Origin: Octopus vulgaris
Taxonomy: Eukaryota
Assembly: GCA_951406725.2 (NCBI GenBank)
Contig: OX597837.1
Coordinates: 21,700,001-21,764,000, forward strand
Direction: 5' to 3'
DNA length: 64,000 nucleotides
Shown: one piece after another, positions 1 to 64,000 of the stretch
Numbering within the stretch: the stretch's first letter is position 1
Layout: each line of letters begins with the position of its first letter
Notes under the pieces: generated by a model
What the model was told of the DNA's origin: nothing
The model's database searches: none
The model's input: only the letters and a program-made list of their open reading frames with translations
Program-made: the position numbers and the translations under genes

Positions 1-211
1 GCGGTGAGCTGGCAAAATCATTAGCATGCCGGGAGACATGTTTAGTGGTATTTTGTCTGTCGCTACGTTCTGTGTTCAAATTTCACCAAGGTCAACTTTA
101 CCTTTCATCCTTTCGGGGTAGATAAATTAAGTACCAGTTGAGTACTGGGGTTGATGAAATAGATTTAACCCCTCCCCCACAATTTCAGACCATGTGCCTA
201 TAATAGAAAGG

Positions 212-246
<35 letters not shown>

Positions 247-865
247 TGAGAAGGCGGCAAGCTGGCAGAAACGTTGGCAGGCCGGGCGAAATGCTTAGCA
301 GTGTTTCGTCTGCCGCTATGTTCTGAGTTCAAATTCCACCAAGGTTGACTTTGCCTTTCATCCTTTCAGGGTCGATTAAATAAGTACCAGTTACGCACTG
401 GGGTCGATATAATCGACTTAATCCGTTTGTCTGTCCTTGTTTGTCCTTTCTGTATTTAGCCTCTTGTGGGTAGTAAAGAAATAGGTATTTCGTCTGCTGT
501 TATGATCTGAGTTCAAATTCCGCCGAGGTCGACTTTGCCTTTCATCCTTTCAGGGTAAATAAATTAGGTATCAGTGAAACACTGGGATCAACGAAATCAA
601 CTTAACCCATCCCCAACAGTTTCAGGCTATGTGCCTATAGCAGAAAGGATCATTATTAAAGTGAACTGACAGAGTCAGCATGTTGGATGAAATGCTTAGC
701 AGTATTTCGCTCATTGCTACATCCTGAGTTCAAATTCTGCTGAGGTTGAGTTTACCTTTCATCCTTTCAGGGTCAATAAAATAAGTACCAGTTATACACT
801 GGAGTTGATCTAATTGACTCATCCCCTCCCCAAAATTGCTGCCCTTGTGGCAGAATTTGAAACCA
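1..865 (+). mobile_element. Cluster of tRNA-derived SINEs, family A (Nin/Deu-like core)
   Basis: Repeated GAGCTGGCAGAATCGTTAGC...GAGTTCAAATTCC (A/B boxes), core GCCTTTCATCCTTTCGGGGTCGATAAATTAAGTACCAG and (ATT)n tails. Further copies at about 1700-1920, 5860-6900, 7880-8050, 12420-12650(-), 17990-18420, 35790-35985(-), 36800-37020(-), 39085-39295, 46265-46455(-), 51730-51930(-), 52752-52995(-). Confidence 0.85.
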
Positions 866-868
866 TCA

Positions 869-898
<30 letters not shown>

Positions 899-903
<5 letters not shown>

Positions 904-1110
904 TCTGCCTTAGTGAAGGTGGAGGTATTTTTTTCAGTTGTGTTTGTTTGTTTGTTTGTTTGCTTGCTTGTGGATAAGATATCTCAAGAACTGTTGGATG
1001 GATTCAGATGAAACTTTCAGGGATGTTTGGCCTCATGACTGGCACAAACTGATTTGACTTTGGGATCAATCCAGTTGCCTTGGCAGAGGTTTGCGCTCTC
1101 TGAGTGCTCT
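899..1110 (+). mobile_element. Helentron-associated (DINE/HINE-like) short element
   Basis: Subterminal inverted repeats ACCTCTGCC / GGCAGAGGT, (GTTT)n tract, and 3' hairpin GCGCTC-TCT-GAGTGC; inserted in T/A-rich sequence. Confidence 0.6.
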
Positions 1111-1121
1111 TATTATTATTA

Positions 1122-1660
1122 TTGAGTGAGAGAGCAGTGCATGCCATCAAAGTGACATTGGGGTAAAATATACGAAGCCCAGTATACCCATCGTAACTAC
1201 CCGTCTGATAAGGGTACACCAGGCACATGCATCACAACCATGTGTGCACGACATGGTGATCTCATATCAAGATAAACAGCGCTTGACCTTGCAGGTGGGG
1301 CCCAGTTAGGATTTTCTTCCCACACAAAAGGTCCCTGAATAAGGATTGTTTAGGGTCCCTGAATAAGGATTGTTTCCAAAGGTGAATTATCCAAACCTCC
1401 AAGAATTCCTTTCAACACACGGCTATGATGCTCCCCCACTACTTCTGCTCGTGGTCAGAGATGCACATATCATCAGCCACTAAGGGACATGCTCAATTGG
1501 TAATGGTCAAACAACTGACAAGCAAATCTGTGGCATTGAGCAGAATATTTGCTGTAGCCCATCTTTTTTATACCAAGACATAACAATGTACATGATAACA
1601 CTTCCAATCAGTTAAGATCAGAAGCTATGAGAGCCACTGCCTGATATTGCATCAGGACAT
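1122..1660 (-). mobile_element. Non-coding retroposon tail embedded in (TAA)n (possible Dong/R4-type 3' UTR)
   Basis: Flanked on both sides by (ATT)n; a second partial copy is at about 57500-57940. The clade assignment is inference. Confidence 0.4.
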
Positions 1661-1939
1661 TTATTATTATTTATTATTATTATTATCATCATCATCCTCA
1701 TCAAGTGGCAAGCTGGCAGAATCATTAGCATGCCAGGCAAAATGCTTAACAGCATTTCATCTGTCTTTATGTTCTGAGTTCAAATTCTGCAGGGACCACT
1801 TTGCCTTTCATCCTTTCAAAGTTGATAAAATAAGTACCAGTTGAACACTGGGGTTGATATAATCGACTTAGCTCCTCTCCCAGACTTGCTGGCCATGTGC
1901 CAAAATTTGAAACCATTATTATCATTATTGGCAGACTCA

Positions 1940-3119
1940 GTAAGGCACCTGAGAAAAATACTTATTCTTAGTGCAAGTTTTGAAGAGTGCAGTTTGATTT
2001 TAACACTTATTTTTTCAAAGCTATAATGGAAGCGAAAAAGGAGCATATTTGGCATATTTTGGTTTATGAGTTCAATAAAGACAACAACGGAATGGAAAGT
2101 GCGAGGAATATTCATGCAGTATATTGGGATCAGACAATAAGCATAAGCCAGTGTCAATAGTGGTTCCAGAAATTCTGAGTCAGAGACTACAGCCTAGAAG
2201 ACAAGCCTTGTTATGGAAGGTCTGTAGAGCTTGATGAGGATGTCCTGCAAACTATGGTGGAACAAAATCCCATCGTAACTGTTGAGGATCTAGCAGAGAA
2301 GCTTGGATTTGGTCAGTCAACTATTCATTGACACCTGTGTGCCATCGAAAAAGTCAGAAAATTGGGTTCCTCACAAATTTTCGAAGTCTAATCACACACA
2401 GAGAGTGAATGTGTGCTCTTCTTTGCCGTCACATCTCACGAAGGAACCTTTTTTGGACCAAATACTGACAGGTGATGAGAAATGAGTTCTCTGTAAAAAT
2501 GTCAAGCACTGAAGACAGTAGGTAGGGAAAAGAGAAACACCATCATCCTAGGCTAAAGAAGGTTTTTATCCATGTAAGGTATTCTTATCTGTTTGGTGGA
2601 AAATGAAAGGTTTAGTCCACCTTGAACTTTCAAACCCAAACCAAATGAGAAAGGAGATGTACTGCAAGCAGCTTGAGTTGCTTAAGTCAGTACTAGAAGA
2701 AAATGACCATCTTTGGTTTCAAGATGAAAGTTGATCTTCCATCAGGATAATGCTCAGCCACATACAGTGAGGATGACATTCCAAAGGCTGGAGCAGTTTG
2801 AATGGGAAATGATGCCCCACCCACCATATTTGCTGGACATTGCCCCATCTGATTATCATTTATTCTGCAGTCTTCAAAATCATTTGGACAGAAAAAATAT
2901 GAATTCTGTAGACGAGGTTAGAACAGTACTGTGGAAGTATTTTTCATCATGGGCAAGTGAATTTTGGAAGAGGGCCTTGAAAGTCTACCAGATAGATGGA
3001 AGAGTATTGTTGAAAATGAAGGGGAGTATATTTTAGATTAGAAAAGAACTTGGTTTATCTTAATTTTGAAAAATAAAAGAAGTATGAAAAAAACGCATTG
3101 TTTATGGGATGAACCAATA
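1940..3119 (+). mobile_element. Decayed mariner transposon
   Basis: Frameshifted transposase from about 2026 (MEAKKEHIWHILVYEF...WVPH...TGDEK...HQDNAQPH...HPPYLLDIAPSDYHLF). Right TIR TTATGGGATGAACCAATA. Confidence 0.85.
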
Positions 3120-4672
3120 TATGACATTGACTGAGAAAGATCCTATGGAAAATCTCTATTCAAAACTGAGGATGAAGCCGAAAAGTAGACCAAGATGGTG
3201 AATTATACACATGTTCATCAGCTTGTGCCATAATGCATGGGGAAGCATAAACACTTTTGTAACATAGTATGAGGTCGTGATAAATGCTGAGGTGACAAGA
3301 AAAACATGTGATTGGATGGGGGTTTCAGTTTAAGTCTAATGACTCTGTGAGCACAGAAGCATTCCAGAGCTGCGCTTTGTCAAGGTAGCAGAAAGAAAAG
3401 CCATGAGATTGGTGACAGAAGGTAGAAAACCCGAGTTTTACATGCAAGTCTATTTGACAGGCTTCTGGTCAGAGGTAAAAAAAAAAGCAGGGTGGGAGAG
3501 CAGAAGAAAATAAAGGTAACTGTGCAACAGCAGACCATAAATACAGTGAGGCCTGTTGTAATTGAAGAGATTATCTCACCCTCAGTTCCAAGAGCTGAGA
3601 AAAAGTGAGAAGTATGGCAAACTGTCAGAGAAGACTAGGAGAAAAAAAAAACACCAGGAAAACACAGGAACCCAAATAAAAAATGCAAAAAGATGAATTG
3701 ATTCCTTGAATGCTCGTTGTTGGTTCAGAATAGTAACAATAGTTACCCTGCAGGTTATATAGTAACTTACTGTATAACCAGCAAGGTAACAAAATATGTT
3801 CACTGGTTATGGGATCACTAAGATTTTAAGAGGTATAGAGAGAAGGCCTTTCAATATTTGTTCCATTCCTCTGCACAGCACTGAGGTTTACTTTGCCTTT
3901 ATTTCTTTCAAAGTTGATAAACTACCAGTCCAGCACTAAGGGGAGGGGGTCCCTCTTCCTCTCACTTTCAAGAAGAAATCATCTGTGAAGAAGGATGGGC
4001 TGTGAAGAAGGTAAAGACAAACTGCTCAAGATGTTGTGTGTCGTGATTGTGTCCCTACAACTCCATCAGGAATTGAGAGTTCAAGGCAAGGTAAAAGGGG
4101 ACAGTATCACGCTTCCTAAAAAGGAACATACTTTTCATTAAGACCACATTAGTGTTCTATGTTTGAGGGATTATACCCCAGAGAATGCAGCCTTTCATGG
4201 CTCAAGTGAGGGCCCTTCTTAGCTCAGCCAATCCCCCAAAATCTCACATACACTTCTGGATGTGCCCTATTTTAGCACAAGGAGTAGATGCAGACAGTCA
4301 TGACGTGTATGTGGGTGGGCTCCTCTTAATAGTTGCATTTATATTTATTCATTTATGTTTATATACATAGTTATCTATACATGAGCTGAGAGATAAGAGG
4401 AATCAAATGTTGTGTGCAAGAGAAACAACTGCACAAGTACAGGCATGTAATGTGTATGGATGATAACAGCTGGATAAAGAAGTGCCAAGAGATCCAAGCT
4501 GAAGAAAGCTTTGTGAAAGGAAAACCAAAGAAGACAGGGAAAGAAGAGAGGAAAACTGATCTCAGCATGTTTAGTTTCCTGAAGTGCCCATCCAGCGACT
4601 GCACAAACATCTGAAAACAATACCAGCAGCAGCAGCCAACCATTGAAGACCAAGTCTGGTAGTGCAGGCTAC

Positions 4673-5075
4673 AGGCGCAGGAGTGGCTGTGTGGTAAGTA
4701 GCTTGCTTACTAACCACATGGTTCCGAGTTCAGTCCCACTGCGTGGCACCTTGGGCAAGTGTCTTCTACTATAGCCTCGGGCCGACCAAAGCCTTGTGAG
4801 TGGATTTGGTAGACGGAAACTGAAAGAAGCCTGTCGTATATATGTATATATATATATATGTGTGTGTGTGCGTGTATGTTTGTGTTTGTCCCCCTAGCAT
4901 TGCTTGACAACTGATGCTGGTGTGTTTATGTCCCCATTACTTAGCGGTTCAGCAAAAGAGACCAATAGAATAAGTACTTGGATTACAAAGAATAAGTCCC
5001 GGAGTCGAGTTGCTCGACTAAAGGCGGTGCTCCAGCATGGCCACAGTCAACTGACTGAAACAAGTAAAAGAGAAA
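4673..5075 (+). mobile_element. tRNA-derived SINE, family B (CORE/Meta-like core with internal (TA)/(TG) microsatellite)
   Basis: GGCGCAGGAGTGGCTGTGTGGTAAG...GGTTCAGTCCCAC...CCTTGGGCAAG...GTGGATTTGGTAGACGGAAACTGAAAGAAGCC...GAAACAAGTAAAAGA. Copies at about 16080-16460(-), 20090-20535, 34960-35350, 49705-50075, 50150-50330(-), 50498-50850, 51185-51590, 52255-52625, 55165-55540, 58425-58800(-), 61600-62003(-), 62665-63045(-). Confidence 0.85.
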
Positions 5076-5604
5076 AGAGAAAGAGAGAGTGGTTTGGCTA
5101 TGACTGCAGGGTGAGCACTGGAAGACGACCACATCAAATTCTGAAAGAGCAGCAACCGATGCACTGGAGAATCCAGTGCAGGACACCAAAGAAGGCACAG
5201 GCAAAACAAACCGAGTAAGACTGAAGTTACAGTGCCTTGTCCTCAAGGATGCTAAAGCCAGAGCCATGGATTGGAAAGCATGGAATAACATCACCAGAGT
5301 CCATCATCCAGTGGCACCTACAGCAGCATATTTGTTGAGAGGACAGCAACCCCATCTGTTCATTAGCTAGGAGGTTTAACAAGATTTTCCTGAAGGGAGA
5401 TGACAAAGGAATGTAATGAAAACAAATGGTAAGATGTAAGATGCTGTGTTAGAAAGGAACTGTCTAACCCATGCAGGTATGGTAAACCAGATGTAAAAAG
5501 ATGATTATCATCATCTTCCTGGTTATATTTATATTAAATAGTTTTGTTTTTATATCTATCATAAGTTCTTGTTCCCTACTTTTCTTCTTTTTAATAACAG
5601 TGCC

Positions 5605-5801
5605 TCACCTGGCACCTGTGCTGGTGGCACGTAAAAAGCACCCACTACACTCACGGAGTGGTTGGCATTAGGAAGGGCATCCAGCTGTAGAAACACTGCC
5701 AGATCAGACTGGAGCCTGGTGCAGCCTTCTGGCTTCCCAGATCCCCGGTCGAACCATCCAATCCATGCTAGCATGGAGAACGGACGTTAAACGATGATGA
5801 T
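5605..5801 (+). mobile_element. Family C retroposon 3' end (RTE-LINE 3' UTR-like) with (GAT)n tail
   Basis: GGTGGCACGTAAAAAGCACC...GGCGTTAGGAAGGGCATCCAGCTGTAGAAAC...GACGTTAAACGATGATGA. Copies at about 7570-7875, 29586-29810, 30965-31097(-), 40120-40420, 42237-42382, 42660-42920, 53620-54120, 54120-54590(-), 55725-56030(-), 60621-61015, 63337-63650(-). Confidence 0.8.
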
Positions 5802-6898
5802 GTATACCTAATATATCCTTTAAACCGTATTATAATGTTACCGGCTTTTGTCACAAACGCAAAGCTAGCTGAACAGTTGGTGCATCAGACAAAATGCTTA
5901 GCAGCATTTCTTCTGATTCTTTATGTTCTGAGTTCAAATTACACCAAGATCAACACTGCCTTTCATTCTTATGGGGTTGATAAAATAAGTACCAGATGAG
6001 TACTTGGGGTCACTGTATCAACTTTCCCTCTCCCCAAAATTTCAGGCTGTGCGCCTATAGTGGAAAGGAGGATGATGATTATTATCAAGGTAGTGAGCTG
6101 GCAGAATCGTTAGCATGCCAGGTAAAATGTTTAGTGGCATTTCATCTGTCTTCGTGTTCTGAGTTCAAATTCTGCTGAGGTCGACTTGGCCTTTCATCCT
6201 TTCGCGGTCAATAAATTAAGTACCACTGGGGTCGATGTAATTGATTAGTCTCCTCCCCACAAATTTCAGGGCCTTGTACCTTTAGCAGAAACAATTATTA
6301 TTATTAAGGCAGCAAGCTAGAAGAATTGTTAACATGTCAAATATTTTGTCCATCTTTATGTTCTAAGTTCAAATTTTGCTGAGGTCAACTTTGCCTTTCA
6401 TCCTTTCAGGGTTGATAAAATAAGTACCAGTTAGGTACTAGGGTTGATGTAATTGACGTACTCCCTCCTTCAAAATTGCTGGCCTTGTGCCAAAATTTGA
6501 AATCCTTATTATTATCATTATTTAGAGCAGCAGACTAGAAGAAGTGGTAGACAGGACTAACTGCCTTGTAGCATTTATTCCCCCACTTTACATTTTGAGT
6601 TCAAATACTGCCACGGTCAGCTGAGCTTTTATGATCAAAAAATAAAGTACCAGTCAAAAACTGGAGTTCAATTAGTCAACACTATATCCCAAAATTTGTA
6701 GCCTTGTGCCTAAGAAATAAGCATTATTATTTAGGGTAGTGGATTGTCAGAATTAGTAAAGGAATTGGACAAAATGTCTCTGGCTGTTTGTTTTGGGCTT
6801 TCAAGTTTCAAGTTCAGTTCTCATTGAAATCAAATTTACCTTTTATCCTTCCAAGTTTGAGTAGATAAAGTACCAGTTAAGTACAAGAATTGATTTAA

Positions 6899-7117
6899 CC
6901 CTTTAGTGTTCAGATTATTCTATCAAACATAATGCTTATTGATTCCCATTGATTTGAATTAATCATGCATTATCTCATAACTTCAAGATCTTGATGGTGT
7001 AATTACTTAATGTAGAATAACATTGTAGGGTAGGTGTGAGAGCCTGGATCTGGTCAGTTTGAACATAAAACAGATTAGCTATTTTGGCTGGATATGGCCG
7101 GTTTAAATACTAAAGGG
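6899..7117. mobile_element. piggyBac-type MITE
   Basis: TTAA|CCCTTTAG...CTAAAGGG|TTAA. Further copies at about 41339-41540, 44370-44890 (interrupted), 57655-57875 and a partial one at about 63050. Confidence 0.8.
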
Positions 7118-8054
7118 TTAATCAATGGATTAGTAGAATGATTAGAACAACAACCAAAATACTTTGCAACATTGAGTAACAGTGCTGTAACAGTCTGAGT
7201 TCAATTCCTTTGAGGTTAACTTTGTTATTTATCTATCAGGGGGTAAATACTAAATATAGGTGCCCATGGTATCAACTAAACTTCCTCCCTTCAAAATTGC
7301 TGGCATCATACCTGGTTAGTCCACATTACTCTGTAAGGAGCATAGGGCTGGTTCCCCAGTTATTCGCAAGATTACTCATGTTTGCCAGCAGAGGGGACTG
7401 GAACAGCATGAAAAGAAGTGTTTTACACCAGAACACAATGCATTGCCCAGTCCAGGAATCGAAACCCCAATCTTACGATCATGGATCCAATACCCTAACC
7501 ACTAAGACATGTGCCTCCACTATCATTATAATAATAATTATTTTATATTATTATCATTATTATTATTATTCGGTGGCACGTAAAAAGCACCATCCGTTCA
7601 TGGCCGTTTGCCAGCCTCGCCTGGCCTCCGTGCCGGTGGCACGTAAAAAGCACCATCCGATTGTGGCCGTTGCCAGCCTCATCTGGCACCTGTGCCGGTG
7701 GCACGTAAAAAACACCCACTACACTCGCGGAGTGGTTGGCGTTAAGAAGGGCATCCAGCTGTAGAAACACTGCCAGATCAGACTGGGCTTGGTGCAGCCT
7801 TCTGGCTTCCCAGACCCCAGTTGAACCGTCCAACCCATGCTAGCATGGAAAGCGGACGTTAAACGAGGATGATGACGAGGATTATTAGCACGCTTGGCAA
7901 AATACTTAATGGTATTTTGTCTGTTGCTATGTTCTGAGTTCAAATTCTGTTGGGTCAACTTTGCTTTTCAACCTTTCAGAGTCAATAAACACTGGGGTTG
8001 ATGTAATCAACTAGTCCCCTCCCACAAAATTTCAGGCCTTGTGCCTTTAGTAGA

Positions 8055-8380
8055 GAGGCACATGGCTCAGTGGTTAGAGTGTCAGGCTCATAATCACGAG
8101 ATAGTGAGTTCAATTTCCGTTATTGAGCAAGTTGTTTTATTTCACGTTGTGCCAGTTGCTGCAGTTCCCTCATCTGTAGAAATGAGTCGCGACATCACTG
8201 GGGTCAAGCTGTATCGGCCCCTTTGCCTTTCTCTTGGATAACATCGGTGGCATGGAATGGGCAGGGTGGTATGCATGGGCAACTGCTGGTCTTTCATAAA
8301 CAACCTTGCCCAGATTTGTACCTCGGAGGGTAACTTTCCAGGTGCAATCCCATCGTCATTCATGACTGAAGGGGGTCTTT
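8055..8380 (+). mobile_element. tRNA-derived SINE, family D
   Basis: TGGCTCAGTGGTTAGAG (A box), CTCATAA anticodon-like loop, GAGTTCAATT (B box); reverse copy at about 43690-44003. Confidence 0.7.
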
Positions 8381-9984
8381 ATTAGTTTATATCACTATAT
8401 TCTGAGTTCAAATCTTTCTGGGTCAACTTTGTGAGTACCAACGTTGACTTAAAAGTTAGTAACTTTCCCCAAGATATGGATTAGTGCCCATGTTAGAGAT
8501 AATCATCATAATTATTGTGGTTGTAAGAGTGTTTAATGGCAGAGTTGGTAGAGCGCTGTACGAAAATATCTTTTAGCGTTTGATAATAAACCCATGTATA
8601 TTTTCTTTCTTTTTTTTATTTCAAGTTCAAATAACAGGCCAGATGAGATAAACTTTACTTTTTTACCCATTTAGGGTCGATAAAATGGGATTCTCATCAG
8701 ACTGTAGTTCATTCATTCGATTATACGCTTCACCTAATGTATGTGGCTTTGAGGTAAAATTAAAAATCGTTGTCATGACGGAACTAAATAATTACTTTAT
8801 TTTACTCCATCTCTTTACATCCTAAACCTCGCCAGCGTAAATAATGTCTTCATTTTTCCCAGCGTCGAGAAAACAAGTACCAGTAATATAGTCGATTCAA
8901 TTACCTATGTGCCCCATCTACCGCAAAATTATTGGCCTTGAGCCAGTGTGAGAAATAATTGTTGTTGATTTCGTTCTTTCTTTCGTTTCGAGTATTTGGC
9001 ACAAACATTCACATACTGAGTGGTATTTATTTTCGTTACAGGAGGGAGGGAAAAAAATCTCCCATTGTAGCTAACATTAAAACGATTTACAACGAAGCAT
9101 CTCATTCAATGAATGCAATAAAAGACTTGCAGTTAGTTAAATTGGATAGATTTGGCAAGCCGCTATTTTAATTAAATAGGTAGGTACAACGTAGCTTGAC
9201 CAATCCACAGCCACAATCAAATACAATCTGTATTAAAGCATTAAAGAGAAAAAAAAAGTAAAGGCATTTCCATCGAATGTAGTTTAATTTCTACTACTGG
9301 GAGGGACCAAACTTTGGAATGAATCGTGGTTGGAGTAATGTAACCATTAAATCCGACCGTGTCGTCCCAAAAATGGAAGGGAGAGAGAAAAATAGTGTGC
9401 GCTTTGAAGAACTTCTCTAACTTAACTTCCCACAGATTAACGTGAATTTTGAGGATGAAAGAGGACGGAACGGTGGGGGAGTCCAACAAACATTCATATT
9501 ATACACCACACCACCACACAGACAGCACAAGAAATAACAACGATGCGTGTTACTTCGAAATCTTGACGAAACTGAACGTTCCCTGAGTAGTTAATAAGTT
9601 TCAGAACGCAAACATTTTTTGTTTGTTTGTTTAATGTTTCACATAACGATATTTATACAAAGAAATCGAAAAAGATGTGTGTGTGTGTGTATATATAAGA
9701 AACTCGCGAGGATTTACTTAGAAAAAGATATTTTTTTAATGAGCCGTATATATAATCTCTCTCTATACATGTAGAAGTTTGGAATTCTAAATGTAACGAC
9801 TACCCCTCCACCGAGAAACAACACCATTATTTTTACCTATTTTCTTCCTTAACTTCGTTTTGGTTTTCAAACCAGCCCAACATGAATCTTCAAAGACGAG
9901 AGGTTTATATTTATTTATTATTATTTTTAAAATCTTTTTTTTTTTCAAGTTTGGTTTGTATGTAAGTTTAAACTTCATACTCAC

Positions 9985-10123
9985 CACTTTTGCCGACACC
10001 TTCTGCCCCGACTACAGCTACTTTGGTTTCACCTAAAGATGATTTCTTCCTTTTCAGATAGGGTCTGAGTGTGGCCCCTGCTACAGGTCCGGCTTCTTGG
10101 ATAGTTGTCCCAGAGCTGTTCAT
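9985..10123 (-). CDS. First coding exon of a Ras-family small GTPase (RERG/RERGL/RASL12-like)
   Basis: ATG at 10123; MNSSGTTIQEAGPVAGATLRPYLKRKKSSLGETKVAVVGAEGVGKS plus 1 nt, then a GTGAGT donor. Beta-1 strand and G1/P-loop GxxxxGKS, split right after GKS. No exon 2 recognised in 1-9984. Confidence 0.8.
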
Positions 10124-10589
10124 AGCCTGCGCAAAAACAGCGACTTACCGAATTCTTTGATCAGTCATAGAAGTAAAGAAACCCTGCCAATTGTCTTTTT
10201 TGCTTCTTTCTCTCCCGTTCTTTTTCTTAAGTACTTATTGTCTGTGTTTAAGCAGATAGAGAGAGGGGGCGGATGCGGGTGTTTATAAGCGTGAATATAT
10301 GTGTTGTGCGTGTATAATGACGGGGTTGGTGGTAGTTTGGCTGTCTGTTTATCTGCAGGTCTGTCAGTCAGTGTTTGGAACAGGTAATCCAGTTGTTAAA
10401 ATTATCTGAAAGTAATCTTCCGTTGACCATATAGTAAAGTAAAATTTAAAAACAAATCTACAAAAATACAAAACAAGAACAAACTTCTTGTTGTTGTTGT
10501 TAAACTACTAACGAATGTGTATATTTTATGGAGATTGGATGATACTGAGTTACCTAGGAACTATGTAGTAAGAAGAAATTATGACTGAC

Positions 10590-11560
10590 AGATGGTAGTT
10601 AACTGGCAGACAGAGTGTAACAGAGGAGGGTTATTTGAGAATAGATAGAGGAACACGACTGGGAAGGAGAGGCGACTAGATAGAGTAACGAATACAAGGT
10701 ATCTAAGACTTCGAGGTGGGAGACCGGAGTGGATAGAGTAGAGAAAAAAAGTATGAAACTGGCGTAGAGAGGATAGACAGAGTAATGAGTATAGAAAGGG
10801 GTATGTGAAATAAAAGAAGGAGAAAAAGTAAGAGATAGAATAAAAAGTTTTAGGAGGAAGGGCAAAAAAAAAAAAGATAGGATTGATAGAGTAATGAATG
10901 TAATGAAACTTAAAGAGGAAGAGAATAAAAATGAGAGTGATAGAGGGCGAAAGTAAGAGATACATGGATAGTGAAAGAGGGTGAAAGAGAGAGATAGAGA
11001 GATAAATAAAAAGGGTGAAAGTGAGAAATAAAGAGATAGTGATAGAGGGGGAAAGTGAGATAGAGAGAGATAGTGAAAGAAGATGTGAGAGATAGAGAGA
11101 TGGTGAAGAGGGTGAAAGTGAGAAAGAGATAGTGATAGAGGGTGAAAGTGAGAAAGAGATAGTGATAGAGGATCAAAGTGAAAGATAGAGAGATAGTGAA
11201 AGAAGGCAGAGTAAAGTTTTGTTCGGAAAAACGAGTAAGAGAGTAAACGAAACAGGTAGAGGGTGAGAGAGAGCAAAAGTAATGAATATAAGAGAGAGTA
11301 AAAGTAATAAAGAGAGAGAGAGAGAGAAAGAGAGTTGGTATAGAGAGAAAAGAAAGAAAGAAAGGACTATAGAGAAAGATAGACAGATAGAAACAGCTAA
11401 ACTAATAAATAAATGAATAGATAAATAAAGCAGATAAAATAGATAAATACTTTGATGGATAGACTGATAAATTAGTAGATAGATAGTTAGAGTAAGAGAG
11501 AAGGAGAGGGTGCCAGAGAGGGTTAGAGGAAGAAAGAGAGAAAAAGGGAGAGATGGGTAT
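10590..11560. repeat. About 1 kb GA-rich purine tract with about 30-bp degenerate repeats
   Basis: Strong purine skew; repeated GAGGGTGAAAGTGAGAAAGAGATAGTGATA. Confidence 0.8.
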
Positions 11561-11839
11561 ATGCTAGTCTAGGTATCTGTTAGTAGAAGAGAAGGTAGAG
11601 GAAGTAGGGGGGCTGCATTCTATTTTGGTGTAAAAACGGCCCACTTCTCAAAGTTATTTTTGTCCAAAACTCAGGCTTCCCTTCACCTTTCCAAGAATCT
11701 TGCTGTCGTTATTTGCTCTACCTCATCCTCTCCACAAAACATTGCAGTAAATATGATTGGTTATTTTTGTGTATGAATACCGAAAATAACAACACAACGT
11801 CGACAAACCACCACGTCTATTACCACACACCATCGCCAC

Positions 11840-11992
11840 CACGATGATGATGATGGCGGCAATAACAATGGTAGTGATGATAATGATGATGATGATGATG
11901 ATTATGATGGTAGTGATAATGGAAAATGATGGTGATGGTGGCGGCGGTGGTGATGGCGATGACGACCATGATGGTGGTAATGATTACAATGG

Positions 11993-12024
<32 letters not shown>

Positions 12025-12112
12025 GGAGAACGATGACGACGAAGGAAACGAAGATGACGATGATAAAGAAGAGAAACATTATGATGTTGATGACGATGAT
12101 GATGATGGTAAT
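11840..12112. repeat. (GAT)n/(GGT)n trinucleotide microsatellite
   Basis: Seen directly; explains the poly-M/D ORF. Confidence 0.9.
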
Positions 12113-12719
12113 GAAAGTTCCAGACGACAGAGGAGATATAAAGAGGAATATTATGAAACTACCAAAAGAATGTTGTATATTTCTCCAGCAAAAAAAACCC
12201 ATTTCAAAAAATGGTATAAACTGAAAGATTAACTATCTTTGATCGGGCAGTGTGTGTGTATTACTTGTTTTATGTTTAACCCTTCCAACACAGATCAAAC
12301 TTTAATACAGTGCCATCTCGAAACAAGGGGGAAATGGGCAGTCGCTCGGTGGCCTCACGGGTCTTGAGATCCAGTTCTCATTTAAGCACGTTGTGGGTTG
12401 CTGTCAATAAATAAATACATGTTTCTTTACTACCCACAAGGGGCTAAACACAGAGGGGACAAACAAGGACAGACAAACGGATTAAGTCGATTATATCGAT
12501 CCCAGTGCGTAACTGGTACTTAATTTATCGAACCCGAAAGGATGAAAGGCAAAGTCGACCTCGGCGGAATTTGAACTCAGAACGTAGCGGCAGACGAAAT
12601 ACGGCTACGCATTTCGCCCGGCGTGCTAACGACTCTGCCAGCTCGCTTGCCTAATACAGTAGGGCCCAAAGCACAGATCTGTCCCTGCTCCCCCTTGACC
12701 CTTCCCAGGTGGTGGTTAT

Positions 12720-13925
12720 ATCAGATCGTCTGTCGTTGTCGACGACGACAAAGGACACAGCCTTGTTTGAAGACGGGGAATCTGTGTGCCTGGCTGTGGC
12801 CGATCAGTTCGATATATGCTCGGAAGGCTCTGCCGCAGGTCGAGCACTGATGGTGTACTGGGACTGAAGGTAAGGAGTTGGCTCTGGACTTGCGCAGTTC
12901 GTGTTTTCTTTGTGTCCCTGCAATTTTGCTCTGTTTGTAGGGGGTGGAACATCTGTTAGTGCAGTTACCCCAAGCAGGGCAGGGATCTTTTCGGTTTGAC
13001 CGGCAGTTTTTTAAAATAATTTCCACGTAACTAAACACTTTTAAACTTCGTATACTAGTAGAATGTGTTTATAAAACACCTTTTTCTCTTGGCTTTATTG
13101 AGAAAATTCTATAGTTTGTAAGATATTTGTTGCTTTCTTTTTCTTTAATTTCTGCAATTTCAACCAATCAATGACGTCTATTGGGGTGAAAACATTCTGT
13201 GCCGTATGAATATGTTCCTCGTTTAAGAAACAGATTGGGTTTATTTACATTTGTGAAGAAAAAAAGATACCCTTCCCCCCACCCCTAGCCCTAACCCTAA
13301 AACAGATTGAAATGCAATAGATCGATACTAGGGTCATAATTATGGGTGACAATTTCATATGACACCGCTAGAAAAAACTGCCAGTCAAACCGAAAAGATC
13401 CCAGGGCAGTCTTGCACTTGCAATTCTCAGGTGTCGGGGTTGATCTCAAAGCTTTTCAGTGAGACCTTGAGTGTATCCTTTACGTGCTTTTACTGGCCAC
13501 CTTGTATGCGCTTGCCTTCCGTCGGTTCGCTGTAAAATGATCTCTTGTGGAGGAGTGACTTCCAGGCTTTCGAACAAAATGGCCTGCCCACCTGATTTGC
13601 GCTCTCCTCAGCAGTGTGTACATGCTTGGCAGATCAGCTTGGGAGAGAACCTCGGTGCCTGGGACATTGTCTTGCCAGGTGCTTTTAAACAGCTTTCTCA
13701 GGCAGTTCATGTGGAAGCGGTTTAGCTGTTTGGCGTGACGTTCATAAATCGTCCAAGTCTCGCAGGCGTATAACAGATTATGCAGCACAACTGCTTGGTA
13801 CACCTTGAACTTGGTAGCCAGCCTAATGCTTCTTCTCTCCCGCATTGATTCACGTAACTGCCCGAATGCTGAGTTTCCCTTGGCGATGCATGCGTCGACT
13901 TCATCGTCAATGTTTACAGATCTCC
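12720..13925 (-). mobile_element. RTE (BovB-like) LINE 3' fragment
   Basis: KFKVYQAVVLHNLLYACETW...LNRFHMNCLRKL...IRWAGH, plus a C-terminal C2H2 finger CSTCGRAFRAYIELIGHSQAH; interrupted by a MITE. Confidence 0.85.
12983..13401. mobile_element. Merlin-like MITE with 8-bp TSD
   Basis: TIRs GGATCTTTTCGGTTTGACCGGCAGTTTTTT / AAAAAACTGCCAGTCAAACCGAAAAGATCC; TSD CAGGGCAG at 12975-12982 and 13402-13409; internal CCCTAA repeats. A second copy at about 14883-15320 lacks the right TIR. Confidence 0.8.
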
Positions 13926-14017
13926 AAATCTGTGAACATTGTGTGTGTGAGTATGATTCTGAAAGTGTTATTATTTAACCTCAGGTCAACCCTGTTTGAA
14001 CAAACTTCTATAATGAC

Positions 14018-14536
14018 GGTATTCCAGCCGTGATTTAGGCGGCGAGCTGGCAGAATCGTTAGCACGCCGGGTGAAATGCTTAGCGGTATTTCGTCTGCCG
14101 CTACGTTCTGAGTTCAAATTCCGCTGAGGTTGACTTTGCTTTTCATCCTTTCGGGGTCGATTAAATAAGTACCAGTTACGCACTGGGGTCGATGTAATCG
14201 ATTTAATCCGTTTGCCTGTCCTTGTTTGTCCCCTCTGTGTTTAGCCCCTTGTGGGTAGTAAAGAAATAGGTATTCCAGCCGTGATTTAGGCGGCGAGCTG
14301 GCGGAATCGTTAGCACGCCGTGCGAAATGCTTAGCGGTATTTCGTCTGCCGCTACGTTCTGAGTTCAAATTCCGCCGAGGTTGACTTTGCCTTTCATCCT
14401 TTCGGGGTCGATTAAATAAGTACCAGTTACGCATTGGGGTCGATGTAATCGATTTAATCCGTTTGCCTGTCCTTGTTTGTCCCCTCTGTGTTTAGCCCCT
14501 TGTGGGTAGTAAAGAAATAGGTATTCCAGCCGTGAT
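14018..14536 (+). repeat. Tandem pair of family-A SINEs, 251-bp period
   Basis: GGTATTCCAGCCGTGAT at 14018, 14269 and 14520, separated by two near-identical SINE copies. Confidence 0.9.
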
Positions 14537-17500
14537 CACTCCATCTTACATTATCCATGCGTCAATCATTTTCCTTTTTTCTTCTTTTTAATGGAAATAT
14601 GTGATCTGAGTGATATTTAACTGTTAGTTTAACAGGTAGTTGCTCCTTCGTTGGTTCGTTCAGAATGCATTTATGAAAAGGTGGAGTTTGAATATCAATG
14701 AATTTAGATGAAAATACAGCAACGTCCACTACCGAACTGAGAACACGCCAAACTATCAAGACGAGGCCAAAAGGGCAATTCAGCCAGTCATGTTAGCCTC
14801 TCTATAACGAAAATAGAGTCTTTGGGGGCCAGGGATAGCTACTCACTATCAGTGAAAACTCCTCATGAATGTAACATGAGTTGGATCTTTTCCTTTTGAA
14901 ACGGCACATGTCAACACAATTTCTAGTTAACTAAACACTTTTAAACTTCGTATACTGGTAGAATGTGTTTATAAACATCATTTTTTCTTGGCTTTATTGA
15001 GAAAATTCTATAGTTTGTCAGATATTTCCACTTTAATTTCAAGCATTTCGGCAATTTTAACCAATCGCTGGAGTCCATTTGGGGTGAAAACATTCCGTGC
15101 TGTATGAATATGTCCCTCGTTTAAGAAACAGATTAGGTTTATTTACATTTGCGAAGAAAAAAAGATACCCTTCCTCCACCCCTAACCCTAACTCTAACGA
15201 ACCCTAACCCTAAAACAGATTGAAATGCAATAGATCGATACTAGGGTTATAATTATGGGTGACAATTTCATTCGACACCGCTACGGAAAATGGGATTTTT
15301 TTTCTAGCGGTGTCAAATGAGTTTGTAACAAGGTTAACTAACCCCTACCAGTTGCTTCCACCGCTGCTGATATTCAGTTTCGATAAAGTGAACTGGAACA
15401 ATGAGTATTTTTGATGCCCTAATAAATATATGAATAAAGTGACTTACTCAAAAATACAACTTACCGCTTCAGTTCCGGAATCGAATCAATGATCTTACGA
15501 TTAAAAGACCAACATCCTTAAACATGCACCTTCTCTGCCGAACAAACGAACCGACAATTGAGCTAGTGAAAGAAAAAGATAGAGGGAAGGGTAGAGGAGG
15601 TGGAAGACAGAAGGAGATACATACAGAGAAAGAGAGAGGTAGAAAGTAAGAGAAAGAGAGCTAGAGAGAAAGTAAGAGAAAAGAGAGGGTGAATATGTGA
15701 GCACACACGTCACACTTCAAGATTCGTCGAATGATAAGAATGCGTAATGGTTTTTTTAGCCCTAACACCCAAACTTAAGTCATGACTTTTTACAGCTTAT
15801 CTTCTGTCTTACCAATTGTGGGTGATTTTCCCTCGAAGTTCCACATTCTCAACATTGCTAAAATCTGTATCAGAGACACTTGACACACAGTTCCTCTTCA
15901 GTTCTTAGATATAATTCGCTTGATAGTCCTCCCAACAGCAATATCGTCATATTTGAGATGGTACGCCGGTTGCAAACACTAAAATCAACAAAGGTATCTC
16001 AATGCACGGCGAATCGACCCTAAAATTTCGCCAACATTCAATTTTGAAACCTTAATCATCTTTCTTTTTATCTGTTCCATGTTCCAGTCACTGTCACTGG
16101 ACTGTGGCCATGCTGGAGCACCGCCTTGAAGGATGTTAGTCGAACGAATCGACCCCAATACCTATTATTTTAAAACTCGGTACTTATTCTATCGTTTATT
16201 TTGGGGATCGAACCGCTAAGTTACGGGAACGAAAACAAACCAATACCGGTTGTCAAGCTGTGGTAGGAAACAAACCCAAACAAACACACATACACACACA
16301 CGTACATCCTGTACACAACGAGCTTTTTCCGTTTGTCAACCAAATCCGCTCACAAGCCTTTGGTTAATTCGGGGCTACGGTAGAAGATAACTTGTCCAAG
16401 ACTAAACTGAAGACTATGGTTGGGAAGTAAGTGTCTCGATTACACAGTCACGTCTGCGTCCATAACTTAAAAACAAATGAATTAAAAATAAAATAAATAA
16501 AACGGTTTAAACCGAAAGACCAAAATTTGTAATTCGTTAATTGCATAACTACGAATTTGAAAAATTAAAAATGGATTTTTTCCTCTGCACAAATATGTCC
16601 CAGGGGTGCTTTATGTACTTGGAATTTGTCCCTGGTATTAGAAGCGTTTCCCAACGCCGTTGATCTACGAGGTCACTCGATTTATTAAAAACAGCTGTCA
16701 AATTCCCACGAAGCTTACCTTACTGTTTCTAAAAAGAACTTGTCTTGGTATGGAATCTTCACATCAATGAAATTCTTACTCTACAATAAACTTGCATTGG
16801 GAAGAAGTTTTGTTCCACTTGTAAAATTCCTTTCGAAGGCTGTCGGTAACACTTAATCCTTGGGAAAAGTTCGTGGAGGAAATCAGTTAGCGTGACAAGA
16901 GAAAAATCAAATTTTTCAGGTCTTTGCTCTTCATTTGAACGAGAGACAGACAGACAGACAAGGACAGAGATATCGCTTTAGTTGCATATAATCGAAGTAA
17001 CAATACTACTTTTTTTCTACTTAGATCTTGTCATCGGAACGACGAGGGTTATCTAGTCATCCTTAAGAATGACTTTGTTTAAAGTGAAAAAGAGTTACCC
17101 ACTGTCAATGTCACTCTCTTGTCCGTGACTGTCTTCAATCCGTTGGCAAGACCAGACAAAGACGACTGAGGGGGGAGACGAAGATAGTGAATGACCAAGA
17201 TGTCTTATTTGCTTCATCTTGTCCTCCGATTTCCACAATGCATTACTGCAACCACCTTCAATTTGGTTAAACCATGAAGTTTCTTCTGCAGAGTCCGCTG
17301 GATCCAGTTTTCACATGCATACATAGGTAATGTACTAATTAACCAGTCGCTAAAACCCTAACAGATGCTACCACTCGGGCTCAGAGTAAACCTGGGAACA
17401 ACAGTGGCTAAGAGATTAGGTAGGCATGGGTAGGCAAGCTCTAAAATGTTAATTAATCCATAGCAGGGACCCTGACAGGTGCTACTACTCCGGGTCGGAG

Positions 17501-18630
17501 TTGACCTGGGAACAACAGTGGCTAACAATTGGTTCCACACTCTTCAAAAGCCTGGAACTCCCAAAGAGTTTCAGAGTTTTAAGGATGCAGAGAAACCAAA
17601 GTGATAACACCATCTTATATACTTGTTTCAGATGAAGGGTAAGGGCCTGAAAAAGTTATGTTCTTCACGCCTCGCTATCAACTGAACACATCGAAATCCT
17701 CCATGAATCCATCAATTAAAGAGTACTACAGGGAAACCAGATGGCATGGCCCTCATCTTTGACAGACCGACTTGGATATTTTACACAGTACGTGATTTCA
17801 AAATATAATTGTTCCAGAACAAAATTGCAAGTAATATATACACAAAGGAAGGTGGCGAGCTGACAGAATCGTTAACACACCGGACAAAAAAAGAGTCGAG
17901 CTGACCTTAAGCTTTCTTCTTCTAAAAAAAAAAAAAAAAAAAGGTACGATTCAAGTGTCTAAGGAATCGTTTCATATTTTACGGTAGAAAGGCAGCGAGG
18001 TGGCAGAATCGTTAGCGCGCCAGGCGAAATGCTTAGCAGTATTTCATCTGCCGTTACGTTCTGAGTTCAAATTCCGCCGAGGTCGACTTTGTCTTTCATC
18101 CTTTCAGGGTCGATAAATTAAGTACCAGTTACGCACTGGTGTCGATGTAATCGACTAAATCCCTTTGTCTTTGTTTATCCTCTCTATGTTTAGCCCCTTG
18201 TGGGCAATAAATAAATAAGAATCGTTACCGCGTCGGACAAAATGCTTAGTGACATTTCTTCTGCCTTTATGTTCTGAGTTCAAATTCCGCCGAGGTCGAC
18301 TTTGTCTTTCATCCTTTCGAAGTCGATAAAAAAAAGTACTAGTCGAATATTGTGATCTATGTAACCGACTTACTCCCTTTCCCTGAATTTGCTGACCTTG
18401 TGCCAAAATTTGAAACTAATATGAACAGAAGCAACGTTTCAACTGATAGAAAATCAAGGCCGTATGCGAAATGCAGTCCCACCCACCATTTTAACTCAAA
18501 TACTTCAGTAATCAGTGGTAAATACACACGATTTATGTATGGGTTATATATGAATATGTGTGTGTGCATGCGTATGCATGTATGTTTATACTGCACTTAC
18601 ATCAGAACAGAATAAAGAACTAGAACAATT

Positions 18631-18680
<50 letters not shown>

Positions 18681-20260
18681 CACATATATAACAGTAAGTC
18701 CTTTTTTTTTTGTTCTAACTGACGAGAGAAGGTTCTCTAAAAATCGTAGACCCATGCTAGCTAACCCACCTGGTCCCTACCTCTGCGCGGACCTGCAAAC
18801 ACACAACAGACGAGAACTGGATGGTAAAGGCTAACGTGTCTCTCAATTTCTTTGACCATGTGGAAATCATTATAAACTTGTTGCTTAGTTTAAAAATAGA
18901 GTTTTATTTCTGACGAAGTACAAAGCCAGTTATTTTTCGTGTGAATGGTGAAATGGTTTCATTGCATACAAAAATATTTGAGACAATACACATATGAAGG
19001 TAAAAAAGAAATTAAAACTCCAATTTCTGGTGAAAAATCTGGTGTATCAATTTCCATATTTCTTCGCCACTTTGTCAATCGCCACCGTCATTTAAAATAA
19101 ACAAGTTAGAGAGCCTGGCGTAGAAAATATTCTTTCTATCATAGGCACAAGGCCTGAAATTTTGAGAGAGAGGGACAGTCGATCACATCCGCAAGAATGA
19201 AAACAGCAAGGTCGACCTAAGAATGTAAAGACGGTAGAAATGCCGGTAAGCATTTTGTTCGACGCGGTAACGAATCTGCCAGCTCGTCGCCTTTCTACCG
19301 TATAAAATATGAAACGATTCCTTAGACACTTGAATTGTACATTTTTTTAATAGCTTAAGGTCAGGATGACCCTTTTTAGGGTTTCTGAGAATGTTGGAAG
19401 AAGTTATCCTCAGGCGAGAGACTTGGCTCAATACTTTGTGGACTTAGTTAAAGGTAGCCGTTGGCCGGGCGAGTGACTAAATCTACCACCATAGAACACG
19501 GACGATTCTTCTGATAGACTTTCATACAGTTGTCTGTCTACAAAATTTCAGTCACGTACCTTTGGTCGCCCCAATTATTATAGTAAAAGACAATTGGCGA
19601 AGGTGCAACGCAGAAGGGTTAGATTCGCAAGACGTAGTTGCAAAGTAAACGTAATCTCAAGATCATTCTAATACCCAGTTAAGCTTTATCGTAGGCCTGC
19701 ACAAAGCGGCGAGTTGGCAGAATCGTTTGCAGATGGGACTAATGCTTAGCGACATTTCTTCCGACTTTACGTTCTCAGTTCAAATTCTGCCGTGCTGGCT
19801 TTCTTCAGAAGGTTCCGTTGAACGTTGTGGTATGCGACCACTTGAAGCATTTGGTGCTTTTTTTCTCCTCTCTTTTTTCTCACCCCTTTTTCCTTTTCCT
19901 TTTCTTTGTCCTTCTTTCGTAAAAATTGTTATTATGGAAGAATCACGACGAGAATAAAATTGTATATTAACATTTCATTTAATGACATATATAATGGTAT
20001 AACTTACAGGCTGCACCCTGTCGAAATTGTGTCCTCATTGCTTTCTAAAAAAATACATACTTTTTAAATAAAACTTTGCGGATATACTAGGCGCAGGAGT
20101 GGCTGTGTGGTAAGTAGCTTGTCTACCAACAACATGGTTCCGGGTTCAGTCCCACTGCGTGGCACCTTGGGCAAGTGTCTTCTACTATAGCCTCGGGCCG
20201 ACCAATGCCTTGTGAGTGGATTTGGTAGACGGAAACTGAAAGAAGCCCGTCGTATATATG

Positions 20261-20322
<62 letters not shown>

Positions 20323-21087
20323 TGTGTGTGTTTGTGTGTCTGTGTTTGTCCCCTAGCATTGCTTGACAACCGATGCTGGTGTGTTTACGTCCCCGTTACT
20401 TAGCGGTTCGGCAAAAGTGACCGATAGAATAAGTACTGGGCTTACAAAAGAATAAGTCCCGGGGTCGAGTTGCTCGATTAAAGGCGGTGCTCCAGCATGG
20501 CCGCAGTCAAATGACTTGAAACAAGTAAAAGAGCAAAAGAGAGTATACATTTTCGAGCATGTAGATTAGTTAGTTACGATGGTGTTGATAAAACATTTAA
20601 AAAAAAAAATCTTTTGAGGAGTTACAGATCGTTCTTCTCCGCCCTTCCAGGCATTGTTACTACTAATTTCCGAAACCTAAGCATTTTTCACGTTTCTCTG
20701 TTTTTTCTCCCCCGCCAGATTTAGATGTATGAAACATCAACATTAAGTAAATCTACACTCTCGAAAACATAGTCAGACAAAATACCATTTTAAAATCCGC
20801 ATTTTTAAAGATAGTTACGATGAAACAATTCAAGATGTGAAAATGATCTGAAACTCCTTTTTAAAAAAATAACTTTTTCAATGTTATCAACATAATAGTA
20901 ACCTACACCCACAAAAATGTTTTTCTGCAAAATTTCGCTAAAAATTTGCATTTCCAGAAAGGAAACAAATTTGATGGGGGAACCCTCAATCTGTAGTTAT
21001 GTCTAGGAAATTTTGTTTCACATTAGGAGCAAACATAGACTCATCCGTTAAATGTTATCAACATTTAAATATGGAAAGATCTAGAAG

Positions 21088-22067
21088 TGTAGAACGACCG
21101 TGCGAAGGAGTGGTGACGATGAATGGCTTTTTTAATACATCGCACGGTCGATTACAATAAATACGGGAAGGAATAAATGAGTACAAGTGCCAGAAGGAAA
21201 AGAGAGACACAACCGGTAGAATGTAAAGAGAAAGATGTTATTGATAGGTTAACATGTGTTTCTGTGTGTGCGTCATATATGCATAATAATAAACTGGCCG
21301 TCATGTTTACGGTGTAAGTGTACAAACATGGATGTATGCGTGTGAGATAAGAACAGAGCATTGAAAGAGTCTAAAACAGGACGTTAGAAGAATGTTCAGA
21401 CACAATGATAATAAATACCAGTTCGTAGTCAAGGTACACGATAGTTGAAGTGCTGTAACAAGAAGTAGTGGCTGCAATGCAGAACCGATTGAGACACATG
21501 TCATGCGGGAAGCTGTGGCTACTATGCAGAGCCGGTTGAGTTGTTACAGGAGTCCTCGCAGGTTGTACTTGCTGTTAACCATGGTGAAGTAATTCACAAA
21601 CAGTGAGAAGATAAAACCTGTGCGAGGGTTGCTGTGTACGTAGAGAGATGGTGTTGACGACGTTAAGATGAAGGCGACAGAGATGGAGGTCTGGAAAGCT
21701 GCTGGACGAAGTATTGATGCGCCTCCATGTGACTGCTGGTGCTGACACTGGAATTGGCTGTGTGCTCTGTGTGGTCAGTGGCTAGACCTAAAAAGGTCTA
21801 AAGCCGAAAGACTTCGACTCGATGAATCGCTGAAGTTTTATAGTGAACAGTCGGCGCAAACTGAGGTTTAGAAGAGACTGTCTCATGTGACCTTATCAGA
21901 AGGCTGCAATTGGTTGGGTTGCACATTGGTGCGTAATAGAGAAAGAGACAAATTGCGCCAATACCAACCAATCAGAGTAGTGGATACAACAGGGTCCAGA
22001 AGAGCCGCCGAAGGCTAGCTGTTATCTACTACGTCCGTACTCATGTTTATATAGAGAGTCCGCTACA
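21088..22067 (-). mobile_element. LTR (about 980 bp) preceded by a polypurine tract
   Basis: Termini TGTAG...CTACA. On the minus strand: PPT GGGAGGGGAGG immediately upstream, CCAAT boxes (about 21910-21930), TATAAAA (about 21836-21842) and ATTAAA near the 3' end. Confidence 0.7.
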
Positions 22068-22193
22068 GATAGCCTCCCCTCCCAGCCATTTTGTGGAAGA
22101 CAAAAAGACGATAAAAAGTAGACATCTGTAGCGAAGAGGTGAAATTAGAAAGAGCAGTTGGTCATTAAGCTGGCACTGTGTCACCGATTTGTA

Positions 22194-22244
22194 GACTTCC
22201 GTGTGAACGTAGGGCTGCGTGTACGAATCACGTCGGGGTCACCA
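22194..22244 (+). other. tRNA-Trp-like sequence ending in CCA; extended primer-binding site on the minus strand
   Basis: GGCTGCGTGTACGAATCACGTCGGGGTCACCA matches the recalled 3' half of metazoan tRNA-Trp (GGYTGCGTGTTCRAATCACGTCGGGGTCA plus CCA) and lies 2 nt from an LTR-like end. Confidence 0.8.
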
Positions 22245-22246
22245 AT

Positions 22247-22681
22247 TGTAGGAAATGAGTTGGCTCTGGAGGGGTACTTCACAATTCCATACATAGTTCA
22301 CGGAAGGAAAAGGCGAGGACAAGATCTCTCCGAACAAATAACAATAATAATTCATTTCGCCTGAATAAACATTTCATCTCTTCGGCCCCGGCTTCTGACC
22401 AGACATGACGCAACTTAGACCATCTCTGTGGAGCTGGAATTCTGACAGTGTGTGACGTTGCGAGTCTGTGAAAATGCCTTCGTATTTTTGTGTCTAACTA
22501 CCAACCCTGCTGCTTCCACTCCAAGGCGTCCAGGCTACCGATGTCCAGAGATGAAATGTTTATTCAGGCGAAATGAATTATTATTGTTATTTGTTCGGAG
22601 AGATCTTGTCGTCGCCTTTTCCTTCCATGAACTGTGTATGGAATTGTGAAGAATCCCTCCAGAGCCAACACATTTCCTATA
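22247..22681. mobile_element. Palindromic LTR-like unit with about 130-bp inverted arms
   Basis: 22249-22380 is the near-perfect reverse complement of 22548-22679; ends TGTAGG...CCTATA. Confidence 0.75.
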
Positions 22682-22910
22682 GAAGTATAACTGAGTTTGC
22701 CAATATTTTAACTATGGAAGAATACAAGAAGACATAATCGGGTTGCCAATGGTTTCATTATTTAATACTTCCGTATATTATATGCTTTCATCAATGAATA
22801 CAAACAAGCAGACGTGTTGAATAATCATCCGACTCAGTAACGTGACCTGAGTTGCCAGCGTCATGAGCAACGCAAATATTGCGTGCTCTAAACTGTGGAC
22901 TAATAGCAGA

Positions 22911-23413
22911 AAGACTTCCGTTCCCGTCCCACCTCTACCCCATTTTCTCCCAAATTTGTTTAAAAAAAAAAAAAATTTTTTTTTGCCAAAAACACCCGTT
23001 TTCGGATACGGAGGTTCCGGAAAATTGCTAAAAATCGGCATTGTGAAATGTTCCCCCCCTTCCTCACCCGCAGTTCTTCAATTTTGACTTTTTTTCCCCA
23101 ACAGTAACCCTAACCATAACTACAGAAATGTTTTGAAATTTTTGTCCGAATCTTAATGTCCGTATTTTTCTGCATATTTAGAAAGAGAAACATTAAGAAA
23201 CATTTAACAAATTTTCCGTATGTTTCCTCATATTTAAAAAAATTTCTGAAAAAAGTAAAAAATGAAGGCAAGGGGAAGGGTAATTTTAAAATGCCGATTT
23301 TTTCCAATTTTTTTTTGCAGATTCGTATTCCCCGTAGCCGAAAAGGGGAGTTTGTGTCGAAAAAAAAAAAAATTTAACGGGTGGTTTGAGTGGCGGGAAC
23401 GGGCAGAAGTCTT
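22911..23413. mobile_element. Short element with imperfect inverted ends (Helentron/MITE-like)
   Basis: AAGACTTCCGTTCCCGTCCCACCTC versus GAGTGGCGGGAACGGGCAGAAGTCTT, with an A/T-run-rich interior. Confidence 0.45.
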
Positions 23414-23729
23414 GTCCTAATAGCGCTCCCTGAAGCCCCTCTCTTCTTCGAAATTTTGCGCTTAGGCAACAACAGCCTTAATGACTTCGCTCACGCTATC
23501 TCACTGAATCCACTCCTTAAAAAAAAATTCTTCGAATTCCCCTGCTTTCTGCTTACGATTTTGAAAAAAAAAAAAGAAAAAGAAAAAGGAAAATGCGAAA
23601 AGCCTTTCAGAATTTCAATCTCCACCCCATCCACATTTTTTTATTTTCATTTTTTTCATTTATAAGAAAAATTCTTCGTTCTTTAAAATACGAAATTACG
23701 ATTCTCAACGAAAAAAAAAAAAGGCATGG

Positions 23730-25670
23730 CTTTCAAAGGTAGATATTTCATTGCGTTGTCATAGTTTAGTAGTATGTTGCCCCATCGCTGCAACATGTTT
23801 GCAGTATGTACTGGGATTCTTTTCTTGGCTCCATAAATCGTTAGCAACAGGCGATGGTCTGTTTGTTGTCTAAACCGTCTACAATGTATAAACCTGTGGA
23901 ACTTTTTTATGCCAAATATAATCACCAATGCCTCTTTTTCAATTTGGCTATAATTTATTTCCATTGGCAATAGCGTTCTTGATGCATGAGTTATGGCCTT
24001 TTGGTTGTCATCTTCACATTTGTGTAGGAAAACGGCACCTATCCTGTACTCACTATAATCTGTTGCCAGTATCGTTTCCAACTTCGGATCGAAGTGTGTA
24101 AGTGACAAATCTGAAATTAACATGATTTTCAGTTCTTCAAACGTCTTCAGACATTTTTCTGACCAAAACCATTTGGCATCCTTTTTTAACAGCTTGTTTA
24201 GTGGAGTCCTTGTGTATGTTCGGGATATATACTCGATAGTAGTTTACCAAGCCTAAAAAATGCTTGTAATAATTTGACGTTCGTTGGGGGAGGCATATTG
24301 CGTATTGTCATTGCCCTTGATAGGTTTGCCCTTCGTCTCCTTTCGTCAGTTACTTGACCAAAATATTTGAATTTTTTCATCAAAAATTCACACTTTTCCT
24401 TTATTAGTCTAAACCCGTATTCATTTGTTTTTTGGAATACTTTTTAATATGTTCGAAGTATTGCTCTACTGTCTCGCACAGTGATTTTTAGTGATTTTTT
24501 TTTTCAACACTTAAATGGTTGTCTTTTTCATTTCACCTCGAAAAGTTACGTTGCAAATACATTCGCCGATGAAATATAATTTCTTTCCTGTAACACCATG
24601 TGCTACTTTATTTGATTTAAATAATTTCAACTTACCGATTTGTTGCCACATTTCTTCATATGATAGTGATGTTGCTATCCATGTCTAATTGCATTTTGAC
24701 ACCAGCGGTTTTGATTCTCATCTTGATGGATTTTCTATTTGTTGTGCAAACTTTTTTCTCTGGTAACAGGCTATTTATTTTTTCTCGTTTGGTCCAATTT
24801 AGTTCTGCAATGTGATTTAATATGTCTTGTGTTTCCACAATGTAAACACTTCGCTTTTTTGAACAGACACTCTTTTCTCAGGTACCTACCACTGCATGTC
24901 AGACATGGGTTTATCTCCTGATGTATATTGTGTTTTTTGTGAAACACCTTATCCATCTTCCAACTCTTCCACAATAGTTTTATCTGCAAACAATTTCTGC
25001 AATGGATTTCTGTGTCGTGCCTTACTTTTAATATCATATCGCACTCTGCTGATAGTTTCTGGGGAGTGATATCCTGGTTCATTTACAGCTTTGCGAGAAT
25101 TTTCATTCTGACTTCTGCGTCCTTTTTAGCAGTAAGTCCCTAAACATTCAGGCACTTGAATGAGTCTGGAGTTAGTATATCCAGCTTAAATCTCTCGCAC
25201 TCTCTGTTCACTCTACCCGCATATGTAGTAAAGTCTTCATCGTCGCTTTTTCCAGTGTTCAAACAGTTCCAACATGTGTTGAACAACGATGTTTTTTTCA
25301 CAAAATATCCTACATAAAACGTCAATTGTGTCCCTGAAATTTATGTCAGAAAATTTTTTAGGCAATACAAAGTTACAGTATTTCTCATGCACTGTTGTCG
25401 CCAGTTTCCTCTGAATTAAACGTGTTTTCATTTTCTCCATCCAGTCTTGGCATTCTTTTTCGAAAATTTGTTTAAATCTTCGTTAATATGCCTCGAAAGT
25501 GATTCCTTCTTCTGGATCATATTTAAATTCACTTATTGAATTCGCTACATGGTCTGGCGAAAACATATATTTAGGTTTTGTTACCAACTTCATTTGTTGT
25601 AGCATTTGTTGATGTAACATTTGTTGTTGCTGTTTTTGCAACTCAACTAAACCCTCTAACAAGTTTCCAT
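23730..25670 (-). pseudogene. Decayed Ty3/Gypsy (Mag/K02A2.6-like) gag-pol remnant
   Basis: Gag fragments with the zinc knuckle CLHCGNTRHIKSHC, protease-like MQLDMDS, RT thumb fragment, and RNase H (ILATDYSEYRIGAV...HASRTL...NYSQIEKEALVIIFGIKKFHRF...TDHR). Many stops and frameshifts; integrase absent. Confidence 0.85.
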
Positions 25671-25731
25671 TTTACGGATTTTTTTGTAAAATATATATAA
25701 CAAAAATGTCTGTTACTCTTCTGTTGAGTTT

Positions 25732-26068
25732 TTAATGGCATAGTTTCGGTTGTAGTAGCACAGATTTCCGTCGATTTCCGTAAAAAACTTTTATTTTTTT
25801 ACATAAGTAATGAGAGCGAAAGAGACTAAGAGGAAGCAATTTTATGACGAGAAGGTTTCTCTTTGAAGTCGGCCTGTGTGTGTTTGATGGGGTGTGGGAG
25901 ACAGACAGTATGTTGTGTAAGTGAAGTGCTTCTGTTAGTGTGTGCGAAGAGACAGACATACATATACACATACACCGAGTAAAAAATTACGATGAATCGG
26001 CCATACATACATACATACACACACATACATAGATACATACACACACACACATACATACATACATACAC

Positions 26069-26103
<35 letters not shown>

Positions 26104-26655
26104 TAGATACATACACACACACACACATACATGCAGACATACATATACACATACACCGAGTAAAAAATTACACTGAATCGACCATACATACATACACACA
26201 TACATACACACACACACATACATAGATACATACACACACACACATACATGCAGACATACATATACACATACAGCGAGTAAAAAATTACGATGAATCGGCC
26301 ATACATACATACATACACACACACACATACATAGATACATACACACACACACACATACATGCATACATACATATACACATACACCGAGTAAAAAATCAGT
26401 TATCTCTCTCTTTCACACATTACTCTCTCTGTCTCTTCGCACACACTAACAGAAGCACTTCACTTACACAACATACTGTCTGTCTCCCACACCCCATCAA
26501 ACACACACAGGCCGACTTCAAAGAGAAACCTTCTCGTCATAAAATCGCTTCCTCTTAGTCTCTTTCGCTCTCATTACTTATGTAAAAAAATAAAATTTTT
26601 TTACGGAAATCGACGGAAATCTGAGCTACGACATGCGAAACTTCGCCTTTTTAAT
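25732..26655. mobile_element. Foldback element with about 210-bp inverted arms and an internal CA/TA-rich tandem array
   Basis: 25743-25956 is nearly identical to the reverse complement of 26429-26642; interior repeats CATACACCGAGTAAAAAATTAC..GAATCG.CCATAC. Confidence 0.85.
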
Positions 26656-26702
26656 TTCTCCACGTGAAAAATTTTTCGACGTCGTCCACATGAACTGTTT
26701 AT

Positions 26703-26965
26703 ATCCCCATTGCCACTGTTATAATATGGATCCTCGTCCACATGTATGTGCCGTCGCCACTATTATGTTGTGGCGGTATTCTGCGTCTTATTTTCTTTGA
26801 CTCATCTATCATGTTATTGGTGATAGCTCCGCAAGACACGACTTTGTAACGCCTACCTTGACGGTAACTCGAACTCGTATATATCACATAACTGACACTC
26901 ACTCCAACTGAGAATTCGTACAACGACTCTACTACTCCAAACCGCCTGCAACGACTGACTGTCTG
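26703..26965 (-). mobile_element. Probable 5' LTR end and PBS of the Gypsy remnant
   Basis: Minus strand TATAACA|GTGGCAATGGGGAT, interpreted as a CpG-decayed ...AACA-GTGGCGACGAGGAT Mag-type PBS. Far LTR boundary uncertain. Confidence 0.5.
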
Positions 26966-26989
26966 ATTTTGTCATGTGGGAAAGGGTGA

Positions 26990-27690
26990 ACCATTTTCAC
27001 TACAACAATTTTTGAAAATCTTCGCTCACTGTTGTTCCAAACACTAATGCCATACCAGAGGCAAATTTCTTCAAATTTGAAAATTCATTATCAGGTAAGC
27101 AGCAATAAAATTCTACAAGTTTTCTTTCTCTGTGCTTCTTTTTCAACAAGTCATTTGCTTTCAAATCAATGAGCACCAACTATAGTCATCAAGGTTACAA
27201 TCAAACAGATTCCGGAACAGAAGAATTTCACTTTCAATTCTGTCATGATCTAAAAATCTCTTTAAAATGCTTATTTAAGTCAAGAATAACCTTCTTTGGG
27301 AACAGGAGGTTGACATCTACGATTCCAGCACGAAACTCTTGCAAAGTTTTCTACACTCACATAAAAATGCGTTCTTCAGTTGTTCTGTGTATTCTGCAAA
27401 TGGATGTCGATTCTTCTGTGATTTGAAAGTCCAAATTAACACCACAAATGAATACGAGAAGTTGTGATGTACTCTGCCAGAGAATACCACAAGAAGTTCC
27501 TAGCTTTCTCATGCATATGTAGCACTATGTTCTCTCCAAGTTCTCTTCTTCACAAAACTGAACTTTCTGAAAAGCTGATACTTCCAAACATGGCTTTCTC
27601 AAGACACAAATCATTTGCAGCTTCCATCATACACTCTTTGATGAAGTTGCCGTCAGTAAACGGTTTTCCTAGCTGCAAGAATGACTTATA
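26990..27690 (-). pseudogene. hAT (Buster/SPIN, GTF2IRD2-like) transposase fragment
   Basis: GKPFTDGNFIKECMMEAANDLC...FLWYSLA...SQLLVFICGVNLDFQITEE read across frameshifts. Confidence 0.7.
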
Positions 27691-28139
27691 ATATGTATTT
27701 TTAACTTTGATCCGTTAATAATAATAATAATAATAAGATAAATAGCCTGAGGACGCAGGATTTATGTATTAAGTATAGCCTTGATAAACACCCCACTAGC
27801 GCAGAAATATGTGTAGCGTTGATTAAAAATATCTTCTTTCCCCACAGGTAAGTTATATATATTTTTTCAAATAATTTTATTGTATTTTATAATAGGTTTA
27901 AAATACTTATATTATTTTATTGAATATAACTTTCTATGTGTATTCCAGACAATAAGGTTATCCTGAAATAGGAGTTGTGGTTATATTGGTAAAATTCCAA
28001 ATTTGTAATAATATTATAAATTATGCTTTAGTAAAGTGTAAAATAGTAAATGTCCTGATAACCTGGAATAATTATTATTCCCTGAGATTTTAAACATACA
28101 TACATACACATACATACATACATACATACATACATACAT

Positions 28140-28762
28140 GTATGTGCAAGCCAGTGTCAATGGTGGTTCCAGAAATCCTAAGCCTAGAAACTACAGCCTA
28201 GAAGATGAGCCTGAAAGATCTGTAGAGCTTGACAAGGTTGTCCTGCAAACCCTGGCGAAACAAAATCTCATTGTAACTGTGGAGTAACTATCAGGGAAGC
28301 TTGGATTTGGTTATTCAACCATTCATTGACACCTGTGCTAGAAGAAAAACGACCATCTTTAGTTTCAAGACTAAAGGTGTTCTTCCATCAGGATAATGCT
28401 TGGCTCATACTGCGAGGATGACATTTCAAAAGTTGGAGCAGTTTGAATGGGAAACGATGCCCCACCCACCATATCCATGGGACATTGTCCATCTGATTAT
28501 CATTTATTCCGCAGTCTTGAAAATCATTTGGACCAAAAAAATATGAATTCTGTAGATGAGGTCAAAATAGTACTGGAGGAGTCATTTTTCATCATGGCCA
28601 AGTGAATTTTGGAAGAGGAGCCTTGCAAGTCTACCAGATAAATGGAAAAGCATTGTAGAAAATGAAGGGGAGTATATTTTAAATTTAAAAAAAACTTTAT
28701 CTTAATTTGAAAAATAAAAGAAGTATTAAAAAAATGCATTGTTTATGGGATGACTCAATATA
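28140..28762 (+). mobile_element. Internally deleted copy of the mariner at 1940-3119
   Basis: Colinear similarity with a deletion between GACACCTGTGC and TAGAAGAAAA; same right TIR. Confidence 0.85.
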
Positions 28763-28825
28763 TATATATATATGTGTGTGTGTATATATATATATATGTG
28801 TGTCTGTGTATATATATATATATAT

Positions 28826-29240
28826 ACACGGTGTGTAAGGTATTTCAGGACATGCCTTTTTTGGGTCATTGCTGCATTTTTTGCTAACTCTGTATAATCT
28901 TTGTTTCAGAAAATAAAAATGGCAGACCCTCACCTTACTCAATGAAGAGGCATGCGGTTATTGTAGTTATGAAAGCTAAGCATAGCAATTTAGAAATATC
29001 TCGATTTTTAAAAGTTGCCAGATCTTCTGTCTACAAAGTTTTTAAGGAGCTAGAGACTGAAGATGGAAATGTATCACCAATATCAAAAGCCTAAAAAGCA
29101 TTCTAAACACTCTGAAATCACCAGAACACCTGAATTTATCCAGCAAGTTCAACAGACTATTGATTACAATCCCAGAAAGTCTATGAGATCAATTGCAAAA
29201 GATCTCCATGTGTCAGAAATGATATCCACAAAGACATCAG
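28826..29240 (+). mobile_element. Tc1/mariner (maT/DD37D-like) transposase N-terminal remnant
   Basis: KRHAVIVVMKAKHSNLEISRFLKVARSSVYKV...RTPEFIQQVQQTIDYNPRKSMRSIAKDLHVSE (paired HTH). Confidence 0.6.
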
Positions 29241-30858
29241 ATATGTTCTGTTGTTGTAATTGTTGATTTGTAACAAAATAATCTTGTTTTTAGCTCCACA
29301 TTCTATAGCAACTAATGGCTGATAGATGAAGCTCTTCCAAATGTAGGACAATGTTTTCAGCTGCGCCTATTCTTTAATTAAGTGAATCAAGACATAGAAT
29401 TTAGTGTCAAGCCTAGATACATCATGAGATGTCTGATGTAAAATGAATTAGTGACCCATTAGGCTGGGATGGGTGTCTGGTCCTTATCCTTTCTGTTATG
29501 TGTGGATATATAGGTGCAGGCATGGCTTTGTGGTAAGCAGTTTGCTTCCCAATCACACATATAAATACACACACACTTTATATATGTGGCATGTAAAAAG
29601 CACCATCCGTCCGTGGCCATTTGCCAGCTCTGGGTGGCACGTAAAAAGCACCCACTACACTCACAGAGTGGTTGGCGTTAGGAAGGGCATCCAGCCGTAG
29701 AAACACTGCCAGATCAGACTGGGCCTGATGCAGCCTTCTGGCTTCACAGACCCCAGTTGAACCGTCCAACCCATGCTAGCATAGAAAGCGGACGCTAAAT
29801 GATGATGATGTAATATATAATATATATATATACATGCATATATGGGTACAGGATGTCAGCAATGGTGCAAATAACATGAACTACGTAAACAAGGAGAAAA
29901 AAATGGAAAACAGGACAAGTAAACACAGTGTCAGCTGTTTATCTCATCCTCATTTTGAGCATTCAACGACAATATGAGTCTTCAAAGACAGTTGCTCCCA
30001 TAAATTCTAAAAAAAAATTTAGAATTTATGGAGTTGTAAACAAAAGCAGGACAGCGGAGACATATAAGGAAACCGGATGAAAACAGACATGGAGGGTCGT
30101 TAGACCAGAATGAGAGGAAAATAGTAAACACTGGGAGAAACAGGTTTTTGAAAAGAGAATAGATAGAAGAGAGAGAGAAAAACACATCCGCTTTTTGGAA
30201 CATCCTTGCAAGAAAAGAAAGATGGTCACATGAGGAAATGAAAGACGGACGATGGTCATGTGTGAGCAATGAGAGAGAGAGAGAGAAAAAACAGTGGAGG
30301 GAGGGGGTAAAATGGAATTAGAGAAGGATGGAAGAAGAAAACAGTATAAAGAGTTGCATCAAAAAGGTGAAGATAAATTTACTTATATGTGTGTGTGTGT
30401 GTGTATTTGTCCCCATCACCACTTGACAAATGATGATGGTGAGTTTACATCACTATAATCTAGCAGTTTAGCGAAAGAGACCAATAAGACATGAGCCAAT
30501 CCTAAAAAACTGGGTTCACTTCATTCAACTAAAAATTGTTCAAAGTAGGGCACTAGCATGGCTGCAGTCTAATGACTGAAACAAGCAAATGATAAATAAT
30601 GATACTTGCTTAATAAGAATTGTATGTTTAATAATTTAATTGTGAATGACACATATCAGATTCATGCATCATTATGAATTAACGTGAATTAACCAGTTTT
30701 ATTTCATGTGAAACTATTATATTGTAATGTCCCAATGGACTTATATCTCATTTATAGTTTTGAAAGTGGCATCTTCAGAATGAAATTCTTCCAAGGTGGT
30801 GCCCCAGCATATCTACAGTCTAACAACTGAAACAAGTAAAAGACATACATACATACTC

Positions 30859-30899
<41 letters not shown>

Positions 30900-31093
30900 C
30901 AACCCGTGCTAGCGCGGAAAACGGACGTTAAACGATGATGATGATCATCATCATCATTATCATCATCGTTTAACGTTCGGTTTCCATGCTAGCATGGGTT
31001 GGACGGTTCGACCGGGGCTTGGGAAGCCAGGAGGCTGCACCAGGCTCCAGTCTGATCTGGCAGTGTTTCTACAGCTGGATGCCCTTCCTAATG

Positions 31094-31131
<38 letters not shown>

Positions 31132-31613
31132 CATACGTGTGTGTGTGTGTATAAAAGATATAGATTGATGCCTTTATCATCTCCAAAAACATCACTATAA
31201 CTTTCTGTGCCAATCCCTGACTCTTAAACTTCTTAGGTCTTGGAGCAGTGCCATCTTCAGGCATGGACACACTGGGCAATTGTTCTTTTTACGCTATGGC
31301 TTTTTGTCAATAAATACTATAGGGCCCAGTGCACTGGTCTTATCTGGAGTCTATAACATTGTTAAGATGGCCCTGTCTTGGAGAAGAGGTATGATACCAT
31401 TTTCATCAACTGAGCTTTCATTTCTGGATCATAAAGATATGGCCATATTACATCCCCTGTCACCAGATTGGTAAAAACACATTTTCAATGCTTCAAATGC
31501 TTCCAGCAGATCAAACCAGGCTTCCACCCTTCAAATTTAGTGTCAGCTCTTAACACATCTTTAGGTATGTATTTTGCACACATTTCCTTTTTGCCATACG
31601 AGTATGGGTTACA

Positions 31614-31893
31614 CCAGTGGTTCCCTAAGTGGGCGGCACTGCCCCCACCTCCCGGGGGACGGTGGAAAGATCATGTGAGGGCGTTGAAGAAAAGTTGGGT
31701 GATAATGGGGTGGCATAAAGGGGGTGATGAATGTAAAAACAACAAAATAATGGGTTTATTAGGTTAAGTTTTATTTGTGATATACAGTTATTTTGAATTT
31801 GCTACAGAAAGTGGTCTATGAATGTGGCAATGAGGGGAGAGGCACGAGGAATGTGGCAAGGCTACCAAGGGAATGACAGCCCAACAAAGTTTG
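31614..31893. mobile_element. hAT Charlie-type MITE (MER5-like)
   Basis: CAGTGGTTCCC...TTTGGGAACTGCTA ends. Confidence 0.55.
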
Positions 31894-33303
31894 GGAACTG
31901 CTAGGTTACACGGATATATTATTGAGGCATTATTATGTAGATAGTATAAGTGTAGGGACGATTTGCTTGTGGGGAGGGTGCAAATCTGATTTTTCTGGAG
32001 GATGTTCAAAGTGTTTTCACTGCCTCCAAAATTTTTTTAGGGAGAGCGTGCTTGCTGCCCACTGTTCCTGAGGATGCCCTTCCTTTCACCAACCCTTGCC
32101 TGTTTCTCAATTAATGGATTTCTTATTTCACAAGTCTTCAAAGGTATGAAGCAAGCAGATGATTTGTGGACAGAAGTGACCCCTACAAACACTGCTTGTA
32201 GCTTGTGACTTATACAAAACAAATGTGAAACACACAATGGGTTTCTTTTGGTTTCTAGCAACCAAATTCAGTCACAAGGCTTTGTTTGGCCTAGGGCTAT
32301 AGTAGAAGACACCCAACATAATTATGCAGTGGTACTGAACATGAAATTACATGGTTAGTAAGTAAACATTTTAACCACAGAACCAGAAATTCACAGCACC
32401 ATAAATTCGTTAACAATAGCATTTGCGATGTTGGTCTATCACTGTTATACTGCCACTGGATTTTATATACATGCATATATGTATGCATGTAAAACATATA
32501 CACATGTATGCAAATGTATGTATACATACATGCAAACATATATATATATATATATATTTTGGTATGATATGAATAGATTATATATTGAATAAATATGCAA
32601 ATATACGTGTGCGCGCATGTGTATTAATATGTGCACAAATGTGTATACAAAAATAAGTATGTTATATATGAGTGTATGTATGTGTGTGTATATATATATA
32701 TATCATACTAGCTTTTCTCGCCATTTATAACTTCAAAAGAATGAAAACTATTAGTTATGTACGGATGTTGTGTTGGCTCCTATTTTTACCATGCAAGAAA
32801 ATATGTTAGCGGACTGTTAACACACATGTTGAGAAGGGGACGACTTCTGCTTTTGAACTTTTACTTTACTTTTTCTTGTTGGTGTTGCTTTTTTCTTCTT
32901 CTTTTCTTTCTTTTTCTCACCTAGTACAGCCGACATTGTTAAGCAGACTTCCCAAAATTAGAAAACATAAACTAAACATTTCGATAATTAATGGTAATTT
33001 AAACAAATGCAATGCTAGTGTTGTAGCAAAAGTTTTTTGTGTTTTTCTCTCACTTTTTCCTTTTCTTTTAAAGCGATGTACCTCAAACAAAAGCGTGAAT
33101 TAAAACAGTCGGGAGATAAATCAATAACCAAAAGGGAAACTGCATTGATCAAATGAATAAAAGTCTTGGCCTTTTGACTAACAACAACAGATTAACTAAA
33201 ACACCTCTACCTTTCTTTCCATAGACTCGAAACCCTTTGGATTGTGACTAAGTAACTCTAACCCATAGAGACTTGACAACCCAAGAATTAAAACTGAGGG
33301 ATT

Positions 33304-33826
33304 TACCTTAAATCCTTAAGTATAGTCCGCCCTTGAGTATAATACACAGGGGATTTTTAGGGGGTGTACCTCTGAAAAATCTAAACCTTGTGTATAATAA
33401 GCACCCCTTCTCTAACTTGAGTCATGCGTAATTAAGCCAGCAGCACCTAGTCGAACAAGCACTTCTGCACATGCGTAATACAATAACGGTGGTGTTCTTA
33501 ACTGTTATATGGGAATGTAAATATGTTTGCAAATTGTTTGTTACATGTTATTCTGTGTTCTGAATACTTTTATTTTAATAAATGTTGCCTACTGCAAGTT
33601 ATGGATGATCCCTTTATGACTTCATTGTTTTCAGGCTTAGCTTAAGGTATTTTCGCGCCCTACATCACAAAATGCATCTGAATAAACATTGCTGGACAGC
33701 AAATAGAGACTCAAACATTGCTTAGAAAATAATTTTCATTTTTAACCTCGTATATAGTACGCACTAAGGAATTTGACCTTTAAATTTTGGGAAAAAAATG
33801 CGGATTATACTTGAGGATTTACGGTA
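33304..33826 (+). mobile_element. Tc2/pogo-like TIR MITE, copy 1
   Basis: TA|CC(G/T)TAAATCCT..AGTATA...TATACTTGAGGATTTACGG|TA. Confidence 0.8.
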
Positions 33827-34354
33827 ATTATATTTTTCATTGTTCAATCAGGAGGGAATAACTTCACCTATCACTCTTAACAGGGCCTCTGAGATTGCCG
33901 AAAAGGATGTGGGGAGGAAGGCATCTTTGATATGGAAACTTAGCCTGAATGCTTACTATAGAATGGAGTCCTGATTTAAGGTGCCAAAGAGCCAAGTGGT
34001 GGCATTAAATGAGACAATGAAGTCTATTTACCCACGTAGGCCATGATGGATGTTAATGGGAGTCAAACTCAAAACAGAAAGAGCTGGAATAAATACTTGC
34101 AAGGCATGCCATCCCATTCCATGTCATAATGATTCTGCTAGTCCTTTATTCTAGATTGATATTTCATTAACCTTGGAAGAAGAGAAGGCAAAGTTTACCT
34201 CAGGGGGATTCGAAATCAGAATGTAGGAAGCTGGAACCATAGGGCATTTGGTTTGATCCTCAACTAGTTTGCCATCAATGCAGTGGACAGTATATATACA
34301 CTATGCCCAATATTTTTGTACAAATCATCTCAGATGTATAATACTATTTCAGCT

Positions 34355-34760
34355 GGTACAAAGCTATATGGCTCAGAAACCTGGATGTTATCAAAGAAGC
34401 TTGAGAGCCGGTTGGATGGAACTTACACTCGCCTCCTTATGAGAGCTCAAAATATCTCGTGGAAGTGTCATCCAACCAAAGTACAAATATATGGGAAATT
34501 ACCACCTGTATCATCTCTTGTGAAAGGTAGAAGAGTCCAGTTTGCTGGACATTGTTGTAGAGCTGAAAACGAAGTAATTTCTACTCTTCTCCTCTGGAAG
34601 CCATCTGCTCACGATACCAGAGGGCGCACACTCTCCTACCCTGATGTAATCTCCAGGGATACAGGCATCCAGCAACAAGACCTCCGTAATGCTATGATGG
34701 ACCGTGAGGTCTGGCATAACATAGTAGATTCCCTTGTCTTGACCACGGTCAAACAATGAA
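34355..34760 (+). mobile_element. RTE-clade LINE ORF2 3' fragment
   Basis: LYGSETWMLSKKLESRLDGTYTRLLMRAQNISW...RRVQFAGHC. Confidence 0.8.
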
Positions 34761-36039
34761 TGACATCTCTGGCCCTAGCATTACAAATTCTTGTTTTCCA
34801 GAAGTGGCGTATAAAACAGTGGAAAGAAATACAAGAAAATGAGATTTCACAAACTGCTACACTTTATTCATCTGTTAAATAAAATAATAATACAGTGAAC
34901 CAGGTATTATTATCACGAAGACAACTGTCTGTAGGAATCATATATAATCAGCTTATGTAGGCTTAGGAGTGTCTGTGTGGTGAGTAGCTTGCTTACGAAC
35001 CATATAGTTCCGGGTTCAGTCCTACTGCATGGTGCCTTGGGCAAGTGTCTTCTACTATAGCCTCGGGCTGACCTAAGCCTTGTGAGTGGATTTGGTAGAC
35101 GGAAACTGAAAGAAGCCTTTCGTATATACGAGTATATATGTATGTGTGTCTGTATGTTTGTGTGTCTGTGTTTGTCCTCCCAACATCGCTTGACAACCGA
35201 TGCTGGTGTTTTTACGTCTATGTAACTTAGCGGATTGGCAAAAGAGACCGATAGAATAAATTCTAGGCTTACAAAAAATAAGTCAATTTGCTCGACTAAA
35301 GGCAGTGCTCCAGTATGGCTACAGTCAAATGACTTAAACAAGTAAAAGAGCTTCTCAATTCAGTCAGTTTTTGCTTCAAAAACAGGAACAAAATGATGTG
35401 ACATAGCTTCCTTGAAAGCAACTCTTCACTCTGAAAATTCTCTTATTTATTTATAGAAAGAGACTCAACAGGCATTTGATTTTGCTGTGCTGGTTGGTCT
35501 GTTGCACAAAGCTGTATCCCATGTAAAAGTAGACCAACCCAAGAAATGGGCTCATTCAAGTATTACACAATTACACAACTGTGACCAATCGTTAGGAACA
35601 TGCAGGATGAGCTATTTAACTAATTAAGCCTAAACGAGCAATTTATGACAACAGTCTCGCTACACTATGTCTAATATATTTCTATAAAGCATCCTCTTGA
35701 TAAGAATAGACTTAGAAAAGATTTGCATTTCATTACTGACAGAATGGTAAACCTGGTTGAATTTATTTCTTAAGTATGACAGTAGAGTATGTTTCTTTAT
35801 TACCCACAAGGGGCCAAACAAGGACAGACAAACGGATTAAGTCGATTACATCGACCCCAGTGCGTAACTGGTACTTAATTTATCGACCCCGAAAAGTCGA
35901 CCTCAGTGGAATTTGAACTCAGAACGTAATGGCAGACGGAATTCGGCTACACATTTAGCCCAGCGTGCTAACGTTTCTGCCAGCTCTGGTTTCCAATTTT
36001 GGCACAAGGCTGGCAATATTGGGGAGGGGGTAATTTGAT

Positions 36040-36536
36040 TACCGTAAATCCTTGAGTATAATCCGCAATTTTTTCTCCAAAATTTAAAGGTCAAAATCCC
36101 TAGTGCATACTATATACGAAGTTAAAAATGAAAATTATTTTCTAAGCAATGTCCGAGTCTTTATTTGCTGTCTGGCAATGTTTATTCAGACGCATTTTGT
36201 GATATCGGGCGTGAAAATACCTTAAGGTAAGCCTGAAAACAATGAAGAGTCATCTATAACTTGCAGTAAGCAACATTTATTAAAATAAAAGTATTCAGAA
36301 CACAGAATAACATGTACAAAAACAATTTGCAAACATATTTACATTCCCATATAACAGTTAAGAACATCACCATTATTGTATTACGCATGCACAGAAGTGT
36401 TTGTTCGGCTAGGTGCTGCTAGCTTAATTACACACAACTCAAGTTAGAGAAGGGGTGCGTATCATACACAAGGTTTAGGTTTTTCAGAGGTATAGCCCCT
36501 AAAAATCCCGTGCATTATACTCAAGGATTTACGGTA
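36040..36536 (-). mobile_element. Tc2/pogo-like TIR MITE, copy 2 (inverted), inserted at a TA in a family-A SINE
   Basis: Reverse complement of 33304-33826; host SINE is split as GATTA[element]TACATC. Confidence 0.8.
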
Positions 36537-37887
36537 CATCAACCCCAATTTTCAAAGGGTATTATTTTATCAACCCCAAAGAGGATGAAAGGCAAGGTTG
36601 ACCTCCACATAATTTTAACTAAGACAGATGAAATACTGCTAAGCATTTTGCCTGGTATGCTAACAATTCTTCCTCCTCACCACCTTAATAAAAAATACAG
36701 TAATATCAAAAATACAGACAACCATGCTGTTTAGTCTCAGGTTTGATTGAGCAGGCCTATACACACATATTTATATATTTGATGGGCTTCTTTCAGTTTC
36801 TTATTTCTTTACTGCCCACAAGGGGCTACACACAGAGGGGACAAACAGATTAAGTCGATTACATCGACTCCATGGCGTAACTGGTGCTTAATTTATCGAC
36901 CCCGAAAGGATCAAAGGCAAAGTCAACCTCGGCGGAATTTGAACTCAGAACGTAAAGACTGACAAAATACCACTAAACATTTCACTCGGCGTGCTAACGT
37001 TTCTGCCAGCTTGCCGCCTTCTTTCAGTTTCTGTCTACCAAATCCATTTGCAAGGCTTTGTGTGGCCCTGGGCTATAGAAGAAGACACTTGCCCAAGGTG
37101 CCTTGCGATGAAATTGAACCAGAGACCATATGGTTGGAAAGCAAACTTACCACACAACAATGCTTGTGTTGTAAAAGAGTTTCATCGTCTTTCTTTTCCA
37201 ATACTCTGTGTAAACACCTGGCCACATGTAAATATTACCTTGCTTGGATACAGATGACAATTGGCAACAGGAAGGGCATCTAGCTGTAGGAAAATCTGCC
37301 TTGATAAACTCTGTCCAGCCCATGTAAGCATGAAAAAGTGGACGTTAAAATGATGATGATGGTGGTGGTGGTGCTGATTGAGGTATAAAAATGCCTTTGA
37401 ATTGTGAAAATAAGCCTCATTATTTTTTGTAGATTAAACTCACCGAAACATTTTAATTACTAGAAAAAACTGGAGGAAGCTTTCTTTTTTTTCTATTCAC
37501 AAAAGAAAAGTTCATATTTTCAGTCTAAAGATATGTTAACCAACTTCTTTACAAAATTTCCACCACATGTTTATTGAGCAGGAACTAGTGCCCCTCCTCC
37601 ACCATCAAAAGCTGACTAAGAATGCTCTCTTCAATTCATTATACTCTGGCAACTCCACTAGCATAACCACAAATCACCTCATTCCCTACCAACAAAATCC
37701 AATCATTATCACCACCATCACTGCTCATCTCGAAATATCCTTTTGCTGTAGTTTTGCTTCACGAGAGAAGCTTTGCTCCGAGCTATTTACCCTGACAAGC
37801 CAACCATTAAATTGCTCTAGTAATTACAGCTAATTACTACAGCAGCATCACAGGCCTTGTGTGTTTCTGTGTGTATAAACACACAAG

Positions 37888-37932
<45 letters not shown>

Positions 37933-39375
37933 CGTGTTTTACCTTAACTTCCTGCAACAGCTGTTCTCACCCTTGTCCTGAAACTCAACATTGAGGAAGT
38001 TTAAATGTTTTTTGTTTCAAATAATGATGTTATTTTCGTTACAGACAGTCAACGAAATTCATGTTCACAGTTCAGCTGAGTGCAACATTAAAAATTTTTT
38101 TTTTTTTCGGTTACATTTTGAAATTCAAATCTTACCGAAATCAATTTTGTTTTTCATCCACCCCACAGGGGATTGATGACATCAAAGTAACAGTCAAGTA
38201 CTGGGATTAATGCTGTGCTTTTGAAGAGCTAAAATACATCCTTGTTATCTTTTGAAGATTAGGCTCACCAAAACTTTTTAATTACAAGGTATCTTTAAAT
38301 GAAATATGTAGGCGAGTTCCTCATCTTTTCAGGATTGGTAAACTACAACTCAAGCAAGTAAAATCCTAGCTGGCGATTGGAGAGGGAGGCTGTCCTCTCA
38401 ACCAATATGCTGCTGGATGACAGACTCTGGGGATGATGTTATTCCACCATTCCAATCCATGGTGCTGACCTTAGCATCCATGAGGTCAAAGCTTCAGGTC
38501 TTCCTAAATTTATTTTGCCCATGTCTTCTTCAGTGCATTGTGTTGGATTCTCCAGTGCAGATTTTTGTTGTTGTTGTTAAACAACAAAACGGGTAAAGGT
38601 GTCCCCAGACCTTGGAAAAAACAAAAACTTTGGTCGTCTTGTTGTAGTTGAGGGCTCTTCATTGACACCCGACACCACTGGGAGGTGGCCCTCAAAGTTG
38701 CTGGAAATGGAGATCTCCAGGCTTTACTTGTTTCAGTCATTTGACTACGGCCATGCCGGAGCACCACCTTTAGTCGAGCAAATTGACCCCAGGACTTATT
38801 CTTTGTAAGCCTAGTACTTATTCTATTGGTCTCTTTTGCCGAACCGCTAAGCTATGGAGATGTAAAAATATTTATATTTGTGTCTACGTCCCATCACCAT
38901 TGCTTGAAACCAATGCTGGTGTTTATGTCCTAGTAATTTAACAGTTCAGCAAAAGAGACCGATAGAATAAGTCCTGCGGTCGATTTTGACAAAAAAATCC
39001 CTTTAAGGAGGTGCTCTAGCATGGCCACAGTCAAATGACTGAAACAAGTAAAAGAATTGTAAAGTGGCAATTGTAAAGAATTGTAAAGTGGAAGAATCAT
39101 TAACACGCTGGGCGAAATGTTTTGCAACATTACATCCGTTTTTATGTTCTGAGTTCAAATTCTGCCAAGGTCGACTTTGCCTTTCATCCTTTTGAGATCA
39201 ATGAAAAAATTTCCAATTGAACACTGGAGTCAATTTAACTGACTTAAACCCCACCCCAAAAATTGCTGGCTTTGTGCAAAAGTTTGAAACCAATATATTT
39301 TAACGTGGTAATTTTTACATCATATGTAAACAAATACAAGTTTGTTTTTTGAAGTGTTGAACAAGTAGAAAGACA

Positions 39376-39497
39376 TATTTTTCAATGTGTAAATACTGAT
39401 AGAACAGCATCTATAGGATAAAATCTTTTTAGAGCAGTAAAGTTTGTCGGTGCTACTGTTCTATCAGCATCTATGTGTTGAAAACTATATCCTTCTA
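39376..39497. repeat. Imperfect hairpin (small foldback remnant)
   Basis: TAGAAAGACATATTTTTCAA..CTGATAGAACAG versus CTGTTCTATCAG..TTGAAAACTATATCCTTCTA. Confidence 0.65.
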
Positions 39498-39641
39498 ATA
39501 GTAATTTTTAACTCTTCGTTACATATCAGTTAGCTCGGTGACTAGACATAATTTATTTCCAGCAGTGGACCTAAGAGCATGGGTATTCCAAACATAGTCT
39601 TGCATTTAAGTGTAAAAAGTGGGCAACATTTAGAACTTATA

Positions 39642-40086
39642 TACATTATTTACATTTGTCCTCATCTAGTTTGTTGTTAACACAATGTTTCAGCTGATAT
39701 ACCCTCTAGTCTTCTTCAGGTGTCTTGGAGAAATTTCAAACCTAGATTCTCATTCCTAAGGTATTTTTCGATATTATTATTATTATTATTGTTCAGGTCA
39801 CTGCTTGGAATGCCCACGGGCATATGGCATAGGGGTTAAGAGCACAGGCTACTAACCCAAAGATTCCGAGTTCAATTTCAAGCAGTGACCTGAACAATAA
39901 CAATAATAACAACATCGAAAAATACCTTAGGAATAAGAACCCAGGTTCAAAATTTCCCCAAGACACCTGAAAAAGGCTAGAGGGTATATCAGCCGAAACA
40001 TTGTGTCAACAACAAACAAGATGAGGACAAATATCTGTCGAATGTAAATAATGTACATAATTCCTCATCTCTTAAATATAGAACTG
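39642..40086 (+). mobile_element. tRNA-headed retroposon with a minimal hammerhead motif, preceded by an inverted partial copy
   Basis: tRNA-like head from 39818 (A box TGGCATAGGGG, B box GAGTTCAATTTC); 39642-39811 is the reverse complement of about 39875-40055; hammerhead-like core in both arms. Confidence 0.75.
39962..40007 (+). ncRNA. Minimal type I hammerhead ribozyme-like motif (degenerate)
   Basis: GACAC-CTGAAAA-A-GGCT..AGCC-GAAA-CA-TT-GTGTC. The inverted copy (39724-39679) has an intact CTGAAGA core. Confidence 0.65.
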
Positions 40087-43000
40087 TATTATATATTATA
40101 TGCACCAACTATTTAGTAAAAAGCACCCTTTGAATGTTGGGCCTCATGGAGGTAGTGACAAGTAACTGAGACCTTTGGCAATATGTCATGCTTCAGAGGG
40201 AAGACCCATCAAACCAAGTGAAATTGTAGTCGAGGCAGATATTGGTGTCATGCAACTGGGACATAAAAAGCATCTACTACACTCTCGGGGCAGTTGGCAT
40301 TAGGGAGGGCAAGCTGTAGAAACCATCTCAAATCAGATTGGAACCTGGTGCAGTTAGCCAGCTTTCAAACCATCCAATCCATTCCAGCATGGAAAATGTA
40401 CGTTACATGATGACGATGAATATTTAGGCTTAAAAAGCTAACATAAACTTAGGTAGATTCAATGTCTTGGAGCCACAAGCCATCTGATTTGTTTGCCTCA
40501 GTATTAACATAGATCTATACAAGCAAATATTGATAGATGCTGCTGATGACTGTTAGTAACAAGAAAGCTGGTACTTGACCTGCTAGAAATGGCAGCCAAA
40601 TTACATCTTGTCTCCAAAAAAAGACTGGACACATTAGATAATGTAGTTCTATATCATAAACTATGTGAAAGAAGCTGATTTCTGTCTGTCACAAGATATA
40701 TATGAAGGGAAAGAGAAATACAGTGAGATATAGAGTGTGTGAAAGTAAGGTAAATAGGTAGTGTTGTCACCATAGTAACTAACATTACTTTCACTATATA
40801 ACAGTCTATCAAAAGAAGGTAGAGATGCATGATTAACAAATATTTTTACCAGCAGCATAGTGCAAAGACCTAGTCTATACTAAAAGATATGATTGTCACT
40901 CTTGCACTAACATCTGCTCAACTTGGAGGGATCTGTGCTAAAATAAATAACAAGGGAGCCTCTAAATGGTTGCCAAACCTACTAGAAACAGCAGTTAAAT
41001 TACCCTCAAATCACATTTTACAATTTAAAAAAAAAATGGAAGGACATGTTAGATATCTCAGAAGGATAAAACAGCCACACAGAAATGTTTTTGATCATAG
41101 GCATTTCTGTTTGATCAAGTCTAACAATCACAACAACTAACTAACAACTGTCAGAAAACTTTTTTAAACAACTAATTTTACATCAATTATTTTCGTATTT
41201 GTATGGATGGGATGGTTTTCTGGAGTGCAAACTGCTTAGCGATGAAAATACGGCAAAATTTGGAATTCAAGGAAACTAACGAAGGTTTGCGTCAGCCACA
41301 TTTAATGAAAAAGAGAGTGTATGGAATATCAAATAAGTTTAACTCTTTAGCATTCAGATTATTCTGTCCAATGTAATGCTTATTTATTTCCATTGTTTTG
41401 AATTAATCACATATTATCTTGTAGCTTCAAAATTTCAATGAAGTGTTTGTCTATTTTTAGAATGACACTGTGAGAGATTGGATATGGCAGTTTGAATATA
41501 AAACAGGTAGATTTGGCCAGATTAAATGCTAAAGAATTAATAGCTGTGAGGAGTGAAAAGAGTCTTAACATTTTAGATACTGTCAGACAGGAAAACCACT
41601 CTTTTCCCTTTTTCTACTCCTAGTTGAAGGGCAAGAACCGGATATAGTAAACTTTCTATTCCTCACAAAACACATTAAAGATGTTACTTTTTTCAGTCAT
41701 TGGACTGTAGCCATGCTTGGACATGAAGGATTTAGTTTAGTGATTCCCAACCATTTTTTGTCAATGGACCCATTTGATTCCCAGTTTACATGGGTGGATA
41801 CCCATAGCCATTTGATGTTTAAAAGAAACTTTATTGTATATTAATAACTTAATATTATAAGGAATTGTATAAACAATATTGTTAAAATGTTTTGTGTATT
41901 GTAGAAATGTAACCAATTTGTCCCACATAAATTTTAAGAACAAAATGTCAAACGGACCCCAACTCAGAACCACTGATTTAGTTGAACAAATCAACTCAAA
42001 TACTTTTCTATCAGCCTCTTTAGTCAAACTGCTAAGCTATAGGCTCACAGACAAACCAACACCAGTTGTCAAATGGGTGGTGAGGAACAAACATAATGTA
42101 GACACACACACACACACAGGTATATACATACACACAAAAAAAAAAAATGAGATGACAGGAACAAACAATTATCTTATTAACTTCATTAGCTTACAGCTGT
42201 TTCCATTATAAAATGTGGATTCATAGTTGAGTCCATGGAGTGGTTGGCATTAGGAAGGGCATCCAGCTGTAGAAACACTGCCAGATCAGACTGGGTCTGC
42301 TGCAGCCTCCTGGCTTCCCAAACCCAAGCTGAACCGTCCAACCCATGCTAGCATGGAAAACGGACGTTAAACGATGATGATGAGTGGAGTATCAGTAACA
42401 CCTTACAGTTTCATTGGGATCTCAAACAAGAGCAATTTATTTGGGAAAACAAATACATTTAAGCATATATATACAGGAAAATATTACCAGTATAGTGGAA
42501 ACAGTTGTAAGCTAATGAAGCTCATAAGACAAATTGTGTATTGCTTTGTCAGTTCATTTCTTATGACTACACAAGTACTCAACTGATGCTTCACTCTGAA
42601 GCATATGTATACCGAGTCCTACACCAGGTTATTAGTCTTGCAATGCCTGAGCAAAATTGGCTCTTGTGCAGGTGGCACGTAAAAAGTACCATTTGAGTGT
42701 GGTCACTGCCAGTACCGTTTGACAGGCCCTCGTGCTGGTGGCATGTAAAAGCACCCACTACACTCTTGGAGTGGTTGGCGTTAGGAAAGGCATCCAGCTG
42801 TAGAAACTCTGCCAGATCACATTGGAGCCTGGTGCAGCCATCTGGTTTGCCAGACCTCAGTCAAATCGTCCAACCCATGCCAGCATGGAAAGCAGACGTT
42901 AAACAACGATGATGATGATGAGGAGGAAGAGGACAGGTTTCACTCAAACTTATTCAACATTCCAGAAACTTCCCCCCTCTTAAATGGAACCAGTTTCAGA

Positions 43001-45460
43001 TTTAACATCATATTAATGTCCATTCTCTCCATGTCAGCATGAGTTGGACAGAGTTCATTAAGGCAGATTTTCTGCTACCAATCCAAACCCATTTCCAAGT
43101 AAAACAATATTTCCTCATGGCCAGACACATTTTCAGGCAAGACTGGAAGTGAAGGACATCACTTGTATAACAGCAAAGTGCATTCTACAATTATTGCACA
43201 ATGTCAAGATATGGAAAGACAAACATACATATACATTGGATGAGCTTCTTTCAGTTTCCATCTACCAAATCCACTCACAAGGCTTTAAGTTTGAGGCTAT
43301 AGTAGAAGACACTTATTCCAGATGTCACAGTGGAACTGAACACAACACCATGTGGTCAGGAAGCAAACATCTTAATAACATGGCCATGTCTGTACCAAAA
43401 AAGTTAAAACTAGAGCAAGCAATGAGTAAAATGCAAAATCTGATGGTTTACTTCAACAAAAAATAAGTCTATGGATTTTGATAAATATAATTACAACATA
43501 GAGAGGATATTTCATTTATGTTCATTGTTTTGATGTCCATTTTCCCTGTTGGCATGGATTAAATAAATATAATACTGAAGCATTGTCTTATAGTCAAGTG
43601 CTCTTCCTGTCACTAACCTTAAGCTGATCTCCAAGTTAGGGATTTTCAAAGGCACAAATCCAATGGAAGATTTGTTGGCAAGGGAAATACGGGACCCCCT
43701 TCGGTCACGACACTGACCATGGGATTGCACCTAGAAAGTTACCCTCCTAGTCACAAGTCTGGGCAAGCTGGTTTATGGAAGACCAACAGTCACCCATGCC
43801 ACCAGTGTTATCCAAGGGAAAGGCAAAGGGCCGATACAGCTTGGCACCCGTTACGCTGCAACTCATTTCTACAGCTAAGTTAACTGGAGCAACGTGAAAT
43901 AAAGTGTCTTGCTCAAGAACACAACACGCAGCCCAGTCCAGGATTCAAGCTCACAACCTCACGATCGTAAGCTCGATGCTCTAACCACTGAGCCATGCGC
44001 CTTCAAGGGAAATGACCACAACATTACTGTGTTCAGTGAATTACCTAACATCCTTACCATTCTTTGAGGATGAAGAAAAGAAATAGTGTTGTCGCTTTAG
44101 TTTGTCTGCGAATCTATAGAATTCTATACATCCAATTACTGTGAGTAGGAAAAGCGAGAGAGATGATATTGTTTTGGCTATTATCATTTTGTCAGCAACC
44201 CAAGTTACAACATTTCACTTCTTAACATCTTTTTCTAACTTTCATACAAAGGGTAAGTGCTTTAGACGTTAGTTTCTTTCCTCATCAAAACAATTCCACT
44301 TACCTTGGCCCCTTCAACTTCTGGTGAACTAGTAAAGGTACCGTTATGATCATAGTATCACTTAAACATTTTAACCTTTTAGCATTCAGATCACACTGTC
44401 AAATGTAGAGCTTATTTATTCCCATTGTTTTGAATTAACCATGCATGATATCATAGCTGCAACAATTTTGATTGTGTTAACAGTTAACACTCATTTTCCA
44501 TGCTGGCATGAGTTGAATGGCTTGATAGGAACTGGACAAGGCCAGGGGCTTCACCAAGTTGCATAGTCTGTTTTGGCTTAGTTTCTAAAACTGGATGTCC
44601 TTCCTAACACCAACCACTTCACAGAGTGTACTGGGTGCATTTTACATGGAACCAGCACTAACACCAATGCTTTTTATGTGGTACATTGATTTTAGGATCT
44701 TAATTCTGTCAGGATAGGTGGGTCTTCATAACGCTCAGTGTTTTGAGATTGGCCTTCAATACTTTGTCCCATGTCTTCTAGGGATTTCTTCTTCCATAAC
44801 TTTCCTCCACTTTAAATGATGAGAATCCAGATCTGGCTGGCTGATCATAAAACAGGTAGGATATTCAGGCTGATTGAAATGTTAAAGGGTGGCAGAGCCC
44901 ATTCCTCTCCACAACTGATTTCTACCTGGAGAAAAAGAATTGGCCCTGATATTTATCAACCCTAAAGAGACGAAAGGTAAAACTGACCTTGGCAGGATTT
45001 GAATGCAGAGTGATAAGAACTGGAATGAATACTGCAAAGCATTGTAGGCAAAGGAATGGATGTGTGGTAAGAAAATTGTTTCCCAACTATATCATTTTGG
45101 GTTCAGTCCCACTGCATGGTACCTAAGGCAAGTGTCTTCTACTAAAGCACCCAGGCCAAATGAAGTCTTGCAGGTGGATTTTCTCATCATAATATTACAT
45201 TTAAATTCATTTTAAAGTTAATGTTCAAATGGAAGACAAAAATTATACAGGTGCAGTCGCCCTGCTCCCAACACCTGTCACTCCTTTGTCCCCAGTAATC
45301 ATGTAAAATTTTTGCAGTGCTCCCCGGAAGGCAGTTAGTACTCACTTTCAGAAGTACGATTTTAAAGAAACAATTAAAACAAATGATCTAACAATCTGAA
45401 ATGGATTAAATACAAATGTAGAAAAATAAATGTTTAACGAAGTAGAAAAAAAGAAAATCA

Positions 45461-45466
45461 TTTAAT
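45461..45466 (-). promoter_or_regulatory. Candidate TDP2 polyadenylation signal (ATTAAA)
   Basis: ATTAAA on the minus strand about 355 nt after the stop, followed by a U-rich tract. Position inferred only. Confidence 0.35.
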
Positions 45467-45821
45467 GAAGATAATGTAAAAGAAATTATTTCAAGTGTGG
45501 TCTTTCATTCCAACACAATATGAACCCCACTCCCTTTCCCATCTAGTTCTGATGCAGCACCATCACCTCAGTTCCCTCACACCACTCTCCATCACTACAG
45601 AATACTCACCCCAGCTTCCACTCATCACAGCTCTTACTCACTACCACCACTCATCTCTACTATCCTGACCCTTCAACTCAAGAACAATCATCTAAGTTTC
45701 CACTCACCACTACTCCACATCATAGTTCTCACTCAGCACCCATTCACTTACTATTCAAGGCCACTTATCTTTACTCACATTTACCACCACCCCACCTACC
45801 CCTCACTCGGTGCCGCTGCAT

Positions 45822-46109
45822 TCAGGCCTCAATGTTTATATGCACCAACAATCCCCAATGATCACTGGCAAACCGATGACATTTTGGAATGCGTTCAAGA
45901 CCAACAAGTTCAAAGTATACAGGCTTCAAGGCCTTTGGCTGAGCATTACGCAGATAGATGCGATCAAACCGGCACCTTGGCTTAAATTTGCCCTCAAAGC
46001 CTTTGTTATCATTCCGCTGAGTATCCCATGTGAACTTTGCCTCTGGACGTTTCCCTGTTGCCTCCCAAACATCAATCACTTGGTTTGGAATTCCTCCAAC
46101 ATTCACCAA
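45822..46109 (-). CDS. TDP2: TDP2 last coding exon (FTWD, RFDR, SDHWG motifs; TGA stop)
   Basis: ttctatgcAG acceptor, phase 0. LVNVGGIPNQVIDVWEATG...FTWDTQRNDN...RCRFDRIYLR...VGLERIPKCHRFASDHWGLLVHINIEA*. Confidence 0.95.
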   Translation of the reverse strand: MVNVGGIPNQVIDVWEATGKRPEAKFTWDTQRNDNKGFEGKFKPRCRFDRIYLRNAQPKALKPVYFELVGLERIPKCHRFASDHWGLLVHINIEA

Positions 46110-46716
46110 CTGCATAGAAAGAAAAGTAAATTAAATAAATTTAGAGAAGAATAATATATAAAATAGAATAAGCAGAACAAGAGAAGACACGTGGGATAAA
46201 GAGTTGAAGAGATCACTGAATGTACAATGAAAGAACTTTGACAAAGCAACTGAAATAATAATAATCTTTTCTACAATAGGCACAAGGCCTGAAATTTGGT
46301 GGGGAGGAGATAAGTATTCAACCCCAGTGTTTTACTGGTACTTAATTTATCAACCCCGAAAGGATGAAAGGTAAAGTCGACCTCAGAATGTAAAGATAGA
46401 TGAAATACTGCTAAATATTTCACCCAGAGTGCTTACGATTCTGTCAGCTTAGTGCCTTAATAATAATGATAATAAAGCTGAAGTGAAGGCCAACTATATA
46501 GTGTGTGTGTGTGTTTAATTGGCAAATTAGACCACCCACAAGCATAACAATATTTATTTCAACACACGACTTCACATCAAGAATCTTGCAAAACAAATAC
46601 ATAAAGGTGTGTATGTTTATATATATAGGAGAGTTTACTAAAAAAACAAAAGATGAAGACAGGTGGTGTACAAAACAAACAGATGTATTAGTATAACGCT
46701 CAGGAATAGAAAGAGT

Positions 46717-46752
46717 CTTTCACGTTTCGAGCCTACACCCTTCTACAGAAAG
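46717..46752 (-). ncRNA. Minimal hammerhead-like motif in a Penelope-pLTR-like short element (about 46625-46807)
   Basis: CTTT-CTGTAGA-A-GGGT GTAG GCTC-GAAA-CG-TG-AAAG. Variant core; G at the cleavage position. Confidence 0.5.
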
Positions 46753-46802
46753 GGACACAGAAAACAAGGAGAGAAAAAAATGTGTGTAGTGGCTAACGAT
46801 CT

Positions 46803-46838
<36 letters not shown>

Positions 46839-46839
46839 C

Positions 46840-47255
46840 ACACAAGCAAAACACCCCTCATCCAATAGACAGTGCTGAGTTGTCAAACATTTAAACCAAA
46901 TTTTCTCAAAATAACTTGTCTGACCATCCCATAGACCTCCCCCTTGAGAAACACTGATTTAACCTAAATTTGAGACACCAAACAGGCCAGCTTTTTTTGC
47001 GCAAACTGCACGTGCATTTTTCTCGCATACGCGTAGTATCGATCGCAACAGCTGATGTACTTGCGTGTACAAATGCACGTCCCACAGCTTTAGCGATCTC
47101 ATTCTCACCTGGAATCGATTTTTGTAATTTTTTCAAGACTTATACACGCCCTGATATCGTTGGTATCTACATATTAAATTTGAGCGCAATCAATGGAGGA
47201 TGCCCAAGATCCTAGAAGACACACAGACAGACAACGGATTTTATATAATATATAA
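46840..47255 (+). mobile_element. Helitron/DINE-like short element
   Basis: Ends ACACAGACAGACAACGGATTTTATATAATATA, typical of DINE/Lep1-like elements. A similar class of 5' end (TACTAGCAGTATCGCCCGGCGTTGC) starts at about 63768. Confidence 0.5.
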
Positions 47256-47266
47256 ATATACATACA

Positions 47267-48521
47267 TAGGGGTTGGACAAAATAATGTAAACACCTTAAA
47301 ATTTCAAACAAATTAATTTTAATATGGGGTAGGACTGCCTTTGGCAGTAATTACAGCTTAAATTCTATGAGGATGAACTCATACAAAGTTTGAATTGTTT
47401 CCAAAGGAATTTTTGTCCATTCTTCAACTAAAACAGTCTCCAATTCTTGTAGTGATGATGGTGGAGGATATCGACTCCTTACTTATTTTTCTAAAATGCA
47501 CCATAAATGTTCAATAATATTGAGATCTGGGGGTCTATGGTGGCCAGATAAGATGTCCAACTTCACTAGAATGTTCCTCGTACCATTTAGAAACAACTTT
47601 AGCTGTGTGAATTGGTGCATTATCATCCTGAAAGATTGCATTTCCCTTCGGAAACAGTCCCACAACCACAGTAAATTTGATCAGTTAAAATACTTAAATA
47701 GACTTGACTATTAATTCTGCCATGAAGGGAAAACATTGGGCTGGTGGATTTCCAAGATATAGTCTCCTAGATCATCACAGATCCTCCTCCATGTTTAACA
47801 GTTGGAAGAAGGCAGTCTGGGTCAAATGCTTCTTTTGACTGTCTCCACACATATGCGCGGCTGGTAGTCCGAAATAGAGTAAAGGATGACTTGTTTGAGA
47901 AAATAACATTCTTCCACTGCTCTAGGGACCAATTCTGTAGGTTTTTACCCCGCTCAAAAATGCTTTGCAATGTTTATTTTTGAAAGTAGTAGTCTTCTGA
48001 TTGCAGTCCTCCCATGGAATCTGGCTTTGTGCAGCTCCCAATAAATAGTTTTTGTGCAAACTGGATTCTCGAGGTGGTCATTAAGCTCTGCAGTAATTTT
48101 GGGAGCAGTACTTTTGTGATCCATTCTAACAATTCGCATAAGAGTCCGACGGTCCCTATCTGAAAGTTTTGGTTTTCTTCCAGAGTTTTCCCTCTTTCTC
48201 AAAGGCTGTCATTACTTTTGAGACAGTACTTCTTGATACACCAAACATTTCAGCTGCTTTCATTATGCTAGCACCTGCCATACGAGCACCAACAATCTGA
48301 TCTCTTTGAAAGTCCGATAGATTTGTCATTTTAATGAATTTTAATTACCTTTTTTCTGATGATATCTGAAAAGAAACAGCGATTTTAGCAAAACATATTT
48401 AGCAACACTAATAATAAATCAAAAAACATAAAAATATACAAGCTTTTGACGGTTTTATAGATATTTTATAGATATTCAAAATTATGATGCTAGGTGTTTC
48501 CATTATTTTGTCCAACCCCTG
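47267..48521 (-). mobile_element. Tc1 transposon, decayed, in the last TDP2 intron
   Basis: TIRs (C/T)AGGGGTTGGACAAAATAATG.AAACACCT at both ends. Transposase fragments MTNLSDFQRDQIVGAR..., SGRKPKLSDRDRR, WKNVIFSNKSSF..PTVKHGGGSVMI, PDLNIIEHLW. Confidence 0.9.
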
Positions 48522-48616
48522 TTTATACATATATATATATTTTTCAATTTGTGACTGTGTGTGTATCATTGGAGATTTTCTCCATTTTCCCTTTCTTGGA
48601 CCTTTCATTTTTCTCT

Positions 48617-48651
48617 GTTTCTGACGAAGAGCTCCACTCGAAATGTTAAAT
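48617..48651 (+). ncRNA. Minimal hammerhead-like motif in a Penelope-pLTR-like short element (about 48540-48750)
   Basis: GTTT-CTGACGA-A-GAGC TCC ACTC-GAAA-TG-TT-AAAT; the stem II and stem III deviations are CpG-type transitions. Confidence 0.6.
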
Positions 48652-48749
48652 CCCCCTTCTTTCTTTCCTTTCCAAAACATCCAATAAAACTATACTTGTT
48701 CCACGTCCTAGCGCATTGTTGTGTTTTCTCTTTGTTCATGTTTGGATTA

Positions 48750-49335
<586 letters not shown>

Positions 49336-49386
49336 TATAATATTTTATTGATGAAAGTAAAATAGAATTAAAAAGCAAACAAATAC

Positions 49387-49557
49387 CTCTTTCTCTCGTA
49401 GGTTCAGATCCCCGCCAAATATCACTGTCCTTTTCTTTTCAGTTTCCAGGACTTTCTTGAAACCAATGTTTAGCTGACGTTGTCTCTCGGTGGCATGGCC
49501 AGCCATACTCTCCAGGTGAGTGTTGATTAACAAGACAGGAACATCTTTAATTACACA
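49387..49557 (-). CDS. TDP2: TDP2 coding exon (THLES and GDLN motifs)
   Basis: tttgttcAG acceptor, GTATTT donor; 171 nt, phase 0-0. CVIKDVPVLLINTHLESMAGHATERQRQL...VIFGGDLNLREKE. Confidence 0.95.
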
Positions 49558-50868
49558 CTGAACAAAGATACCGGATAACAGAGAAGTCTGTGAGAATACA
49601 ATTTGCTAAAGTGGGACAATATTTTGACTGCTACATTTAAATTTCAAACTCCACAATGAGGATGCTATTTAGAGTGGAAGGAAAAAAAGAAAAGGAGCAA
49701 TGATCAGTGTGCGGTAAGAAGCTTGTTTCCCAACCAAATGGCTCCGGGTTCAGTCTCACTACATGGCACCTTGGTCAAGTGTCTGCTACAGTAGCCTTGG
49801 ACTGATCAAAGCCTTATAAGTGGATTTGGTAGATGGAAACTGAAAGAAGCCCATCATGTGTGTGTGTGTGTGAGTGTGTTTGTTCTCCACCACCACTTGA
49901 CAGACAATTGGTGTGTTTATGTCTCCATAACTTAGCAGTTTGGCAAAAGAGACCAATAGAAGTGCCAGGCTAAAAAAAGAAAAAAGAAGTCCTGGGGTTG
50001 ATTCATTTGACTAAAAATTCAAGGTGGTGCCCCAGTATGGCCACAGTCAAATGACTCAAGCAAGTGAAAGGTAAAAGAAAAATTAAGGAAACTGAAATAA
50101 CGACCCACTCTTCATTCCCTGTTCATCTAAAAGACATTCATTTCCTCTTTTTGACTTCTTTCAGTCTTTGAACTGTGTTGATGCTGGTGTACCACCTTGA
50201 AGGATTTAGTTGAACAAATTGGTCCAGTTTTTGTCTTTTCTTTTTAAAGTTGGGCGCTTATTGCTTATTTTATCAGTCTCTTTTGTTGAACTGTTAAGTT
50301 ATGAGGATGTACACAAACCAACACCTGTTCACATATAAATCTCATGCAAACTGTTACTTGCTACAAATACAACCCTTCTCTCATACCCATACAAAAGCTT
50401 GACCTCACATATACCTGTATGTCTTGCACACTCAAACATTATTGCCCTCTGTTAATGCGCACATTAACCTGTTAAAACAGATGTACAGTATGTATGTGTG
50501 GGGCTGTGTGGTAAGTAGCTTGCCGCCCAACCACATGGTTCCAGGTTCAATCTTATTGCTTGGTACCTTGGACAAATGTCTTCTACTATAAAACCAGGCC
50601 AACCAAAGCCTTGTGATTGGATTGGATAGATGGAAACTGAAAGAAGCCTTTCATATATATGTGTGTGTTCCACCACCATTTGACAACTGGTGTTGGTGTG
50701 TTTATGTCCCTGTAACTTAGTGATTTGGCAAAAGGGACCAATAAAATAAGTACCAGACTTCAGAAAAAAGAATACTGGGGTCAATTTGTTCAACTAAAGA
50801 TTCTTCAAGGCATGGCCACAGTCTGATGACAGAAACAAGTAAAAGATAGAAGATACTAATTAGCTTAC

Positions 50869-51079
50869 CTCTGTCAATAATAGACATCGACTCATGACAC
50901 TGGAGAAGAATGGGAAGACTTCTTCAGTTTCGGTTCTTACTTCAGAATCCTTCAATAACGTGACAGTGAAATAGCCAACATCATTGGAAACAGAAACTCG
51001 GTAATCAGGACAATATTTCTTCAAAACTATGAGAGATTCTGGCACAACTTCTTGTAGGAAGATGACATGTGGGTTCTCA
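50869..51079 (-). CDS. TDP2: TDP2 coding exon (LQEV motif)
   Basis: tttttcAG acceptor, GTAAGC donor; 211 nt, phase 2-0. ENPHVIFLQEVVPESL...YFTVTLLK...FPFFSSVMSRCLLLTE. Confidence 0.93.
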
Positions 51080-53051
51080 CTGAAAAATATGACAGCAACC
51101 ACCACTACTATTATAAATACCTGAATCTTATGAATTAAGCAAAAAAAATATAAAATAAAAAAATTCAACAAATAGATTCCCTATACAAGCATGGCTGTAT
51201 GGTAAGAAGCTTGCTTCTCAACCACATGGTTCCAGGTTCAGTCCCACTGTGTGACATCTTGGACAAGTGTCTTCTACTATAGCTTTGGGCTGACCAAAGC
51301 CTCATGAATGGATTTGGTAGATGGAAACAAAAAGAAGCCCGTTGTGTGTATCTATACATTTGTGTGTGTGTGTGTTATCTATGTATTTGTGTTTGTTCCC
51401 CTGCCATTGCTTGACAACTAATGTTGGTGTGTTTACGTCCCCATAACTTAGCGGTTCAGCAAAAGACTGACAGAATAAATACTAGGCTTACAAAAAATAA
51501 GTCTTGGGGTTGATTTCTTCGACTAAAAACTCTTTAAGGCAGTGCTACAGCATGGCCGCAGTCAAATGACTGAAGCAAGTAAAAGAATTATCAAAATAAA
51601 GACAGACCCAGGCCATGACTTTTTGGTCATTTGCAAAAAGAAAAAACCGTTGTCACAGCAAAAGACCCATATACTATTCACTAGTTTTGCTCTGAAGGCT
51701 TTAAATATCTTAGAGAAAACACTATAACCCTTTATTTTGGAACAAGGCCAGCAGTTTTGAGGAGAGGGTAGTAGTTGATTATATCAACCCCAGTATCCAA
51801 CTAGTACATATTTTACTGACCCCGAAAGGATAAAAGCAAAGCCGACCTTTGCTTTCATCCTTTTGGCTTGAGACAGATGATATGCTGCCAAGCATTTTGC
51901 CTGGCATGCTAGCGATTCTGCCATCTCACAGCCTATAGTATTTCTATATTCAAAGAGTACACTATGTTCAGTTTAACACAGGTACACACTCTTGAAGAAT
52001 TGTATTCAATGCAAAACCTAAGAGTAGATATGGTGATTAAGACAACCAATTGTAAAACCATCTTATTCAATCAATTCATATACAAAGCATTTACTATTTA
52101 CAGAAACTATCAATTTATGTAAGCCATTTTGATACCAACTCACCTGCCACTGCCCCTGGGTCTGTGATACAAACTTCCTATCTTAAAGGGGTCTAAATTA
52201 TAACCTCCCATCAAAATTTCATGTTAACTTCAGCTTCATAATGACATAGACACAAGTGTGGTTGTGTGGTAAGAAGCTTGCTTCCCAACCACATGGTTCT
52301 GGGTTCAGTCCCACCGTGTGGCACCTTGGGCAACTATAGCCTCAGGCTGACAAAGCCTTGTGAGTGGATTTGATAGATGGAAACTGAAAGAAGCTTGTTG
52401 TAATATACATATATATACACTTCCACATAGCCATGTATGTATCTCCCACCACCACTTGACAACTGTTGTTGGTGCGTTCATGTCCCTGTAACTTAGCTGT
52501 TCAGCAAGAGAAACTGATAGAATAAGTGCTAGGCTTAAAAAAGATCTTGGGTTGACTTGTTCAACTAAAATTCTTCAAGGCAGAGCCCAAGCATGACCGC
52601 AGTCAAATGACTGAAACAAGTTAAAAAAGTAGATAAAGTTATGTCGTTATATTCATTATTTTGAAAAATTAATCGAAATAAAGGCAAAGCATTTCAACAA
52701 AAATATGGCTATTGAAAGGTTTAACACAGAAAAACATATCTGAAACACATTCTTATTTCCTTATTGCCCACATGGGGCTAAATATAGAAGGGACAAACAA
52801 GGACAGACAAAGGGATTAAGTCGATTACATTGACTTTACATTGACTCCAGTGCATAACTGGTACTTAATTTATTGACCCCGAAAGGATGAAAGGCAAAGT
52901 CGACCTTGGCAGAATTTGAACTCAGAATGTAGCGCCAGACGAAATACGCTAAGCATTTCGCCCGGCATGCTAACGATTCTGCCAGCTTGCCACCTTGTCT
53001 GAAACACATTCTGCCAACCCATCAAAAAAATGATTAAAAAACGAAAATTAC

Positions 53052-53168
53052 TTGGCAATGACTTGACATACAGCTTTGGTTCTTCTCTTCAGATTATTGG
53101 TGTCTAAACCATCAATGTTCCAAGACAGGATACGAATACGTTTATCTTCACTAATTGCAGCATTTTGT
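53052..53168 (-). CDS. TDP2: TDP2 coding exon, start of the EEP catalytic domain
   Basis: Polypyrimidine tract plus ccAG acceptor, GTAATT donor; 117 nt, phase 2-2. Translates QNAAISEDKRIRILSWNIDGLDTNNLKRRTKAVCQVIA with the TDP2 (S/T)WNIDGLD motif. Too short for the ORF track. Confidence 0.93.
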
Positions 53169-54599
53169 CTGGATTGAGGAAAAAAAAGAATTATGATAAT
53201 GTTGAAACAGTGATAAGAAAGTGGAGAGCTGAATAGTAGGTCTTCAGAGATGAAACTTCACCTCAACATCAAAGAATGGAGTGTAAACAAGAGCCTGGCT
53301 GATTGAATGCTTGCAGCACAACAGAGGAAACTGGAGAGTGTTGGCAAGACAACTGCCTCATGAAGTGCTGATCTCTAATTGTGGAGGGAATGTATAGAAG
53401 AGGTAAACTCAAGAAAACATGGGATGAAGTGGTGAGAAAAGATCTTCAGACATTGGGGTTTCACAGAAACGATGACAAGGGTCCAAAACTTCAGGCAGTT
53501 TACTGTGCTTGAGAAGACATGCTAAGCTAAGAAATATATTGTGGCAGTCCATGCATACAGACATATCCTCTACATCCTTCTCTCAGCCAAGAGATCCTAG
53601 TCTTGCCAGCTCATGGGTGCTGGTACCACATAAATGTACGCATGCTGGTGTCAGGTAAAAGAACCCATACTGGTGCCATAGAGAAGCTCCCAGTACACTT
53701 TGTGAAGTAGTTGGTGTTAGGAAGGAGATTCAGCTGTAGAAACCATGCCAAAACAAACAAATGGAGCCCAGGAAGGTCTCTAAATGGCCACCTCCTGCTT
53801 AACTGTACAACCCATAGCAGCAAGAACAGATGGAGGCAATGTGGCCATTGCCAGTGGCATGAGTGTTGGGTCTCACGGAGGCAATGCCAAATGACCAAGA
53901 TCTTTGGCAATATGCCGATTCAGAAGGAAGACTCATCTAGCCAAATGAAACCATAGTCATGGCAGATACAGGCATCACACGACTGGCACCTGTGCAGGTG
54001 GCACGTAAAAGCACAATTACATTCTTGGAGTGGTTGACATTAGGAAGGGCATCCAGCCATAGAAACCATGCCAAATCAGATTGGAGCCTGGTGCAGCCCC
54101 TCAGTTTATCAACATCATCATCGTCGTTTAACGTCCACTTTTCATGTCGGCATGTGTTGGATGGCTTGACTGAGTGCTGGCAAGCCAGAAGGCTGCACCA
54201 GGTTCCAACCTGATCAGGCAAAGTTTCTACAGCTGGATGCCCTTCTTAACACAAATCATTCCAAGAGTGTAGTGGGTGCTTTTTTACTTGCCACCAGCAT
54301 GGGAGTCAGTCAGGCAGCACTGGTAACGACCACACTCCAATGGTGTTTTTTATGTGCCACCAGCATGGAAGCCAGTCAGCTGGCACTGACTACGCTCAAA
54401 TGGTGCTTTTTACGTGCCACCGGCACAGGAGCTAGTCAGGTGGCACTGGCCATGACCACTCTTGAAATGTGCTTTTTACGTGCCACTGGCACAGGAGCCA
54501 GTCAGGTGGCACTGGCCATGACCACTCTTGAAATGTGCTTTTTACGTGCCACTGGCACAGGTGCCAATCAGGCGGTACACTCATTGGCCACGACAATCA

Positions 54600-54750
54600 G
54601 TGGTGTTTTTCCCTGGCACAAACCCAAACTGCATCTCATCCAAACTAACTCTCTCCCTAATTAGTTGGGCTATGACCCTCTCTGTGACTTTCATTACCTG
54701 ATCCAACAACTTGATACCTCTGTAATTATTCGTATCTAATGCATCGCTAA
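54600..54750 (-). mobile_element. RTE reverse transcriptase fragment
   Basis: NNYRGIKLLDQVMKVTERVI...DEMQFGFVPGKNTTD. Confidence 0.8.
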
Positions 54751-55724
54751 TGTGAAAAAATGTCCAAGTTGACACTGGCATAAAGGGAGGTAACTCAAAT
54801 AAAAATAAAGCAAGCCACTGTTTATAGTTGAATTTCTGTCAATAATTCAATGCTGCATGCCTCAAGTATATGCAGGAGCAGTAAAGAAATATATATGCAG
54901 GTTTGGTGCAAATTAGCACTTTACTGGAAAATAAACTATGCACCAAACTTGCATAAGCTGATGTTGTGCAGCAATCAATGAATTGCAAACTAAGTTCCCA
55001 CACCCATGTCATTTGATAAACTTAGTTCTCTCTTCCCAATGATGCTGAAGTCTAACTTTTTTGTCTTCATGCATAGTTTGCTTACATAGATATATTAGAA
55101 AAAAAAAAGACACGAAAATCATGTGAAATTCAACTATCCAGGGTTTTTTGAGTAGCTGGAGTTTGCAGGAGTGGCTGTGTGGTAAGAAGCTTGCTTCCGA
55201 ACCACATGGTTCTAGGTTCAGTCCCACTGTATGTCACCTTGGGCAAGTGTCTTGTTATAGCCTCGGGCTGACCAAAGCCTTGAGTGGATTTGGTAGACGG
55301 AAACTGAAAGAAGCCCATCACACATGTGTGTGTGTGTGTGTATTTGTGTGTCTGTGTTTGACCCCCAACCATCACTTGACAACTGATGTTCATGTTTACA
55401 TCCTATAACTTAGCAGTTCAGGAAAGAGACTAACAGAATAGTACTAGGCTTACAAAGAATAAATGCTAGGGTTGATTTGTTTGACTGAATGCAGTGCTCC
55501 AGCATGGCTGCAGTGAAATGACTGAAACAAGTAAAAGAATAATATCTTTACTCTTAACCATCTGAGTGCTCTACTACTACTTGAACTTCATACCACAGCA
55601 TGGCTAAGTGGTAAGAAGCTTGTGTCCTAATCACATGGTTCTGGGTTCAGTCCCACTGTGTGGCACTTTGGACAAGTGTCTTTTACTATAGCCTCGGGCT
55701 GAACGAAGCCCATCGTATATATAT

Positions 55725-56915
55725 CATCATCATCATCTAATGTCCATTGTCCATGCTGTCATAGATTTGACTGGGCTGGCACGCTGGAAGGCTGCAGCAG
55801 ACTCCAGTCTGACATGGCATGGTTTTCTATGGCGAGATGCCCTTCCTAACGCCAACCACTCCAAAAGTGTAATGGGTGCTTTTATGTAACACCAGCATGA
55901 GTGCCATTTGCATGACACCAGTATCTGCCACAACTGCCATGATGGGTTTTCTCAAGCTTGACATAATGCCAAAGGTCTCAGTCATTGTCTCCATGAGACT
56001 CAACATTCAAAGGACGTTCTTTACATGCTACCAGCACGGGTGTACATGGCTTGATGGGTCCTCTTAAAGGTCTCTCACCAGTCATTACCTCTGTGAGGCT
56101 CAGATCATGCTTCACCACATTGTCCCCCACCTTCCTGAGTCTCCCCCTACCACAGGTAGAGATTGGCACACCTTTACACAGCTGTCCCCATCCACAGCAC
56201 AGTCATCTCTCTTGCGCACCACATGATTCCTCTTATACCTAACTTTTTTCTCAAGATGCCTACACTCTGTCTAACATGCACATCCAGCGAAGCATACAGG
56301 CTTCATTTCTTTCAAGCCTATACATGTCCTCGGCTGTCACAGCCCATGTTTGACTGCCATGCAGCACAGCTGATCACACACAGGCATCAAACAATCTAAC
56401 TTTCACTCTGTGAGAAAGAGAGAGAGAGAGAGGGGGTCCCTTTGTTGCCAGCAGGGGTAGGAACTCTCTGAACTTTGCCCAGCCTAATCTTATAATCTTA
56501 TTCTTATAGCTATGCTCTTGGAGCATCCCCCTCCACTACTAACTTGGTCACCTAGATAACACAAGCCATCTACTACCTCTAGCTTGCACCCCTGACAGTT
56601 GATGGAGTCTACTTTCTGCACATTTTCAGCATTTATTGCACCTGTGCATCTTCCACATACAAAAGCTAGTTTCCCTGTTAACCTTCCTCTAATGTTGCTG
56701 CACCTTTTATGTGTCCAAAGCTAACACTGGGTGAATCTTATGGAGATTCTACCTACACCTTTTCTACAGATTGAGCAGGGGCATCTACCTGAAGGGATTT
56801 GTGGTTTGTCTTCCTTCCTACTTACTAAGACTTTAGTTTTTGCTAGGTTATCCCTAAGCCCCTTTGATTCTAGACCTTTTTTCCATACTTGAAGTTTTGT
56901 CAGTGAACAGGTCAG
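55725..56915 (-). mobile_element. RTE LINE 3' portion with Cys-rich finger, running into the family-C 3' UTR
   Basis: WKKGLESKGLRDNLAKTKVLV...CPCSICRKGVG...WTHKRC...; C-terminus GRLRKVGDNVVKHDL; then the family-C tail and (GAT)n. Confidence 0.8.
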
Positions 56916-57227
56916 TTTCATTTTGCGTCATGATACGATGGTGTCAAATAGCAGGGCAAGATGTGAAGCCAGCCAGCCCCATGTCAAATTGTTCAACTAA
57001 TGCTAGCATTGAAAGCATGAGAGGGTGGGTGTATTGCGAACAAGAAACCAGGATTATCTTGAAATTCCATTTTATTTACAATAGGAACCATTTGAACATT
57101 TGAAAACATGTTTAAATAAGCAAAATACTAAATGTATATGTGGTTTTGTATGTACAGGTCATGATGAAAATGAAAACGAAATGGAATTTCTTTTCAACAG
57201 CAAGTTATTCAAATTGTTAACACTTAC

Positions 57228-57400
57228 AGCAAACCTTGAGGCTCTAATGAAAGTCGTGGCTTTTTCTTTTTAGAAGAATTAATTTCGTTATTTTCTTGAG
57301 AGCATCTTGGTGTATTTTTGGTCGTTTCTTTACTATCACTGGTACTGTCCTGACTGGTTTCCTCACCTCCATTTTTTTCAAAGTAAAAGTTTACTGCACA
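57228..57400 (-). CDS. TDP2: TDP2 coding exon (end of UBA-like domain plus low-complexity linker); first exon visible in the window
   Basis: Acceptor tttctccgcAG, donor GTAAGT. Translates CAVNFYFEKNGGEETSQDSTSDSKETTKNTPRCSQENNEINSSKKKKPRLSLEPQGL plus 2 nt. The phase-2 end fits the next exon. AVNFYFE resembles the last UBA helix of TDP2 (human ALNSYFE). Confidence 0.8.
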
Positions 57401-59062
57401 CTGCGGAGAAAGATGAAAGCATTAATAATTATAAATTCTAACACGATTTTTGTTGTTGGGTAGCAACTTTTGTTTCCTATCTGTTAACTCCCAGAAAGCA
57501 TGAAAAATAGTTAATATTTCCATCAAACTTTGCCTCTGTTACATTTATTCAAACCCCAAAGAATCCCTCGCAACACATGGCTATGTTACTTCCCTACTAC
57601 TCCTGCTTGCGATCAGAGACACACATATTGTCAGCCACTAAGGGACATGTTTAACCCTTTAGTGTTTGCATTATTCTACCAAAATTAATGCTTTTTCTTC
57701 CACTTTGTTTTGAACTAATCTTGCATTATCTTGTAGCTATGAGATTTTGATGAGGTAGCTGTTAATTTTTAAAACGATATTGTAGGGTTGGTGTGAGAGA
57801 CGAGATCTGGCCAGTTTGAACATAAAACAGGCAGAATACTTTTGGCTGGATATGGCCGGTTTAAATGCTAAAGGGTTAAGTGGTTACGGTCAAGCACCCG
57901 ACAAGCAAATGTGTGGTATTGAGCAGAATATTTGCTTTAATGGATATAATGATATTTCTGCTTCAGCAACTCAGCACTGAATCTGTCTGAAATGTAATGG
58001 AAAATAAGTCAGCTTCAAAATATTGATGGCCAGGTGACAAAAGCAAAGTTTGAAGAAGGGAACAGTACTCATTTCCTTTGATTTCTGGATAGAAACAAAT
58101 AAGAAAATGGAATTTCAAGATAATCAAGATAGATTAAAGATAAAGAAAAAAAAAGTTGTATAGTGTAATAAAACATTTGGAATTAGAAATTTTACAGTTG
58201 ATACAGCACTTCGTATAGTGCAGAGGATTATCTTGAAATTCCATTTTATTTACAATAGGAACCATTCGAACATTTGAAAACATTTTTAAATAAGTAAAAT
58301 ACATAATGTATATGTGGTTTTATATGTACATGTTTTTTTGTTTTTTACATGGCCATACAATGGGACTGAACCAGAAACCATGTGGTTAAGAAGCTAGCTT
58401 CTACCACACAGCCATGCCTGTACCTTTCACTTGTTTCAGTTATTGGACTGTGGTCATGTTGTGGCACCACCTCAAAGGGTTTAGTCAAACAAATTGATCC
58501 AATTCCTTATTTTTTAAAGCCTGGTATTTCTTCTATTGGTCTCTTTTGCCAAATCACAAGGTTATGGGGATGCAAATAAACCAACATTGGTTGTCAAGCA
58601 GTAGTGAGGGACAGAGGGACAAACACGACACAAACACACAATGGGCTTCATTTAGTTTCCGTCTACCAAATCCACTCACAAGGCTTTGGCTGGCCTGATG
58701 CTACAGCAGAAGACACTTGCCCAATGTGCCACATGATGGGACTGAACCCAGAACAATGTGGTTAGGAAGCAAACTTCTTACCACACAGCTACACCTACAT
58801 CTATCATTCATGTTTGTTTAACATCCATTTTGCCAAGTTAGCATGGATTCGATAAGGATATATTTGAGGTAGGATTTTACAGCCAGGTGCAGTGGGGGGG
58901 GGGGGGGAAGACACCCAACCACAGAAACCATGCCAAAACTGAGACACTGGAGCATGACAAAGCCCTCTGAGTCATTGGATCCATGTCAAATTATCCAACT
59001 CACTGCAACATGTAAGATGGATGTAAAATGACAAGTGATGATGCTGACACACACACACACAC

Positions 59063-60620
59063 AAAGGTCAGCTGAAAAGTTCATAGGCTTCTCTCGTGGA
59101 ATGTGACCAAATGAAGTTTAATTTTCAAAACAGCCCCCTTTGCAGTCCACACACTCTTAAGTTAAGTTAAGTTAGTTCAGGCCATTTCTGGTCAAGAGAG
59201 ACTTTGAACCGAGCGGTCGTCAGCATCTTCACCATCTCATCCGGCAGCTTATTCCACGGATCCGCAACCTGGACGGAAAAAGCCCCTCTCCTTCGATTGA
59301 GATGAAATCGTCACAGATAGAGCTTTTCGGAGTGACCCCGCAGCCGACACTCTGGAGCAGGAGTGAAGAACAGCTCTTTCGAGAGGTTACACTTTCCGCT
59401 TGTGATGTTGTGAGCAAGAATGAGATCACCACGGCGTCGTCGTTTTTCTAGAGAATAAAGGTCGAGCGTCTTCAGCCTTTCTTCCCATCAGTGTTGCAAT
59501 GTTTAGATCCCATTGGTGAAAAAGCTTTCATCTTGTTGGTCAATAAAGTCATCAACAGCAAATACAACGTTATCACCACTGTAATACTGGTCTCTAGCCA
59601 AATGTTTTCTCATGTTGGAGAACAGATGATAGACAGTTGGGACAAAACCTGGAGAATAAGGAGAGTGATCAACCAGTCTAAAAGCCACAGTCATGCACAG
59701 CAGCCACTGAAACCAAGGATTTGTATGCCGGAGCATTGTGTTGATGAAATAAGACCCCTTTCATAAGTTTTCCCCAAACATTTTGGTCTTGATAGGCTTT
59801 CGTAGCTGCTTCAGCAAGCTGGAATAGTACTCCCCATTGATAATGTGGTCCTTTTGAAAATAGTTAATAAACACATTTCCTTTTGCGTGCCAAAAAACTG
59901 AGGCCATCACTTTCCCAGTAAATGAAACAACCTTGACTTTCTTTGGAGCAGGTGAGGAGGGATGTTTCCACTGCATGGATTGCCTCTTTGTCGCTGGCTC
60001 AAAGTGATACACCCAACACTCATCCTGGCATAGGAAATATTCAAGGATACCAGCTGGATCTGCCTCAAACTGTGTCAGATTTTCCCATGATGTGACCAGG
60101 TGTCAGAAGACGCGACACTCACTGAGCAGCCACTTTGGTCATGCCAAGTTCATTGTGCAGAATATTCCCAACTCTGAGATGTGCTAATAGGCTTGGTTAT
60201 CTGATTTATAGTCGCTTGTCATCCATCACCATGTGGAGAACACAATCAATGTTTCCTTCTGTGGTGGCAGATGCAGGACACCCAAACCATGGGTCATTTT
60301 CAAAACTCTCCCTTCGTCTTTTAAATCCTGTTGCCTACTTCTGCACTGTTGATAAAGCTGGAGCATCATCCCCTAATGTAGCAACCATGTCAGTATGAAT
60401 GTCATTGGGGGCTAAACCCTTTTTCTGCAGGCACTTGACAACACCACAATGTCAAATTTTGTCCATATTCAAGAAAAGTCACGAAGTCTTCTTTGGACAG
60501 TCAGGTGTCAGTTTACCCGAAAAGCAACAATGCAGTTATTAATAAAAAGTGTTGAAATTAATGCACGCAAGATTTCACAGCTCTAGTGTCACTCTTTTAA
60601 TGTCAGCCTATGAACTTTTC
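59063..60620 (-). mobile_element. Decayed mariner in a TDP2 intron
   Basis: TIR core GAAAAGTTCATAGGCT at 59074-59089 and its reverse complement at 60605-60620. Transposase fragments from about 60466: YHFEPATKRQSMQWKH..GKVMASVFW, HSPYSPGFVPTVYHLF. Confidence 0.85.
59157..59484 (-). mobile_element. 5'-truncated CR1-clade LINE 3' end nested in the mariner
   Basis: EERLKTLDLYSLEKRRRRGDLI...RLRGHSEKL...FSVQVADPWNKLP...FKVSLD followed by an (AACTT)n tail. Confidence 0.85.
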
Positions 60621-61095
60621 CGTGCTGGTGGCATGTAAAAAGCACCAACCGATCGTGGCTGTTGCTAGCCTACCCTGGCACCATCCGTATATGGCTGATG
60701 CCAGCGCCGCCTTGACTGGCTTCCGTGTCAGTGGCACGTAAAAACCACCAACCGATCGTGACCATTGCCAGCCTCCCCTGACACCTGTGCTGGTGGCACA
60801 TAAAAAGCACCATCCATACGTAGTTGATGCCAGCGCTGGCTTCCGTGCCGGTGGCACGTAAAAAGCACCCATTACACTCACGGAGTGGTTGGCATTAGGA
60901 AGGGCATCCAGCTGTAGAAATACTGCCAGATCAGGCTGGAGCCTGGTGCAGCCTCCTAGCTTCCCAGTTGAGCCATCCAATACATGCTGGCATGGAAAAT
61001 GGACGTTAAACGATGAAACGAAAAAAAAACAAACTCAAATACACAAACCAAGCAAATTAATATAAGACAACTAGATAATTCTTTACACTTTAGCA

Positions 61096-61442
61096 CAGTG
61101 GTTCTTAACCTGAAGGGTGGGGAACAGGCATGTCAGTAATTTCCGGGGGGGGGGGGGTGCAAGCCCTTGATAAAATGCAAGAATCTCTCTAATCATATTT
61201 GTTATTCTCTAGATGAGAGCATGGTCAAATAATGAGAAGTTTATGAAAAAATGCATAAGTATTGCCTCATACCTTTAGTTTTTTTATTCTATCTTAGCAC
61301 CACTTACCATTTTCTGTACTTATTGTTCCCCTACCCACATCATATACCTCAAAACCCTCACTAATTCTGAATTGTAGCTTTAATATTTGCCTTTATTTTG
61401 TAATATTTTTCATTACAACATGACTCAGGTTAAGAACTACTG
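61096..61442. mobile_element. hAT Charlie-type MITE
   Basis: CAGTGGTTCTTAACCTGA...TCAGGTTAAGAACTACTG TIRs. Confidence 0.7.
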
Positions 61443-61801
61443 GTATAAAGCTTAGATATTATTATCGTGTAAAGACAAACACCTTTTGCAGTTAATAGAT
61501 TACAAACAAGTTTGATCCAGTTTTCATATACATGAAATAAGGTGATTCTTAAAAGTCAAGAAACGTGCTGAAACATGATCAAATCATTACTCTACTCTTA
61601 CTCTTTTACTTGTTTCAGTCATTTGACTGCGGCCATGCTGGAGCACCGCCTTTAGTCGAACAAATCGATCCCGGGACTTATTCTTTGTAAGCCCAGTACT
61701 TATTCTATCGGTCTCTTTTGCCGAACCGCTAAGTAACGGGGACGTAAACACACCAGCATCGGTTGTCAAGCAATGCTAGGGGGACAAACACAGACACACA
61801 A

Positions 61802-61832
<31 letters not shown>

Positions 61833-64000
61833 CATATATACGACGGGCTTCTTTCAGTTTCCGTCTACCAAATCCACTCACAAGGCTTTGGTCGGCCCGA
61901 GGCTATAGTAGAAGACACTTGCCCAAGGTGCCACACAGTGGGACTGAACCCAGAACCATGTGGTTGGTAAACAAGCTACTTACCACACAGCCACTCCTGC
62001 GCCTATTATAGTAACATACTAAGAAATATTAACTTAATTTTAAAAATTGAAAACAATTTTTAAATTTTAGGAAGATGAAATGTATGATATATTTAAAAAT
62101 AGGAAATAATACAAAAAAAGTATGTAATAGGTTCTACTATTGCTCAATTTAAAAAAAAAAGTCTCAAAAGAATTAAAATAGATGGGAAAAATAAAAAGAC
62201 TTTAACAATAAAACCCAAATTTTTAATATTAAATGTTTATGTTAAAAATATAGTAAATTTTTTCTGAGGAAAAAAATTATAATATAAAACCAAATGTTAA
62301 ACTAAAATTCAGATTTAAATATTACAGAAAGCACTAGGTAAAACTAAAAACTATGCAAAATCTTTTCTTTTGTAAAGAAAAGGTTTAAAATTTTTTTCGT
62401 ACAAATAACTGAAACGAATACAGAAGTAAAGAGTAAAAAGTATATTTTGTATAATGTGACTAATCCATATTCAATAAAAAGACTAAAAACATTTTAGATT
62501 TTATTTAAAATCTGGGAGGGAATTTTATTAATAGATGCAAGGGAGTGGTGTGGGGTGGAGAGAAGGGCAAATTCCTAGGGGAGGCATGGCAGTAAAAAGG
62601 TTAAGAACCACTGCTTCCACATATTGAGATTACTTTGTCGAATGCCATGCTTGTCTCTGTTATTCTTTTACTTGTTTCAGTCATTTGACAGCGGCCATGC
62701 TGGAGCACCGCCTTTAGTCGAAGAAATTGACCCCAGGACTTATTCTTTGTAAGCCTAGTACTTATTCTATTGGTCTCTTTTGCCAAATCGCTAAGTGACG
62801 GGGACGTAAACACACCAGCATCGGTTGTCAAGCGATGTTGGGGGACAAACACAGACACACAAATATATACGCACACATACATATAGATGGGCTTCTTTCA
62901 GTTTCCGTCTACCAAATCCACTCACAAGGCTTTGGTTGGCCCGAAGCTATAGTAGAAGACACTTGCTCTCATGTTCCATATAGTGGGACTGAACTCGGAA
63001 CTATGTGGTTGGTAAGCAAGCTACTTACCACACAGCCATTCCTGTGTCTATTCACATTGTTTTGAATTAATCATGCAATATCTTGTGACTGAAATTTCAG
63101 ATTACTTTTAGAACATCTCCTTGAACTGTCTTTATCAGACCCACCACCTCTGCTGCCGTCCTCAGAACATGACTCAGCCAACTCATCCCTTTTCTCTTTA
63201 TATCTATCTCTAGCTCTGTTATTATTACTTTCTTGTGATTTCATTGTTTGTTTTCCTCTCTCAGTGATATGCTGCTCATGCAATGAACCTTTCTTGTCTC
63301 CTCTGCTACTCCACGTTCATTATCCATCCCCGAAGTCATCATCATCATCGTTTAACGTCCGTTTTCTGCGCTAGCACGGGTTGGACGGTTCGACCGGGGT
63401 CTGGGAAGCCAGGGGCTGCACCAGGCTCCAGTCTGATCTGGCAGTGTTTCTACAGCTGGATGCCCTTCCTAACGCCAACCACTCCGCGAGTGTAGTGGGT
63501 GCTTTTTACGTGCCACCTGCACAGGTGCCAGGGGGGTTTGGCATCGGCCACGATCGGTTGGTGCTTTTAACGTGCCACCGACACGGAAGCCACGATCGGT
63601 TGGTGCTTTTAACGTGCCACCGACACGGAAGCCAGCCAAGGCGGCGCTGGCCTAACAATATTCACGCATGCAGTATACACCCTTCCCTTTAGTTCCATTG
63701 AGACTCTCTTCCTCCCTAATAAGCAGTCCACTTAATTTCCAGGACTTCTTCCATGTGCAACTATAATATACTAGCAGTATCGCCCGGCGTTGCTCAGGTT
63801 TGTAAGGGAAATAACTATAAAGCATTTTTAGAGAGTTATAGCCAAAAAATAGCAAAAAAATGGAAAAAAACAAATGATGGTAAATTTTTTTTGAGAGTTA
63901 AAAAAGGTGGAGTTGCGTCCCCTAGACGGTCTGTGGTTTGGGTTTCTCATTCTCGACCCCATGTCGAATTTATCGATTTTTTTCAGAACTGGGGGAACTT

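Follow-up and report, generated by a model that had tools for sequence, protein, structure and literature searches.

A hairpin of one Trp-primed LTR-retrotransposon family joined to the interior and LTR of another in the Octopus vulgaris genome

Within the 64,000-nucleotide stretch of Octopus vulgaris DNA analysed here (the window), we resolve an insertion of about 1.6 kb (1594 bp without its target copies) at 21084-22685, with the element read on the minus strand. In that reading, the order is a 4-bp target copy, a segment A, the dinucleotide AT, a primer-binding site (PBS), a non-coding interior, a polypurine tract (PPT), an LTR (B) and a second 4-bp target copy. The insertion probably arose when strong-stop DNA of one family, A, primed its own copying, annealed through the PBS to the minus strand of a co-packaged element of another family, B, and was integrated. 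It is a real and single insertion, and probably an inert one. As a reverse-transcription chimera, the insertion is of a known kind and the hairpin form is the new part; it is of interest because that form recurs with target duplications.

Structure of the insertion and its parental families

The first-pass annotation had described a small retroelement with two different LTRs inside one target-site duplication, and most of its measurements hold. The same 4 bp (GAAG on the plus strand) are read directly at both flanks, as the left copy at 22682-22685 and the right copy at 21084-21087. Families A and B both make 4-bp duplications, and the chance of any given 4-bp flank match is about 0.4-0.5%. 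Segment A lies at 22681-22247 (435 bp, ending in TACA), exactly as proposed; it had been taken for an intact LTR, but holds a 135-bp inverted repeat, with arms differing at 7/135 positions, and is a fold-back of the U5 end of another family. Given the direction of family A, in which the start of the segment, reversed, is the PBS-touching end, alignment places segment A as inverted A-LTR positions ~448-140 followed by 314-448 in the normal sense.

The inverted piece of about 305 nt (22377-22681, plus strand) is the PBS-side (R-U5) end of a family A LTR, 91% identical to positions 139-446 of 448 in a natural copy, and would represent minus-strand strong-stop DNA. Its start coincides exactly with the primer-touching terminus of the LTR and with the target duplication, and it includes the left arm (22547-22681) and the loop (22382-22546) of the hairpin. 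The fold-back junction (22377-22381, minus strand) is a 5-nt exact microhomology, corresponding to an imperfect one of about 12 nt in family A copies. Beyond it, the right arm (22247-22381, minus strand) is the last 135 nt of the family A LTR, the U5 end closing in TACA, in normal orientation and 93% identical to natural-copy positions 314-448. As the family A end is inverted in the hairpin, both outer ends of the insertion are U5 ends. The left terminus reads TA here and has the TG form at 22680 in contigs of three other runs; TG has mutated to TA in this genome.

Next come a 2-nt AT spacer (22245-22246, minus strand), which comparison with A copies identifies as that of family A LTR-PBS junctions, and an 18-nt PBS (22244-22227, minus strand) complementary to genomic tRNA-Trp(CCA) genes. 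Together with 14 further nt carried by family B interiors, the tRNA complement extends over 22213-22244 (minus strand), a match of 32 nt with one mismatch that bears out the earlier assignment to tRNA-Trp. The interior, estimated beforehand at about 180 bp, measures 179 bp (22246-22068). Its portion beyond the PBS (22068-22226, minus strand) matches the non-coding interior of the non-autonomous family B and ends in the expected PPT, which we read at 22083-22073 (minus strand), plus 5 nt. LTR B (21088-22067, minus strand) is a complete 3' LTR of family B, 980 bp long with TGTAG...CTACA, and copies elsewhere confirm that it is a real LTR. Among the signals ascribed to it, a motif scan recovers CCAAT (21929 and 21913) and TATAAAA (21842) but no exact AATAAA. 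Segment A and LTR B share no similarity, as first reported (best blastn E 0.62), and the alternative named at that stage, that segment A is a deleted form of B, is thereby ruled out. The insertion thus has a PBS, a PPT, TG...CA termini and a target duplication, but no two direct near-identical LTRs. It is not a canonical LTR retrotransposon, with segment A a hairpin and A and B unrelated.

Family A is a separate Trp-primed family with Gypsy-type RT and RNase H and 4-bp duplications. Its intact LTRs are mostly 433-459 bp, run in the direction opposite to the one first assigned and occur mostly as solo LTRs; a perfect 4-bp duplication flanks 14 of the 22 copies in which both termini are present. 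One decayed copy retains two A LTRs, a GACA duplication and RT followed by RNase H. When 40 of 236 candidates were scored, the match of the other A copies to segment A was confined to its first 305-309 nt, beyond which they differ, and the fold-back junction itself was seen at no other of the 40 places scored out of 110 candidates. With the junction unique and the flanks of the hairpin alone mismatched, we reject segment A as a MITE or other DNA transposon. A pattern search allowing at most one mismatch finds the A end, AT and PBS together at 7 places; the pattern itself required AT, a spacer first revealed by two A copies found without requiring it. The six ordinary places match the tRNA for 10-14 nt and run into A's own interior, and only this insertion runs into that of B. 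Pattern searches detected no A-PBS junction at the other end of A (8/8 and 30 of 83 matches examined). TTATA occurs near A-LTR position 93 and the junction at 139-144, with no clear TATA about 30 nt before the junction. In folding predictions, the two junction motifs pair in 14 of 27 natural A copies, but 16 of 42 control end points also pair over long range, so that the predicted hairpin is weak; this and the lack of a well-placed TATA count against the pathway proposed below.

The LTR B sequence is widely repeated (40 of 1625 candidates scored), and 4-bp duplications flank 18 of the 25 copies with termini. By comparison of copies, we assign the interior to family B: the B start follows it at 34 of 40 places (drawn from 70 candidates, with one call doubtful and four pairs representing the same or duplicated loci), and many of these places are B-interior-B or tandem. 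Family A adjoins the B interior at none of the 40 but this one, and the alternating A-B array once suggested is accordingly not seen. The idea of a TRIM-like family fares no better, given that the A-interior-B arrangement is single-copy among the places examined and the interior belongs to B. TRIMs are defined as elements of less than 1 kb with 100-250-bp direct repeats, in the available text of PMC6934838; the insertion, at 1594 bp with no direct repeat, is not one. All B elements observed are non-coding, and the B interior, as part of B, resembles a TRIM in being non-coding from PBS to PPT and multi-copy. Short-LTR variants of B elsewhere are TRIM-like, and B-interior-B units repeated in tandem, whose LTRs are full-length or shortened and which are also TRIM-like, are seen at L062, L070/L071, L082 and L173. 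At two further loci (L077 and L090), the B interior and B LTR start are followed by an inverted near-complete B LTR, and these may be fold-backs at the 3' LTR.

Elsewhere in the window, an RNase H domain fragment of an LTR-retrotransposon RT (23683-24243, minus strand) lies 1 kb from the insertion, with no apparent link to it. Open frames at 13480-13974 (minus strand) and 34268-34759 (plus strand) resemble C-terminal fragments of LINEs, and at 25734-26650, inverted repeats of 223 nt (96%) surround a short tandem of ~150-bp units in a MITE-like arrangement.

Cross-family joins and other hairpin-plus-PBS insertions

Our genome-wide searches cover the 2.8-Gb assembly. The tRNA-Trp(CCA) genes complementary to the PBS were found by DNA search, with 8 of 11 scanned loci holding one; ARAGORN reported no tRNA gene at eight other loci. 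More than 12 tRNA-Trp-like matches cluster at C6:58.38-58.46 Mb (G000), two of them confirmed by ARAGORN. Exact matches to the PBS number 138 (control 0), of which 100 were examined. At 13 of the 100, the tRNA complement continues beyond 18 nt (L105, L107, L242, L256, L261, L275, L282, L286, L287, L288, L305, L306 and L307), extending as far as the anticodon arm at L282 and L305. In some cases this may be a feature inherited within the family, and the family B interior itself starts with 32 nt of tRNA-Trp complement. The main Trp-primed family accounts for 51 of 90 sites, which fall in the main cluster on both sides. It is a young element of about 2 kb without long ORFs (L312, L313, L315 and L337), whose LTR pairs are 99.5-99.8% identical.

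Swaps between families at the level of the PBS recur. An LTR of C, a third Trp-primed Gypsy family, is followed by PBS, B interior and LTR B at two places, with intact LTRs (L063/L182 at C16:30.71 Mb and L066/L183 at C12:45.35 Mb). The C LTRs of the two chimeras are 76% alike and lie in unrelated flanks; one chimera is truncated and the other has unmatched flanks, leaving both without a duplication test. A similar join of F, PBS, D interior and LTR D occurs once (L328, C4:92.81 Mb), with the 3' LTR of F coming from a pol-coding family; a search over 9.9 kb did not find the upstream LTR of this F element. The order RT-RNase H-integrase is complete in C and F copies, and in the A copy, RT is followed by RNase H in the part that was scanned. 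Three further candidates for cross-family joins were rejected, L272 (D-B) with its B LTR standing apart and L253 and L273 as ordinary same-LTR pairs. The A-B join itself is a single copy among the places examined and not a family.

The hairpin form is also found elsewhere. At five of the 100 exact-PBS sites, the LTR end next to the PBS is present upstream as an inverted copy: L249 (C3:174.33 Mb), L268 (C6:28.84 Mb), L299 (C13:81.71 Mb), L301 (C14:19.00 Mb) and L305 (C14:32.53 Mb). The interior search added a sixth locus, L172 (C6:55.68 Mb), with small hairpins and a PBS at both ends. These six insertions span 103-855 bp and belong to other Trp-primed families. With ends set by eye at TG...CA, their flanks are GCCT/GCCT, ACAG/ACAG, CTAT/CTAT, CATG/TATG, GTGC/GTCT and CATC/CATC, such that the 4-bp duplication is perfect in four, present at 3 of 4 bases in one and absent in one. 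Four perfect duplications in six would arise by chance with a probability of 7e-9 if the loci are independent, and the independence of L249, L268 and L299 is doubtful because L249 shares its junction with L268 and its hairpin with L299. Inverted repeats at L105, L107 and L176 were set aside as not being LTR-bound hairpins.

These loci differ from the window insertion in jumping to their own U3 and not to the PBS of another family. In four of them, the strand jumps onto the U3 of its own family after the 18-nt PBS, and in three of the four the copy runs to the U3 start (L299 is shortened). At L305, the strand reads on into the tRNA, and the long arm ends, on our reading, about 35 nt past the family's equivalent of the TATA. 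At L301, the long arm stops at position 205 of the LTR and synthesis picks up again at 204. Both are consistent with an arm end that corresponds to the RNA 5' end.

Formation of the insertion

The orientation of segment A, its junctions, the family origin of each part, the target duplication and the recurrence of the hairpin form are observed, and a pathway within a retrotransposon particle would account for them. RT primed by tRNA-Trp would first have copied the R-U5 region of A, about 305-312 nt. Its 3' end would then have skipped the first strand transfer and folded onto its own nt 123-135, producing the junction that is read in the insertion, and RT would have extended that end back along the 5' 135 nt, across the AT spacer and over 18 nt of the tRNA. 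Consistent with this step, the inverted copy starts at the primer-adjacent terminus, and the copied-back strand crosses the spacer and takes in 18 nt of tRNA complement. The resulting PBS-ended product, similar to plus-strand strong-stop DNA, could have annealed to the PBS complement in the minus strand of a co-packaged B that used the same tRNA, and its extension would yield hairpin, PBS, interior, PPT and LTR B. With the tRNA removed, both ends are U5 ends with CA plus a short spacer, and a Gypsy integrase would have processed both to leave the 4-bp duplication. That integrase accepts two U5 ends is what we infer because target duplications are present; the co-packaging, the order of the steps and the start site are likewise parts of the model. 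Such an element would be dead on arrival because it has no U3 promoter at its 5' end and no matching R repeats. The heterologous cassette of the first-pass annotation therefore survives as one integration of two-family sequence, with the non-canonical strand transfer it implied, but not as two intact heterologous LTRs.

The rival that fares best, though we consider it unlikely, is that an intact A LTR, joined to the B interior through intermolecular plus-strand transfer, was integrated and that a later two-jump chromosomal template switch put an inverted copy of the LTR's 3' part in place of its first ~314 nt by way of 5-bp terminal repeats and internal microhomology. Intact heterologous 5' LTRs on the B interior do exist twice, the length is nearly kept (435 versus about 448) and the arms look younger than the family LTR pairs. 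The hairpin arms are 5.2% apart (95% CI 2-10%), and the sampled LTR pairs are more diverged, at 10-13% for A (87-90% identical) and 8-11% for B (89-92%); pairs of C and E reach 98.5% and 95.8% identity. The arm similarity fits a later origin or conversion between the arms, and at one arm position, both arms here carry the same derived base where two other runs show the family state. The nearest-neighbour identities of the A and B parts are typical of their own families. On these figures, dating does not separate formation at integration from later rearrangement. Against the two-jump switch, three events are needed, one of them a 440-nt jump on 5 bp, and the five or six hairpin-PBS insertions elsewhere, which come with duplications of their own, are left unexplained. 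Moreover, no such fold-back was found among the solo A, B or C LTRs that we aligned.

Somewhat less probable again is the replacement of the 5' LTR of a resident B-interior-B element by a free hairpin cDNA of A, through recombination that kept the B duplication and used homology in the PBS on one side and TGTAG on the other. This would account for the duplication, and the A part does look nearer to its relatives, at 92% (95-96% over a single 200-nt piece), than the B part, at 85%. However, a figure of 85% is usual in B, where the nearest-neighbour median is 85.9%, and the left homology is just 5 bp. A self-primed hairpin would still be required, and other hairpin ends integrated directly.

It is very unlikely that A and B inserted independently and were brought together by a deletion between their PBSs and an inversion, with the 4-bp match a matter of chance. 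The available part of a study of Triticeae elements states that most complex elements arise by post-integration recombination (PMC1950507), and an empty site did not turn up, with none of the joints listed (15 of 57) in contigs of four runs skipping the element; a useful paralogue of the upstream flank was not found either. Recombinants of this sort should nonetheless be without matching flanks (PMC1950507), the chance of a match being about 0.4%. In addition, the two ends coincide precisely with LTR termini, and perfect duplications are likewise present at 4 of 6 similar loci.

The two remaining explanations we regard as scarcely credible. An element or array that normally propagates with two different LTRs, whether an unorthodox Gypsy or a TRIM, would be in keeping with the C-interior-B form seen twice and with the junctions common to some hairpin loci; A-interior-B, however, represents 1 of 7 A-PBS junctions and 1 of 40 interior places, and the two C-B chimeras are dissimilar in their C LTRs and unrelated in their flanks. 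The ordinary same-LTR elements in A, B and C further argue against this reading and the multi-LTR Gypsy group considered earlier. Inverted chimeras are a known long-read artefact, and the insertion could in principle be an assembly error of this type. One run's short-read contigs span the arm-PBS junction fully and also cover the fold junction, with 0 differences in each case, but with less than 31 letters on the short side of the latter, and this run may be the assembly's own source. An artefact is countered by the 7 differences between the arms, by the match at the arm-PBS junction and by the left junction, which appears in contigs of 4/4 runs (labelled as four organisms); the right junction appears in two.

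Relation to known systems and implications

Self-priming of minus strong-stop DNA is regarded as a dead end of the test tube, blocked by nucleocapsid. In the available portions of the review PMC6088434, which cites Guo et al. (1997), self-priming of HIV-1 minus-strand strong-stop DNA is an in vitro dead end, undetected in endogenous reactions. As here, the folded 3' end is extended by RT into an inverted copy of the PBS side; unlike there, the octopus product would have been salvaged by way of the PBS, linked to another family and integrated in the germline, and more than once. A search of the open literature, with most subscription journals and old scans outside its scope, did not turn up any description of self-primed strong-stop DNA that had been integrated.

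The later steps have closer parallels, as far as the accessible parts of the sources extend. Transfer of plus strong-stop DNA to the PBS of the other genome has been proposed for HIV-1 proviruses with asymmetric LTRs (PMC9278108), and tRNA read-through at the second-strand transfer is documented for HIV-1 (PMC12657518); read-through of this kind is seen here too, at 13 of the 100 PBS sites. These proviruses share with our insertion the transfer of strong-stop DNA to the PBS of a co-packaged genome, followed by integration (PMC9278108, PMC12657518), but in them both sides come from one virus, the left end is a normal U3 and the U5 is not inverted, deletions being seen instead. The "complex" LTR elements of Triticeae are likewise reverse-transcription chimeras inserted once with a flanking duplication, but have three LTRs, of which the outer ones are similar, derive from one family and lack a hairpin (PMC1950507). 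Chimeric elements and TRIMs of sugar beet (PMC13570524) and TRIMs of bivalves (PMC6934838) resemble family B in their short non-coding PBS-PPT interior, tandem arrays, solo LTRs and LTRs donated by other families. The B LTR, in contrast, is about 980 bp, and this copy is without direct repeats; the accessible text describes no fold-back LTR for the sugar beet (PMC13570524) or bivalve (PMC6934838) elements. Troyka, an unusual lineage of animal LTR elements possibly behind the earlier notion of an unorthodox group (PMC12440569), has CG termini and 3-bp duplications and not the TG...CA and 4 bp seen here, so the insertion is not of this type. The Helenus/Ajax paper, in the parts available, holds nothing bearing on the insertion.

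If the reading of a self-primed, PBS-rescued strong-stop DNA is right, these integrated fossils would show that self-priming takes place in the germline, that its product, by passing for plus strong-stop DNA, can return to the pathway and that two U5 ends are acceptable to integrase. Co-packaging of unrelated families with a common primer would be recorded in the cross-family join, and the ends of hairpin arms would mark the transcription starts of extinct elements. We also entertain, as a tentative and on balance doubtful extension, that strong-stop DNAs are integration-competent and that Trp-primed Gypsy families of this genome routinely rescue self-primed hairpins via the PBS, swap LTR ends with one another and integrate LTR-only molecules with two U5 ends or with U5 and U3. 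Were this true, some "solo LTRs" would never have belonged to a full element, and both LTR-pair dating and solo-LTR ratios would be biased.
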